A DNA stretch of 64,000 nucleotides from Campylobacterales bacterium (GTDB lineage Bacteria > Campylobacterota > Campylobacteria > Campylobacterales > JALSKU01): contig JAMOOV010000180.1 in the NCBI GenBank assembly GCA_027065125.1, forward strand, positions 14,437 through 78,436. Reading direction: 5' to 3'. Below are positions 1 to 64,000 of the stretch, piece after piece. The position numbers and the translations under genes were made by a program. Below the pieces are notes generated by a model. The model saw only the letters and a list, made by a program, of their open reading frames with translations, was not told the origin of the DNA and ran no database searches. Positions within the stretch are counted from its first letter, which is position 1; the number at the start of each line of letters is the position of its first letter.

Positions 1-212
1 TTAAGATTTTTTTCATTTAATGTATCATCAAGAAGTCTTACATTAGTATCTACAAGTTTCGGCAACAGATATTTCGAATTGGCATTTACAATCTTTTCAT
101 CTTTAAAAGGCTTTATATCCACATCTATCTTTTTTATAACATCTTCTTCTACCCTCAAATCACCTTGAAACACAGAGTCTTTCAGTACGATATTTGCACT
201 TTTAATAAGCAT
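1..212 (-). CDS. dihydroorotase-like amidohydrolase, N-terminal part only (gene continues past the window start)
   Basis: ATG at 212-210, frame open to position 1 (so absent from the ORF track). My translation is MLIKSANIVLKDSVFQGDLRVEEDVIKKIDVDIKPFKDEKIVNANSKYLLPKLVDTNVRLLDD. It has the DHOase N-terminal pattern (IkNa.I...G.I..I...a.viDa.gk.LlPglvD.HvH), but the HxH metal site reads NVR. Confidence 0.45.
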   Translation of the reverse strand, partial: MLIKSANIVLKDSVFQGDLRVEEDVIKKIDVDIKPFKDEKIVNANSKYLLPKLVDTNVRLLDDTLNEKNL

Positions 213-269
213 TTTATATCCTATAAAATTTTTAAAATATATCTTGTACTATACCAAGTTTTTACTTAT

Positions 270-2132
270 CTATTGCAAAATTCTTTTTATATGTTCTAAA
301 AATTTATCCGAATCTATATAGCCCACGATTTTTTCATCTTTCATCTCATTGTGGTTTTTATCAAAAAATATCATAACCGGAGGTCCAAATACTTTGTACT
401 TTTTCATCAACTCTTTATCCTCTTTTGAGTTTTTAGTTACATCAACTCTAACAAGAGTAAAATTTTTAAAAACACTCTTTACTCTCGGATCGCTAAAAGT
501 ATTATGCTCCAACTCTTTACAACTAACACACCAATTTGCCGAAAAATCAACTATAACTGGTTTTGTAGAACTATTTATCACTTTTTCCAACTGATTGATA
601 TTATTTATTTTGATAAAATCATTTTCACCTGCAGGAATGCTACTACTATTTACATATCTTATGCTTTTTAAATTTTCAAGAGGAGAAAGTGGATTTGTAT
701 TGCCAAGAATTGCTCCTACAAAAAGAATTATACCGTATATCAACAAAAACAAACCTATCGCTTTGGACATTTTTGCGATACCTTTAGTACCCTCTCTTAT
801 AGGCTCCAAAGCTCCAAGATAAACCGATGAACCTATCAGCAACATAGCCCAAAGTAACATAGTGATTTGTGCAGGAATTACTCTTGAAAGCATATATACG
901 GCAACCCCAAGCATAACAACTCCAAAAACTTTGGAAACATTTTCCATCCAGCCTCCCGGTTTAGGCATAAATTTACCGGCTCCCAAACCTATAAGAAGAA
1001 GAGGCATCCCCATACCAAGACTCATCACAAACAGAGCCAAACCTCCGAGCAAAGCATCTCCGGTTTGTCCTATATAAACTAAAGCCCCGGCTAAAGGAGC
1101 TGCGACACAAGGTCCAACTATCAAGGCTGACAAAAAACCCATGATAGCAACACTCCATACTCCTTTACCCTGAGCTTTATCGCTTGTTTTACTTATTTTT
1201 GCTTGAAAAGAACTTGGTAATTGCAATTCATAATATCCAAACATAGAAAATGCTAAAGCTACAAATATCGCTGAAAATCCCGCTATCACCCAAGGATTTT
1301 GCAAAACTATCTGGATATTTGCACCAAACAATCCTGCCAAAACACCCGCTATTGTATATGCTACAGACATAGACAAAACATATATAATCGATAAAAAGAA
1401 TCCTCTTTTTGCATTCATATTCTCTTTTGATTGTGAAACGATGATGGATGAGAGTATCGGAATCATAGGAAAAATACAAGGAGTTAAAGATAAAAGCAGT
1501 CCAAAGCCAAAAAATGTTACAAGTATCATCCAAATACTACTCTTTGCCAAAGTTTGAGCTATTTTACTCTCTTTTGAAACACTCTTTTGAATCTTTTTAA
1601 TCTGTTTTTTGGAAGTAGGCATTTGTGGCAATTTCCACTTTATTTTACCGACATTTGCGATTTTGGTACTTTGATTTTCAATTTCTCTTTTATCATTTTT
1701 TATATCAAAATTAAATATCTTTTCCATAGGAGAATAGCAAAGTCCAAGCTTGGAACAACCTTGAAACTGGACTTTTAATTTTATTTTTTTTACATTTTCT
1801 CCCACTTTTTGTTTTATTAAAGAGATGGGAATATCTATTTTTACATCATTTAAATAAATTATAAATTCATGATATTTTATAGGCTTAGGAAAAGATATAT
1901 CTTCATTTAAAGATATTTTTTTAGGTTGAATTATGGATAGTTTGAGTTTATCTTTATATATATATATCTTATCCCCAAGTTTTATATATACTTGGATCTT
2001 ATCTTTTGTTATCTTTGCATTGGACTTAAATGCCTGTTTGGACATCAAAACCTCATCCTGCATGGCTCCATAAGAACTACTTATCAATATACCTATAAAA
2101 ACAAATAAGACAATAACTCTTTTCATTTGCAA
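270..2132 (-). CDS. dsbD: thiol:disulfide interchange protein DsbD
   Basis: 620 aa with a signal peptide. The central polytopic domain carries conserved Cys motifs (SLTPCIFPMIPIL, VGPCVAAPLAG). The C-terminal thioredoxin fold has WCVSCK. Confidence 0.9.
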   Translation of the reverse strand: MQMKRVIVLFVFIGILISSSYGAMQDEVLMSKQAFKSNAKITKDKIQVYIKLGDKIYIYKDKLKLSIIQPKKISLNEDISFPKPIKYHEFIIYLNDVKIDIPISLIKQKVGENVKKIKLKVQFQGCSKLGLCYSPMEKIFNFDIKNDKREIENQSTKIANVGKIKWKLPQMPTSKKQIKKIQKSVSKESKIAQTLAKSSIWMILVTFFGFGLLLSLTPCIFPMIPILSSIIVSQSKENMNAKRGFFLSIIYVLSMSVAYTIAGVLAGLFGANIQIVLQNPWVIAGFSAIFVALAFSMFGYYELQLPSSFQAKISKTSDKAQGKGVWSVAIMGFLSALIVGPCVAAPLAGALVYIGQTGDALLGGLALFVMSLGMGMPLLLIGLGAGKFMPKPGGWMENVSKVFGVVMLGVAVYMLSRVIPAQITMLLWAMLLIGSSVYLGALEPIREGTKGIAKMSKAIGLFLLIYGIILFVGAILGNTNPLSPLENLKSIRYVNSSSIPAGENDFIKINNINQLEKVINSSTKPVIVDFSANWCVSCKELEHNTFSDPRVKSVFKNFTLVRVDVTKNSKEDKELMKKYKVFGPPVMIFFDKNHNEMKDEKIVGYIDSDKFLEHIKRILQ

Positions 2133-2261
2133 CCTTTTATTATAATCAATAAGACCATTACACTCTTACCAAATACTTTTAATACTATAATTATTCGTAT
2201 ATATTATTCTATCATCTATAAATATAAATATTTTTGAAATTAGTTATTTTTTCTGAAGACA

Positions 2262-3059
2262 TTATACAATAGAAATAGCTTCGAACATATATTTTTCTAT
2301 ATCCTCTTTTTTATATTTAAAATCAAAAAATATTTCAAAGGCTAAAATAGCTTGAAAGATAAGCATATCTTTTCCATCTTTTACGGAAAGATTATTTTTT
2401 TTAGCCAATTTCAAAAATGGGGTTTGCTTATTATAGATAATATCTATGGCATATTTTGAATTTGCAAAAATTTTTAATAATATTTTTTCATCTATGGGAA
2501 AAATTTCATCTTTTAAACCCGCTGAAGTGGTATTGATAATCATATCAAAATCATATTTGTTGAAATTGTCCCAACTATATGTAACAAAACCCTCTTTTTC
2601 AAAATATTTTAATCTATGTTTACTTCTGTTGAGTATTGTGATATTGTAAGATTTTTTTCTAAGATATATGGAAATAGCTCTTGCAGTACCTCCAGCTCCT
2701 ATTATTAAAATCTTTTTTATATCTTTTATATCTTTTATTGTTTCGTAAAATCCGGGAGCATCCGTGTTGTATCCAAAAAGTTTGCCCTTTTTTTTGATAA
2801 TTGTATTAACCGCTTTGATATCTTTAGCTATTCCGCAAATCTCATCACATGTTCTATATGCATCCTCTTTAAACGGAACAGTTATATTTGCACCGGTTAT
2901 ATTCAAGTCAAAAAACTTTTCTCTTATTTTTGCTCCATCATTAAGTTTTATTCTTGTATAACAGGCATCAATGTCAAGAGATTTGATAGTGTAATTGTGT
3001 ATAAGCGGAGATATAGAGTGAGATACCGGATTGCCAAATATATTGAAAAGTTTATTCAC
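2262..3059 (-). CDS. aroE: shikimate dehydrogenase
   Basis: Motifs SISPLIHN, NITVPFKE, GYNTDAPGF and the NADP-binding GAGGTARA; 265 aa. Confidence 0.9.
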   Translation of the reverse strand: MNKLFNIFGNPVSHSISPLIHNYTIKSLDIDACYTRIKLNDGAKIREKFFDLNITGANITVPFKEDAYRTCDEICGIAKDIKAVNTIIKKKGKLFGYNTDAPGFYETIKDIKDIKKILIIGAGGTARAISIYLRKKSYNITILNRSKHRLKYFEKEGFVTYSWDNFNKYDFDMIINTTSAGLKDEIFPIDEKILLKIFANSKYAIDIIYNKQTPFLKLAKKNNLSVKDGKDMLIFQAILAFEIFFDFKYKKEDIEKYMFEAISIV

Positions 3060-4464
3060 TTAAATCATCCATTGAACTCATTAAAGCTTGGAGTTTATTT
3101 TGTACTTCAAGATATTCAAGTTCTTTTTTACTATCGGCTACTATGCCGGCACCTGCTTGAAATATTATTTTTTCATCATCAAGATATGAAGTTCTTATAG
3201 CTATAGCACTATCTAAATTACCGTCAAAACCAAAATATCCGATAACTCCACTATAATAACTTCTTTTCAAACCTTCAAACTCAGCTATCAATTCCATAGC
3301 TCTTATCTTTGGAGTTCCGGTCATCGTACCTGCAGTAAAAGTGGCGGCAAATAAATCAAACATGTCATATTTTTCATCTATAACTCCCTCGACATCGCTA
3401 ACCATATGCATAACATGAGAGTACTTTTCTACTCTCATCATATCTTTTACTTTAACGGTTCCGGGCTTGGCTACTTTTCCTACATCATTTCTGCCAAGGT
3501 CGATAAGCATCAAGTGTTCGGCTCTCTCTTTTTCGTCATTTAACATATCTTTTTCAAGTTCCAAATCTTTATCTATATTATTGCCTCTTTTTCGTGTTCC
3601 TGCTATTGGTCTTAAAAGTATATGCCCGTCTTTAAGTGCCACCATAACTTCAGGAGAACTTCCCACTATAGAAAAGGAGTTAAAATCAAGAAGATACATA
3701 TATGGTGATGGATTTTTACTTCTTAAAACTCTATAAAAGCTAAGTTTGTCTATTTTGGCATATTGAGTAAATCTATTGGATAAAACGATTTGAAAAATAT
3801 CTCCACTTCTGATCATCTCTTTTGAATTCTCTACCATATTAAAAAATTTTTCTTTAGAAAATTCAAATTTACCTTTTTGAGAATTTATTTTTGATTTTAA
3901 CAAATTAAATGGTTTATATGGTTTGAAAATTGCACTCATTATTTCATCAAAATATTTAGATCTATTTTCTACTTCGCTAATAACTGTCAGTTTGTTTGTT
4001 TTGTGAGAAAATGCTATAGTTATCTTTGGTCTGACAAGCTCTATATCAGGGATATGTAACTCATCTTTTAAGTTTTGCATATTTTTTGTTAGTTTTGGTT
4101 CAAAGATTTTAACGGCATCATATCCAATATATCCGATAAAACCGTCGATAAAGCCAACATTTGCCTCTTTTGAAAGTTTTCTATATCTATTTTTATCTAT
4201 TTTTTTATAGTAAGATTTTAGAAAGTCAAATGGATTGTTGCCTATATGTTCTTTTTTTCCGTTATCTGATATAAAATAACTCTCTCCATCTTTGTGCATT
4301 ATCTTCTCTCTTGCTCCTATAAATATAAAAGAGAAGTTACCGTCACTTGTATTTATGGCACTTTCGAAAAAGAGTATAATTTCATTTTCATATAACTCTT
4401 TTACTCTTTTATAAATAGCTATGGGAGTAAGTTGATCAAATAATATACTTTTAAATTCAACCAT
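3052..4464 (-). CDS. chorismate-utilising enzyme, anthranilate synthase component I / aminodeoxychorismate synthase (TrpE/PabB) family
   Basis: 470 aa. C-terminal chorismate-binding motifs are TGTPKIRAMELI, RSYYSGVIGYFGFDGNLDSAIAIRT and AGAGIVADS. TrpE versus PabB cannot be decided by eye. Confidence 0.8.
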   Translation of the reverse strand: MVEFKSILFDQLTPIAIYKRVKELYENEIILFFESAINTSDGNFSFIFIGAREKIMHKDGESYFISDNGKKEHIGNNPFDFLKSYYKKIDKNRYRKLSKEANVGFIDGFIGYIGYDAVKIFEPKLTKNMQNLKDELHIPDIELVRPKITIAFSHKTNKLTVISEVENRSKYFDEIMSAIFKPYKPFNLLKSKINSQKGKFEFSKEKFFNMVENSKEMIRSGDIFQIVLSNRFTQYAKIDKLSFYRVLRSKNPSPYMYLLDFNSFSIVGSSPEVMVALKDGHILLRPIAGTRKRGNNIDKDLELEKDMLNDEKERAEHLMLIDLGRNDVGKVAKPGTVKVKDMMRVEKYSHVMHMVSDVEGVIDEKYDMFDLFAATFTAGTMTGTPKIRAMELIAEFEGLKRSYYSGVIGYFGFDGNLDSAIAIRTSYLDDEKIIFQAGAGIVADSKKELEYLEVQNKLQALMSSMDDLSE

Positions 4465-4469
4465 AATAC

Positions 4470-5150
4470 TTACTTGACAACATATATAAATGCAGCTTTA
4501 TTGATATGTTTTTTGATTTTTCCCATATCCTTTAATGCACTTTTTCTATTGTCATATGGTCCAATTAGTATCTTTATGGCATTTTTACCTGCTATTTTTA
4601 TATTGTAAAGAGTATATTTGTATCCGGCTTTTGAAATCTTTTTCAGATACTTTTTACTTGGTTTTGCTTTAAAAGTTACTCCTACTTGTATATATGTTGC
4701 TTTGTTTTTTACTTTGGTATTTGACTGTAGTTTTGTTTTTTTAATTTTGGCAGGAGCTTTTTTGATGCTATTTTGTTTTTTTGTAACTTCATTTGCATCT
4801 GTTTGCTTTTTTTGATTTATAGCTTCTTGTTGCTTCTCTTTTTGTTTGAGTTTTTCAACCATAGCATTGAAATTATTAGTTTTTGTGCTATTTTCCTCTA
4901 TGATAGGTACTTGCTTAAAGAGTTCATCTTTATTTTGCTGTTTATCCGTTTTTGTAGTTGGCTCCGGAGGCAAAACAATATTGAATTTATTCTTTTTAGC
5001 TTCAGGTTTATTAAAAATCCTCATACCGGCTAAAATGAGTAAAAAAAGGATGATTAAAGCGATGCTTAATAGTAGTAATTTTTTCGTTTTTGAAGAATTG
5101 CTGCTACTCTTATCCAATACTATATCACTTAATTCATTTTTTTCTTCCAT
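4470..5150 (-). CDS. SPOR domain membrane protein
   Basis: N-terminal TM helix, Lys/Gln-rich linker, and a C-terminal ~75-aa SPOR-like fold (YIQVGVTFKAKPSKKYLKKISKAGY...IKILIGPYDNRKSALKDMGKIKK). Confidence 0.7.
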   Translation of the reverse strand: MEEKNELSDIVLDKSSSNSSKTKKLLLLSIALIILFLLILAGMRIFNKPEAKKNKFNIVLPPEPTTKTDKQQNKDELFKQVPIIEENSTKTNNFNAMVEKLKQKEKQQEAINQKKQTDANEVTKKQNSIKKAPAKIKKTKLQSNTKVKNKATYIQVGVTFKAKPSKKYLKKISKAGYKYTLYNIKIAGKNAIKILIGPYDNRKSALKDMGKIKKHINKAAFIYVVK

Positions 5151-5165
5151 CTTTATCTCCTTTAT

Positions 5166-5708
5166 TTACATATGTTTTGACCAAGATGATCCTCTTTCTT
5201 TTTTATATACCTCATAAGGCAGGATTAAAATATTAAAATCTCTTGGTATGTTTGGATCGGGAAACATTTTCCACTGTCTTGGCATCTTTTGTTGTAATTT
5301 AGCTGATAATAACTTTGCCAGTTGATAAGCTTCTTGCAAAGTTGTATGACCCTTATGAACATACAAATGAAGATGTCCTTTTGTTTTACTTCTATATGCC
5401 GTAAAATTTATATAACCCTCCTCTCTAAGCATTAATTGAGCCCTATGCCAAAATCTCTCAGGATCTCTGCCATTGTAGTCAAATACTATATTTTCAACTA
5501 TATCTCTATCACTTATCAAAGAGTGTGCCACAGTAATTTTGCCATCAGAGTGATCATTCATAACACTCCTTGTTAGCATTTTATCAACTCTTTCAAATTT
5601 ATCGAAAAAAGTTTTTCCTTTATATGTTACTTTATTGGCAATACCATCCTTTTTTACATAATAAAATTTTGTAATCATTTTTATAAGAGTTACATCAACA
5701 CTATACAA
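5166..5708 (-). CDS. conserved hypothetical protein (DUF1882-like), downstream partner of glyA in Campylobacterales
   Basis: 180 aa with no TM segment. The position immediately after glyA matches the C. jejuni / H. pylori arrangement as I recall it. Contains GHLHLYVH. Confidence 0.5.
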   Translation of the reverse strand: MYSVDVTLIKMITKFYYVKKDGIANKVTYKGKTFFDKFERVDKMLTRSVMNDHSDGKITVAHSLISDRDIVENIVFDYNGRDPERFWHRAQLMLREEGYINFTAYRSKTKGHLHLYVHKGHTTLQEAYQLAKLLSAKLQQKMPRQWKMFPDPNIPRDFNILILPYEVYKKERGSSWSKHM

Positions 5709-5720
5709 AATCTAACCTCC

Positions 5721-6968
5721 TTAATATGTTGGTTTATCATATATGATAAATTTACTTGAAAGCTCCTCTATCTCTTTTTTTATGTTTTTTTGAAGTTCCA
5801 CATCTTCTATATTATCCAGTATATCTGCTATTTTATTGGCGATAAATTCAAACTCTTTTTCTTTCATACCTCTGCTTGTAAGGGCTGCTGAGCCTATTCT
5901 TATGCCACTTGTTACAAACGGGCTTCTTGTTTCCCCCGGAACAGTATTTTTATTGACTGTTATACCGGCATTTCCAAGAGCAATATCAGCATCTTTACCA
6001 CTAAAATCTTTATCTAAAAAAGATACAAGTATCAAATGATTATCGGTGCCTCCACTTACAACATTATATCCTCTTTTTATTAAAATATCGGATAAAATTT
6101 TCATATTGGACTTAATTTGCTTTGCATACTCTTTCCAAGATGGTTTTAGATTTTGAGCAAAACCTACCGCTTTAGCCGCTATCACATGAACCAATGGACC
6201 CCCTTGAATACCGGGAAAAATAGCACTATTTATTTTTTTTGCCAAATCTTCATCATTTGTAAGTATAAGTCCTCCTCTGGGACCTCTCAATGTTTTGTGT
6301 GTAGTTGTGGTTACTACATGACAATGAGGAAAAGGATGAGGATGTTCTCCTGCTACAACAAGTCCAGCAATATGTGCAACATCGGCAAACAGATATGCTC
6401 CGACTTCATCGGCTATCTCTCTAAATTTTGCAAAATTTATCTCTCTAGGGTATGCACTTGCTCCGCAAACGATAAGCTTTGGTTTGACTATGTGGGCTAT
6501 CTTTCTAACCTCTTCATAGTCTATAAAACCATCTTTGTTAACTCCGTAAAAAAAGCTTGAATATGTTTTCCCGGAACTACTGACTTTTGAGCCGTGAGTT
6601 AAGTGTCCACCTTGACTTAGATCCATGCCTAATATCTTGTCATATGGTTTCAAAAGAGCTTGATATACTCCTTGGTTGGCTTGAGAGCCCGAATTGGGCT
6701 GGACATTGGCAAATTTGCAACCAAAAAGTTCACAAGCTCTATCTATGGCAAGTTGCTCTACTTGATCGGCATATTCGCATCCTCCATAGTATCTTTTGTT
6801 TGGATAGCCCTCTGCATATTTATTTGTAAAGACACTTCCCATAGCTTCCATAACGGCAGGATATGTGAAGTTTTCACTTGCTATCATCTCTAAGTGATTG
6901 CTTTGTCTTTTTAGCTCAAGTTCGCAAAGTTCGTATATCTTGGAGTCGGTATCTTTTAAAAAACTCAT
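5721..6968 (-). CDS. glyA: serine hydroxymethyltransferase
   Basis: 415 aa with the PLP-lysine motif [14 protein letters not shown]. Overlaps the lysS stop by 4 nt. Confidence 0.97.
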
Positions 6969-8470
6969 TTATCTTCCTTTTTTGTATTTTCTAATGGTTT
7001 CATAGCCGGAAATAGTATCACATCTCTTATAGAGTGTTGATTTGTCAATAGCATAGTTAACCTATCTATCCCTATGCCCTCTCCGGCAGTTGGAGGCATA
7101 GCATAGCAAAGTGCTTTAACATAATCTTCATCCATTTCATGGGCTTCATCGTCTCCCGCATTTTTTGCATCAATTTGAGATTTAAATCTCTCATATTGAT
7201 CAAGAGGATTGTTTAACTCGTTAAAACCGTTAGCTATCTCTTTTCCTGCACAAAATAGCTCAAATCTTTCAGCAATATTCAGATCTTCGTCACTTCTTCT
7301 TGAGAGAGGACTTATCTCTATAGGAAAATCCATTACAAATGTAGGATTGATTAATTTATCCTCTACAAAATTATCAAAAAGTTCAGCTTTAAGATGTCCT
7401 GTACTCATCTCTTTTTTAACGGATATTCCATTTTCTGTGAGAAAATCATATATCTTTGTTTTATCATTTATGATATCTCTTGGAATCTTTCCTATATTTA
7501 CCAAAGAATCGTCATAGCTTATCTTGGCAAAAGGTACACTAAAATCTATCTCTAAGTCTCCATAATTTAATTTTGTAGGGAGTTTCAATCTTTTTAATAT
7601 TGTTAAAAACAACTCTTCAGTTAAACTCATCAAGTCTTTATATGTGTGATATGCCCAATAAAACTCTATCATTGTAAATTCCGGATTATGAGTTAAGTCC
7701 ATACCTTCATTTCTAAAGTTTCTATTGATTTCAAAAACAGATTCAAAACCTCCAACAACAAGTCGTTTTAAGTAAAGTTCCGGAGCAATTCTCAAATATC
7801 TCTCAACCCCTAAAGCATTATGATGTGTAACAAACGGTTTTGCATTTGCTCCACCAGCGATAGGGTGCATCATAGGTGTTTCAACTTCAAGAAAATTTTT
7901 ATTTTCAAAAAATGATCTTATAGTGCTTATGATAGTACTTCTTATCTGAAAAACTTTTTTCACATCTTGATTCATTATCATATCAAGATATCTTTGTCTA
8001 TATCTTAACTCTTTATCACTTAGTCCATGAAATTTTTCTGGAAGAGGAGTGATGGCTTTGGTAACCAACTGCAACTCTTTAGCATGGATAGTTAACTCTC
8101 CTGTTTTGGTTACAAAAGGAAAACCGCAAACTTTGATAATATCTCCGACTTCAATATATTTTTTTATATCTTTAAACCATTCTGCCCCAAGAGCATCTCT
8201 ACTTATATATACTTGAAGGAGACCTTTGTCATCTTCTATCTTTAAAAAAGCTGCTTTCCCCATCAATCTTAAAAATTTTATTCTACCTGCAATACAATCT
8301 GACTTTTCTTCATCCCTTTTATTTTCAAGCTCTTTGACATAATCAAATTTTTGAATAAAATCCTGTGTTGATAACTCTTTTTTTATATTGTGAGGATATG
8401 GGTTTATACCTATCTTTTGTAAATCTTGTGCTTTTTGAACTCTTTGCAATTCATATTCATTTAAATCCAA
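6965..8470 (-). CDS. lysS: lysine--tRNA ligase (class II)
   Basis: 501 aa. Class II motifs are [20 protein letters not shown] and [11 protein letters not shown], with an N-terminal OB anticodon domain. Confidence 0.97.
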
Positions 8471-8935
8471 CTATTTTTCCTTTTTAATTTTTTTTCTACA
8501 CTCTTTACATATTCCGTGAAGTTGTAAAATGTGACTTTTTATCAAAAAATCATATTTTTTTGCTATCTCATCTTGTCTTTTTTCTATCTTTTCATCTTCA
8601 AATTCAATTATCTTTCCACAAATATCACATATCAAATGATCATGATGTGGTTTTATGGCTATTTCATACTTTTTGCCAGATTGTCCGAAAGATATGGATG
8701 TTATAATGTTTGACTCTTCAAGTAGATTCAGAGTTCTGTATATAGTCGCTATGCCTATATTGAGTTTTGGATGCTCTTGCTTAATATGGATATATAAATC
8801 CTCGGGAGTATAGTGTTTGTTGTTATCGTATAAAATCTTTAATATAATTTCTCTCTGTATTGTATATTTTAAATTTCTTTTTTTCAAAACACTTTTAAAA
8901 AATTTAATTAACTCTTCATATGTATAACTATTCAT
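8471..8935 (-). CDS. fur: ferric uptake regulator family protein (Fur)
   Basis: 154 aa with a winged helix N-domain, HHDHLICDICGKIIEF and a C-terminal CKEC. It lies directly upstream of lysS-glyA, as in the documented C. jejuni fur-lysS-glyA operon. Confidence 0.85.
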   Translation of the reverse strand: MNSYTYEELIKFFKSVLKKRNLKYTIQREIILKILYDNNKHYTPEDLYIHIKQEHPKLNIGIATIYRTLNLLEESNIITSISFGQSGKKYEIAIKPHHDHLICDICGKIIEFEDEKIEKRQDEIAKKYDFLIKSHILQLHGICKECRKKIKKEK

Positions 8936-8946
8936 AAATCAGTATC

Positions 8947-9510
8947 CTATTTGTCAGTAACCGCACTTGATTCGTTATTGACTTTTTTGTTCATTGTATT
9001 TATAGTTTTGTTGACATCTTCTAACTTGAATTTTACTATATAGTTTCCTATCGTTATTAGATAGGGATAACTATATGATTTTTTTAGTTTACTATCAATG
9101 TTTTCTCTAAATATATCTATACTTCTGAGTGCAAAAATAACAATAGAAAAGAGTAAAAATATCTTCAAAGAACCCACGATAAAACCTAATAGTTTATTTG
9201 TAAAACCCAACCCACTAAGATTGACCAGTTTTGTAAAAATAAATCCTATCACAATGGATGATAGCCAAATTATAAGTAAAATCGCTATAAAACCTATAAA
9301 GTATATAGAAGCTTTATTATTTATATGATATATGTTGGCATCGATAAAATCTCCTGCTTTTTGAGCAAATCTTGAAGCAAAAAATATACCACCAATTATA
9401 CCAATAAGTCCGAAAGTTTCTTTTATAATTCCACTAATAAGTCCTTTTACACCAAAAATAACAATCAAAGACAATAAAGCAATATCAAAAATTGAAACAT
9501 TTTCCATCAT
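8947..9510 (-). CDS. cvpA: CvpA family membrane protein (colicin V production protein homologue)
   Basis: 187 aa with four predicted TM helices and the N-terminal pattern DIALLSLIVIFGVKGLISGIIKE typical of CvpA. It sits upstream of fur as in C. jejuni. Confidence 0.75.
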   Translation of the reverse strand: MMENVSIFDIALLSLIVIFGVKGLISGIIKETFGLIGIIGGIFFASRFAQKAGDFIDANIYHINNKASIYFIGFIAILLIIWLSSIVIGFIFTKLVNLSGLGFTNKLLGFIVGSLKIFLLFSIVIFALRSIDIFRENIDSKLKKSYSYPYLITIGNYIVKFKLEDVNKTINTMNKKVNNESSAVTDK

Positions 9511-10526
9511 GCGACTACCACTCTATTTTTGCCTGATGTTTTAGCTTCATAAAGAGCTTTATCTGCTCTTTCTGTAATCAAATCTGCCGTATCTCCGATT
9601 TGATGAGAAGTTACCCCTCCGCTCATAGTTATCTGTATTGTATTGCTTTTGTATATCAATTTGCTTTCGCTAATTATTTTTAAAATTCTTTCAGCTATTT
9701 TTTTAGCTTTTTCTATCTCTGTCCTATTTAATATTACCACAAACTCTTCGCCACCAAATCTATATGTTTTTATCTCTTTTCTTAAGGTATTTTTTAAAAC
9801 TTTACCAACATATATAAGGGTTTTATCTCCGGCAATATGACCATAAGTATCATTTATTTTTTTAAAATCATCCAAATCAAAAATTATCAATGCAAGATCA
9901 AGTTTTTTATCTTTTCCGAAATGAAGAATATTTTCTATATCCTTCAAAAGAGCTCTTTTATTATAAAGTTTTGTTAACGGATCTATATTGGACTCTTTTT
10001 CAAGTTTTAAAACTTCCTCTTGAAGTTTTATTATAGTTGCATCTGCCTCTTTTAGTGTTTCAAGCAAATTTGAATGAAATTCATTGAAGCTTGTGATAAG
10101 CTTTGTGCTATCAAGTTCTTCAATATCTTTCGTAATCTTATTTAAATCAACAGAACTTTTTTTTGAGATTTTTTTAATATTTTCGTTTGTTTTATTAAAT
10201 TCTTTTATTGATTCTTTAGCGATATCATAGCAAGTATCAACTATTTGAGTATCTTGATTGTTATCTATAGAATCGATTAAGTATTTATTATTTTTTAAAA
10301 ATGCAGTCATCTCTTCATTAGCATCAATACTTTTTAAAAAATCTTTGAAAGAGTCTTGATAGTATTTTGGATATGGGGGAATATCCAACTGTTCGAGTTT
10401 GCGAAATGCTTCATTCCCAATTTTTTGTATATATTTAACAAATTCTTCATTTTTCACTTTTTTATTCCTCATTTTTGCAGATATTGTATTTGTTTCAAAT
10501 TGATATTTATCATATCTATAAAACAC
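9507..10526 (-). CDS. GGDEF-domain diguanylate cyclase with coiled-coil N-terminal region
   Basis: 339 aa with a C-terminal GGDEF domain (DPLTKLYNKRAL, FDLDDFKKINDTYGH, RFGGEEF). No RxxD I-site five residues upstream of GGEEF. The start overlaps the pilT stop by 11 nt. Confidence 0.85.
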   Translation of the reverse strand: MFYRYDKYQFETNTISAKMRNKKVKNEEFVKYIQKIGNEAFRKLEQLDIPPYPKYYQDSFKDFLKSIDANEEMTAFLKNNKYLIDSIDNNQDTQIVDTCYDIAKESIKEFNKTNENIKKISKKSSVDLNKITKDIEELDSTKLITSFNEFHSNLLETLKEADATIIKLQEEVLKLEKESNIDPLTKLYNKRALLKDIENILHFGKDKKLDLALIIFDLDDFKKINDTYGHIAGDKTLIYVGKVLKNTLRKEIKTYRFGGEEFVVILNRTEIEKAKKIAERILKIISESKLIYKSNTIQITMSGGVTSHQIGDTADLITERADKALYEAKTSGKNRVVVA

Positions 10527-11595
10527 CTATTGCATTTGACAACTCTTGAGGTTGAGTGGAAAATCTAATGGCTGTATTTTTGTCTATTAAATTATTTCTT
10601 ATAGCTTCTATCATTGACTGAGTTTGTGTTTTCATACCTGTTTTCATTTGATTTAATTGCATTTGAGAATATAATTGATGTATTTTGTTTTCTCTTATTA
10701 GATTTGAGACAGCTGCATTTGTTAATAAAATTTCCTGAATAGCAACCCTTCCTCCCCCAATTTTTGGCAATAAGCTTTGAGATATGATAGCAGTCAAAGA
10801 AGTTGATAACATATTTCTCACTTGTACTTGTTCGCCACCTTCAAAGCTATCTACTATCCTATTTATTGTTTGAACTGCGGAGTTTGTATGCAAAGTTCCA
10901 AATACTAAGTGTCCTGTTTCTGCCGCAGTAATAGCAGTGGATATAGTTTCTCTATCTCTCATCTCGCCAACTAAGATTATGTCCGGATCTTCTCTTAGGG
11001 AGTATTTAAGACCGTTTGCAAAGCTATATGTATCAACCCCGACATTTCTGTGAGAAAATAGAGATTTTTTATTTTCATGAATAAATTCAACAGGATCCTC
11101 AATGGTAATGATATGTTTTTCTTCAGATAAATTTATCTCATTTAGCATAGCCGCAAGAGTTGTTGATTTACCGCTTCCAGTAGGTCCTGTTACCAAGATA
11201 AGACCCTTCTCTTTTTTTACAATATCTTTAAATATTGCCGGTAGTTTTAATTCATCAATAGAAGGTATTTTTATAGGTATAGTTCTAAAAGCTGCTGCTA
11301 CTTCACCATTCATAGTATAGTAATAATTTGCCCTAAATCTTCCGATATTTGGCAATTCTACAGCAAAGTCAAGCTCCTTATTTTCTTCAAGATTTTTTTT
11401 CTGCCTATCTGTAATAAGAGAGTAACACATATCTTCAATAGTTTTACCGTTTAACTTTGGTAAATCAAGTGGTGTAAGTTTTCCATCTATTCTGATTTGA
11501 GGTTCGCTTCTGCTGACAAGATGCAAATCTGAAGCTTTATATTCTGCTATGCTTTTTAAAAGAGCTCTTATATCTATATTGTTTATATCTGCCAT
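10516..11595 (-). CDS. pilT: type IV pilus retraction (twitching motility) ATPase PilT
   Basis: 359 aa. Walker A is GPTGSGKSTT, Walker B / Asp box is ILVGEMRD, His box is GHLVFGTLHT, and the PilT-specific AxxNLIRE motif reads AVSNLIRENK. Confidence 0.9.
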   Translation of the reverse strand: MADINNIDIRALLKSIAEYKASDLHLVSRSEPQIRIDGKLTPLDLPKLNGKTIEDMCYSLITDRQKKNLEENKELDFAVELPNIGRFRANYYYTMNGEVAAAFRTIPIKIPSIDELKLPAIFKDIVKKEKGLILVTGPTGSGKSTTLAAMLNEINLSEEKHIITIEDPVEFIHENKKSLFSHRNVGVDTYSFANGLKYSLREDPDIILVGEMRDRETISTAITAAETGHLVFGTLHTNSAVQTINRIVDSFEGGEQVQVRNMLSTSLTAIISQSLLPKIGGGRVAIQEILLTNAAVSNLIRENKIHQLYSQMQLNQMKTGMKTQTQSMIEAIRNNLIDKNTAIRFSTQPQELSNAIGVL

Positions 11596-11604
11596 GTTTT
11601 TACC

Positions 11605-11895
11605 TTATTCAATGATTTTTGGTACTACAAAAAACTCATTCTCTTTTTTAGGAGCATTATTTAAAATAATTTCGATGACTTCATTGTTATTTTTTGGAAT
11701 ATCTTCTCTAAAAGGAGTACCGCCCCTTAATGTCGTAAACGATGCATCTTTATTTTCAAGATCAAGTTCACTTAAATTTTCAACAAAATTAACGATTTCA
11801 TTCAAATTCTCTACCATTTCATCTTTTTGTTCATTTTTTATCTCAACCATGGATAATTTTTCTAATTTTTCCAATATATTTTTATCTACTTGCAT
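11605..11895 (-). CDS. gatC: Asp/Glu-tRNA amidotransferase subunit C
   Basis: The track ORF starts at a GTG (11907). The ATG at 11895 gives MQVDKNILEKLEKLSMVEIKNEQKDE..., matching the usual GatC N-terminus. About 96 aa. Confidence 0.85.
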   Translation of the reverse strand: MQVDKNILEKLEKLSMVEIKNEQKDEMVENLNEIVNFVENLSELDLENKDASFTTLRGGTPFREDIPKNNNEVIEIILNNAPKKENEFFVVPKIIE

Positions 11896-12057
11896 TATTA
11901 TTCCCACATTAAATTATTAAAATTTGTGTATTATACCAAAAACAAAATAAAATAACACTAATTATGACATTTATTATAATTTGGTATTTATATCAATCAT
12001 AAACCGAGTTTAATTTTAAATGTGATAATATGTTAAAAATTTTTAAAGGATTTTGAT

Positions 12058-12657
12058 TTGAGTTTAAAAGAAGATATTAATGCGGTAAAAGAAGAATTAA
12101 ATACCGAAGAGCAATTTTTAGAGGGATTGATTAGAGCTGAAAGATTTTACAAAAAGTATAAAAAACAATTAATCGGCTTAATATCTGTATTGTTGATAGT
12201 TTTTGTGACTTACTCTATAAAAGTTTATATAGACGAGAGCAATTTAAAAACTTCCAATGAGGCATATTTAAAATTGTTATCACATCCAAATGATACACAA
12301 GCATTGGCAGTTTTAAAATCAAAAAATCAAAACCTATATTATGCATATAAATTTCAACAAGCAACTAAAAAAAATGACAAAAGCCTTTTTAAAGAGGTTA
12401 TAAATAACTCAAAAGATAACTATCTAAAAGATTTGTCAAGTTATCAAATATCTTCAATAGATAACAAGAAAAGTGAAATTGATGCATATATTGATAACTC
12501 AAAAGTTGGTCTTTTGAAAAATATGGCTCTACTAGAAGATGCCTATTTACTTTTAAAAAAGAATAAAAAAAATGAAGCTAAGTTAAAGTTATCAATGATA
12601 GAGGTAAATTCTCCTATTAGAAGTATAGCTGTTAATTTAGAACATTATATCAAATAG
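12058..12657 (+). CDS. hypothetical single-pass membrane protein, YfgM-like architecture
   Basis: TTG start. Acidic N-terminus, then KKYKKQ plus a TM helix (LIGLISVLLIVFVTYSI), then a helical periplasmic part. It precedes a BamB-like lipoprotein gene as yfgM does in E. coli. Confidence 0.35.
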   Translation: MSLKEDINAVKEELNTEEQFLEGLIRAERFYKKYKKQLIGLISVLLIVFVTYSIKVYIDESNLKTSNEAYLKLLSHPNDTQALAVLKSKNQNLYYAYKFQQATKKNDKSLFKEVINNSKDNYLKDLSSYQISSIDNKKSEIDAYIDNSKVGLLKNMALLEDAYLLLKKNKKNEAKLKLSMIEVNSPIRSIAVNLEHYIK

Positions 12658-12672
12658 CCAAGGAAAATATTT

Positions 12673-13683
12673 ATGTCAAATATATTAAAAAGTACTATTT
12701 TTGTAGTTTTACTTCTATTGTTTGCTGGATGTTCCTCAAAGAGTCTTTATGAACCTGCAAAAGTAGCAGGATATGTGAGTTTTGATGGCAATCTTCCTGC
12801 AAAAATCGTAGATGTTACAAGAAGTGGAGCAACTTTAGAAAATGGTCAAATAATAACAAAAACAAAAGGCTTAATAGATGTTAAAATTGAAAAAGATTAT
12901 AGATTTTTATCATTTGTAGATAATAAAATAATTTCCACTTCTTCTACGGGAAATATTGTGATAAAAAACTTCGATGGAAAACAGTTGTTTTCTCATGATT
13001 TCAAAAATATAGTGGCATCAGCCAATTTAAAAAATAATATACTTGCTATAGTTTTTGCAAATAATAAATTGATGGTTTACGATATAAAAAACAAACAAGT
13101 TCTTTTTGAAAAAAAACTTGATGATATTTATGCAGTTGATGCAAGAATGGCAAATCCTTATTTTTTAGGGAAGCTTATTGTGTTTCCTGCACTTGACGGA
13201 AGATTGGTGATAGTAAGCAGTGTTACAAACAAAGTAGTTAGAGATATAGTTGTTAGCAGTAAGCCCTATTTTAACAATGTGATATTTTTAAGTGTGCTTG
13301 ATAATAGACTTGTTGCTGCTACTCAAAACAGAGTTGTATCAATCAGTCCTACAAATGTAGCTTATATGGATATTGGTGTTAAAGATATTATATTTCTTGG
13401 AGAAAGAATTTTTATATTTACAAAAGACGGAAGGATTATACTGGCTACTTCAAATTTAAAAAGTTTAAAAGAGAAAAAATTTAAATTTGCCAACTTTTCA
13501 ACTGCGATATATGGAAATTTTGTCTATGTTATAGAAAAGAACGGATATTTGATAGCTGTTGATAAAGATTTGATTACTTCAAATGTTTATAAATTGCCAG
13601 ACCCTATAGAGAGCTTGATGTTTACAACAAGTGATACTTTATATTATGATGATAAATATTTTAAATTAAATAAGGTTAAATAG
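12673..13683 (+). CDS. lipoprotein with PQQ-like beta-propeller repeats (BamB-like)
   Basis: Lipobox LLLFAGCSS. Repeated motifs DGRLVIV, KDGRIILA and KNGYLIAVD are typical of BamB/PQQ-like blades. 336 aa. Confidence 0.45.
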   Translation: MSNILKSTIFVVLLLLFAGCSSKSLYEPAKVAGYVSFDGNLPAKIVDVTRSGATLENGQIITKTKGLIDVKIEKDYRFLSFVDNKIISTSSTGNIVIKNFDGKQLFSHDFKNIVASANLKNNILAIVFANNKLMVYDIKNKQVLFEKKLDDIYAVDARMANPYFLGKLIVFPALDGRLVIVSSVTNKVVRDIVVSSKPYFNNVIFLSVLDNRLVAATQNRVVSISPTNVAYMDIGVKDIIFLGERIFIFTKDGRIILATSNLKSLKEKKFKFANFSTAIYGNFVYVIEKNGYLIAVDKDLITSNVYKLPDPIESLMFTTSDTLYYDDKYFKLNKVK

Positions 13684-13689
13684 GGTTTT

Positions 13690-14520
13690 ATGTCTTCACC
13701 TGCTCTTGAAGCTTATTTGGAGTATATAGTAGTAGTAAAAGGATTGTCCAAAAGTACTGTTTTGGCCTACCAGGGAGACTTGGAGGATTTTGAGAATTTT
13801 TTAAAAAAAGATATTATTGGTGCAACATTAGATGATATTTTGGATTATCTTCAAAAATATGATAACAGAAATACCATCAACAGAAAACTCTCCGCAATAA
13901 ATGCTTTTTTTGCTTTTTGTGTAAAAGAGGATTTTATAGCATCATCTCCCTCTCTAAAACAGTTTAAGCCTGTCAAAAAATTACCGGTTTTATTAGAGTA
14001 TGAAGATATCATAAAAGGTATAAAATTTATTAAAAAAAAGAATTGGATAGGGTATAGAGATATTGCATTTATACTATTTTTATATGCTACCGGAGTTAGA
14101 GTTAGCGAAGCTATCGAGGCAAAAAAAGATGATATTACCAGAGAATGGCTAAAGATAAGAAATGCAAAGGGCGATAAACAAAGGATTGTGCCTTTGGCAC
14201 CAATGGCTTTATATGCGATAGAAGAGTATTTGAATAAAAGAGATAAAAAAAGTGAATATTTATGGTTAAATTACAAAGGGGGAAAGATGAGTAGAATTAC
14301 TGCCTTTAAAATAACTAAAAAATATCTAAATGTATCACCTCATGTCTTAAGACACTCTTTTGCAACATCATTAGTTATCGGAGGAGCTGATCTGAGGGTT
14401 GTTCAAGAGTTACTCGGACACTCATCCATAATCACTACTCAAATTTATACACATATTCAGCAAAAAAATTTAGAACAAACAGTTAGAAAATTTCATCCTC
14501 TATCAAGCGAGGCAACATGA
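13690..14520 (+). CDS. site-specific tyrosine recombinase, XerC/XerD family
   Basis: 276 aa with an N-terminal SAM-like domain ([26 protein letters not shown]). The catalytic region is ATGVRVSEA ... [38 protein letters not shown] (R-H-R-Y). Confidence 0.85.
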
Positions 14521-14846
14521 AAAATATATTGGATTATTTACAAAAAAGAAAATACATTTTTAAAAAATTTGAAAAAATTGACAATAAAATATTAAAAACA
14601 AGAAAAAAGATAGAGATATATAAGGCGGTAAATTTAAAATCTTTTTATATGGCTATATTTTTTTATAATGGCAAAAGTAGGTTTATTTTAAAAAATGCAA
14701 AAGAGATTTTAGAGCTTATGGAAAAATTAAAAGATATTAGTAAGCATAATTATAAAAAGAGTATTTTGATGGTTGAAGGTGCAATATGTTCAAAAGCTAA
14801 AAAAATTCTTGAAGATAATGGCTGGAGGATATATGTTATTGTGTGA
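14517..14846 (+). CDS. hypothetical protein
   Basis: 109-aa Lys-rich ORF. ATGA overlap with the recombinase stop, and it overlaps the coaX start. No recognisable motif. Confidence 0.4.
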
Positions 14847-15444
14847 TGTAGGTAACACCAATATACATTTTTATAAAGACGGAATGACTTGGGCAAAACC
14901 TTCGACTATAAAAAATATAACTTCAATAGAGGAAAAATTTTACTATATATGTGTAAATGAAGGTTTAAAAGATAGAATTTCCAATATAAGTTTTGCCACC
15001 AATTTAGAGCCATATTTTAATTTGGATACAATATATCAAGGACTTGGTATTGATAGAATTGCAGCTTGTATGGCCATAGAAAATGGTATTATTGTTGATG
15101 CCGGAAGTGCAATAACAGTTGATATTATGGCAAATGGTATCCATCTCGGAGGATATATTATGCCGGGATTATTGGCTTTGCAAGAGAGTTTTAAAAATAT
15201 ATCTTCAAGATTGGATATAAGAATAAATCCAAATGTTGATTTTGATATAATACCTCAAAATAGTATGGAAGCTATTAGCTATGGTGTCGTTAAACCTATT
15301 GTTATGATGATAGAAGAGACTAAAAAAAATAAAAAGATATATTTTACTGGTGGAGATGGAAAGTTTTTTGCTAAATTTTTCAATAATGCCATTTATGATA
15401 GTAGCCTTATTTTTAAGGGAATGTTAAAAGTGATAAAAGAATAG
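14833..15444 (+). CDS. coaX: type III pantothenate kinase
   Basis: The track ORF starts at 14773. The ATG at 14833, preceded by GGAGG, gives [14 protein letters not shown], the canonical CoaX N-terminus. An ASKHA-fold motif GIDR follows. Confidence 0.85.
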   Translation: MLLCDVGNTNIHFYKDGMTWAKPSTIKNITSIEEKFYYICVNEGLKDRISNISFATNLEPYFNLDTIYQGLGIDRIAACMAIENGIIVDAGSAITVDIMANGIHLGGYIMPGLLALQESFKNISSRLDIRINPNVDFDIIPQNSMEAISYGVVKPIVMMIEETKKNKKIYFTGGDGKFFAKFFNNAIYDSSLIFKGMLKVIKE

Positions 15445-15454
15445 AAGGATAAAT

Positions 15455-16066
15455 ATGTTAAGCATTGCTTTGCCCAAAGGAAGAATAGCCGAGGATACTT
15501 TGGCTATTTTTGAAGAGATTTTTAAGAAAAAGTTTATTTTTGAAGATAGAAAATTGATATTAAAAAATAAAGATTTTACCTTTTTGCTTGTTAGAAATCA
15601 AGATGTTCCCGTTTATGTATTGCATCAAGCAGCAGATCTTGGGGTGGTGGGTCTTGATGTTTTAGAAGAAAAAGAGCTTGATTTGGTGGATTTGTTGGAT
15701 TTAAAAATTGGAAAATGCAAAGTTTGTGTAGGCATGAAAAATGAAGATGAATTAAATCCCGACAAACCCTCTATAAAAGTAGCAACGAAGATGGAGAACA
15801 TCGCAAGAAAGCACTTTTCAAACAAAGCTATGGCAGCAGAGATTATAAAACTTTATGGCTCAATTGAATTAGCCCCTTTGGTTGGAATGTGCGATGCGAT
15901 AGTCGATATAGTTGAAACCGGAACAACTATGAAACAAAATGGTTTGAAAGTGGTAGAAACTATCATGAGTTCATCTGCTCACCTTATAGCCAATAAAAAC
16001 AGTTTTATTTCCAAAAAAAAGGAGATACTCTCTCTGTATCAAAATATAGCTAAGATAGTTGGTTGA
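15455..16066 (+). CDS. hisG: ATP phosphoribosyltransferase, short form
   Basis: 203 aa with LSIALPKGRIAEDTL and VDIVETGTTMKQNGL. Confidence 0.9.
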   Translation: MLSIALPKGRIAEDTLAIFEEIFKKKFIFEDRKLILKNKDFTFLLVRNQDVPVYVLHQAADLGVVGLDVLEEKELDLVDLLDLKIGKCKVCVGMKNEDELNPDKPSIKVATKMENIARKHFSNKAMAAEIIKLYGSIELAPLVGMCDAIVDIVETGTTMKQNGLKVVETIMSSSAHLIANKNSFISKKKEILSLYQNIAKIVG

Positions 16067-17849
16067 GTTCGGCTATAGTTTTGGCATCTTTTTGATTTAG
16101 CACTTTTGATAGCTCGTCCTCTTTTGCCTTATGGATAGCTTCAAATGTTCCAAAGTATGTAAGAAGTTTTTTTACTTTTGCCGAACCTATACCTTTTTGA
16201 TTTAAAAGCTCTGTTTGACGATCGTGCTTTTGTTTTTGGGATCTATGGAAGTTTATGGCAAATCTATGAGCCTCATCTCTTAGTCTTTGGATAAACTGTA
16301 AAACTTTGCTATCGCTTTGAAGTGCTATTTTGCCATCTTTGTTGTAAATTTTATCTTCTGCTTTTCCTTTTGCTCTAATGGTTCTTTTTTGTTTTTTTTC
16401 TTTTGAAATAGCAACTATGTCTAAAGAAACTCCAAAACTTTCGGATATGTCGTATGCTAATTTCAAAAGAGTTTCTCCACCATCAATCACCCAAAGATCC
16501 GGAGGAGGATTTTTCTCAAAACTCTCACATCTTCTTATGAGTAATTCTCTCATTTGAGCATATTCATCCCTTTGGGTTAAGTTGTATCTTTTATATCTAT
16601 CTTTTTTAAAACCATTTTCATAAACGATACAAGAACCTACCGGCGATGTGCCTTGTAGATGGGAATTATCAAAAGCCTCTATGGTATTTGGAGTGCTTGA
16701 TAGTTGCAAAGTGCTTTTTAACTCTTTTAAAGTATCGTCTAAAATTGTATCTTTACTTTTTAAAAGAGTCTCTTTGGCATTATTGTAGGCTATGGCAGTC
16801 AACTCCTTTTTTGCTCCAATTTTTGGTATGCTTATCTTGAGTCTTTTATCTACTTTTTCTTGCAAAAAGCTCTCTATCTGCTCTTTTTGCTCAAACTCTT
16901 CATGTAAAATTATATCTTTTGCGATTTTAGGTTTGTCATCTTTGTAGAACTCTATGATAGTAGCAGCATATATCTCATCTTTGCTAAGTCCGTTATCATT
17001 TTTTATGATATTGGAACTTAGAGATACTATCTTCCCCTCTCTGACGAACATTTTTACCAAAGAGGCTCTTTTTTCCTCTTTGTATAAGGCAAATATATCT
17101 ATATTGGCTCTGTTTTTTAAATCAACTTGAGAAATTATTTCACTATCTTGTATCTTTTTTATGCTATCTCTTAATCTTGCAGCCTCTTCAAAAAGTTCTT
17201 TTTCGGCATAAAAAAGCATTTTCCCTTCCAAGAGTTTTAAAAGAGTTTTTTTACTTTTTAATGTTTCAAGGGCTTGAAAAAGTATCTCTTTGTACTCTTT
17301 TTGGCTTATTTTTCCCTCGCAAGGAGCTTTGCATTTGCCTATTTGATAAAATAAACAAGCTTTTTTGCCCTTTATGGAGCCTCTTTTTTGGACAAGAGGA
17401 TATAAATCATAAAGAGATTGAAGTATATCTCTTGAAGCTGTTGTAAATGGACCGAAGTAATTTATATTTTGTCCCTTTTTTACTTTTCTGGTTATTTCAA
17501 ATCTTGGAAATTCTTCATTTAAATCTATGTAAATATATGGGTAAGTTTTATCGTCTCTTAAAAGTATATTGTATTTTGGTTTTAATTGTTTTATGAGAGA
17601 ATTTTCAAGTATCAAAGCATCATGTTCATTTGAAACCACTATATAATCCAAAGATGCAGTTTCTTTTATCATTTTTTTTATTCTAAGAGATAGTCTTGGA
17701 GATGGCGACAGGGTAGGAGAAAAGTGAAAATAGCTTTTTACTCTATGTTTTAAACTTTTAGCTTTTCCTATATATAAAAGTTTGCCATCTTTGTCAAAAT
17801 ATTGGTAAACACCAGGAGAGTTAGGTAAACTTTTTATCTTTTCTATCAT
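16050..17849 (-). CDS. uvrC: excinuclease ABC subunit C
   Basis: 599 aa with an N-terminal GIY-YIG domain (GVYQYFDKDGKLLYIGKAKSLKHRVKSY), a UVR domain and a C-terminal HhH. Confidence 0.95.
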   Translation of the reverse strand: MIEKIKSLPNSPGVYQYFDKDGKLLYIGKAKSLKHRVKSYFHFSPTLSPSPRLSLRIKKMIKETASLDYIVVSNEHDALILENSLIKQLKPKYNILLRDDKTYPYIYIDLNEEFPRFEITRKVKKGQNINYFGPFTTASRDILQSLYDLYPLVQKRGSIKGKKACLFYQIGKCKAPCEGKISQKEYKEILFQALETLKSKKTLLKLLEGKMLFYAEKELFEEAARLRDSIKKIQDSEIISQVDLKNRANIDIFALYKEEKRASLVKMFVREGKIVSLSSNIIKNDNGLSKDEIYAATIIEFYKDDKPKIAKDIILHEEFEQKEQIESFLQEKVDKRLKISIPKIGAKKELTAIAYNNAKETLLKSKDTILDDTLKELKSTLQLSSTPNTIEAFDNSHLQGTSPVGSCIVYENGFKKDRYKRYNLTQRDEYAQMRELLIRRCESFEKNPPPDLWVIDGGETLLKLAYDISESFGVSLDIVAISKEKKQKRTIRAKGKAEDKIYNKDGKIALQSDSKVLQFIQRLRDEAHRFAINFHRSQKQKHDRQTELLNQKGIGSAKVKKLLTYFGTFEAIHKAKEDELSKVLNQKDAKTIAELNQLS

Positions 17850-17858
17850 GATTGTCCA

Positions 17859-18317
17859 TCAATTATCTTCTAAATTTTTTTTAATACTTTTTTGTATTTT
17901 TTTAAATAAATCTATATATGTTTCATTTTGAGTTTTAATATCAAAATTTCCGGTAGATTTTTCTAAATACTCTATTTTACTCTCATTTTGCTTCATATTT
18001 TTTCTTTTAAATTTTGTTTTATTCGAATTAAACACTTTTATTTGTTCAACTTCTATATCTTTGCATTTTAAATCAAGCTTTTTTAACTTTTTTAATAGTT
18101 CCTTTATTAAATTAACATTATAATTAAATTCCATTTTATAACCGGGATGATTTAAAGCAAAAAAAAGTGTTTTATTTTTAATATACATAAAACTAATTGC
18201 TTGACTTAATCTTGTCGGCAAGAGTGATGTTAATTTATTAAAACACTCTATTTGGTTTAATCTAGAATGAAAGGAACGATTTTTTAAATGAGATATTATT
18301 TCAATAGACTTTTTCAT
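17859..18317 (-). CDS. hypothetical protein, DUF721 / DciA-like pattern
   Basis: 152 aa. The segment IECFNKLTSLLPTRLSQAISFMYIKNKTLFFALNHPGYKMEFNYNVNLIKELL resembles the DUF721 layout. This is a weak, by-eye call. Confidence 0.3.
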   Translation of the reverse strand: MKKSIEIISHLKNRSFHSRLNQIECFNKLTSLLPTRLSQAISFMYIKNKTLFFALNHPGYKMEFNYNVNLIKELLKKLKKLDLKCKDIEVEQIKVFNSNKTKFKRKNMKQNESKIEYLEKSTGNFDIKTQNETYIDLFKKIQKSIKKNLEDN

Positions 18318-18464
18318 TTTATTATTATAGCAAATTTATTTATATTTTTAAGTGGCTGTGGATACAAGACCAATCCTGTCTATCAAAATAGAGATACGAG
18401 TAAACAGTACTTATCAAAAAACTATTATATAAAATATGGGATAAATAGAGTTGCAAATATTTGA
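18288..18464 (+). CDS. candidate small lipoprotein (58-aa precursor), below the ORF-track size cutoff
   Basis: ATG at 18288 directly follows an in-frame TAA. My translation is MRYYFNRLFHFIIIANLFIFLSGCGYKTNPVYQNRDTSKQYLSKNYYIKYGINRVANI. It has a basic n-region, a hydrophobic core and the lipobox L-S-G-C. It overlaps the 5' end of the divergent gene by 30 nt and the nadB start by 14 nt. Confidence 0.4.
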   Translation: MRYYFNRLFHFIIIANLFIFLSGCGYKTNPVYQNRDTSKQYLSKNYYIKYGINRVANI

Positions 18465-19896
18465 TGTTATTATAGTCGGAGCAGGTATTGCGGGTTTGAA
18501 TACGGCACTGAATATACCAAAAGATAAAAAAGTATTGGTTTTGTGTAAAGAAAATTCTTGGGATTGCAATACATTCTATGCTCAAGGTGGCATAAGTGTT
18601 GCTATTGATGAAAATGATATTGACTCGCATATCAAAGATACTTTATCTGCTGGAGCCGGACTTTGCGATGAAGAAGCAGTTCGAGTATTGTGTAGCGAAG
18701 GTAGAAGTGCCGTCAAATCTCTCATAGATCTTGGTTTTGAATTTGATAAAGATACCGATGGCAATCTTTTATATACCAAAGAGGCTGCACACGGTAAAAA
18801 CAGAATTTTACATGCAGGGGGAGATGCGACAGGAAGAGTTATGCATCTTTTTTTGATGCAGAACAATCCTCATCCTCTAATGTATAAAACAACAGTTATA
18901 AATATATTGAAAAAAGATGATACTATTTATGGAGTAAGGGTTTTTCATAAAGGGAAATATAAAAATCTATATTGCAAAAATTTAGTATTGGCAAGTGGAG
19001 GAATAGGCTCTTTGTATGAATTTCATACGAATTCAAGAACTATAAGTGCCGACATTCAAGGTCTTGGCATAGAGTGCGGATGTGAACTTAGAGATATGGA
19101 AATGACACAATTTCACCCTACGGTTTTTGTCAATACCGACAAAGCAAGAAAACAGTTATTAAGCGAATCTCTTAGAGGAGAAGGTGCATATGTCGTCAAT
19201 GAAAAAAATGAGAGATTTTTATTTGATTATGATAAAAGAGGAGAGCTTAGCCCCAGGGATATAGTCAGTAGAGCTATTTTTGATTATAAACAAAAAAATG
19301 AGGGAGAAACGGTTTATCTCTCATTTGAAAATTTTGAAAAAGAGTTTTTTAAAAAGAGATTTCCTACTATTTATTACAATCTAAAAGATCTTGGTTTTAA
19401 TTTGCCCGAAGATAGAGTTCCTATATCACCTGCATTTCACTATTTTATGGGTGGCATAAAGTGCGATATTGATACAAGGGTGGAAGGTTTTAAAAATCTA
19501 TTTGTAGTAGGAGAAGTTGCAAATACCAGAGTTCATGGAGCAAATAGACTTGCTAGCAATTCACTTCTTGAGGGATTAGTTTTTTCTATAAGAGCTGCAA
19601 AAACTATCTTGAAAAATAGTTATGATTTTTCTCATATTGAATTTGAAGAGGATGATGAGCCTCTGTTTAAAATAAATGACAAGATATATAAAAATGAATT
19701 GAGAAAATTGATGTGGAATAATGTTGGAATAATAAGGACACAAGAAAAGTTGCAATTTGCTTTAGATAGAGTCAATGAGTTACTTTTTAAGGACATTGGA
19801 AAATTATTGAGGTTGAGATTAAAGACATCTCAAGAGATTATAAAAAGTGCAATAAAGAGGAAAAAATCACTCGGAGCACACTATATAAAGGAGTAG
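18451..19896 (+). CDS. nadB: L-aspartate oxidase
   Basis: TTG start. FAD motif DVIIVGAGIAGL and RVHGANRLASNSLLEGLVF. 481 aa. Confidence 0.9.
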   Translation: MQIFDVIIVGAGIAGLNTALNIPKDKKVLVLCKENSWDCNTFYAQGGISVAIDENDIDSHIKDTLSAGAGLCDEEAVRVLCSEGRSAVKSLIDLGFEFDKDTDGNLLYTKEAAHGKNRILHAGGDATGRVMHLFLMQNNPHPLMYKTTVINILKKDDTIYGVRVFHKGKYKNLYCKNLVLASGGIGSLYEFHTNSRTISADIQGLGIECGCELRDMEMTQFHPTVFVNTDKARKQLLSESLRGEGAYVVNEKNERFLFDYDKRGELSPRDIVSRAIFDYKQKNEGETVYLSFENFEKEFFKKRFPTIYYNLKDLGFNLPEDRVPISPAFHYFMGGIKCDIDTRVEGFKNLFVVGEVANTRVHGANRLASNSLLEGLVFSIRAAKTILKNSYDFSHIEFEEDDEPLFKINDKIYKNELRKLMWNNVGIIRTQEKLQFALDRVNELLFKDIGKLLRLRLKTSQEIIKSAIKRKKSLGAHYIKE

Positions 19897-19897
19897 T

Positions 19898-21268
19898 ATG
19901 AAAATATTAGTTATTTTACTAAGTTTGTTAAGTAGCATTTTCGCAGAAGGAGGAGAGGTTGCCGCAAGCGGTGCGGTTGATTTGACAAGTAGTTGGGTCG
20001 GTATACTATGTTTGGTAATTTTTGTTGTTGGGTATTATTTGATAGCGACAGAAGAATCATATCATATGAATAAAGCAAAACCTGCACTATTTATAGGAAC
20101 TTTTATGTTTATGCTTATAGGGTTTTATTATGCGATAAACCATATGAGTATGCTATATCTTCATGAAGAGCTTGGGAAGCTTATCCTTGAGATTTCTGAA
20201 ATCTTCTTTTTCTTATTTGTTGCTATGACTTATATTGAAACTATGATAGAAAGAAATGTATTTGAAGTTTTAAAATATAAGCTTATCTCAAGAGGCTATA
20301 CATATAAAAAGATATATTGGATAACGGGACTTTTGGCATTCTTTATATCTCCGGTAGCCGATAACTTAACTACCGCCTTGATACTTTCGACTGTTTTAGT
20401 AACAATAGATAGAGAGCATAAAGAGTTTTTGATTCCGGGAGCCATAAATATAGTCGTAGCTGCAAATGCCGGAGGTGCTTGGAGTCCTTTCGGAGATATT
20501 ACCACACTTATGGCTTGGACAGCAGAAAAGGGAACTGTTATTGATTTTTTAGCTCTATTTCCTGCAGCTGTGATAGGTTGGTGGCTGACTGCATTTTTGT
20601 TAAGTCGTTTTGTGCCAAAAGGTCAGCCACATTTTGATATAAATACAACTGAAAAACTTGAGTTAAAACCGGGAGCAAAAACGATTATATATCTTGGTGT
20701 ATTTACCATAATAGTAGCAGTTTTATCTCATACATTTTTTCATTTTCCTCCTGCATGGGGTATGATGTTCGGTTTGTCTCTTTTGAAAGTTCACTCATAC
20801 AAAATTAAGAAAAAATGCGATAATCCATACAATGTTTATGTCAATATGGAAAAAGTAGAGCATGATACACTGTTTTTCTTTTTTGGTATCCTTTCTGCTG
20901 TTGGTGCATTGCACTTTTTAGGATATCTTGAGTATGTTACAAAATTGTATGATATTATAGGTGATATACCGGGTAATATCGGAGTAGGTTTTGTTTCTGC
21001 TATCATAGATAATGTTCCGGTTATGAGTGCGATTTTAAAAGCAAATCCTCCAATGGATGATGCACAGTGGATGCTTGTAACTATGACCGCGGGTATCGGA
21101 GGAAGTCTTATAAGTTTTGGTAGTGCGGCAGGAGTTGGAGTAATGGGTAAAATACGGGGCATATATACATTCGGCACACATATGAAATATGGCTGGACAG
21201 TACTTGCGGGATATTTTGTTAGTATTGTTATATGGTATGTCCAGTTTGAAATACTCGGAATTTATTAA
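19898..21268 (+). CDS. Na+/H+ antiporter, NhaD / ArsB-type permease superfamily
   Basis: 456 aa, polytopic. Motifs SPVADNLTTALIL and GGAWSPFGDITTLMAW resemble NhaD. Confidence 0.75.
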   Translation: MKILVILLSLLSSIFAEGGEVAASGAVDLTSSWVGILCLVIFVVGYYLIATEESYHMNKAKPALFIGTFMFMLIGFYYAINHMSMLYLHEELGKLILEISEIFFFLFVAMTYIETMIERNVFEVLKYKLISRGYTYKKIYWITGLLAFFISPVADNLTTALILSTVLVTIDREHKEFLIPGAINIVVAANAGGAWSPFGDITTLMAWTAEKGTVIDFLALFPAAVIGWWLTAFLLSRFVPKGQPHFDINTTEKLELKPGAKTIIYLGVFTIIVAVLSHTFFHFPPAWGMMFGLSLLKVHSYKIKKKCDNPYNVYVNMEKVEHDTLFFFFGILSAVGALHFLGYLEYVTKLYDIIGDIPGNIGVGFVSAIIDNVPVMSAILKANPPMDDAQWMLVTMTAGIGGSLISFGSAAGVGVMGKIRGIYTFGTHMKYGWTVLAGYFVSIVIWYVQFEILGIY

Positions 21269-21283
21269 TTAAGGAAAAAATAT

Positions 21284-22819
21284 ATGAAAAAAGTACCTAT
21301 CGTCGTTTTGGATTTTGGTTCACAATATACTCAACTTATTGCAAGAAAGATGAGAGAAAATGGAGTCTATTGTGAAATTGTTCCCTATAATGAAAATATA
21401 AAAAGCATAAAAGAGAGAGAACCAAGCGGCTTGATACTTTCAGGAGGTCCCGCTTCGGTGTATGACAAAGATGCTTATCACCCGGATAGTGAAGTATTTG
21501 AACTCGGTATCCCGATACTTGGTATCTGTTATGGCATGCAACTTATCGTACAACATTTTGGTGGCAAAGTAGTGCCTGCAAATTCTCATGAATATGGAAA
21601 AGCGGTTTTGCAGTGCGAAGATGATCCAATATTTAAGGATACTCCAAAAGAGCAGATAGTCTGGATGAGTCATAGTGATAGAGTAAAGGAGTTACCGGAG
21701 GGTTTTAAAAAGATAGCAAGTAGCGAAAATTCACCCTATGCAGCCATAGAAAATAGTGAAAAAAAGATATATGCTTTTCAATTTCATCCAGAAGTTCATC
21801 ACTCTAAGTATGGCAGTAAGCTTTTGAAAAACTTTGCGAAATATATCTGTGGTTGCGAAAGTACTTGGAATATGGGAAGTTTTGCCAAAGAGCAGATAAC
21901 AAAGATAAGAGATAAAGTTAAAGACGGAAAAGTTTTGTGTGCAGTTAGCGGAGGTGTGGATAGTTCCGTTGTTGCAGCTTTGCTCAATGAAGCCATAGGT
22001 GAAAAACTTGTGGCTGTTTTTATTGATACTGGTCTGCTTAGAGCAAACGAAAGAGAATCAGTAGAAAATATGTTTAAAGTCAAGCTTAAAATACCTCTTA
22101 TTACCATAGATGCTACAGAGCTTTATCTTGATAGACTAAAGGAAGTAATCGATCCGGAAGAGAAGAGAAAGATCATAGGGCATACTTTTATAGAGCTTTT
22201 TGAAAAAGAGGCAAAAAAACATGAAAATATAAAGTATCTCGCTCAAGGAACTCTCTACCCTGATGTTATAGAGTCTGTTTCTGTTAAAGGTCCGAGTAAA
22301 ACCATCAAATCTCATCACAATGTCGGAGGATTGCCTGATTGGATGAAGTTTGAACTTATCGAGCCTTTAAGAGAGCTTTTTAAAGATGAGGTTAGAGAGT
22401 TAGGGCTTGAACTTGGTATTCCAAAAGATATGATACAAAGACATCCTTTTCCGGGACCGGGACTTGCTATAAGAGTTATGGGCGAGGTAAATAAAGAGAG
22501 TTTAGAGCTTCTTAGAAAAGCGGATGTTATCATGCTGGAAGAGCTAAAAGCAAGCGGATACTACACTAAAACTTGGCAAGCTTTCACTGTACTTTTAAAT
22601 GTCAGCAGTGTAGGAGTAATGGGAGATAATAGAACATATGACAATACCGTTTGTGTAAGGGTTGTAGAGAGTGTAGATGGCATGACTGCAACATTTGCAC
22701 ATCTACCTCACGACCTTCTTGAAAGAATAAGCTCAAGAATTATAAACGAAGTGGACGGTATAAACAGAGTAGTTTATGATATAAGCTCCAAACCACCCGC
22801 CACGATAGAGTGGGAGTAA
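21284..22819 (+). CDS. guaA: GMP synthase (glutamine-hydrolysing)
   Basis: 511 aa with GATase [10 protein letters not shown]-loop SGGVDSSV and the C-terminus PPATIEWE. Confidence 0.97.
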
Positions 22820-22828
22820 AGCCGTAAA

Positions 22829-22853
22829 AAAAGGCAAACTGCTTTGCCTTTTT
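22829..22853 (+). terminator. rho-independent terminator of guaA
   Basis: Stem AAGGCAAA (22831-22838), loop ctgc, stem TTTGCCTT (22843-22850), then TTT. Preceded by an A-run. Confidence 0.75.
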
Positions 22854-22884
22854 AGGCTTTACTGACTTTTTTCATGTGTAAGCC

Positions 22885-23290
22885 CTAAAATCTAGGATTT
22901 TAGTGGCGAACACGAAAAAAGTCTGGGTACATTGAAGTAAATCGTAGCGAGCGAAGCGAGGTAGATTTACGGTTCGTTCAACGAAAGTTAAACACGATAA
23001 AGATACCTGCTTCGCAAACCAAAACATTTAGTCGAAGCAATAATATCATCAAATACACCAACAACTTTAGTATTCACAAAGTCTAAAATCTAGGATTTTA
23101 GTGGCGAACACGAAAAAAGTCTGGGTACATTGAAGTAAATCGTAGCGAGCGAAGCGAGGTAGATTTACGGTTCGTCGGGCGGAGTTGAACAGTAGTTTAA
23201 CGAAGTTAAACACGATAAAGATACCTGCTTCGCAAACCAAAACATTTAGTCGAAGCAATAATATCATCAAGTAAAATACACAACTTCAAA
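22885..23290. repeat. tandem direct repeat of a ~200-bp GC-enriched, hairpin-dense unit (unit 1 22885-23082, unit 2 23083-~23290)
   Basis: The first 93 nt of both units are identical (ctaaaatctaggattttagtggcgaac...gatttacggttcgt). The last 63 nt of the core are identical (aaacacgataaagatacctgcttcgc...atatcatcaa). Unit 2 carries an extra ~22 nt (cgggcggagttgaacagtagtt). See the finding for the stems. Confidence 0.9.
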
Positions 23291-23357
23291 AATTTAAATC
23301 TTTATTAAAACTATTGTGCTATCATTTCGTTATATTTTCAAATATATAAGGATTTGT

Positions 23358-24191
23358 ATGCATTTTTGTTCTGATGAATTGGATAGATTGATTTGTGAAG
23401 ATATGCCATATTTTGATTTGACAACAACACTTTTAGATATAAATAGTGATGGTGTTATTGAATTTAGTAGTAGAAATGAGATGTTTTTAAGCGGAAATGA
23501 GCTTGTCAAATTATTGGCAAAAAGAGTGGGATTGGAGGTACTATTTGCCAAAGATGACGGGCAGAATATAGAGAAAGATGTATCATTTTTTAAAGCTGAA
23601 GGTAAAGGAAAGGATGTACTTATTCTTTGGAAAGTTGCTCAAAATATTTATGAATATACTTGTGGTGTTGCTACATATGCAAATCAAATGGTTAAGATTG
23701 CAAAGAAAATCAACCCTTCTATGGAGATACTGACAACAAGAAAAATTGTCCCTTTTACTAAAAAAATAGCTCTAAAAGCTATCATGGACGGCGGGGCATA
23801 TCCTCATAGGATAACTACTAGTGAAACAATACTTGTATTTGAAAATTATATCAATCTTTACGGAGGTTGGGATAAATTTATAAATGAGTTTAAAAGACTA
23901 AAATCAAAATCTGTAGAGAAAAAATGGATAGTAGAAGCCAAAGATAAAAAAAGTGCTCAAAGGTTTATTGATATCGGAGTAGATGTTTTGCAACTTGATA
24001 AAGTTGATGCTAAAACTACTAAAGATATAGTTAAAATTGCTCATAATAACGGAGTAAAGGTGATAAGTGCCGGAGGTATCAATGTAGGTAATATCGAAGA
24101 ATATGCAAAAAGTATGACAGATGCAGTTGTTACTACTTCTCCGTATTATGCAGATAGTGCAGATATAAAAGTTACGATTAAAAAGGCTTAA
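23358..24191 (+). CDS. ModD-like protein (quinolinate phosphoribosyltransferase family)
   Basis: The ATG at 23358 is preceded by AAGGA; the track ORF starts earlier at TTG 23316. Motifs are SDELDRLICEDMPYFDLTT, TTRKIVPFTKK and GGAYPHRITTSETILVFENY. It lacks the NadC-type LIKDNH, hence ModD-like rather than NadC. Confidence 0.6.
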   Translation: MHFCSDELDRLICEDMPYFDLTTTLLDINSDGVIEFSSRNEMFLSGNELVKLLAKRVGLEVLFAKDDGQNIEKDVSFFKAEGKGKDVLILWKVAQNIYEYTCGVATYANQMVKIAKKINPSMEILTTRKIVPFTKKIALKAIMDGGAYPHRITTSETILVFENYINLYGGWDKFINEFKRLKSKSVEKKWIVEAKDKKSAQRFIDIGVDVLQLDKVDAKTTKDIVKIAHNNGVKVISAGGINVGNIEEYAKSMTDAVVTTSPYYADSADIKVTIKKA

Positions 24192-24193
24192 AA

Positions 24194-24826
24194 TTGGCGG
24201 AGATTTATATATTAAGCGATAAAAAATTCAAAGGTGCTTTAAATCTTCCTGTTATAAAGATAAATTTTTTGGATGTTGATGTGGATATTAAAAAATATGA
24301 TGCTTTGATATTTACTTCAAAAAACGGAGTCGAAGCGATAGATAGGATAGATAAAAATTGGAAAGAAAAAGAGATATATTCTATAGGTAGCGGAACTACA
24401 AACTATCTTTTATCTAAAGGCAAAACTCCTGTATATACTGCAAAAAGTTCTTATGGAAATGACTTTGCCAACGAAATAAAGGATAAATTAAAAGATAAAA
24501 AAGTACTTTTTTTAAGAGCAAAAAAGGTAACTTCAAATTTAAATAGCATACTTTTAAATTATAATGTGGATTTGGATGAAAAAATAGTCTATGAAACGAT
24601 ATGTAACCAAGATAAATTACAATCTCCGAAAAAAGGCTCTGTAATCATATTTTCATCTCCCTCTACAATAGAGTGCTTTTTGAAGATTTTTAAATGGGAT
24701 GAGAGTTATAAAGCAGTTGTTATAGGAGTAAAAACAGCCTCTTTTATGCCTGAAAATATTAAATACACTCTATCAAAGCAACAAAATATTCCATCTTGTA
24801 TAGAATTAGCAAAAACTCTATTGTAA
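24194..24826 (+). CDS. hemD: uroporphyrinogen-III synthase
   Basis: TTG start, 210 aa. The two-lobed HemD pattern includes YDALIFTSKNGVEAI and VIIFSSPSTIECF. Confidence 0.7.
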   Translation: MAEIYILSDKKFKGALNLPVIKINFLDVDVDIKKYDALIFTSKNGVEAIDRIDKNWKEKEIYSIGSGTTNYLLSKGKTPVYTAKSSYGNDFANEIKDKLKDKKVLFLRAKKVTSNLNSILLNYNVDLDEKIVYETICNQDKLQSPKKGSVIIFSSPSTIECFLKIFKWDESYKAVVIGVKTASFMPENIKYTLSKQQNIPSCIELAKTLL

Positions 24827-24856
24827 ATTTAAGCCAATTTGGGGTAAAATACCTTT

Positions 24857-25080
24857 AAGTAATTATCCTGAATGATACGACACCTGCTCGTTATTGAGGG
24901 TCCAACAGATTTCATTGTTTGGAAAAAGTATGCTTTTGGTGTGTCTGTGACTTCGTTTGAGTTTTTGAAAAAAAGCGAGAAGCTGCAGCCTAAAGAGAGC
25001 ATCTTTTCCAAGTTTTTTTTGGCTTTTTAGGGCCACTTTTGAGCAGAACGGTCATTTGGGTAATTACTCTTCAAAATTTT
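24857..25080 (+). ncRNA. ssrS: candidate 6S RNA (long imperfect hairpin with a large central bubble)
   Basis: A TAAAAT -10 box lies at 24845-24850. Closing stem 24859-24875 pairs with 25052-25067 (16 bp, 1 bulge). Further stems: CUGCUC 24884-24889 with GAGCAG 25041-25046; GGUCC 24899-24903 with GGGCC 25030-25034. The central bubble is 24904-24917 opposite 25012-25029. Beyond it, UUGGAAAA 24919-24926 pairs with UUUUCCAA 25004-25011, and more apical pairing follows. About 10 G-U pairs exist only on the + strand. End coordinates are approximate. Confidence 0.55.
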
Positions 25081-25093
25081 CCAAGGATTTTTA

Positions 25094-26365
25094 ATGGATG
25101 TATTGATAGTCGGTAGTGGAGGTAGAGAGTACTCTATAGGTTTAGCATTAAGCAAAGATAAAAATGTTGATAAACTATATTTTGCTCCCGGGAATGGTAA
25201 AACTGATGAGCTTGGAGAAAATGTAGATATAAAAGAGTATGAAAAACTTGCTGATTTTGTAAAAACCAATAGTATAGATTTGACTATAGTCGGTCCTGAA
25301 GCTCCTCTGACAGACGGCATAGTAGATATATTTGAAAAAGAGGGATTGGTGATATTCGGTCCGTCCAAAGATGCTGCAAGGCTTGAGGGTTCTAAAGTTT
25401 TTATGAAAAACTTTCTTGCAAAATATGACATTCCTACTGCAAAATATATAGAGACTTCCGATTATGAAAAAGCTGTTGATTTTATAGACTCTTTAAACGA
25501 GCCTATTGTGGTAAAAGCTGACGGTCTTTGTGCAGGAAAAGGTGTGATAATAGCTGAGAGTAAAGATGAGGCAAAAAAAGCTGCATTTGATATGCTAAGC
25601 GGAGAGAGTTTTGGTGATGCAGGCAAAAAGATAATCGTAGAAGAGTTTTTGGATGGTTATGAATTGTCCGTATTTGCTGTTTGTGATGGAAAAGATTATA
25701 AGATATTGCCTGCTGCTCAAGACCACAAGAGGCTACTTGATAAAGATAAAGGTCCAAATACCGGCGGTATGGGAGCTTATGCACCAACTCCTTTGATAAA
25801 TGATAAACTTTATAAAAAGATAGAAGACAGGATTGTAAAGCCTACCCTAAGGGGAATGGAGGAGATAAATTCTCCTTATAAAGGAGTTTTATTTATAGGT
25901 ATTATGGTGGTTAAGAATGAGCCTATCGTACTTGAGTACAATGTTAGATTTGGCGATCCTGAATGTGAAGTGTTGATGCCACTTCTAAAAACTCCGGCAA
26001 GTGAGCTTTTTTACAAAGCAGCTACAAATGCTTTAAGCGAATTAAATATAGAATTTTTAAATAAATATGCAGTAGCTGTAGTCATAGCAAGTGAAAACTA
26101 TCCCTACAAAAGTTCAAAACCATCAGAAATCATAGTAGATAAAATTGTAGATGAAGAGTTGAAGAACAATAGTCATATATCTTATGCAGGTGTGAAAAAG
26201 ATAGATGGAAAACTGTTTGCAACAGGCGGTAGAGTTCTTTTGTGTATAGGTTTGGCAAATAGTATAAAAGATGCAAGAGATAGAGCTTATGAGCTTTGCG
26301 GACAGGTACATTTTGCAGGAAAGCAATTTAGAACAGATATAGCGTATCAAGCCTTAAAGGTATAA
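25094..26365 (+). CDS. purD: phosphoribosylamine--glycine ligase
   Basis: 423 aa. N-terminus [22 protein letters not shown]-grasp core, C-terminal GGRVL. Confidence 0.95.
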
Positions 26366-26366
26366 T

Positions 26367-26816
26367 TTGAACGAAGAGATACAAAGACGACTTGATAGAG
26401 AAAAATTGACTCTTGCGACTATCAATAAAAGATCTGTCGCATTTTTTCTTGATGAGATGATTATATCCATACTTTTTTATATTATTTTTGCCAATAGGTT
26501 TGCAAATGCTGAATCTATGGAAGTTTTAATAGCTCTTATAAATATGCTTTTTTTGCAAGTTATCATTCTAAAAGTTATATACCATACATTTTTCGTATGG
26601 ATGTATGGGGCAACTCCCGGAAAGATGCTTTTAAAGATAAAGATAGTTTCTATCGAAGATTTTGAAAAACCAAACATAATGAATGCTTTTATAAGAGCAG
26701 TGGTAAGAATTGTAAGTGAAATGATATTTTATCTTGGATTTTTATGGGCATTTTTTGATAGTGTCAATCAAGCATGGCACGATAAAGCAGCAAAGACAGT
26801 AGTGATTAATGTTTAA
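26367..26816 (+). CDS. RDD family membrane protein
   Basis: TTG start, 149 aa. Contains RSVAFFLDEMII plus TM helices and a C-terminal WHDKAAKTVV, typical of RDD. Confidence 0.7.
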   Translation: MNEEIQRRLDREKLTLATINKRSVAFFLDEMIISILFYIIFANRFANAESMEVLIALINMLFLQVIILKVIYHTFFVWMYGATPGKMLLKIKIVSIEDFEKPNIMNAFIRAVVRIVSEMIFYLGFLWAFFDSVNQAWHDKAAKTVVINV

Positions 26817-28869
26817 AGTTTTACTCTTTTTAGTTTTATTTGCTTTAACTCTTTTTTCATTTGACAATAATGTACAAATCTTAGCTACAAAAATTAAAGG
26901 AAAAGATAACACCCTGTATGCCAGTGGAAATGTTGTAGTGTATTCGGATAGATATGTTATGACTGCTGACAAAGCAGAATATAACAAAACAACTAAAATC
27001 GTAAAGCTTTATGGCAATATAAATATTATTAGAGATTCTAACCTTTTTGTTAAGAGTAAATTTGCTAAAATTAACCTTGCTGATGATTCGTCATATTTTG
27101 ATCCGTTTTTTCTTGATGATACAGATAGTAATATATGGATAAGAAGTCGTTTATCCAAAGTAAATAACGATATGTATTATACAAAAGATGCCATAGTATC
27201 CAGTTGTAATGTTTATAAGCCGGATTGGAAGATAACTTATACGAGTGGAGATTATAGTAAAAATACCAAGCTTGTTACAGTATATAATTCAATCTTTTAT
27301 ATTCATGATGTTCCTCTACTATATACTCCGTATTTTAGTTTTTCAACGGATAAAACAAGAAGAAGCGGACTTTTAAGACCATCTTTTGGTTATAGTTCAG
27401 AAGAGGGGGTATATTATAGGCAGCCTATATATATAGCTCCTTTTAAGAGTTGGGATTTGCAATTTGATCCACAAATTAGATCAAAAAGGGGGAAAGGAAT
27501 TTATACTACTTTAAGATTTGCTGATTATGAGTACTCGACAGGTAATATTAAAACAGGATATTTTAAAGAAAAAAATTCTTATATAGATAAATATAATTTA
27601 AAAAATAGTTCTCACTATGGTTTTGAGGTAAATTATAACAGAAGTAAACTTTTTAGCAATTATTTTGGAGATAATGCACAAGATGCTCTATGGATAGACT
27701 CCAAATCTTTGAATGATGTAGATTATTTAAATTTACAAAAAGATAAAAATTATATCACTTCCAGTTTAATCACTTCTAAAATAAATTATTTTTTACGAAG
27801 AGATAAAGATTATATAGGTTTATATTTTAAATATTTTAAAGATACTTCTAAGATTTCCAATGACGATACTTTACAAACTCTGCCAAAACTACAATATCAT
27901 AGATTTACAGAGCCGATACTTTTTAAAAATTTATTATATTCTATAGACTATAAATTTAACAATTACTATAGAAAGTCAGGTATAAATGCTAAACAAAATG
28001 AAATACTTTTACCAGTTATTTTTACAATACCTCTTTTTGAAAATTATTTGAATTTTTCTGTTTCTGAAAATGTGTATATGACTCATATTAACTATACCAA
28101 TGAGTCTTCGGCATTACAAAGTGGTCAATATGTCAGCAATTATCATAAATTTTCACTAAGTACTGATTTGACAAAAAAATATGATGATTTTTTGCATACA
28201 ATAAGTCTTGATTTGGATTATATAGTTCCTAGTTTTGACGATAAAAAGGGATATTTTGCAGATTTCATTACTCTCAACAAAGAACAAAAAAGTATTAATT
28301 TTCAACTTGAAGAGTTTTTTTATAGCAATAAGGGAGATCTATTTTTGACTCACAGAATGTCTCAATCCTATCTCTTTGATGCATATGATTATAAATATGG
28401 AGATTTATTAAATGAACTTATTTATAAATTTTCTGATAATTTAAATATAACAAATAATTTAACATATTCTCATAAAAACTCACAAATATCAGAGTTTCAA
28501 ACAGGTGTACAATATAAAAATAATATGTATAAAGCAAATTTACTTCATACATACAAACATGGTCCGGATAAAGGAGATAGCAATATCATCTCCATTGGAT
28601 TATCTACAAACTATTTTAGCAAATATAACTATTTTACAAATATTGACTATGATTTAAAAAATAGCTATACTCAAAATTGGGAACTTGGTGTAACAATGAG
28701 AAAAAAATGTTGGAATTATAGAATTAGCTACAAAGAGCATATAACACCTATATTAACAAGCAGTGGGTCTAATTCGGTTACAAGAAGAGGGATATATTTA
28801 ACTATCAATTTTACCCCTATTGGTGGTGTGCAGTATAAATTTGAAAAAGATAACGGACAAAGTGAATAA
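26809..28869 (+). CDS. lptD: LPS-assembly outer membrane protein LptD (OstA/Imp)
   Basis: 686 aa with a signal peptide and an N-terminal OstA-like region (ATKIKGKDNTLYASGNVVVYSDRYVMTADKAEYNK). The large Tyr/Asn-rich beta-barrel has the motif RRSGLLRPSFGYSS. Confidence 0.85.
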   Translation: MFKVLLFLVLFALTLFSFDNNVQILATKIKGKDNTLYASGNVVVYSDRYVMTADKAEYNKTTKIVKLYGNINIIRDSNLFVKSKFAKINLADDSSYFDPFFLDDTDSNIWIRSRLSKVNNDMYYTKDAIVSSCNVYKPDWKITYTSGDYSKNTKLVTVYNSIFYIHDVPLLYTPYFSFSTDKTRRSGLLRPSFGYSSEEGVYYRQPIYIAPFKSWDLQFDPQIRSKRGKGIYTTLRFADYEYSTGNIKTGYFKEKNSYIDKYNLKNSSHYGFEVNYNRSKLFSNYFGDNAQDALWIDSKSLNDVDYLNLQKDKNYITSSLITSKINYFLRRDKDYIGLYFKYFKDTSKISNDDTLQTLPKLQYHRFTEPILFKNLLYSIDYKFNNYYRKSGINAKQNEILLPVIFTIPLFENYLNFSVSENVYMTHINYTNESSALQSGQYVSNYHKFSLSTDLTKKYDDFLHTISLDLDYIVPSFDDKKGYFADFITLNKEQKSINFQLEEFFYSNKGDLFLTHRMSQSYLFDAYDYKYGDLLNELIYKFSDNLNITNNLTYSHKNSQISEFQTGVQYKNNMYKANLLHTYKHGPDKGDSNIISIGLSTNYFSKYNYFTNIDYDLKNSYTQNWELGVTMRKKCWNYRISYKEHITPILTSSGSNSVTRRGIYLTINFTPIGGVQYKFEKDNGQSE

Positions 28870-28874
28870 ATATT

Positions 28875-29141
28875 ATGGATAAAGTAAAAGAGATAAAGGA
28901 AGCATTGAAGATCTTAGAGATTTCTCCGTTTGTTTCTCAAAAAGAGATAAAGGCAAAATATCTCGAATTGTCAAAAAAATATCATCCGGATATTTACAAA
29001 GATAAAGAAAAAATGATTAAAATAAATAGTGCTTATGAAACAATTAAAAAATATATAGATGATTTTAGATTCTCTTTTGATGAAGAAGAGATAAACAAAC
29101 AGTATCCAGAGAGTTATCATGCAGATAGATTTAGATTTTAA
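28875..29141 (+). CDS. small J-domain (DnaJ-like) protein
   Basis: 88 aa. The J-domain core is ALKILEISPFVSQKEIKAKYLELSKKYHPDIY, with the HPD tripeptide. Confidence 0.75.
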   Translation: MDKVKEIKEALKILEISPFVSQKEIKAKYLELSKKYHPDIYKDKEKMIKINSAYETIKKYIDDFRFSFDEEEINKQYPESYHADRFRF

Positions 29142-29823
29142 ATTACAAAACAGATCTGATTTAGCAATAAAATTTTTAGATAATAATTTGGAAGATTTGA
29201 TACATTTAGACAAAAGCAAATGGATATTGTGTGCTCTTTCGCTTGATGCAATACCGGTAACAAGTATTATAGCAAAAAGATTACAATTTAAATATGATAT
29301 ACTATTTAGCGAAATGATATCAGCACCAAATAATCAAGAGTGTTTTATCTCTATTGTTACTGAAACTGAAGAAACTGTAATACATACGGAATTATTAGAT
29401 AGTTTTGAGATTGGACTTGATTATATTCATGGACAGTCTCGTGTGAAATATGAGGAGGATATATTAAAAAAAATTTACAGATATAGAAAAGGAGAAAAGC
29501 TTGTTTCCATGAAAGATAAAAATATACTTTTTATCGATGATTCCTGCGAAAACAATTTGATAGCATTAGCCGGTATAAAAACAGCTATCAATACTGGTGC
29601 CAACAAAATAGCATATATGTGTGGCATTATATCAAAAGAAATAGAGGTGCTATTTAGAAAAGAGATAGATGAGTTGTTTTATCTACATAGTACATATAAT
29701 TATATAGACAATCAACACTACTATGTTGAAAAGTTAAAAAAAATGGAAGAGGACGATATTTTACCGATATTAGAAAACAGTGAAAATTTTATCGTAAATA
29801 TCGAAGAAAAAATGACAAAATAA
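29119..29823 (+). CDS. phosphoribosyltransferase-like protein
   Basis: 234 aa. The architecture is that of the ~220-aa putative PRTase family. The PRPP-loop-like segment [19 protein letters not shown] is degenerate (no TTG/ATG after DD). The start overlaps the J-domain gene by 23 nt. Confidence 0.55.
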
Positions 29824-29834
29824 AAGGAGAATGT

Positions 29835-32048
29835 ATGAAATGTCATGTTGAAGTAGAAGTAAATAATAAAAAAGAGGAGTTTGAGATTGGTTATGTAGCC
29901 AAGCAAGCAAGTGGCTCCGTGATGATGAAAATTGGCGGAACAGTTATGATAGCTGCCGTTGCAAGAGATGAAGAACCTGTTGATGGAGATTTTACACCCT
30001 TGACTGTACAATATATAGAGAAATCTTATGCCATAGGAAAGATACCCGGAGGTTACATAAAAAGAGAAACAAGACCAGGTGATTTTGAAACATTAACCTC
30101 AAGGGTTGTCGATAGAAGTTTAAGACCACTTTTTCCAAAAGGATATGCATATCCAACTCAAATAACCATACTTGTAGTTAGTTCCGATAGCGAAACCGAT
30201 TTGCAAACAATGGCTTTAAATGCAGCCTCTGTAGCACTATATCTTTCAGATATTCCTGTAAATAAATTAGTCTATGGGGTAAGAGTTGGCAAAGTAAATG
30301 ATGAAATTGTAGTAAATCCTACAAATTCACAAATGCAAGATAGCTCACTTGATTTATATGTAAGTGGTTCAAAAGATGAACTTTTGATGATAGAGATGAG
30401 AGCTATACCTACTTTAAAAACCGATATTGCTCCTGTTACAGCCATAGATCCTATGGTTGATCCTACTATGGTAGAAGAAATAACGGAAATGCAACTATCA
30501 AACGAGTTGAGCAATGAAGAAACGATGAATGTGATAGAAGTTGCATCCAGAGCGATAAAAGAGGCAAGTGAAGCTTATGAAAAAGCTTTTGTGGAACTTA
30601 AAAAATCTGATGCTGATTTAACTCTTAAAGAGGAAAAAATAGATGAGTCAATATATGCATATATTGCAGAATTTTACAAAGATGATGTTTATGAAGCTTT
30701 GAATAATATGGCAAAAAGTGAAAGAGCTGGCGAACTTAAAAAAATAGTCGAAAAAATTATGAATGATGATATAGCTACTCAAGAGGAGTGGGATAAAGAT
30801 ACAGTATCAAAAGTATTGTCTGTTTTTAAAAGAGAAATTGTTAGAAAAATGATAGTCAATGATAGAAAAAGAGCTGACGGTAGAGATTTGAAAGAGGTAA
30901 GACCCATAAGCATAGAAACCAATATCCTGCCAAGAGTTCATGGTAGTTGTCTATTTACAAGAGGTCAAACTCAAGCACTTGTAACAGTTACTATAGGTAG
31001 TGACCAGGATGCTCAAATGTTTGATTTGTTGACAACCGACGGACCAAATTATGAGAAATTTATGGTAAATTACAATTTTCCTGGATTTTCCGTAGGAGAA
31101 GCTGCTCCTGTGAGAGCACCGGGAAGAAGAGAGTTGGGACATGGTAATCTTGCAAAAAGAGCTTTAGCTCCTTTAAATGATATGACATATCCACAAGTTA
31201 TCAGAGTTGTTTCCGAAATTCTTGAATCAAACGGCTCATCATCTATGGCTACGGTTTGTGGCGGTTCTTTGGCCTTAAGAGCGGCAGGGGTAAAGACAAA
31301 GAAATTGGTTGCCGGTATAGCTATGGGACTTGTTTTTGAAGATGACAAGTATGCAATACTGACTGATATCATGGGTTTAGAAGATCATGATGGAGATATG
31401 GATTTTAAAGTTGCAGGAACCAGAGACGGTATCACGGCACTTCAGATGGATATCAAATTAGGAGGTATCGAATCTCATATCTTAAAAGAGGCACTTGAAC
31501 AAGCAAAAGAAGGAAGAGATCATATACTAAGTATTATGGAAGAAGCTGATAAAAATATCGTGGTAAATGAGGATCTTTTACCAAGTACTGAGATATTTGG
31601 TGTACATCCTTCAAAAATAGTCGATATCATCGGAAAAGCCGGTGCTACCATAAGAGAGATTATTGAAAAATTTAATGTTTCTATCGACCTTGATAGGGAA
31701 AAAGGTGAAGTTAAAGTCGGAGGTACCGATAAAGCCAAGGTTAAGGCCGCATGTGATCATATAAAAGAGATAACAAGCAGAAGTGGTGGTGGTAGAGATA
31801 GAGGAGAGAGAAAAAAAGTTGAGTTTAAAAAAGGCGAAGAATTTCACGGAAAAGTTAAAAAGGTAGTAGAATTTGGTGCATTTATTGAGCTTAGAGACGG
31901 GGTAGATGGACTTTTACATATATCAAAGATAGCAAAAGACAGATCTGCCAAGATGCAAGATATACTTCATGAAGGAGACACTATAGATGTAGTAGTGCTT
32001 TCTCAAAAAGGATACAAAGTAGAATTGGGGTTAAAAGAGAGTAAATAA
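29835..32048 (+). CDS. pnp: polyribonucleotide nucleotidyltransferase (PNPase)
   Basis: 737 aa with two RNase PH domains ([15 protein letters not shown]), a KH domain and a C-terminal S1 domain ([15 protein letters not shown]). Confidence 0.97.
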
Positions 32049-32092
32049 ACTATAAGAGGAAATTAAAAATAAGTATATTTTAACAAATATTT

Positions 32093-32153
32093 TGGTATAA
32101 TTTCGCCCAAAGTAAAGTGATAAGTAGGGATACGCAAGCCGAACGGACTTTAC
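32093..32153 (+). promoter_or_regulatory. atpE promoter (extended -10 TGgTATAAT) and 5' UTR hairpin
   Basis: TGGTATAAT at 32093-32101. A hairpin forms between GTAAAGT (32112-32118) and ACTTTAC (32147-32153), ahead of the AAGGAG RBS. Confidence 0.45.
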
Positions 32154-32172
32154 AAAAACAAAAGGAGTTTTT

Positions 32173-32508
32173 ATGAAAAAAGTATTATTACTTTTATTGG
32201 CTATAGCCGGTGTTGCATTTGCCGGTGAAAATGGAGTTAAAGTTTTAACAGTTGCTGAAAATGCTTCTGGTTTAGCATCTTTTTCAGTTGTTGCAGCTGG
32301 AATTGGTCTTGGTTTAGCAGCACTTGGTGGAGCTATAGGTATGGGTAATACAGCTGCTGCTACGATAGCTGGAACAGCAAGAAACCCAGGTCTTGGTGGA
32401 AAGCTTATGACTACTATGTTTATCGCTCTTGCGATGATCGAAGCACAAGTTATCTATGCCTTGGTTATTGCTTTGATAGCACTTTATGCCAACCCTTTCT
32501 TAGGTTAA
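32173..32508 (+). CDS. atpE: F0F1 ATP synthase subunit c
   Basis: 111 aa with two TM helices, loop ARNPG, and the carboxylate helix MIEAQVIYALVIAL. Confidence 0.9.
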   Translation: MKKVLLLLLAIAGVAFAGENGVKVLTVAENASGLASFSVVAAGIGLGLAALGGAIGMGNTAAATIAGTARNPGLGGKLMTTMFIALAMIEAQVIYALVIALIALYANPFLG

Positions 32509-32514
32509 AATTCT

Positions 32515-32546
32515 AAAGGCTTTTAGCTTTTAGCTTTTAGCCTTTT
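32515..32546 (+). terminator. hairpin with T-run after atpE, containing (TTTTAGC)x3
   Basis: AAAGGCT (32515-32521) pairs with AGCCTTT (32539-32545), then T. The loop is built from three tandem TTTTAGC heptamers (32521-32541). Confidence 0.4.
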
Positions 32547-32548
32547 AT

Positions 32549-32633
32549 GCGATCGTGGTGGAACTGGTAGACACGCTATCTTGAGGGGGTAGTGCCTTCG
32601 GGTGTGGGGGTTCAAATCCCCCCGATCGCACCA
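32549..32633 (+). tRNA. tRNA-Leu (anticodon GAG)
   Basis: Acceptor GCGATCG/CGATCGC, D-arm GTG-GAACTGGTAGA-CAC, anticodon stem CTATC/GGTAG with loop TTGAGGG. Long variable arm TGCCTTCGGGTGT, T-arm GGGGG-TTCAAAT-CCCCC, encoded CCA. Confidence 0.93.
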
Positions 32634-32634
32634 T

Positions 32635-32862
32635 TTACTTTTTGCAACTCTTATCACACTTTTTTAAACCCCTATTTTTTACTATATTGGTGATATTTAT
32701 AACTACAAGATATGCACAATATAGCCAAACAATATCTAAAATTGTATTGTTTTTATAATCTGTAAAAAGATACATAGATGGCAACCATAAAAACATAGGC
32801 CATTTTAGATAGTGAAAAAACAGTATCCAACTTCCTTGAAGTTCCCTAAAAAGTTTTTTCAT
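32635..32862 (-). CDS. hypothetical small membrane protein
   Basis: 75 aa with two hydrophobic segments and a basic Cys-containing tail. It abuts the tRNA 3' end. No family recognised. Confidence 0.3.
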   Translation of the reverse strand: MKKLFRELQGSWILFFHYLKWPMFLWLPSMYLFTDYKNNTILDIVWLYCAYLVVINITNIVKNRGLKKCDKSCKK

Positions 32863-32952
32863 AAATTTTCCCTTGATAAGCTTGTTTTATAACTTTTATG
32901 TTATAATTATATCTTATTTATCCTCGAATAAGATATTTATATAGGAAAATCA

Positions 32953-33507
32953 ATGGATATAAAAGAAAGTTTACTAAAAAGAGCAAACGGTGTTTGTGAG
33001 TTGTGTGGTAGTAGTGATGAATTGGATGTTTTTAAAGTTGAACCTAAAGATGAGTATATATTGGTTTGTAAAACTTGTTTGGATGGTTTAAGCAATCCCG
33101 ATACTCAAGATATAAATCATTGGAGATGTTTAAATGATTCTATGTGGAGTGAAGTTCCTGCCGTTCAAGTGATGGCTTACAGGATATTAAAGTCCATATC
33201 CAGTGAGGGATGGCCTCAAGATATGCTTGATATGCTTTATCTTGATGATGATACGAAAGAGTGGGCGGAGGATATAGAGGATGAACATTCGGATATTCAG
33301 CCTACACTTGATAGCAATTCAACTATTTTAAATAGCGGAGATAGTGTAACTATCGTAAAAGATTTGGATGTAAAAGGAACCGGTTTTACTGCAAAAAGAG
33401 GAACTGTCGTAAAAAACATATCCCTTACGGACAATCCGGAGCAGATAGAGGGTAGAGTCAATGGAGTAAAGATAGTTTTACTCTCAAAGTTTTTAAAAAA
33501 AGTTTAA
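32953..33507 (+). CDS. phnA: PhnA-domain protein (zinc ribbon plus PhnA C-terminal domain)
   Basis: N-terminal CELCGS...CKTC ribbon. The C-terminus is DSNSTILNSGDSVTIVKDLDVKGTGFTAKRGTVVKNISLTDNPEQIEGRVNGVKIVLLSKFLKK, matching the PhnA domain. Confidence 0.75.
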   Translation: MDIKESLLKRANGVCELCGSSDELDVFKVEPKDEYILVCKTCLDGLSNPDTQDINHWRCLNDSMWSEVPAVQVMAYRILKSISSEGWPQDMLDMLYLDDDTKEWAEDIEDEHSDIQPTLDSNSTILNSGDSVTIVKDLDVKGTGFTAKRGTVVKNISLTDNPEQIEGRVNGVKIVLLSKFLKKV

Positions 33508-33517
33508 TGAAGACGAT

Positions 33518-34339
33518 ATGATAAAAAAGTGTTTATTCCCTGCGGCCGGATATGGTACTAGATTTTTACCCGCTACTAAGGCTATGCCAAAAGAAATGTT
33601 ACCCATACTTACAAAACCTTTGATACAGTATGGAGTAGAAGAAGCTAAAGAAGCAGGATGTAGCATCATGGCTATTATAACAGGAAGAGGCAAAAGAGCC
33701 ATAACTGATCATTTTGATATATCATATGAACTTGAGCATCAAATCAAAGGAACATCAAAGGAAAATCTCTTAAAAGAGATAAGGGCTTTGATAGAAAATT
33801 GTACTTTTACTTATACAAGACAAAATGAAATGAAAGGTCTGGGAGATGCTATACTTAAAGGTGAACCGTTAATAGGCAATGAACCTTTTGGTGTTATATT
33901 GGCGGATGATTTGTGTGTTAATTCAAGGGGAGAGAGTGTTTTAAAGCAAATGGTAAAACTGTACAACAAATACCAATGCTCTATTGTTGCCATAGAAGAA
34001 GTTGAAAAAGATGAAGTGTATAAATATGGTATTATCGAGGCTACAGAGATAGAAAAGGATATTTTTATGGTAAAAGATATGGTAGAAAAGCCGGATATCG
34101 ATAAAGCACCGAGCAATCTTGCCATAATAGGTAGATATATACTCTCTAATGATATTTTTAAGATACTAAAAGATACTAAACCGGGTAAAAACGGAGAGAT
34201 TCAAATAACAGATGCTCTAAAAGAGCAGACAAAACAAGGCAAAGTTATAGCTTATAAATTTAAAGGTAAAAGATTTGATTGTGGAAATGTTGATGGTTTC
34301 GTAGAAGCAACTAATTATTTTTATAATCAAAAGATATAA
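33518..34339 (+). CDS. galU: UTP--glucose-1-phosphate uridylyltransferase
   Basis: 273 aa. N-terminal KCLFPAAGYGTRFLPATKAMPKEMLPI and VEKP motif. Confidence 0.93.
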   Translation: MIKKCLFPAAGYGTRFLPATKAMPKEMLPILTKPLIQYGVEEAKEAGCSIMAIITGRGKRAITDHFDISYELEHQIKGTSKENLLKEIRALIENCTFTYTRQNEMKGLGDAILKGEPLIGNEPFGVILADDLCVNSRGESVLKQMVKLYNKYQCSIVAIEEVEKDEVYKYGIIEATEIEKDIFMVKDMVEKPDIDKAPSNLAIIGRYILSNDIFKILKDTKPGKNGEIQITDALKEQTKQGKVIAYKFKGKRFDCGNVDGFVEATNYFYNQKI

Positions 34340-34359
34340 ATGACATTTATCTATATATA

Positions 34360-34513
34360 GTAATTCAAAATTAAGATTTATTTGATATTTTTACTCATTC
34401 TCAAAATTTCATCCTTAAAATTTTTCTGAAGTTGTGGATTGATTTTTTATTCTTAAAAAATTTAATACCCTTAAAACCGTTCATATATTAAACAAATCTT
34501 AATTTTAAATTAC
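34360..34513. repeat. 154-bp segment bounded by 20-bp terminal inverted repeats (MITE-like or regulatory)
   Basis: The reverse complement of gtaattcaaaattaagattt (34360-34379) matches aaatcttaattttaaattac (34494-34513) at 19/20. The match extends a few more bases with one mismatch. The element lies in the 249-bp galU-ligA spacer. Confidence 0.5.
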
Positions 34514-34576
34514 TATGAATATTATATTTGATAGAGCATTTTAAACCCTTTTTGGGTAAAATATCCAAAAATATAG

Positions 34577-37241
<2,665 letters not shown>

Positions 37242-38029
37242 AATCACCTCTCTTGCTATCGGAGGGTTTGACGGTATCCATAAAGCCCATCAAGAGCTTA
37301 TAAAAAGGCTTGATGAAAACGGCACTTTGATGATAGTGAGTAAATATGGCTCAAACTTGACTCCAAAAGAGTATAGATGTCGATTCGTGGATAGATCATG
37401 TTTTTTTTATGACCTTGAAAAGATAAAAGATTTTAACTGCAAAGAGTTTGCCGACTTTTTAAAAGAGGAGTTTCCCGCTCTAAAAAAGATAGTTGTGGGG
37501 TATGACTTTAGATATGGTAAAGATAGGAGTTGCTCTCCCCAAGATCTTAAAAAGTACTTCAGAGTGGAGGTCGTAAATGAGTATAAACTTGAGGGAGTGT
37601 CGGTACATTCGGGAGTTATAAGAGAGCTTTTGAAAAACGGCGATATTAAAAAGGCAAATAAGCTTCTATGCAGGTTTTATAGCATTGAAGGCAAGGTGGT
37701 CCACGGTCAAGGTATCGGAGGCAAAGAGCTTATTCCTACTTTAAATGTCGTTGTAAAGGATTTCTTACTCCCTAAGAATGGGGTTTATGCCACAAAAACA
37801 AAGGTGGACGAAAAACTGTATAACTCTGTTACTTTTATAGGTATTAGAGAAACGACTGATGGAGAGTTTTCCGTGGAGACCCATATCTTGGATAGGTATA
37901 TTGAGTGTAAAAGCGAAACTTTGGAGATACTTTTTGTAGATAGGATAAGGGACAATCAAAAATTTAGCTCACTTGATGAGTTGAGAACAGCTATAGAGAA
38001 AGATATAAAAAGAGCAAAGGAAATTTTAG

Positions 38030-38905
38030 ATGAATATTAAACCGGAATGTCTTGTTTGCATATACAATCAAGCTTTAAAGACTTCAAAGGTGGCAAACTG
38101 TGATGAAAAGACAACAAAAGAGTTACTTGATAGCACTTCAAAGATATTGATGGAGCACGGTTTGGATGTAACTCCACCGTTTATTGCCAAAGATATATAT
38201 AAAAATCTCTCAAAAAAGTTAAAAAGCGATGATCCTCTGAAAAATGTCAAAGAGAAAAGCACTAAAGAGGCTTTGAAATATGTGGGATTTATCAAAGATA
38301 AGATAAAAAAGAGCGATGATGAGCTTTTTAGTGCCATAAAAGCTGCGATTGCCGGAAATGTCATAGACTTTGGTGCCAAAGTACAGTTTGATCTAAAAGA
38401 GGCGATAGAGGAGGTTTTTGATAAGGAGTTTGGCATAAACGACTATGAGAGCTTAAAAGAGGATCTAAAAAAGGCTCAAACGGTTATGCTCATAGGCGAT
38501 AATTGCGGAGAGCATGTGTACGATAAGATACTGCTTGAAGTTTTGACAAAGAGATTTCCTAAAAAGAAGTTTATCTATGCCACAAGAGGAGAGCCTATTA
38601 TCAACGATGTGACGATAAGAGAAGCTAAAGAGATAGGCATAGATGAGGTTTGCGAAGTGATAAGTAGTGGAGTGGATACTCCCGGGCTTGATCTAAATAG
38701 AGCCGATAGAGAGTTTGTAAAGAGATTTGAAAAGACCGATCTTATTATAGCCAAGGGTATGGGAAATTATGAGACGATGTATGGTGTCTTGGATAAAGAG
38801 ATATACTTTTTGTTTAAGATAAAGTGTGATGTTGTAGCAAATAGTTTAAAAAAAGAGGTGGGAGATATTGCGATACTCAAAAATAGTATTCGAACAAAAT
38901 CTTAA
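38030..38905 (+). CDS. DUF89 (ARMT1-like, damage-control phosphatase) family protein
   Basis: 291 aa. N-terminal CLVCIYNQALK, GDNCGEHVYDKILLEVL and AKGMGNYE motifs are typical of DUF89. Confidence 0.7.
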   Translation: MNIKPECLVCIYNQALKTSKVANCDEKTTKELLDSTSKILMEHGLDVTPPFIAKDIYKNLSKKLKSDDPLKNVKEKSTKEALKYVGFIKDKIKKSDDELFSAIKAAIAGNVIDFGAKVQFDLKEAIEEVFDKEFGINDYESLKEDLKKAQTVMLIGDNCGEHVYDKILLEVLTKRFPKKKFIYATRGEPIINDVTIREAKEIGIDEVCEVISSGVDTPGLDLNRADREFVKRFEKTDLIIAKGMGNYETMYGVLDKEIYFLFKIKCDVVANSLKKEVGDIAILKNSIRTKS

Positions 38906-38908
38906 AAG

Positions 38909-38959
38909 TTTTCAAAGTATTGAAAAAAATATGGTATAATATTTTCAAAGTATTGAAAA
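38909..38959 (+). promoter_or_regulatory. promoter (TGgTATAAT) bracketed by two identical 18-bp palindromes (candidate operators)
   Basis: TTTTCAAAGTATTGAAAA occurs at 38909-38926 and again at 38942-38959. Each copy is TTTTCAA-N4-TTGAAAA. The extended -10 TGGTATAAT at 32 to 40 of the 389xx block (38932-38940) lies between them. The ATG of the downstream ATPase is at 38968. Confidence 0.6.
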
Positions 38960-38967
38960 GGCACTAA

Positions 38968-40149
38968 ATGTTGAAAAAACTTATTTCGCTATCCAACCAA
39001 TTTTTTTCTCTGCCTGATGTTAAATTTAAGAGATATCTTTATTACAAGATAGATTTTCAATCCAAAATCATAGGTATACTAGGACAAAGAGGAGTCGGTA
39101 AAAGCACCCTTTTAAGACAAATTGCAAAAAGCTATAAAGTCCCGACTTCAAAAAAGCTATATATTAGTGCCGATAATGTTACTAAAAGCCTTAGCGAGAT
39201 AGCCCAAGAGTTTAGTGAGTCCGGCGGTGAAATACTTTTGATAGATGAGATACATAAAGCTAAAGATTTTGCAAAAGAGCTGAAGAGGATATATGATTTT
39301 ACAGATATGAAAGTTATCTTTTCCGGCTCTTCCGCTCTTGAGATAGAAAATAGCAAAATAGACCTCAGCAGAAGAGTGTTGTTTTACAAGCTATATAGTC
39401 TATCTTTTAGAGAATTTATAGCTATAAAATATGGTATGGATTTGCCGGCTATCAAGCTTGAGGATATTGTAAAAGAGCATCAGGATATAGCTTTGGATAT
39501 CAAAAAGCATTTTAAGCCTTTGGAGTATCTTTCGGCTTATAAGAGATTTGGCTCATATCCCTTTTTTACCGAGGGCGAGTTGGGTTATGATTTAAGGCTT
39601 GTAGAGATAGTAAATATCATTTTAGATAGTGAAGTAGCAACTATATATAATATAGAGTATCAAAAGATTTATACCATTAGAAAGCTTTTGGAGCTATTTT
39701 GCTGTAGTGTTCCATTTGAGCTTAATATCCAAAACATATCAAAACTCACAGGTATAAGCAGAAATACATTGTATTCATATCTTTATTATCTACAAAAGGC
39801 AAATCTCATAGAGATAACGGGCGGAAACTTTAAAAATAAAAAGCTTTTAAATAAGCCCGATAAGATATATCTTGAAAATATCAATCTATACAATATCTTA
39901 TGTGACGAGCCGAATATCGGAAGTGTCAGAGAGAGTTTTTTTGTTTCTCAATCTAAAGTAAATCATTTGATAAAGTATGATAAAAGAGGAGATTTTTTAA
40001 TAGACAATCGATATCTTTTTGAAATAGGCGGTAAAAACAAATCTTTCGAGCAGATAAAAGATTTGTCGGATAGTTTTGTGGTATCGGATGATTTGGAGAT
40101 AGGGTACGGGAAAAAGATACCTCTTTGGTTGTTCGGATTTTTATATTAA
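38968..40149 (+). CDS. AAA-type ATPase with C-terminal wHTH-like region (AAA_14 / DUF4143-type)
   Basis: 393 aa. Walker A GQRGVGKSTLLRQI, Walker B ILLIDEIH, and an HTH-like segment ISKLTGISRNTLYSYLYYLQKANLI. Confidence 0.7.
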   Translation: MLKKLISLSNQFFSLPDVKFKRYLYYKIDFQSKIIGILGQRGVGKSTLLRQIAKSYKVPTSKKLYISADNVTKSLSEIAQEFSESGGEILLIDEIHKAKDFAKELKRIYDFTDMKVIFSGSSALEIENSKIDLSRRVLFYKLYSLSFREFIAIKYGMDLPAIKLEDIVKEHQDIALDIKKHFKPLEYLSAYKRFGSYPFFTEGELGYDLRLVEIVNIILDSEVATIYNIEYQKIYTIRKLLELFCCSVPFELNIQNISKLTGISRNTLYSYLYYLQKANLIEITGGNFKNKKLLNKPDKIYLENINLYNILCDEPNIGSVRESFFVSQSKVNHLIKYDKRGDFLIDNRYLFEIGGKNKSFEQIKDLSDSFVVSDDLEIGYGKKIPLWLFGFLY

Positions 40150-40161
40150 AAAGCGGGAATT

Positions 40162-40872
40162 ATGAAAGATAAAGTTTTTTTAAAAGAGCTTGATAAGCAG
40201 TTTGAGTTTGATGAAGAGGTGGCGAGTGTATTTGATGATATGCTCGATAGGTCGGTGCCTTTTTATAGGGAAGTTTTAGACCTTGTTAGCGAACTTGTCG
40301 TAAAAAATTGCGAAAAAAATGACAGGGTTTGCGATCTTGGCAGTTCAACAGCCACGACACTTTTGGAGATATATAAAAAATCCGATAAAAATCTGCATCT
40401 TGCGGGAATCGATAACTCAAAGGCAATGGTAGAGCGATCAAAAAGAAAGATATCGGCATTCGGAGCAGACATAGAGATAAAAGAAGGCAATTTTATCATA
40501 GACGAGATACCTACCTCAAAAGTGATACTTGCAAACTATACTTTACAATTCGTAAGACCTGCAAAAAGAGCGGCACTTGTCAAAAAGATATATAACTCTT
40601 TACAAAAAGGGGGCTTGTTTATTTTTAATGAAAAAGTGATATATGAAGATAACAAACTTCATAAGCAGATGATAGATATATACTATGACTTCAAAAAAAA
40701 GATGGGCTATAGCGAGTATGAGATAGCCAAAAAGAGAGAGGCACTTGAAAATGTGCTTATCCCCTACAGCGATGAAGAAAATATAACTATGGCAAAATAT
40801 GCCGGTTTTAAACGAGTGGATATCATCTTTAAATGGGCGAATTTCACCTGCTTTTTGGCTAAAAAAGATTAG
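40162..40872 (+). CDS. cmoA: carboxy-S-adenosyl-L-methionine synthase
   Basis: 236 aa with FEFDEEVASVFDDMLDRSVPFYREV and SAM fold VCDLGSSTA. Confidence 0.88.
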   Translation: MKDKVFLKELDKQFEFDEEVASVFDDMLDRSVPFYREVLDLVSELVVKNCEKNDRVCDLGSSTATTLLEIYKKSDKNLHLAGIDNSKAMVERSKRKISAFGADIEIKEGNFIIDEIPTSKVILANYTLQFVRPAKRAALVKKIYNSLQKGGLFIFNEKVIYEDNKLHKQMIDIYYDFKKKMGYSEYEIAKKREALENVLIPYSDEENITMAKYAGFKRVDIIFKWANFTCFLAKKD

Positions 40873-41120
40873 TTGTCTCTAAAAAGTTCCGGTTTTGTTT
40901 TTTTGATATGATTGATGACTTCAATGATTTCATCAACTCCCATTTCACCATCTTCGTTAGCAAAGACCTCATCTATGCCATTTAAATATATTTCTATAGA
41001 GTCTTTTAAATTTTCTTTTTTTATACCTGCAAAATATAGTGCCACTTCAAGCATATCTACAAGTTGCATGGATAGTTCTTCTATCTCTTTTTCCGCTTCA
41101 TTCAGTTTATCTTGTAACAT
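40869..41120 (-). CDS. hypothetical small acidic protein
   Basis: 83 aa, helical and acidic. It lies immediately downstream of the DHH gene on the same strand. No motif recognised. Confidence 0.4.
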   Translation of the reverse strand: MLQDKLNEAEKEIEELSMQLVDMLEVALYFAGIKKENLKDSIEIYLNGIDEVFANEDGEMGVDEIIEVINHIKKTKPELFRDN

Positions 41121-41131
41121 GTTATTCCTTT

Positions 41132-42157
41132 TTATTTGTTTTCTACTTTATATATCGCATCTTCTACCTGTTTTTTTATATTTTCATATAAAAAACTATC
41201 TTTAAAACTTTTTATCACTCCACCACTTGCATTGGCATGACCTCCGCCTTCTCCAATCTCTGCGGCTATAACACTGACATCTACTTTTCCGTTTCCTCTT
41301 AAAGAGATATTTCTTCTTGCATTTATGTTCATAAAAAAGTCGAAATTCGGATTTTTTACTAAAAAGTCATTTCCTATAACAGAAACATTCGATATGGAGT
41401 ATGTAAGTATCCCTTTGTAGCCTTTGTACTCTATGCTCATCTCATCTTTTTTCTTTGTTAAAAGTTCTACTACATATTTGGATATGAGATTATCCAAGGT
41501 ATCATCTTTGCTAAAACCTTTAAAGAACTTTTTTTTGAGCTTATGCAAAGCATTATCAAGAGCTATATTGGCCCCTGCTTTATCATAATATTCATAAGAA
41601 TTTTCAAGCATATTAAATATATACTCATTGTTTTCTCTTGGAAACATTACTCTATTTACCTCTTTGGCATCGCTAACAAGTTTTAAAAGCACTTTGCCAA
41701 GTTCGAAATATTTATCTTTGGATAGCCATATATCTATAGCATTAGTGATTTCACTAAACTTTTTCAACTTTTCATCAGGAGAAAACTTTTTAGAAAAATG
41801 ATCATATGTTATTTTGGTAGCACATCTATTTTCATCAAGATAATACCAATCAAATTTTTCAGCACATTCTCTTCCAGTTTTGTGATGATCCAGTAGTAAA
41901 AGTTTGCAATTTTCAAGATTTTTTACTTTTTCATCTAAAAAGTTGGCTTGTTGCATAGATAAATTTAGATCAGTTATGAGTATCAAACTCTCTTCTTTAT
42001 TATCTTTTTCTATGTTGCTTAATATCTGTTCAATCTTTTGGGTTATCTCATTTCCATAATTTGAATTATAAAAATTTATATCTTTATAATATTTTTTGGT
42101 TACAAGTTGGCAACCGTATCCGTCAAGATCGATATGCGAAAGGTGATATAGTTTCAT
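41132..42157 (-). CDS. DHH family phosphoesterase
   Basis: 341 aa with motifs HIDLDGYG, LLLLDHHKTG and GGGHANASGG. It is next to flhA, as I recall for H. pylori. Confidence 0.8.
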   Translation of the reverse strand: MKLYHLSHIDLDGYGCQLVTKKYYKDINFYNSNYGNEITQKIEQILSNIEKDNKEESLILITDLNLSMQQANFLDEKVKNLENCKLLLLDHHKTGRECAEKFDWYYLDENRCATKITYDHFSKKFSPDEKLKKFSEITNAIDIWLSKDKYFELGKVLLKLVSDAKEVNRVMFPRENNEYIFNMLENSYEYYDKAGANIALDNALHKLKKKFFKGFSKDDTLDNLISKYVVELLTKKKDEMSIEYKGYKGILTYSISNVSVIGNDFLVKNPNFDFFMNINARRNISLRGNGKVDVSVIAAEIGEGGGHANASGGVIKSFKDSFLYENIKKQVEDAIYKVENK

Positions 42158-42166
42158 TTTTTTCCT

Positions 42167-44323
42167 TTATAATTTTTCTATATTTATGGTATCTATTACT
42201 TCAAAAGTGACATTTGGATCAATCTCGGCATGGCTTAAAACAACAACATCAAGTCCAAATTTTTCAAATATATCTTTGATAGATTTTCTAAGCAATGGAT
42301 CTACTATGAGTATAGCCGGAGCTATGCCTTTTTGTAGCATCTTTGAAGCTTCATTGCTTATAGCTTCAACCAGGGCATTTATTTGTCCTATATTAAGAAG
42401 AAGATCTCTAATGCCATTTTTATCTTGAAGTTTATCAAGAAGTTTTTGCTCAGTTTCAGTACTAAATGTCATGAGTTTTATAACTCCTTTTTCATCTTTG
42501 TATAGATTTGTTATCACTCTTGAAAGTTTTGCTCTTACCTGCTCAACAATAATATCTACATTTTTTGTTATCTCTGCTACATCGCTGATACCTTCTAAAA
42601 TAGTTAATAAGTCTTTGATAGGTATCTTTTCATGGAGTAGAGCTTTTAAAACTTTTTGTATTAAGCCGATATTTGCAACTCTCAGACAATCTTCTACAAC
42701 GATAGGATAATCTTTTTTTAGTTTTTCAATAAGGTCATTTACCTCTTGTCTTGACAGCAAATCTTCAGCATATTTTTTAACAAGTTCACTCATGTGTGTC
42801 GATATGATTGTAGCCGGGTCTATAATAGTATAACCTTTCATAATAGCATCATCTTTTTGATCAGCATCTATCCAGACAGCATCAAGACCAAATGCGGGTT
42901 CTTTGGTAGGAATTCCATCTATATCATCCGTTGATAAGCCACTATCCATAGCTAGAAATTTATCGGCATATATCGTACTTTTTCCTATCTCTATACCCTT
43001 TAAGAGTATAGTGTATTGGCTTGGTTCAAGATGCAAGTTGTCTCTGATTCTGACTTGAGGTATCAAAAATCCATAATCAGTAGCTATCTTTTTTCTCATA
43101 TTTTTTATACGAGCAAGAATATCTCCACCTTGAGCCGGATCAGCAAGTTTAACAAGTTGATATCCAAGATCCAATTCAAGAATTTCTTGTTTTAATATAT
43201 CATCAAGAGCCTTTTCTTCTATCTTTTTTTCCTCTTCAGGAGTTAAAAGATTTTCTTTTGCTCCAGTTTCTTCGTCAGTCGAATCTTTTTGGGCAAATTC
43301 TTTTGACATGTAATTATCTTTACCAATTTTTATAAAGTAACCAAGAGCCAAAAATAATGCTCCAACAAATAGTAATGATATAGTTGGAAGTCCAGGAACT
43401 AAAGCAAAAAGCACCAGTATAAAACCTACTATAAAAAGTGTTTTTTGTTCATTTACTAATTGATTTATAATACCATCGGCAAAATTCTCTTTTCCTCCAC
43501 TTGCTCTTGTGATAATGATACCAGTACCAGTGGATACTATCAAGGCGGGTATTTGCGAAACAAGACCATCACCTATGGTAAGAATTGTGAAAGTTTTTGC
43601 ACTTGCACTAAGATTCATATCGTATTGAAACATGCCGATAAGAAAGCCACCTATTATATTGATGATAGTAATAATGATACCAGCTATTGCATCACCTTTT
43701 ACAAATTTACTCGATCCATCCATGGCTCCATAAAAATTTGCTTCTTGTATGATAGCTTCTCTTCTGGCTCTTGCTGTGGCTTCATCAATAAGACCCGCAT
43801 TCAAATCTGCATCTATAGCCATCTGCTTTCCAGGCATTGCATCAAGTGTAAATCTTGCAGCAACTTCTGCAACTCTTGTTGAACCTTTTGTAATAACGAT
43901 AAAATTTATCAAAACCAATATCACAAAAACTATAATACCTATGACATAATTGCCCCCTACAACGAACTGCCCAAAACTATCTATAATGCTACTGACCGCA
44001 GATGGTCCTTCATAACCTTTGCTTAATATCATTCTTGTTGTAGCGATGTTTAAAGATAGTCTGTAAAGAGTTATGATGAGTATCAGTGTCGGAAATGTGG
44101 TTAAGTCTGTTGGTTTTGGCACATAAAGAGATACAAGAATGATAAGTACTGATATAGAAATAGAAACAGTTAAAAAGAAATCCAATATATAACTCGGCAA
44201 CGGAACTATTATAATAGCCAAAATAGCTATAATAAGAGCGACGATAGTCAAGTCTTTCGATCTTGTAATAAAATCTAATAAAGGAGATAAAATCCCAAGA
44301 AATCTTTTTTTACCGATACTCAT
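42167..44323 (-). CDS. flhA: flagellar type III export apparatus protein FlhA
   Basis: 718 aa with an N-terminal 8-TM FHIPEP domain ([28 protein letters not shown]) and a C-terminal cytoplasmic domain. Confidence 0.95.
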
Positions 44324-44325
44324 AA

Positions 44326-44724
44326 TTACATTATATCTTTTAAGGAAATCTCATTTAAAAAATTGTCTATTTTCATCTGGAGTCTATTTAAAAATGGCCA
44401 AATTTGACAAGTTTCAGCTTTCTTTGATTTGCAAGATTTTTTTGAAGGAGAGCATTCAAAAACTGTTGGAGCCTTTTTTTCAGCAAATTCTATAACATCT
44501 TTTACGGATATCTCTTCAGGTGCTTTTGATAGTTTAAATCCCCCTCTGGCTCCTTTATACGAGATAAGTATCTCTTCTCTTGCTAAACTTTGTAAAATCT
44601 TTGCTAAAAAGCTTTTTGATATATCTAATTGTTTTGATAGTGTATCAACATCAACAGGATCGTTTTCTTTGGATATTAGAATTAGCGAAAGCAAAGCATA
44701 TTCACTTGCTTTTGTAAGTAACAT
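44326..44724 (-). CDS. Rrf2 family transcriptional regulator
   Basis: 132 aa. N-terminal w[21 protein letters not shown]...[24 protein letters not shown]. The C-terminal Cys cluster (C-x6-C-x8-C) could ligate Fe-S. Confidence 0.85.
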
Positions 44725-44863
44725 GATACTCCTTAGGTTTTTTAAATAGGAGTAATATTGTACTAAATATTTTCTAATCTTTATATTAATTTATGTTTTT
44801 TTCTGTATAATTCCATTTCTAAATGTTATAATACATTAGAAAATACCAATCAAGGAGGTCATT

Positions 44864-45136
44864 ATGGCTTTAGATTCGGCGAAAAAGATGGAAATCATCA
44901 AAGAGTTTGCCAGAAGTGAAGGTGATACGGGTTCTACAGAGGTGCAAATAGCACTTTTAAGTGAAAGAATTAAGTATTTAACAGAGCATTTAAAAGTAAA
45001 TAAAAAAGATCATAGTTCAAGACTCGGTCTTTTAAAACTTGTAGGTCAGAGAAAAAGACTTTTAAGATATCTTAAAAGAAAAGATTTTGATACTTACACA
45101 AAAGTTATAACTGCTTTATCTATCAGAGATAAATAA
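44864..45136 (+). CDS. rpsO: 30S ribosomal protein S15
   Basis: 90 aa with [51 protein letters not shown]. The RBS is AAGGAGG. Confidence 0.97.
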
Positions 45137-45142
45137 AAACAT

Positions 45143-45166
45143 GTGAGCGAAGTTTACCTCGCTCAC
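45143..45166 (+). terminator. hairpin after rpsO
   Basis: Stem GTGAGCGA (45143-45150), 8-nt loop, stem TCGCTCAC (45159-45166). No clear U-tract follows. Confidence 0.5.
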
Positions 45167-45328
45167 TAATTCCTCACAAAATATACAGAATTTCGCATCA
45201 AATTAACAATAAAATTGTACTAATATCAACAAAACTGCTCAAATAGTGTTATAATTAAGTTAAATCATATAACAATTTGTATATAATACACACTTAATCG
45301 TATAATTTAAGTAAAAAGTAGTATTTTA

Positions 45329-45568
45329 ATGGAAATTAATGATATTTTCAATTTGCTTCATAATGCAATAGAGGCTAAAAATTTTGGCAAAAAAATCAGT
45401 CAAAAAGAGATGTCTAAAAAACTAGGTATATCCATGAGAACATATCAAGATTGGAGACTGGGCAATTCTAAACCCCAAGCTGTTATGTCTGTTTTTAAGC
45501 TTCTTAGTGAACTTGATGATGATGAAATACTAAGAGTTGTAAAAAGAGTAAAAAAAGAGATAGGGTAA
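45329..45568 (+). CDS. XRE-type helix-turn-helix protein
   Basis: 79 aa. HTH segment ISQKEMSKKLGISMRTYQDWRLGNSKP. Several TATAAT-like boxes lie upstream. Confidence 0.65.
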   Translation: MEINDIFNLLHNAIEAKNFGKKISQKEMSKKLGISMRTYQDWRLGNSKPQAVMSVFKLLSELDDDEILRVVKRVKKEIG

Positions 45569-45571
45569 AAT

Positions 45572-45718
45572 ATGGCGGTAACTTTAAGCAGTAAAGAGAA
45601 AAAAGCACTTGACGATATCTTTGTTTCTATCACAGAAGAAAGAAATTTTTTTGACAATATTAAAATATTAATTAAAAAAATAAAAAGATTTATTTTTGTA
45701 TCATTTTCCCATCTTTGA
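45572..45718 (+). CDS. hypothetical 48-aa ORF coupled to the HTH gene
   Basis: The ATG lies 3 nt after the HTH stop. My translation is MAVTLSSKEKKALDDIFVSITEERNFFDNIKILIKKIKRFIFVSFSHL. A CCCTA/TAGGG hairpin with a T-run follows. It is below the ORF-track cutoff and may be a truncated remnant. Confidence 0.3.
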   Translation: MAVTLSSKEKKALDDIFVSITEERNFFDNIKILIKKIKRFIFVSFSHL

Positions 45719-45825
45719 CACTTCCATCAAATTTTAAAAAATAAAATCCCTATATTTAGGGCTTTTGTAGCTTTTTTTCTCAAATTTCTTTCAAATTGTA
45801 GTGAAAACTTTTTTATTTATATTAA

Positions 45826-46221
45826 CTAATTAATAGTAATTATATTATAATCTTATTTGAAAACTATCAAGGATATAGAGTTATCACTTCCAAAGGACAT
45901 AAGTATTTAAATATAATTGATTCATGCAGAGAAGGTAAAAAGATAAAACAGAAAGCTATAGCAAATCTTGGAAGAGTTGATGAACTTAATAAAGCATCAA
46001 TAGAAAATTTAGCAGCAAAACTCTTAGAGATAATCGATAGTGATAAAAAATTAGATGATAAGTTAACTCCTAATATAGAAGAGCTTGATAGATATAACTA
46101 TGGTTTTATAGCTTATAAAAATATTTGGAATAGATTTAAGCTTGATGATATATTAGATAGTATCTCTAAAGATAAAAAGATACAATTTGATTTGAGACCG
46201 CTTAACATTTTGTATAAATGA
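45826..46221 (+). pseudogene. IS1634-family (IS4-like) transposase, N-terminal fragment without start codon
   Basis: Open frame of 131 codons. My translation is ...YQGYRVITSKGHKYLNIIDSCREGKKIKQKAIANLGRVDELNKASIENLAAKLLEI.... It resembles the conserved N-terminus of IS1634-type transposases (K.GK.Y..IveSyReGgKvkQk.ia.LGr). The frame has no ATG/GTG/TTG start and ends where the IS256-like sequence begins. Confidence 0.5.
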
Positions 46222-46360
46222 GTAATTTGACTTTTTATAAAATGAATTGTATCTAAAATCATCTTATTTTTGGCACCATCAACCCAACTGTGTAAATCCA
46301 AAAACTTACCAAGTTTGGTAAAATAACAAACTTGGTTAAATTTACAAAAGGATTTATACT

Positions 46361-46910
46361 ATGAGTTTAGTAAACAAAGAAGAGATAGCCAAAGCCATAA
46401 GGAGTGGTAAAGGTATCAATATCGAAGAGATATTGGATGAATTTAAAAGTATGCTCAAAGAGGTATATCAAACAGCTACAGAAGTAGAACTTACAGACCA
46501 CTTAGGTTATGAAAAGTATACTAAATCTAATAATTCTAATTATCGAAACGGACACAACAAAAAAATATTAAGAAGTAAATATGGAGAGTTTGATGTATCC
46601 ACACCAAGAGATAGAGACGGAACATTCGAACTACAGTTGGAGTGAACTATCTACTTTTTATAAATATCCGGAGGCTATTAAAAAGTTGATTTATACTGCA
46701 AATCCTATAGAATCATTAAATTCAAATATCAAGAGAAAAATTAAATCCAAAGGCTCTTTTCCCACTATGGAATCAGCTTTTAAAATACTCTATCTTTCTA
46801 CTCAGCAGATACAGACAAAATGGGATAAAACAAAGGTTAGAAATTGGAGTGAAATTTATCCTCAACTTTGCATATTTTTTCAAGATATTATGATAAAATA
46901 TACAAATTGA
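46361..46910 (+). pseudogene. IS256-family transposase, internally deleted and frameshifted
   Basis: ORF 46361-46645 carries the N-terminal IS256 motifs (ELTDHLGYEKY, RNGHNKKILRSKYGEFDVSTPRDRDGTFE). ORF 46581-46910, in another frame, carries the C-terminal motifs (WSELSTFYKYPEAIKKLIYTANPIESLNSNIKRKIKSKGSFP). The junction is near 46631-46635. The ~230-aa DDE core is missing. Confidence 0.8.
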
Positions 46911-47006
46911 GGATATAGGGTTAGAGGTGGTTTACGGTTCTTTCTTTGTCAAGATTAAAATCAAATTAGAATAATATAACCAACCAACAGTTAGTCGAAA
47001 CTGATT

Positions 47007-48938
47007 TTATAAAGAGTGTTTGATTGAAGGGGGAGAGGTTTTTGTCTTTCCTTCTTTTGGATCAAAGGGCTTTCCTATAAAGTATCCTTGAGCCATATTT
47101 ATATCGTATTCTTCTAAGATTTTAAGTATGTCTTCATTTTCTACAAATTCTGCTATGCTTTTTATTTTTAGTGATTGACAAATTTCTGAAATACTTTTTA
47201 AAATGGTTTTTGCATTTTCATCTTTTAAGATTTTTAAAATAATAGAGCCGTCGATTTTTAAAATATCGGGTTTGATATTGATAATATAATTAAAGCCGGA
47301 GTATCCGCTACCAAAATCATCTATAGCAATTTGTATATTAAATTTTTTTAGAGCATCTATCCTTTTTGTAAATTTTGCATTATTATATATAGGCATATCT
47401 TCCAATATTTCTATGGTTAAAAAATGTGAGTATTTGATATTTTTATTGATAAGATCTGTTAACATTTCATATATAGTATCATCAAAAAAATCTCCTATGT
47501 CAAAATTGACACTGACTGAGATATTGTGTTTTTTTATCATAGAGAAAGCTTTTACAAGCATGATTTTAGTCAAAGTTCTATATATAGTTGTTCGTTTGAT
47601 CATCGGTAAAAATTGTGCCGGCGAAAAAATATCTCCATTTTTATCTACAATTCTTGCGAGAGCTTCATACTTAACTATTTTATTGCTTTTTATATTAAGA
47701 ATGGGTTGAAAATATGCTTCCAATCTATTTTGCTTTATGGCATTTGTGATTTCATCAAGAAGTAAAATATGTTTTGTGCTTATTTTGTTGTTATTTATAA
47801 CAACTCTATTTCTTCCTCCGGTTTTTGCTATGTAGAGCATTTTATCCGCATTAATAATGGCATCTTCAAGAGATTTGTTTTTATAAGGTGTCGGATTTAC
47901 CCCGATAGATATTGTAACATTTAGATTTTTATTATTGACCCTTATGGGTTGAGAAGATATAGTTGTAAGGATTCTGTTTGAGATTGATTTTATGGTTTCT
48001 ATATTGACTTTTTTAGTAAAAAATATCAAAAACTCTTCTCCTCCATATCTTATCAAAATATCAAAAGTTCTTGTTGCATTCATTAATCTTTTTGCAATAG
48101 TTTCCAAGACTATATCTCCTATATCGTGTCCGTATCTGTCATTTATTTGCTTGAAATGATCAATATCTGCCAAGGCTATGGCACATGAGCGAAGATCTAT
48201 ATGTTTTTTAATTTCATCCAAATAATTTCTATTGTAAAGATGTGTAAGAGGATCGATATTGCTTTTTTTTCTTTGTTTAAAGTAGATAAATGTTTGTAAA
48301 ACAATAGATAGTAAAATGATTATTAGCAATATGGACATCAAAATAAGCAATTTTTGAATAGGTTTTAATATTTGCATTAAAGTTTTATACTCTTGCATAG
48401 AGATATCAAAAACTAAAATAATTTTTTCATTTTTATATTTATTGAAAGGATATAGATATGTTACCCAAAGGTTTGAAATATCTTTTTGCAGGGTATAATT
48501 TGGTTTTTTGCTCTTAATGACACTACCCCAAACAGGAGATATTGGTGTAAAGATTTGGTGCCAATCGCCTCTTTCTTTTACATCGTAAGAGCCGTCGGCA
48601 AGATATCTAAATGCACCGTTTTTGTCGAGATAAACAAGATAGACATACTTATATTGAGCATTTGAAAAAAGAGATAAAAGTTCGTTTACATACTCTCTTA
48701 ATGATTTATTTTTTTGTAGAGAGCGAGTTAAATCTTTTGGTGCAATTTTTACAATCTTCTCTTCTATCTTTTTTGCTAAATGTTGTGCATGTAATTTTTC
48801 TATGTTTATGATTTCTTTTTCTTCTTTTGTTAGAGTATTGTTGGAAAATGCAAAAAGAGCTACGATGCACACTATAAGTAATATCAGTAAAAATAGATAA
48901 AGTTTTACAAAAGAATTTTTAAGATGTAACATACTCAC
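47007..48938 (-). CDS. membrane-bound GGDEF-EAL protein with periplasmic sensor domain
   Basis: 643 aa. TM helix, ~170-aa periplasmic region and a second TM helix. GGDEF domain (DPLTHLYNRNYL, RYGGEEF) followed by an EAL domain (YEALARI, DDFGSGYSGF, AEFVE, QGYFIGKP). Confidence 0.9.
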   Translation of the reverse strand: MSMLHLKNSFVKLYLFLLILLIVCIVALFAFSNNTLTKEEKEIINIEKLHAQHLAKKIEEKIVKIAPKDLTRSLQKNKSLREYVNELLSLFSNAQYKYVYLVYLDKNGAFRYLADGSYDVKERGDWHQIFTPISPVWGSVIKSKKPNYTLQKDISNLWVTYLYPFNKYKNEKIILVFDISMQEYKTLMQILKPIQKLLILMSILLIIILLSIVLQTFIYFKQRKKSNIDPLTHLYNRNYLDEIKKHIDLRSCAIALADIDHFKQINDRYGHDIGDIVLETIAKRLMNATRTFDILIRYGGEEFLIFFTKKVNIETIKSISNRILTTISSQPIRVNNKNLNVTISIGVNPTPYKNKSLEDAIINADKMLYIAKTGGRNRVVINNNKISTKHILLLDEITNAIKQNRLEAYFQPILNIKSNKIVKYEALARIVDKNGDIFSPAQFLPMIKRTTIYRTLTKIMLVKAFSMIKKHNISVSVNFDIGDFFDDTIYEMLTDLINKNIKYSHFLTIEILEDMPIYNNAKFTKRIDALKKFNIQIAIDDFGSGYSGFNYIINIKPDILKIDGSIILKILKDENAKTILKSISEICQSLKIKSIAEFVENEDILKILEEYDINMAQGYFIGKPFDPKEGKTKTSPPSIKHSL

Positions 48939-49387
48939 TCTAAAAATTTGATATACTCTTTTGGTATATTTTTATATCTTTTATGAATAATTTTGCTATT
49001 TAAAACAAGATTTGGTCTTCCTTTTTGCCAAAAAAATGCCCCTATATCCAAATCTTTATGCTTTTTATAATCTTCATATTTTGTACTTATTATTGGCGGT
49101 AAATTGTATTTATTGTTTATTTGTTTAAAAAAATCAGAATTATTTGTCAGTATAAGATCAGCTTTATCATAAGAGTTTACTTTTATCAAATATTTGTCGT
49201 TTTTAAATATATCATCAAAATAGTGGTCGGTATTGTATATTTTGATCATACCTTTGTTTGTAAATATATTTGCAATATTTTGTATAATCTTCGCTTTTAA
49301 ACTTGAAAGATTGTTTCCAAAAAGCGATAGAGATAAAAATATGACAAAAAATATCTTTTTCAAAACTGATACTCCAAACCTATCCAA
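48935..49387 (-). CDS. YfiR-like (DUF4154) periplasmic protein
   Basis: 150 aa with a signal peptide. The layout LKAKIIQNIANIF...ADLILTNN...GAFFWQKGRPNLVLNSKIIHKRYKNIPKEYIKF resembles DUF4154/YfiR. A more likely start is the TTG at 49363 (GGAG 7 nt upstream), overlapping the TGA of the upstream gene. Confidence 0.55.
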   Translation of the reverse strand: MDRFGVSVLKKIFFVIFLSLSLFGNNLSSLKAKIIQNIANIFTNKGMIKIYNTDHYFDDIFKNDKYLIKVNSYDKADLILTNNSDFFKQINNKYNLPPIISTKYEDYKKHKDLDIGAFFWQKGRPNLVLNSKIIHKRYKNIPKEYIKFLE

Positions 49388-51261
49388 ACTCTTCTGTCTA
49401 TAGGACTAACTTCGCTTAATCTGTTGATAACAGGAGGCATGGACGGAACAATTCTTATATAGTTACTTTTTAAAGCTTTATTGAAGATGTTTTCTCCTTT
49501 TACAAAGAGAGATAATTTTCTCGAATAGCGATAAGAAATCGTACTATTGAAATTCCATCCGTTTTTATCTATCCCATCCCATTTCTTAAATACAAGAGAA
49601 TTATAAAAATCAAATCTATCAATAGTGTCATATAGGCTTATAAATGCTCCGTAATTTACTCTTTTGTTTGAAGAGTTACCTCTTTTTAGTATAGAACTCC
49701 AGCCGTTAAAGATGACTTTATTTTGAGGGTTAAAAAAGTATTTATAGTCCAACAATACAGAATTGGTTGTATATTTATCTTTAGAATTAAGATATCCTTT
49801 TGTTGCAAAATTAAAATAACAACCGTCTGTGATTTTCATATGTCCCAATGTGATTGAAGTTGTATATTTTTTAGTTTTTCGTGTTAACTGTGTGGCAAAT
49901 ACCATAACTTTTGTTTTGTCGAGATCGTATGTTTTGTGGTATAAAACACTGTTGTCATACAATATTTGCATAGAAGGAGAACTTTCTCCTGTGAAGATAA
50001 AAGTTTTGCTTGTCCAATTAAGACTGTTGTAGATGTATCCCAATCTTGCAGAGTATGTATCGTAATTGGTAATATTGGCATTTTCAAGCATTTTGTCATA
50101 TTTGATTGAAGCCGTTATAATGTTTGAATTATTTATGCTGTATCTATTTTCCAAAAAAGAGGAGAATATAAACTCACTGCTATATCCCCCGCTATTTGCC
50201 ATATTTTTAACTCCAAGTCTATACTCCGGTATAGTAAAATGCTTATATCTGCTTTGAATTCCGATTGTAAATTTGTTTTTTCTGCTTTCGTAAGCTTTGA
50301 GGATTTGAGCATTTGCAACACTTTCTCTGATCTTTTTATATAAATCTTGATATATATAATTTGGAGGTATAACACCTAAAACACTATAAGACGAATCAAA
50401 ATTTTTCATATTGCTTCTTGAGTAATTTAAAGAAGCTTTTATGCCGTTATCTCTATTTTTGTAGTAAACACCCGTATAAAAAAAGTCAAAATCAATATGC
50501 GGATCTTTAGGATCAATATTTGGACTTATTCCCATGAATGTATCGAGTTTGCCTCTTGAGGCTTGCATTTCCCATCTGATATTTTCTTTTTGAAGTGAGC
50601 CGAAGAAATATTTTATTTTTTTATCTTCCGATAGTGGAATGTTGTTGTGATGAACTTTTTTTCTATTTAGATTGGTTGCATTTGCAAACAGTAGATATGA
50701 ATACTCCTTGTAAGTTTTGGCACTATATATAGAGAGCATTTTGGAGCCATAACTACCGACTTCGGTTTTTAGCACATTTGTATTTTCTCTTTTGGGATTT
50801 TTAGTATAACATTTGATGGTTATGAAAGCAGATTGAATACCAAGAGATTGCGAGGGTGTTCCATGATATATCTCTATATGATCTATAAAATCTATATTTA
50901 CTTGAGCAAATAGTTTTAATTTGCTTCCAGTATATGAAGTGATCAATTCCCTATCATTTACATAAACTCTAACGGTGTTTTTTGCTTCAGGTTGATAAGG
51001 CACATAAAAAGGAGAAGTCATCCCCAGAGCATTTTCATTGTATCTTATGAGAGGAATTTGATCTATGATTTCTTTTAAGTAGTGAACTTTCATTCTATCG
51101 AGATCTTGTCTGGTATAAATGATTAAAAATCCGGCACTCTCTTTTTTTGTTTGGTTAGAAAGATCGGCTTTTTGAGCAAGATCGCTTAAAAGAGATGTCA
51201 TATCTTCCTTTGATAGAAGTAAAATCGGAAAAAGAAAAAATATCAAACAAAGTTTTTTCAT
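49360..51261 (-). CDS. TonB-dependent-receptor-like outer membrane beta-barrel
   Basis: 633 aa with a signal peptide. The plug-like region is IIYTRQDLDRMKVHYLKEIIDQIPLIRY, VRVYVNDREL, IDHIEIYHGTPSQSLGIQSAFITIKCYTK. Long Tyr/Asn-rich barrel ending in the terminal ...GLEYQF. Confidence 0.75.
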   Translation of the reverse strand: MKKLCLIFFLFPILLLSKEDMTSLLSDLAQKADLSNQTKKESAGFLIIYTRQDLDRMKVHYLKEIIDQIPLIRYNENALGMTSPFYVPYQPEAKNTVRVYVNDRELITSYTGSKLKLFAQVNIDFIDHIEIYHGTPSQSLGIQSAFITIKCYTKNPKRENTNVLKTEVGSYGSKMLSIYSAKTYKEYSYLLFANATNLNRKKVHHNNIPLSEDKKIKYFFGSLQKENIRWEMQASRGKLDTFMGISPNIDPKDPHIDFDFFYTGVYYKNRDNGIKASLNYSRSNMKNFDSSYSVLGVIPPNYIYQDLYKKIRESVANAQILKAYESRKNKFTIGIQSRYKHFTIPEYRLGVKNMANSGGYSSEFIFSSFLENRYSINNSNIITASIKYDKMLENANITNYDTYSARLGYIYNSLNWTSKTFIFTGESSPSMQILYDNSVLYHKTYDLDKTKVMVFATQLTRKTKKYTTSITLGHMKITDGCYFNFATKGYLNSKDKYTTNSVLLDYKYFFNPQNKVIFNGWSSILKRGNSSNKRVNYGAFISLYDTIDRFDFYNSLVFKKWDGIDKNGWNFNSTISYRYSRKLSLFVKGENIFNKALKSNYIRIVPSMPPVINRLSEVSPIDRRVWIGLEYQF

Positions 51262-51397
51262 TGTTTATTAAACCTATCTTTTAATTTATGTATTTTATCA
51301 GAATTATAATTAATATTAATTGAATTAAAATATTTATTCCATTATATGCAAGATTGTGATAAAATAGCATCAAATTTGATATAAAACGGAGTTTAAA

Positions 51398-51592
51398 ATG
51401 AGTCAAAAAATAGAAAAGATAAAAGAGGCTATCAAAAAAAGCGATAAATTAACCAAAGAGCATAAAGAGAAAGCTTTAAACAAAGTGCAAGAGTGGTATA
51501 TCGAAGATAAGGCAGAGGGTTTACTTGCAAAAGAGTTGCTAAAGATTTCAAAAGAGATAACCCCCATACTTGAAGAGATAGGACTTGTGTAG
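51398..51592 (+). CDS. hypothetical small helical protein
   Basis: 64 aa, Lys/Glu-rich. GGAG RBS 7 nt upstream. No family recognised. Confidence 0.4.
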   Translation: MSQKIEKIKEAIKKSDKLTKEHKEKALNKVQEWYIEDKAEGLLAKELLKISKEITPILEEIGLV

Positions 51593-51606
51593 CAAAATTT
51601 GTATAG

Positions 51607-52182
51607 ATGGACTATTTTATACATGTTTTGCTTATCTTTTCTAACAAAATAGGATATGCCGGTTTATATATCTATATGTTTCTTGTTGGAACTTTTGTTC
51701 CTGTTCCGAGTGAATTGATTTTGATACCGAGCGGGTACTTATCTTCAATGGGAGAAAAAAGTTATCTATCGCTTCTTTTTTGTGCAGCAGTAGGTAGCTT
51801 AAGTGGAGCTATGTTTAACTACTTTTTCTCTTTGTATATCGCCAAAAGATTTTTAAGGAAAAAGAGAATATTGGGGAAAGTTACAAGGTTTTTTAGAAAG
51901 CATGGTAAGATATCCGTCTTTCTTGCCCCGTTAACTCCGGGTCTTGGACAGTATATCTCCATACCCGCAGGTCTTTCGAGGATGAAGCTTAGATATTTTA
52001 TCCCTATAACATTTTCAGCAAATCTCATTTGGGTAAATTTTATGCTACTTGTGGGATATGTTTTTGGAGAGGGAAAAGTGAGTCATCAAAAAGTGATATA
52101 TGTTTCTCTTGTGCTTTTTGGTATTGTGATTGTAGTTTCATCAATATATGTTTTTGTGCAATTTAAGAAAAATAACTCTTAA
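51607..52182 (+). CDS. DedA family membrane protein
   Basis: 191 aa. The motif GYAGLYIYMFLVGTFVPVPSELILIPSGYL is typical of DedA/SNARE-associated proteins. Confidence 0.8.
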   Translation: MDYFIHVLLIFSNKIGYAGLYIYMFLVGTFVPVPSELILIPSGYLSSMGEKSYLSLLFCAAVGSLSGAMFNYFFSLYIAKRFLRKKRILGKVTRFFRKHGKISVFLAPLTPGLGQYISIPAGLSRMKLRYFIPITFSANLIWVNFMLLVGYVFGEGKVSHQKVIYVSLVLFGIVIVVSSIYVFVQFKKNNS

Positions 52183-52278
52183 CTTTGCATTTATAATTGC
52201 AAAGTGTAAGTTGGCTAACTGAGAAAAAGGTGGATTGATAGATATAATATCGAACAATATAATAATGAAAGGTTTGTG

Positions 52279-53676
52279 ATGGCAGTAGTTCAATCTTTTG
52301 GTGCAGCAGAGGTGGTTACGGGGTCTTGTCATGTTTTGAAGATAAAAAAAGAGCCAACAATCATGGTGGATTGCGGTATGTTTCAAGGTTTGATAGAGGG
52401 TAGAAACTATGAGCCTTTCGGATTTGACCCCTCAAGTATAGATATACTGCTTATAACCCATGCTCATTTAGATCATATCGGCAGAATCCCCAAGCTTGTA
52501 AAAGAGGGTTTTAAGGGGAAGATTTATGCTTTAGAATCAACTATGGAGTTAGCGGAAGTTGTACTTCTTGATAGTGCTCACTTGATGGAGGAGGAGTATA
52601 AAACAAGGTTTAAAAAGGCTCAAAGAAGAGGCAAAGAAAAAAAGGTAAAAAAGCCTCTTTATACTGTCGAAGATGTAAATACTTTATATGATATGGATAT
52701 CAATTATGTAACATATAATGATAGTGTAAAACTCTCTAAAAATATAACGGCAACATTTAGAAATGCAGGACATATACTCGACTCGGCTATGATAGAGATA
52801 GAGTATAAAGAAGATGAAAAAAAGAAGAAGATAGTTTTTAGCGGAGATCTTGGCAACCATAACGACTTGGTTATGAGAGACCCCGTAACACTTCAAAAAT
52901 GCGATACTCTCTATATAGAATCAACCTACGGAGACAGAAATCACAAAGGTATAAAAGATACCGAAGATGAGTTTAAAAGTGTCATTGTAAATACTTTATT
53001 GAATGAGGGAAATGTTTTGATACCCTCTTTTGCCATAGAGAGAACTCAAGAGATACTCTGTATACTAAAGCAGATGTATGACAAAAAAGAGTTGCCAGAG
53101 TGCAAGGTGTTTATAGACTCACCTATGGCGATAAGGGCAACAAAACTTTACGACAAGTATCATGATGAATTGAGTAAATGTTGCAACGATTTTTTAAAAA
53201 GAGACGGTAGTGTATTTGAGTTTCCTTATGTAAATTTTACTTTAAAGCCTGATGAATCCAAAAAGATAAATGAAGAAAAGAGCGGCTGTATCATCATAGC
53301 CGGAAGTGGTATGTGTAGTGGGGGCAGGATACTTCATCACTTTAAACAGAGACTTTGGAATGAGAGAAACAGTGTTTTATTTGTTGGCTATCAGGCAAAA
53401 GGAACTCTTGGAAGAAGGATAGTTGACGGAGATAGATTTGTAAAGATTTACCACGAAAAGATACTTTTAAAGGCAAAAGTATATACGATAAACGGATTTT
53501 CAGCCCATGCGGATCAAAACGATCTTATAGAGTGGATGAAGAGTTTTGAAAAACTTGGGAAGATATATCTTGTTCATGGAGAGAGAGACAAACAAGAGGT
53601 ATTTAAAAAGGTTATAAAAAAACGAATGGGCAAAAAAGCTCATATAGTCAAAGAGGTTGAAAAGATATGGATATAG
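52279..53676 (+). CDS. MBL-fold metallo-hydrolase with beta-CASP / RNA-specificity domain
   Basis: 465 aa from the ATG at 52279 (GTG at 52276 is also possible). HxHxDH reads THAHLDHIGRIP. A beta-CASP insertion is present, with C-terminal GFSAHADQNDL. Confidence 0.8.
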   Translation: MAVVQSFGAAEVVTGSCHVLKIKKEPTIMVDCGMFQGLIEGRNYEPFGFDPSSIDILLITHAHLDHIGRIPKLVKEGFKGKIYALESTMELAEVVLLDSAHLMEEEYKTRFKKAQRRGKEKKVKKPLYTVEDVNTLYDMDINYVTYNDSVKLSKNITATFRNAGHILDSAMIEIEYKEDEKKKKIVFSGDLGNHNDLVMRDPVTLQKCDTLYIESTYGDRNHKGIKDTEDEFKSVIVNTLLNEGNVLIPSFAIERTQEILCILKQMYDKKELPECKVFIDSPMAIRATKLYDKYHDELSKCCNDFLKRDGSVFEFPYVNFTLKPDESKKINEEKSGCIIIAGSGMCSGGRILHHFKQRLWNERNSVLFVGYQAKGTLGRRIVDGDRFVKIYHEKILLKAKVYTINGFSAHADQNDLIEWMKSFEKLGKIYLVHGERDKQEVFKKVIKKRMGKKAHIVKEVEKIWI

Positions 53677-53685
53677 GAGGGAAAT

Positions 53686-56247
53686 ATGCCAAACGATATT
53701 GAGAAATTTAATGGTTTAAGCTCCGAAGAGGTAAGAGAAAGACTTAAAAAATACGGTTATAATGAGATAAAAGAGAAGGAAGAGAGTTGGTATCATCGTC
53801 TTTTTAGAAGATTTTGGGGACCAATTCCCTGGATGATAGAGATAGCTGCGATACTTTCGGCTGTTGCTAAGAGATGGGAAGATTTCATTATCATTATGAT
53901 AATGCTTTTGGTAAATGCTTTTGTGGATTTTTATCAAGAGTTCAAAGCACTAAATGCTATAGCTGTTTTAAAAAAGAAGTTAGCAAGAAAAGCTACCGTT
54001 TTAAGAGATGGCAAATGGCAGGAGGTGGATGCAAAAGAGTTAGTACCGGATGATATTATAAAAGTAAAGATCGGGGATATTGTTCCGGCTGATTGCGAAT
54101 TGCTCAAAGGAAGCGACTTTTTGCAAGTAGACCAATCCGCTTTAACGGGAGAGTCTTTGCCGGTCAATAAAAAAGAGGGCGATATTCTTTATGCAAATGC
54201 CATCATAAAACAGGGCGAAATGATTGCAAAAGTTACTGCAACGGCTTTAAATACATACTTTGGTAAGACCGTAGGACTTGTAGCAAAAGCTGAAAAAGAG
54301 GAAAAGAGCCATTTTCAAAAAATGGTTATAAAAGTGGGTAATTTTTTGATCCTTGTAACTGTTGTAATGATTGCGATTATTGTTTATTTTGGGCTTAAGA
54401 GAGATGAGCCTGTTGTTGATCTTTTGATTTTTGCTCTTGTATTGACCATATCTGCCATTCCCGTGGCGATGCCTGCTGTATTAACTGTAACTATGGCTTT
54501 GGGAGCGAGAGTTTTGGCAACAAAAGAGGCTATAGTGTCCAGACTTGCCGCCATAGAAGAGATGGCTGGGATGGATATACTTTGCTCGGATAAAACCGGA
54601 ACTTTGACAAAAAATGAAATGAGTCTTGCTGAACCATACTTTATAAAAGGGTTTGACAAAGATACACTTATGTTGTATGCGGCACTTGCCAGTAAAAAAG
54701 AAAATAACGATCCTATAGAAAAACCGATTTTTGAATATATCCAAAAAATGCAATTAGATGATAAGCTTTCAAAAGAAGAACTTAAGAAGTTTATCCCCTT
54801 TGATCCTGTTCATAAACGAACGGAGGGTATATATAAAAGTTGTTTTATATATACAAAAGGTGCTCCTCAAATTATCATAGATGAGTGTAATGAGAGTGAA
54901 TTTGATAAAAAAGAGGCTTATAAAAAAGTTGAAGAGTTTGCAAGCAAAGGGTTTAGAACACTTGGGGTTGCTTATAAAAAAGCAAAGGAAGATGTGTACC
55001 ATTTTGTCGGGCTTATTCCTCTGTTTGATCCGCCGAGAGAAGATTCTAAAAATGCTATAAAAGAGGCAAATGCAAAAGGAGTTACCGTTAAAATGGTAAC
55101 AGGCGATAATATTGAGGTAGCCAAATATATAGCCGGTATTTTGGGGATAGGTAATGATATAGAAAGTATTAGAACTTTAAAAGGGGAAGATACAAAGGAG
55201 TATATCTATCTTGCAAAAATTATCTCAAAAGCCTTTATAAAAACTCTTCAGCCCAAAATTTCAAAAGATATGGCAGAAGAGAAAGTTGGTGAAATTGTAA
55301 AAGAGGTTAAAAAAGAGCTTGAAAAACAGCCATTATCTCCCGGAACCGTAAAAAAACACGAATCCGAAATTATAAAACTTATAGAAAAAGCTAACGGCTT
55401 TGCCGAGGTTTTTCCTGAAGATAAATATTTTATAGTGGATAAGCTTCAAAAAGCTGATCATATAGTAGGAATGACCGGAGACGGAGTCAATGATGCTCCT
55501 GCACTTAAAAAAGCCGATTGTGGTATAGCCGTCAGCCGAGCGACTGATGCGGCGAGGGCGGCTGCGGATATAGTTTTGATGTCTCCGGGACTTACGGTTA
55601 TCGTAGATGCTATAAAAGAGGCCAGGATAATATTTGAGAGGATGAAAAGTTATACGATTTTTAGGATAGCCGAAACTATTAGAATTATTATCTTTATGAC
55701 CTTGGCGATAGTTGTTTATAACTTTTATCCTATAACGGCTATCATGATCATTGTTTTGGCACTTTTAAACGATATACCTATCATGACTATAGCATACGAT
55801 AATACAAAAGTGAGAAAACAGCCGGTAAGATGGGATATGAAAGAGATATTTATTTTGGCATCATGGCTCGGATTTGCCGGAGTTTTAAGTTCGTTTGCTC
55901 TTTTTTGGATACTTATATCGTATATGCATTTGCCTCTTGTTTTTGTGCAGTCGGTATTTTTTGCTAAACTTGTTATTGCAGGACATGGAACGATATACAA
56001 TACAAGGATTGATGATTGGTTTTGGAAAAAGCCATGGCCATCTTGGACACTCTTTGGTGCCACTTTTTCAAGTAGAGTTGCAGGAACGATTATAGCGGTT
56101 TACGGTTTTGGCTTGATGGAGCCTATAGGTTGGAAATGGGCGGCTTATATGTGGGCTTATGCACTTATTTGGTTTGTATTTAATGATATTGTAAAAATAG
56201 CGGTTTTAAGATATTATAAAAGAAAAAACGGAACTGATATTATATAA
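53686..56247 (+). CDS. P-type ATPase, type IIIA (plasma-membrane H+-ATPase-like)
   Basis: 853 aa with TGES, CSDKTGTLTKN, MVTGD and GDGVNDAPALKKAD. The N-terminus GLSSEEVRERLKKYGYNEIKEKEESWYHRLFRRFWGPIPWMIEIAAILS resembles plant/fungal/archaeal P3A pumps rather than MgtA, Kdp or Cu pumps. Confidence 0.8.
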   Translation: MPNDIEKFNGLSSEEVRERLKKYGYNEIKEKEESWYHRLFRRFWGPIPWMIEIAAILSAVAKRWEDFIIIMIMLLVNAFVDFYQEFKALNAIAVLKKKLARKATVLRDGKWQEVDAKELVPDDIIKVKIGDIVPADCELLKGSDFLQVDQSALTGESLPVNKKEGDILYANAIIKQGEMIAKVTATALNTYFGKTVGLVAKAEKEEKSHFQKMVIKVGNFLILVTVVMIAIIVYFGLKRDEPVVDLLIFALVLTISAIPVAMPAVLTVTMALGARVLATKEAIVSRLAAIEEMAGMDILCSDKTGTLTKNEMSLAEPYFIKGFDKDTLMLYAALASKKENNDPIEKPIFEYIQKMQLDDKLSKEELKKFIPFDPVHKRTEGIYKSCFIYTKGAPQIIIDECNESEFDKKEAYKKVEEFASKGFRTLGVAYKKAKEDVYHFVGLIPLFDPPREDSKNAIKEANAKGVTVKMVTGDNIEVAKYIAGILGIGNDIESIRTLKGEDTKEYIYLAKIISKAFIKTLQPKISKDMAEEKVGEIVKEVKKELEKQPLSPGTVKKHESEIIKLIEKANGFAEVFPEDKYFIVDKLQKADHIVGMTGDGVNDAPALKKADCGIAVSRATDAARAAADIVLMSPGLTVIVDAIKEARIIFERMKSYTIFRIAETIRIIIFMTLAIVVYNFYPITAIMIIVLALLNDIPIMTIAYDNTKVRKQPVRWDMKEIFILASWLGFAGVLSSFALFWILISYMHLPLVFVQSVFFAKLVIAGHGTIYNTRIDDWFWKKPWPSWTLFGATFSSRVAGTIIAVYGFGLMEPIGWKWAAYMWAYALIWFVFNDIVKIAVLRYYKRKNGTDII

Positions 56248-56349
56248 TCAGAAAGAGATAAGAAAAATATTATGAAACATTTTTTTATCTATGATAATGA
56301 TATAATATGCAAGTTTAAAAAAATATTATAAAAAAGGATAAATATTTTT

Positions 56350-57591
56350 ATGAATATAAGTACGGATTTTGTAAATCTTATCGTTACAGTTGCTTTTAGC
56401 TTTTTGATAGGGCTTGAAGTTAAAACTTATAGGATACAGTATCATGATAACTCCACAAAGTATTTTTTTGGAAGTGCAAGAACCTTTACTTTTGTAGGAA
56501 TGCTTGGGTTTATTTTTTACAAAATAGACTTGATGGCATATTTGTCGGTTTTGTTGGGATTGACTATTTTATATGCACTTTTTTATTATCAAAAGCTTTT
56601 AAATAAAAAACAGAGTATTTTGTTATATCTTGTTATGCTAATAGTTTATGGACTTGGTCCGATAACTGTGAAATTTCCCATATGGATGACATCTTTGATT
56701 TTTGTGCTTATAGTTTTTATCCTTAATGCTAAAAACAGTATACATAAATTTACTCAAGATTTTAATCCCTATGAATTTGAAATACTCGGTAAAATGATAT
56801 TGCTTTCAGCTGTTATCTTGCCACTTTTGCCAAACAAAGAAGTTATACCTTATGTCCCTATATCTCCTTTTAAAATATGGTTGGCAGTTGTTGTGGTGTC
56901 TGGCATCAGTTATGGTGGATATATTGCCCAAAAGTATTTTTTTCCAAATAAAGGATATTTTTTAACAGGAATTATAGGCGGAACATATTCGTCAACTGCC
57001 ACAACAGTAGTTCTATCAAGAAAAGCTAATAAAACAGGAAGAAATCCAATTGTAGAAGCTGCTATTGTAGTAGCAACTTCGGTTATGTATATAAGACTTA
57101 TTGTAGTGGCAGCTATATTTAATTTTTCCATTGCTAAATCTATAGCATTGCCTTTTGTATTACTCTCTTTGGCGGGAATTATTGTATCTTTATTTTTTTT
57201 ATATTCTAAAAAAACAAGAGATATCAATAGTGAATTTGTTGATTCAAATCCATTAGAACTTGGTGCGGCTTTTATATTTGCTATACTTTTTATCGTCATG
57301 ATGCTTTTAACGAACTATATCACCAGCCAATACGGTTCTTTGGGGCTTAAAATATTTTCATTTGTAGCAGGTTTTACCGATATAGACCCTTTTGTTTTAT
57401 CTCTTGTAACGGGTAAATTCAGTATTAACTCCAAAGAGATAGTGGATGCCGTTATGGTTGCCGCAGGTAGCAACAATCTTTTAAAAGCGATATATGCTTT
57501 ATGGTTCGGAGGATGGAAAAATACATATAGATCCTCTTTGTGGGTTGCAGGTCTTGGTGTTTTCACGATATTTTGGGCTTTAAGTACCTGA
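56350..57591 (+). CDS. MgtC/SapB-family membrane protein with DUF4010-type C-terminal domain
   Basis: 413 aa, about 11 TM helices. The N-terminus VTVAFSFLIGLEVKTYR resembles the MgtC IGLERE motif. Confidence 0.6.
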   Translation: MNISTDFVNLIVTVAFSFLIGLEVKTYRIQYHDNSTKYFFGSARTFTFVGMLGFIFYKIDLMAYLSVLLGLTILYALFYYQKLLNKKQSILLYLVMLIVYGLGPITVKFPIWMTSLIFVLIVFILNAKNSIHKFTQDFNPYEFEILGKMILLSAVILPLLPNKEVIPYVPISPFKIWLAVVVVSGISYGGYIAQKYFFPNKGYFLTGIIGGTYSSTATTVVLSRKANKTGRNPIVEAAIVVATSVMYIRLIVVAAIFNFSIAKSIALPFVLLSLAGIIVSLFFLYSKKTRDINSEFVDSNPLELGAAFIFAILFIVMMLLTNYITSQYGSLGLKIFSFVAGFTDIDPFVLSLVTGKFSINSKEIVDAVMVAAGSNNLLKAIYALWFGGWKNTYRSSLWVAGLGVFTIFWALST

Positions 57592-57702
57592 CTAAAAGAA
57601 ACCCTAACTAATAGAAACTCAAAAAGGCTGTAGATACAAGGCGAAAACTCGCAGATGTATTTGTTATACTTCAAGAGTTTTGCTTATTATAGGAGAAAAG
57701 AT

Positions 57703-58605
57703 ATGATAAAAAATGATGTATTACCTTGGGAGCATCCAAAGTTAGAAGAAGAGGATCCAAAATCAGTAGAACTTATAAAAACGATTATGAAAAGTCCTAC
57801 TTATAAAATGGCGGAAGAGGATGAAAAATTTATAAGCTCATATGAAGCGAGGGCTATAAGACTTGAACTTGATTATCTAAAGTGTGAACTAAAGATGAAT
57901 GAGTACGGTATAAAGCATACTATTGTAGTTTTCGGAAGTGCCAGAATAGTTGAGAAAAAAACGGCTATGAAGAGACTTAAAATCATACAAGAGATGCTTG
58001 AGAAAAAAGATAATGATAGAAATCTTTTAAGGGAACTTTATATAGCTGAAAGAATGGTTGGAAAGAGTATATATTATGAAGATGCAAGAAAATTCGGAAG
58101 ACTTGTCGGTAAGAGCGGAAAGGGAGCGAAAGACTGCAAAGTAACTTTGATGACTGGAGGTGGTCCAGGTATCATGGAAGCAGCAAACAGAGGAGCTTAT
58201 GATGTGGGATCAAAAAGTATAGGACTCAATATAAAACTTCCTCATGAACAGTATCCAAATCCATACATAACACCCGATCTTTGCTTTTTGTTTCACTATT
58301 TCGCTGTCAGAAAACTACACTTTTTAAATAGAGCAAAAGCTCTTGTAGTATATCCCGGAGGATTTGGAACATTTGATGAACTTTTTGAAACTTTGACTTT
58401 GATTCAAACCAAAAAGAGTGACAAGATACCGGTAGTATTGGTTGGTAGAAACTATTGGGAGAAAGCTATTGATTTTGATTTTTTAAAAGATGAGGGGGTG
58501 ATTGCTCCCGATGATGTAAATATCTTCAAATTTGCTGACAATGCTGATGAAGCATGGAAACATATAGTTTCTTGGCACGAAAAAAATGATAAGCCTCTTT
58601 TTTGA
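57703..58605 (+). CDS. LOG family (TIGR00730-type) nucleotide N-glycosidase-like protein
   Basis: The ATG at 57703 is preceded by AGGAG; the track ORF starts at 57655. Motifs are GGGPGIMEAANRGA and YPGGFGTFDELFE. Confidence 0.8.
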   Translation: MIKNDVLPWEHPKLEEEDPKSVELIKTIMKSPTYKMAEEDEKFISSYEARAIRLELDYLKCELKMNEYGIKHTIVVFGSARIVEKKTAMKRLKIIQEMLEKKDNDRNLLRELYIAERMVGKSIYYEDARKFGRLVGKSGKGAKDCKVTLMTGGGPGIMEAANRGAYDVGSKSIGLNIKLPHEQYPNPYITPDLCFLFHYFAVRKLHFLNRAKALVVYPGGFGTFDELFETLTLIQTKKSDKIPVVLVGRNYWEKAIDFDFLKDEGVIAPDDVNIFKFADNADEAWKHIVSWHEKNDKPLF

Positions 58606-58705
58606 GAATAAATTTTTATATAAAGTTAAATGATGCGGCAAGAGTATAATATGTCATAATTTTATCAAGGAAGATAGTGAATTAACTAAATTGAAAAGGA
58701 AAAAA

Positions 58706-59737
58706 ATGTCTAATAACTCAAAACTCAAAACTCAAAACTCAAAACTATTAATAACCGGTGGTGCTGGATACATAGGAAGTCATTTAGTAAAGCAATTATT
58801 ACAAACGACAAACAGTGAAATAGTAGTATTAGATAATTTAGTTACAGGATTTGATAAAACTATTCAAACTTTACAAAAGATAAGAAACTTTAAATTTATC
58901 AATCAAGATTTAAAAGAGTGGGATAAAATAGAAAAAATTTTAGATGAAGAAAAGTTTGATACGATTATTCATTTTGCTGCGAGTTTAATTGTGCCAGAAA
59001 GCATGGAAAATCCAGCGAAGTATTATCTAAACAATACAGCAAATACTACGAATTTAGTTAATTGTGCTGCAAAAAGTGGAGTTAAAAAGTTTATATTTTC
59101 TTCAACAGCAGCAGTTTATGGAGAACCTAATTTAAAAGATGCTATAAATGGAATAGATGAAAAATTTCCAAAAAATCCAATAAATCCGTATGGACAAAGC
59201 AAACTATTTAGTGAAAAAATCATTCAAGATATATCTAAAATTAGTAATATGAAATATGTAATTTTTAGATATTTTAATGTAGCAGGAGCCGATAAAGAGG
59301 GAATAATCGGTCAATCAACTAAAAATGCTACTCATATAATCAAAGTAGCGGCCGAAACTGCATTAGGAAAAAGAGATAAAATGTATATATTTGGAGATGA
59401 GTATGATACACCTGATGGCACTTGTATTAGAGATTATATAGATGTAGATGATTTAGCAAGTGCTCACATTGATGCCATTAAATATTTATGTTACAATAAC
59501 AGCAATATTTTTAATGTAGGTTATTCAAAAGGTTATAGTGTAAAAGAAGTAATTGAAACTATGAAAAAAGTGAGTGGAAATGATTTCAAAGTAGAGATTG
59601 CTCCAAAAAGAGTAGGAGATCCAGCACTTTTGATTTCAGATAACAGCAAAATAAAAAAAGAGATGAATTGGCAACCTAAATATGATAATTTAGAGTTAAT
59701 TTGTAAAAAAGCACTTGAATGGGAAAGCAAACTGTAA
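58706..59737 (+). CDS. galE: UDP-glucose 4-epimerase
   Basis: ITGGAGYIGSH Rossmann motif and the YGQSK catalytic YxxxK. The ATG at 58706 has an AAGGA RBS (TTG at 58691 is also possible). The N-terminal 13 aa are encoded by a heptanucleotide repeat. Confidence 0.9.
   Translation: MSNNSKLKTQNSKLLITGGAGYIGSHLVKQLLQTTNSEIVVLDNLVTGFDKTIQTLQKIRNFKFINQDLKEWDKIEKILDEEKFDTIIHFAASLIVPESMENPAKYYLNNTANTTNLVNCAAKSGVKKFIFSSTAAVYGEPNLKDAINGIDEKFPKNPINPYGQSKLFSEKIIQDISKISNMKYVIFRYFNVAGADKEGIIGQSTKNATHIIKVAAETALGKRDKMYIFGDEYDTPDGTCIRDYIDVDDLASAHIDAIKYLCYNNSNIFNVGYSKGYSVKEVIETMKKVSGNDFKVEIAPKRVGDPALLISDNSKIKKEMNWQPKYDNLELICKKALEWESKL
58715..58746 (+). repeat. heptanucleotide tandem repeat (AACTCAA / CTCAAAA) x ~4.5 inside the 5' end of galE
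   Basis: ctcaaaa occurs at 58717, 58724, 58731 and 58738, flanked by partial units. It is read as NSKLKTQNSKL between the start codon and the Rossmann motif. Confidence 0.95.
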
Positions 59738-59783
59738 TAATCAAATAGATTTTCTAAATTTTTATGAGTGAAGAGATGGAAGG

Positions 59784-59814
59784 GGTTTGGCACCTAAGTT
59801 TTGGGTGCCAAACC
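59784..59814. terminator. bidirectional terminator hairpin between convergent galE and dnaK
   Basis: Perfect 11-bp stem GGTTTGGCACC (59784-59794) with GGTGCCAAACC (59804-59814) and a 9-nt loop. Confidence 0.75.
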
Positions 59815-59848
59815 TATATCGTGTGTTTTCAGAAAATTGATTGTGAGA

Positions 59849-61738
59849 TTATTCTACCTCAGCATCGATAACATCGTCATCAGCAGGTTTATTATTGTCT
59901 GCTTTTTGTTCTCCTGCACCTGCAGGTTTTTCATCTTTTTTATACATAGCTTCCGCCAATTTATGGCTAACATCAGTCAAAGCTTTTACCTTTTCATCTA
60001 TCTGCTCTTTTGTTACATTTTCATTTTTCAATGTCTCTTTTAGAGCATCAAGTGCAGCTTGAACCTTATCTTTCTCGGCTTGGTCTATCTTGTCGCCTAC
60101 TTCACCAAGAGTTTTTTCAGTTTGATGAGCTAAAGCATCTGCTTGATTTTTAGCATCAATCAACTCTTTTCTCTTCTTATCTTCCTCTTTGTGAAGCTCG
60201 GCATCTTTAACCATCTTCTCTATTTCAGTCTCATCAAGTCCGCTTGAACCGGTTATCTTGATCTCTTGAGCTTTGCCGGTAGCTTTATCTTTTGCACTAA
60301 CAGTTAAGATACCGTTTGCATCAATATCAAATGTAACTTCGATTTGAGGTACACCTCTTGGAGCAGGCGGAATTCCCTCAAGGTTAAACTGTCCAAGAGA
60401 TTTATTATCTTTTGCAAACTCTCTCTCGCCCTGTAAAACATGTATTGTAACCGCACTTTGGTTATCCTCGGCAGTTGAAAAAATTTGTGACTTCTTAACC
60501 GGAATAGTCGTGCCTTTTTCGATAACTTTAGTCGTAACTCCGCCAAGTGTCTCAATACCAAGGCTTAATGGTGTAATATCAAGTAAAAGAACATCTTTTA
60601 CATCACCTTTTATAACTGCTCCCTGTATAGCAGCTCCTATTGCCACAACTTCATCCGGATTCATAGACTTATTAAGATCTTTTCCAAAGAAAGCTTTTAC
60701 TTTTTCTTGAACCAAAGGAACTCTTGTACTTCCTCCGACCATAACGATCTCTTTTATTTCATCTTTTGAAAGATCTGATTCTTTTACAACTTGCTCAATT
60801 TTAGCGATAGTCTCATCTACCAAATCCTCTATCAAACTCTCAAATTTAGCTCTTGTTATCTTTTTAACAAAGTGCTTAGGACCACTTGCATCAGCTGTGA
60901 TAAACGGTAAGTTTATCTCTGTCTCAGTTGCTGTTGAAAGCTCTTTTTTAGCATTTTCAGCAGCCTCTTTAAGTCTTTGAAGAGCCATAACATCTTGTTT
61001 TAGATCGATACCACTCTCACTTTTAAACTCATTACAAGCCCAGTCTATAACTCTATTGTCAAAATCATCACCGCCCAAGAAAGCATTACCGCCTGTTGCA
61101 AGAACTTCTACGACATTATCGCCTGTTTCAAGAACGGTAACATCAAATGTTCCTCCACCAAGATCGTAAACTACAATCTTCTCAGCATTTTTCTTATCAA
61201 GTCCGTATGCCAAAGCTGCAGCCGTAGGCTCGTTGACGATTCTAAGTACATTTAGTCCGGCTATTGTTCCGGCCTCTTTTGTAGCTTTTCTTTGACTATC
61301 GTTAAAATATGCTGGTACGGTAATAACTGCATCAGTAACTTTTTCTCCAAGAAAAGCCTCTGCATCCTCTTTTAACTTCATAAGAATCTTTGCACTTATC
61401 TCTTGAGGAGTATAAACTTTGCCCTCCACATCTATAGCACAAGCTCCGTTTCTGTCGATTACCTCATAAGGAAGTCTTTTTTTAGCCTCTTTGGCTTTAT
61501 CTTCATTACACATTAAACCCATAATTCTCTTTATGGAGTATATAGTTTTCTTAGGGTTTGTAACCGCTTGTCTTTTTGCCGGATCACCCACCAAAATCTC
61601 ACCCTTGTCTGTAAAAGCAACAACTGAAGGTGTTGTGTTTTTACCCTCTTTGTTTGCTATAACTTTACTCTCTCCTCTTTCATAAACACTCACACAGGAG
61701 TTTGTTGTTCCAAGATCAATTCCTATAACTTTACTCAT
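59849..61738 (-). CDS. dnaK: molecular chaperone DnaK (Hsp70)
   Basis: 629 aa. [42 protein letters not shown]... is very close to Campylobacter DnaK. Confidence 0.98.
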
Positions 61739-61762
61739 TTTACATCCTTTAATTTAATTTTT

Positions 61763-62314
61763 TTATTTTGCTACGGAAACCATAGCTGGTCTTAAAACCC
61801 TATCTTTTATCTTATAACCTTTTTGAAGAAGTTCGACTATCTCGCCCTCTTCATGATCCTCGCTCTCAACTTGCATAACCGCATCGTGAAAATGAGGATT
61901 GAAACCCTCTTTGGTATCAATTAGCTCAATACCATGTTTTTGCATCACTTTTTTGAACTGCTCAATAGTAAGATTAATACCCTCTTTTAGTTTATCGGCA
62001 TATTCACTATCTTCACTATCAGCCTTTTTTGCCGAATCAGCGGCAAAATCCATAGAGTCAATAACAGGCAGCAAATCTCTGGCAAACTCTTCATTTGCAT
62101 AACTAACTGCTTGCATCTTCTCTCTTTCAAGCCTCTTTTTGATATTTTCAAAGTCAGCTAATTCTCGTAGATACTTATCTTCAAGTTCTTTATTTGTCTT
62201 TTTTAACTCCTCAATCTTTTGTTCTAATTCATCCACAGAAACCTCATCTGTACTGTCATCTTCTTCTATATTATCTTCTATATCTTTTTCGTGTTTATTT
62301 TCCATTTTGTCCAT
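61763..62314 (-). CDS. grpE: nucleotide exchange factor GrpE
   Basis: The ATG at 62314 is preceded by AAGGAGGTGAT; the track ORF starts at 62338. Acidic N-terminus, coiled coil, and C-terminal HEAV-like region (HFHDAVMQVE) with RVLRPAMV. Confidence 0.9.
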   Translation of the reverse strand: MDKMENKHEKDIEDNIEEDDSTDEVSVDELEQKIEELKKTNKELEDKYLRELADFENIKKRLEREKMQAVSYANEEFARDLLPVIDSMDFAADSAKKADSEDSEYADKLKEGINLTIEQFKKVMQKHGIELIDTKEGFNPHFHDAVMQVESEDHEEGEIVELLQKGYKIKDRVLRPAMVSVAK

Positions 62315-62315
62315 A

Positions 62316-63170
62316 TCACCTCCTTGTACAAATTTCATTTAAAAACTCTTTATATGAATTATCAACTTTTCCTACACATAAAAAGTTTACCTCTTTTTTG
62401 TCTATTTTAGCTTCATGTTTCATAGCCATATAGCCTTTTGGAACCAACTCCTCAAAATATATGCCATTTTCGACTTTTTCAAATATTGAAGAGTGCATAA
62501 AGTTTTCAATATTTATATTGCAATAATCATAATATTTCGACATTTCATACAAAACATCTTTTTTCTCTTTTAAAACTATATTGGCTTCCAAAAGTTGCTC
62601 AATCTTTTTTCTAAGTTCATAAAGTCCTACATTGATAGATATATTTTTTATTTTGTTTATATCATATCCTATTAAATTAGTCAAAAATCTCTCAACTTTT
62701 TCATTATATTCCAAAACAACACTACTATTTTGAAAAATTATCAATAAAAATCTATCATCGACATTTATAATTTCGCTCAATTTAGATTCATCTTTATATT
62801 GTAATATACAATATACATCAAATTCTTTTATCCATTTTTTCAATTCATAGACACTACTACCTATATCCAATTCGTCAATATCGGAAAATCTTTCTATCCA
62901 ATACCTCTTTAATGCCTCCCAAGTAGGAACTCTCCCGCTACTTGTATGAAGTTGTCTAAGTATGCCTTCGTATGATAATTTTTTAAAATAGACTCTTATG
63001 GTTGAAGGAGAGATATCTATATCCAATTTCTCTCTTAACTCATTAGAGCCAATAGGCATACTGTGTTTTAAATACTCTTCAATAATAGTATTTAAAATAA
63101 TCTCTTTTTTGTCCACAACTTCTCCCGTTAGCAAAGTTTTTATAGATGAATTTATGCTTTTAGCACTCAC
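62316..63170 (-). CDS. hrcA: heat-inducible transcription repressor HrcA
   Basis: wHTH PIGSNELREKL...STIRVYFKKLSYEGILRQLHTSSGRVPT. The GTG at 63170 lies inside the CIRCE-like half-site. An internal GTG giving (M)DKKEIILNTIIEEYL would match usual HrcA N-termini better. Confidence 0.85.
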   Translation of the reverse strand: MSAKSINSSIKTLLTGEVVDKKEIILNTIIEEYLKHSMPIGSNELREKLDIDISPSTIRVYFKKLSYEGILRQLHTSSGRVPTWEALKRYWIERFSDIDELDIGSSVYELKKWIKEFDVYCILQYKDESKLSEIINVDDRFLLIIFQNSSVVLEYNEKVERFLTNLIGYDINKIKNISINVGLYELRKKIEQLLEANIVLKEKKDVLYEMSKYYDYCNINIENFMHSSIFEKVENGIYFEELVPKGYMAMKHEAKIDKKEVNFLCVGKVDNSYKEFLNEICTRR

Positions 63171-63220
63171 TCATCTCTTTTGCTGATGAAATTATACAAC
63201 ATTGAGTGCTATAATGTCAA
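63158..63220 (-). promoter_or_regulatory. hrcA-grpE-dnaK promoter (TTGACA-N18-TATAAT) embraced by a CIRCE-like inverted repeat with a 33-nt spacer
   Basis: On the minus strand, TTGACA is at 63220-63215 and TATAAT at 63196-63191. The half-sites are TTATAGCACTCA (63214-63203) and TGAGTGCTAAAA (63169-63158). The right half matches CIRCE GAGTGCTAA exactly. The left half matches TTAGCACTC at 8/9. Confidence 0.6.
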
Positions 63221-63250
63221 GTATTTTATATAAAAAATTGTATAAATTAA

Positions 63251-63271
63251 CTTGAGCCTATATAACTCAAT
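63251..63271. promoter_or_regulatory. HAIR-like inverted repeat (candidate HspR operator)
   Basis: CTTGAGC-ctatata-ACTCAAT versus the HAIR consensus CTTGAGT-N7-ACTCAAG (12/14). It lies about 30-55 bp upstream of the hrcA -35 box, in the divergent hrcA/MFS spacer. Confidence 0.5.
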
Positions 63272-63333
63272 GTTAAAGCTTTACTTTTTTTAAGCATTAC
63301 AATAGTATAATCGCATTTTTAAAAGGAAAAATC

Positions 63334-64000
63334 TTGAAAAATGCCAAAGTCAACAAACTATCAAATCATATCAAAAATGTTTTACATGGTTTTTTCCTTG
63401 GCATAGGCACAGCTATAGCCGAGCCATCTACAATACTCCCCTTGATAGTTCATCACTTTAGCTCAAGCTCGATATTGGTAGGTTTTTTTGTAGCTCTTTT
63501 AAGAGGCGGGGCTATTTTAGTGCAAATGTTTGCCGCTTTTTATGCTCAAAGCTTCTCGCTCGTACTTCCATTTTTAAAGAGAGTTTTTCTCGTTAGATTT
63601 TTAGCTTGGTTTAGTATAGGTTTTGCGATACTCGTTATAGGAGAAAAGTCAAATACACTTACACTTTTTTTTATAGGACTTGGTCTTTTCTTTTTCAGTT
63701 TTTCCGCGGGATTTGGAGCTATATATTTCAGAGAAATTATGGCCAAAATGTTTACCCACAAATATCGTGGTTTTACTATGGCTTATAGACAATTTTTCAC
63801 AGGACTCGGTTCAATACTTAGCGGTGTTGCTGCCGGATGGGTATTAAACCATTATGAAGCTCCGAAAAGTTATGGATATCTTTTTATCATAAGTGCTATT
63901 TTTATGGGTTTTGGATTTTTAGCTTTTGCAAGAGTTGAAGAGCCTAAAAAAGAGAATATCTCTTTAAAAGAGTCAAGTTTTAAAAAATTTCTAAAAAACT
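63334..64000 (+). CDS. MFS-type transporter, N-terminal part (runs off the window end)
   Basis: TTG at 63334 with an AAGGA RBS. The frame stays open to 64000 (so it is absent from the ORF track). The translation has successive hydrophobic helices (LHGFFLGIGTAIAEPSTILPLIV..., FLAWFSIGFAILVIG..., FFIGLGLFFFSFSAGFGAIYF...). Confidence 0.6.
   Translation, partial: MKNAKVNKLSNHIKNVLHGFFLGIGTAIAEPSTILPLIVHHFSSSSILVGFFVALLRGGAILVQMFAAFYAQSFSLVLPFLKRVFLVRFLAWFSIGFAILVIGEKSNTLTLFFIGLGLFFFSFSAGFGAIYFREIMAKMFTHKYRGFTMAYRQFFTGLGSILSGVAAGWVLNHYEAPKSYGYLFIISAIFMGFGFLAFARVEEPKKENISLKESSFKKFLKN

Follow-up and report, generated by a model that had tools for sequence, protein, structure and literature searches.

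Described bacterial repeats offer several points of comparison for structured intergenic sequences. REP palindromes and their BIME assemblies are structured repeats outside genes that settle at gene 3' ends, with stems kept by complementary changes (some as G·T pairs), and they occur as singletons, tandem units or head-to-head clusters, are non-autonomous, and can act as terminators or as stabilisers of mRNA 3' ends. REPs consist of one palindrome of 20–40 nt that bears a GTAG tag on its 5' side; they number in the hundreds, and a RAYT gene is often close by. GTAG- and CGTC-tagged REP/BIME palindromes have been reported for Sulfurovum (PMC3733652). The BOX repeats of Streptococcus pneumoniae (boxA-(boxB)n-boxC), ERIC/IRU and Correia elements are modular, transcribed, hairpin-forming intergenic repeats, and the tandem number of the internal BOX module varies between loci and strains.

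The element described here, found between guaA and modD in a member of the Campylobacterota, most resembles repeats of the REP/BIME, BOX or MITE type, although its architecture is different and larger. It shares the extragenic location, the maintained stems, the arrangements and the non-autonomous nature of REP/BIME repeats, and may also end or stabilise transcripts, but instead of a single palindrome it is a chain of at least four hairpins (155–180 nt) with conserved purine internal loops. The GTAG sequence lies 3' of the hairpin in a related module (type A) and not 5', and no 5' GTAG or CGTC tag of the REP type was found in the window copy, which has TTTAG after the hairpin. Two units of this element in the window recall the variable module number of BOX; however, there is no sequence similarity to BOX, ERIC or Correia repeats, which occur in different taxa, and the terminal inverted repeats and short target duplications of Correia and ERIC were not found. 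The loci Ibs/Sib of E. coli and AapA/IsoA of H. pylori are alike in another way, as intergenic units repeated in tandem in which a short hydrophobic ORF faces a structured strand, but the conserved features of the present family are on the structure-bearing strand and the ORF is not conserved.

Extent and architecture of the element

The spacer lies within the 64-kb stretch of DNA analysed here (the window), between guaA (21284–22819) and a ModD/QRPTase-like gene whose ATG is at 23358. Homologues of ModD place the host in the Nautiliaceae, a group of hydrothermal-vent Campylobacterota. The first-pass annotation had described two head-to-tail units in this spacer, and the pair is real: positions 22885–22977 and 23083–23175 are 100% identical over 93 nt, and 22985–23055 and 23203–23273 are 99% identical over 71 nt, with start-to-start spacings of 198 nt and 218 nt, respectively. 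Tandem Repeats Finder did not report the pair, and the repeat therefore rests on direct comparison and on a shuffle test of the 34-nt purine-loop hairpin, which has two exact occurrences in the window against 0 expected (100 shuffles). No third copy was found by BLASTN within the 64-kb window. All of the stems listed in that annotation are present in the sequence, and the units are indeed enriched in G+C, if only modestly (0.37 versus 0.32 for the window).

The start of the element had been placed too far downstream. Conservation between lineages begins at the guaA stop codon (22816) and not at 22885, and the hairpin that had been set apart as the guaA terminator is part of the same conserved element, as is 22864–22884, the 5' arm of a long stem (Table 1). 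The TAAAAT at the head of each unit, taken for a -10-like box, is not conserved, being TAAAAC in one single-copy relative (L003) and CGAAAG in a copy at another locus (L056). The conserved core measures about 155–180 nt and takes in P1/P2, P3 with hairpin 1, P5 and a GNRA-capped hairpin (P6), and beyond it lies a lineage-specific tail. Module 1, at the 5' end, is flanked by an A-tract and a T-tract on both strands, and the sequence of its outer helix P1 is free to vary between copies while the pairing is retained. Considering these features together with the copies described below, we hold it reasonably probable that the spacer is one copy of a dispersed, non-coding, hairpin-chain element of REP/BIME-, BOX- or MITE-like character, folded on the + strand.

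Table 1. Parts of the element, of its tandem units and of the opposite-strand ORFs, in window coordinates.
Feature	Position	Strand	Description
Core	22816-22970	+	~155 nt; P1/P2, P3 with hairpin 1, P5
Module 1	22816..22862	+	P1 GTAAAGCC/GGCTTTAC, including the guaA TAA stop; first annotated as the guaA terminator
Module 1 interior		+	Junction GTAA, hairpin P2 (AAAAAGGCAAA-CTGC-TTTGCCTTTTT), junction A, all inside P1
P3 long stem	22864..22923	+	GACTTTTTTC / GAAAAAAGTC, GTGT/ACAC, AA/GA purine internal loop, GCC/GGC
P3 5' arm	22864-22884	+	Outside unit 1 as first annotated; 3' arm inside it
Hairpin 1	22885-22903	+	CTAAAATC-TAG-GATTTTAG, enclosed by P3
P5	22937..22970	+	GTAAATC/GATTTAC, purine internal loop GTAGCGA / GAGGTA, mini-hairpin GCGAAGC
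Unit 1 as first annotated	22885..23082	+	Hairpin 1, P3 3' arm, P5, fused P6/P7, TGCTTCG/CGAAGCA hairpin, filler
Unit 1 fused P6/P7 hairpin	22976-22993	+	GTTCAAC-GAAA-GTTAAAC, left by the 21-nt deletion
Unit 1 TGCTTCG/CGAAGCA hairpin	23008-23039	+	
Unit 1 junction filler	23069-23082	+	AGTATTCACAAAGT
Unit 2 as first annotated	23083..23290	+	Second hairpin 1 at 23083-23101
Unit 2 orphan copy of P3 3' arm	23108-23121	+	
Unit 2 P5 copy	23135-23168	+	
Unit 2 replacement	23176-23182	+	CGGGCGG in place of P6 5' arm
Unit 2 P7	23195-23211	+	GTTTAAC-GAA-GTTAAAC
Unit 2 TGCTTCG/CGAAGCA hairpin	23226-23257	+	
Hydrophobic ORF (23 aa)	22978..23049	-	In the ORF list; judged not to be a gene
Unit 2 counterpart ORF	23067-23270	-	67 aa

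The element was previously uncatalogued, and neither Rfam 15 nor the literature searched contains a match to it, nor do collections of plasmids, phages and viruses. Searches of Rfam 15 with the region, the whole window and a single-copy locus (L007) gave no relevant match to it at E<=10, which leaves the idea of a known RNA family (6S RNA, the Moco riboswitch, self-cleaving ribozymes and group I/II introns included) without a counterpart there, and 26 related loci (gathering thresholds and E<=1) returned tRNAs and sub-threshold chance matches only. BLASTN of the spacer against plasmid and phage collections gave no match. Among viral contigs, a 20-mer of P2 had 0 matches and a loop 18-mer had 3, scored as chance by a covariance model of the core (R1, see below). 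A literature search by hairpin sequence found no paper, and keyword searches gave general REP and MITE papers.

Origin of the tandem pair

Syntenic loci were retrieved through ModD and GuaA. An ENA assembly (L001) is identical to the window, tandem included, and an NCBI MAG (L007) with a guaA 99.9% identical in nucleotide sequence has a spacer of 341 nt with one unit. Two further relatives (L002 and L003, ModD ~90% identical) also carry one unit each. Judged against this single-copy form, the main difference between the units is not simply an insertion of ~22 nt in unit 2, as had been thought. Unit 1 has lost 21 nt (GAACAGTAGTTTAACGAAGTT), a deletion that merged the hairpins GTTCAAC-GAAA-GTTGAAC and GTTTAAC-GAA-GTTAAAC into one, and in unit 2 the 5' arm of the P6 hairpin (TCAACGAA) has been swapped for CGGGCGG. 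P6 is damaged in both window copies.

The window strain carries a recent, strain-specific partial tandem duplication that starts with hairpin 1 and reaches the tail's end, with its breakpoint at 22884/22885, inside the P3 stem. R1 scored 23028–23168 as a partial second core (62.9 bits). The single-copy form is the ancestral one, both window copies having been altered, by deletion in one case and by replacement in the other. The element is probably prone to duplicate locally, through slippage or unequal exchange between its hairpins, and we infer that the two units have no function as a pair. The tandem might instead be an artefact of metagenome assembly, in which two strain variants of a single-copy locus were joined. 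The window and L001 may share a source sample; L007, as the closest independent assembly, is single-copy; and each unit has a different private change, as would be expected of two alleles. We nevertheless consider an artefact quite improbable: the junction at 23050–23082 holds sequence found in none of the single-copy alleles, which argues against a trivial collapse or expansion during assembly, and comparable local duplications are present at four related loci (L056, L090, L023 and L047).

Dispersed copies and wider relatives

A 20-mer from the P5 loop, scanned for exact matches in 185,579 species genomes, gave one true match, a Campylobacterales MAG (L011) in which the core lies between nusG and rplK. 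At 6430–6570 of this locus a run of N has a duplicated nusG 3' end and element start at its sides, and the repeat itself probably gave rise to this as an artefact of scaffolding. The covariance model R1, built from six core sequences, recovered full-length cores after a thiS/moaD-like ORF (L056) and after fabI (L060), and at least six more, in both orientations and partly head-to-head, on a contig of 27.6 kb (L023), where they flank cas1, cas2 and a CRISPR array; in the 64-kb window it recovered a single copy of the element. Copies at unrelated gene 3' ends and in clusters, in other Campylobacterota, bear out the dispersed repeat family that the first-pass annotation had offered as an alternative. 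On L023 one copy interrupts a CRISPR repeat, of which 16 nt are duplicated at the flanks of the copy.

The cas1 and cas2 genes of L023 and its array of 37-nt repeats occupy positions 3515–7320, the distal repeats being broken by copies of the element. The same contig has two near-identical composite clusters of ~440 nt, 5.8 kb apart, on either side of a stretch with nucleotidyltransferase/HEPN-like genes, the cas genes and the array. At ~560–890 of L060 (minus-strand reading) there is an insert of ~330 nt with 33-bp terminal inverted repeats (AAGTACCTATTCATAAGTAGTATCGACCAATAG), which is a MITE nested in the element that splits hairpin 1 of the fabI copy.

Many relatives overlap the stop codon of a same-strand ORF (e.g. 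guaA, nusG, thiS, fabG), and the fabI ORF reads through the 5' arm of P1 and stops in the junction GTTAA. Genomes with 34–54% G+C (L047, L068, L060 and L083) have a fabI ORF that ends inside the element, which provides its last 3–4 codons and its stop through the P1 arm and the junction GTTAA. With regard to MITE criteria, the element has no terminal inverted repeats, and only chance-level direct repeats, not a target duplication, were found around the copies at guaA, nusG, thiS and fabI. In this respect the ORF-end copies differ from the relatives in the CRISPR repeat and at tRNAs, which have flanking duplications of 16–21 nt. Clustering of the neighbouring ORFs revealed no candidate mobilising gene, that is, no family recurring next to the element, and only housekeeping synteny (fabI, ribosomal proteins, CCA-adding enzyme). 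The element probably behaves like REP/BIME elements, BOX elements or MITEs, as a structured repeat whose spread is slow and whose sites are the 3' ends of transcribed genes.

Module 1 reaches further than the full core. Its P2 20-mer, AAGGCAAACTGCTTTGCCTT, was found by an exact scan of JGI metagenomes at 81 loci that range from 28 to 58% G+C, several with two or three tandem copies and many adjoining tRNAs or overlapping ORF ends. Over 32 distinct copies, P1 comprises 124 Watson-Crick, 10 G·T, 8 A·C and 18 other combinations, and where the P2 stem varies in other copies its apex AACTGCTT is retained. In contigs that look like candidate-phyla-radiation bacteria the module lies 10–50 nt after a tRNA, and a direct copy of the last 19 nt of the tRNA follows ~105–180 nt later; in other contigs it precedes tRNA-Ser, Thr or Glu and is itself preceded by a copy of the first 18–21 nt of the tRNA. 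Complementary segments in these tRNA-linked elements form closing helices. At three loci among L032, L043 and L053 (and L014), all contigs of candidate-phyla-radiation appearance, the tRNA-linked module sits beside a gene for the CCA-adding enzyme.

A broader proposal, which we put forward tentatively and consider rather doubtful, is that the window element belongs to a large, uncatalogued, non-autonomous structured superfamily spread across several phyla. Its members would share the P1-junction-P2 module with the conserved AACTGCTT apex and a tandem-G·A module, and their insertion sites would be the termini of structured genes that are transcribed (the 3' or 5' end of a tRNA, CRISPR repeats, ORF stop codons). 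Insertion would leave a direct target copy of 16–21 nt together with sequence complementary to the target, so that target-derived sequence would become the closing helix of the fold. The mechanism implied would be an undescribed one, possibly template-directed, Cas1-like or retro-type.

If the family reading is true, vent Campylobacterota, and apparently other phyla too, harbour uncatalogued structured repeats that sit on stop codons, tRNA ends and CRISPR repeats and that supply terminators and even last codons (fabI), which has a bearing on the evolution of gene 3' ends. Genome annotation would be affected because a copy may be misread as a terminator, a small RNA or a small ORF, and metagenome assembly because the elements are places where contigs end. 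At tRNAs and in the CRISPR repeat the target duplications are unusually long, which points to an insertion mechanism worth identifying.

Fold, strand and competing explanations

On a MAFFT alignment of six cores, RNAalifold predicted 55 pairs, with 95.7% of cells paired. Compensatory changes are present in 15 of the 55 pairs (6 sequences), against 4.7±1.6 after shuffling; none of 500 shuffles reached 15, and controls with slid partners gave 0–2 compensatory pairs. P3 alone has such changes in 10 of its 25 pairs (6 sequences). With 12 model-aligned copies the figure rises to 30 of 55, in an alignment that leans toward the model. Both the P5 stem (GAAAATC/GATTTTC, GACAAATC/GATTTGTC) and its central mini-hairpin (GCGAAGC, GTAAAAC, GTGAAAC, ATGAAAT) covary, and the stem of P6 has changed wholly (GTTCAAC/GTTGAAC, TCTCAAC/GTTGAGA, TTTCTT/AAGAAA) around a retained GNRA-type loop (GAAA, GCAA). 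Every core helix is maintained by compensatory change; the folded molecule may be RNA or single-stranded DNA. Covariation of the stems, proposed as a check by the first-pass annotation, came out strongly in their favour, and the label "structured" is therefore right. C-G-closed GNA and GNNA loops are stable both as RNA and as single-stranded DNA.

The element is also under selection. Compared with L002, the core is 99.4% identical and the tail (the distal part) 89%, and the third codon positions of guaA and modD are 74–79% identical. Across lineages there is hardly any variation in the internal loops or in the 30-nt P5 loop, and the purine-rich internal loops, along with the GNA/GNRA loops, are probably a recognition surface for a putative trans-acting factor.

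For the conserved core, structural signals favour the + strand. Folding energy is lower on this strand in five of five lineages, and, in an alignment fitted to the + strand model, non-canonical positions read on it are purine-purine in 26 cases and pyrimidine-pyrimidine in 1, with 13 G·T and 4 A·C wobbles. The wobbles of P1 have no strand bias (10 G·T versus 8 A·C), and 19 of 22 tRNA-adjacent relatives are on the tRNA strand. P2 (GGCAAA-CTGC-TTTGCC), right after the guaA stop, is G+C-cored, with an A-tract upstream and a T-tract downstream; the run after it is TTTTT on the + strand and seven T long on the - strand. With such tracts on either side, it would double as a bidirectional intrinsic terminator, most likely that of guaA, and may in addition protect the 3' end of the guaA transcript. 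A simple rule-based scan did not call P2 as a terminator, probably because the A/T tracts were counted into the stem. Unlike an ordinary terminator, this 20-nt hairpin occurs verbatim in the 81 unrelated loci, usually in P1 and without a T-run, and it is therefore a co-opted module of the element and not a private terminator.

Two other explanations look to the minus strand. Transcription of a small RNA gene might begin close to the promoter region of modD, cross the element and end at P2; unit 1 alone folds better on this strand (z -5.05), the whole single-copy spacer folds very well on it (z -7.35), the U-run after P2 is longer (7 versus 5), a simple scan matched a TTGAAA-17-CACAAT promoter at 23341–23313, and a change in the tail of L002 and L003, TGCTTCG to TACTTCG, pairs only there. 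Such a gene was favoured at first, on the z-scores and on apparent G·U pairs, and was downgraded to very improbable because the core, compared on both strands, is more stable on the + strand in all five lineages and there shows purine-purine mismatches and an excess of G·T over A·C (13 to 4). The minus-strand signal stems from the lineage-specific tail, which other family members lack, and the promoter match overlaps the conserved modD promoter, so that its conservation is uninformative. The same tail contains the hydrophobic ORF on which a type I toxin-antitoxin module of the Ibs/Sib or AapA/IsoA kind had been proposed, with a minus-strand peptide set against a + strand structured RNA. The ORF does exist, with 23 aa and in unit 2 with 67 aa, in a tandem arrangement; yet its region is absent from the copies at nusG, thiS and fabI and on the CRISPR contig (L011, L056, L060, L023), no AGGAG-like Shine-Dalgarno motif is found in GTTGTTGGTGTATTTG, upstream of the minus-strand ATG, and indels between copies and strains shift its length from 23 to 30 to 67 aa. 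Within the guaA lineage it differs by amino-acid-changing substitutions, and sister strains have one unit only. With structural signals favouring the + strand as well, we find a toxin-antitoxin function hardly credible, and a false lead is removed for the window.

On the + strand itself, the copies could be paralogous structured RNA genes, or RNA domains of 3' UTRs, with a cellular function (e.g. protein binding or sponging, RNA processing or stability) rather than selfish repeats, the duplication then providing two expressed variants. Helices kept by compensatory change, the near-invariant internal and P5 loops, the GNRA loops of P6 (GAAA, GCAA), the co-orientation of copies with an upstream ORF or tRNA, and a core far more conserved than synonymous sites are all consistent with this idea. 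We judge it unlikely all the same: copies on L023 lie in both orientations, head-to-head, copies interrupt a CRISPR repeat and are in turn interrupted by a MITE, and P6 is damaged in both window copies. A + strand promoter match (CTGACT-18-TAAAAT) is lost in L003 and L056, and with the minus-strand match overlapping the conserved modD promoter region, neither counts as a conserved promoter. A cis-regulatory leader of modD, such as a riboswitch of the molybdenum-cofactor type, would fit the position upstream of modD on the same strand and the GNRA hairpins, but is highly improbable. It was rejected on the absence of any Moco or other riboswitch match in Rfam even at E<=10 and on a relative with a 69%-identical modD that has the proximal promoter and palindrome and no element; the same core, moreover, is found before rplK and after fabI and thiS. 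The dispersed, + strand folded repeat remains our preferred reading.

Identity with 6S RNA was also rejected, because the Rfam purD RNA motif, which we take to be the epsilonproteobacterial 6S RNA, sits at 24928–25061 (+ strand, 100.3 bits), upstream of purD. Closer to modD, at 23328–23351, an imperfect palindrome (CGTTATAT-N8-ATATAAGG) overlaps the ribosome-binding site of the gene. As a putative operator it resembles the molybdate-responsive ModE type, and it is conserved even in L004, where modD has a different upstream neighbour.
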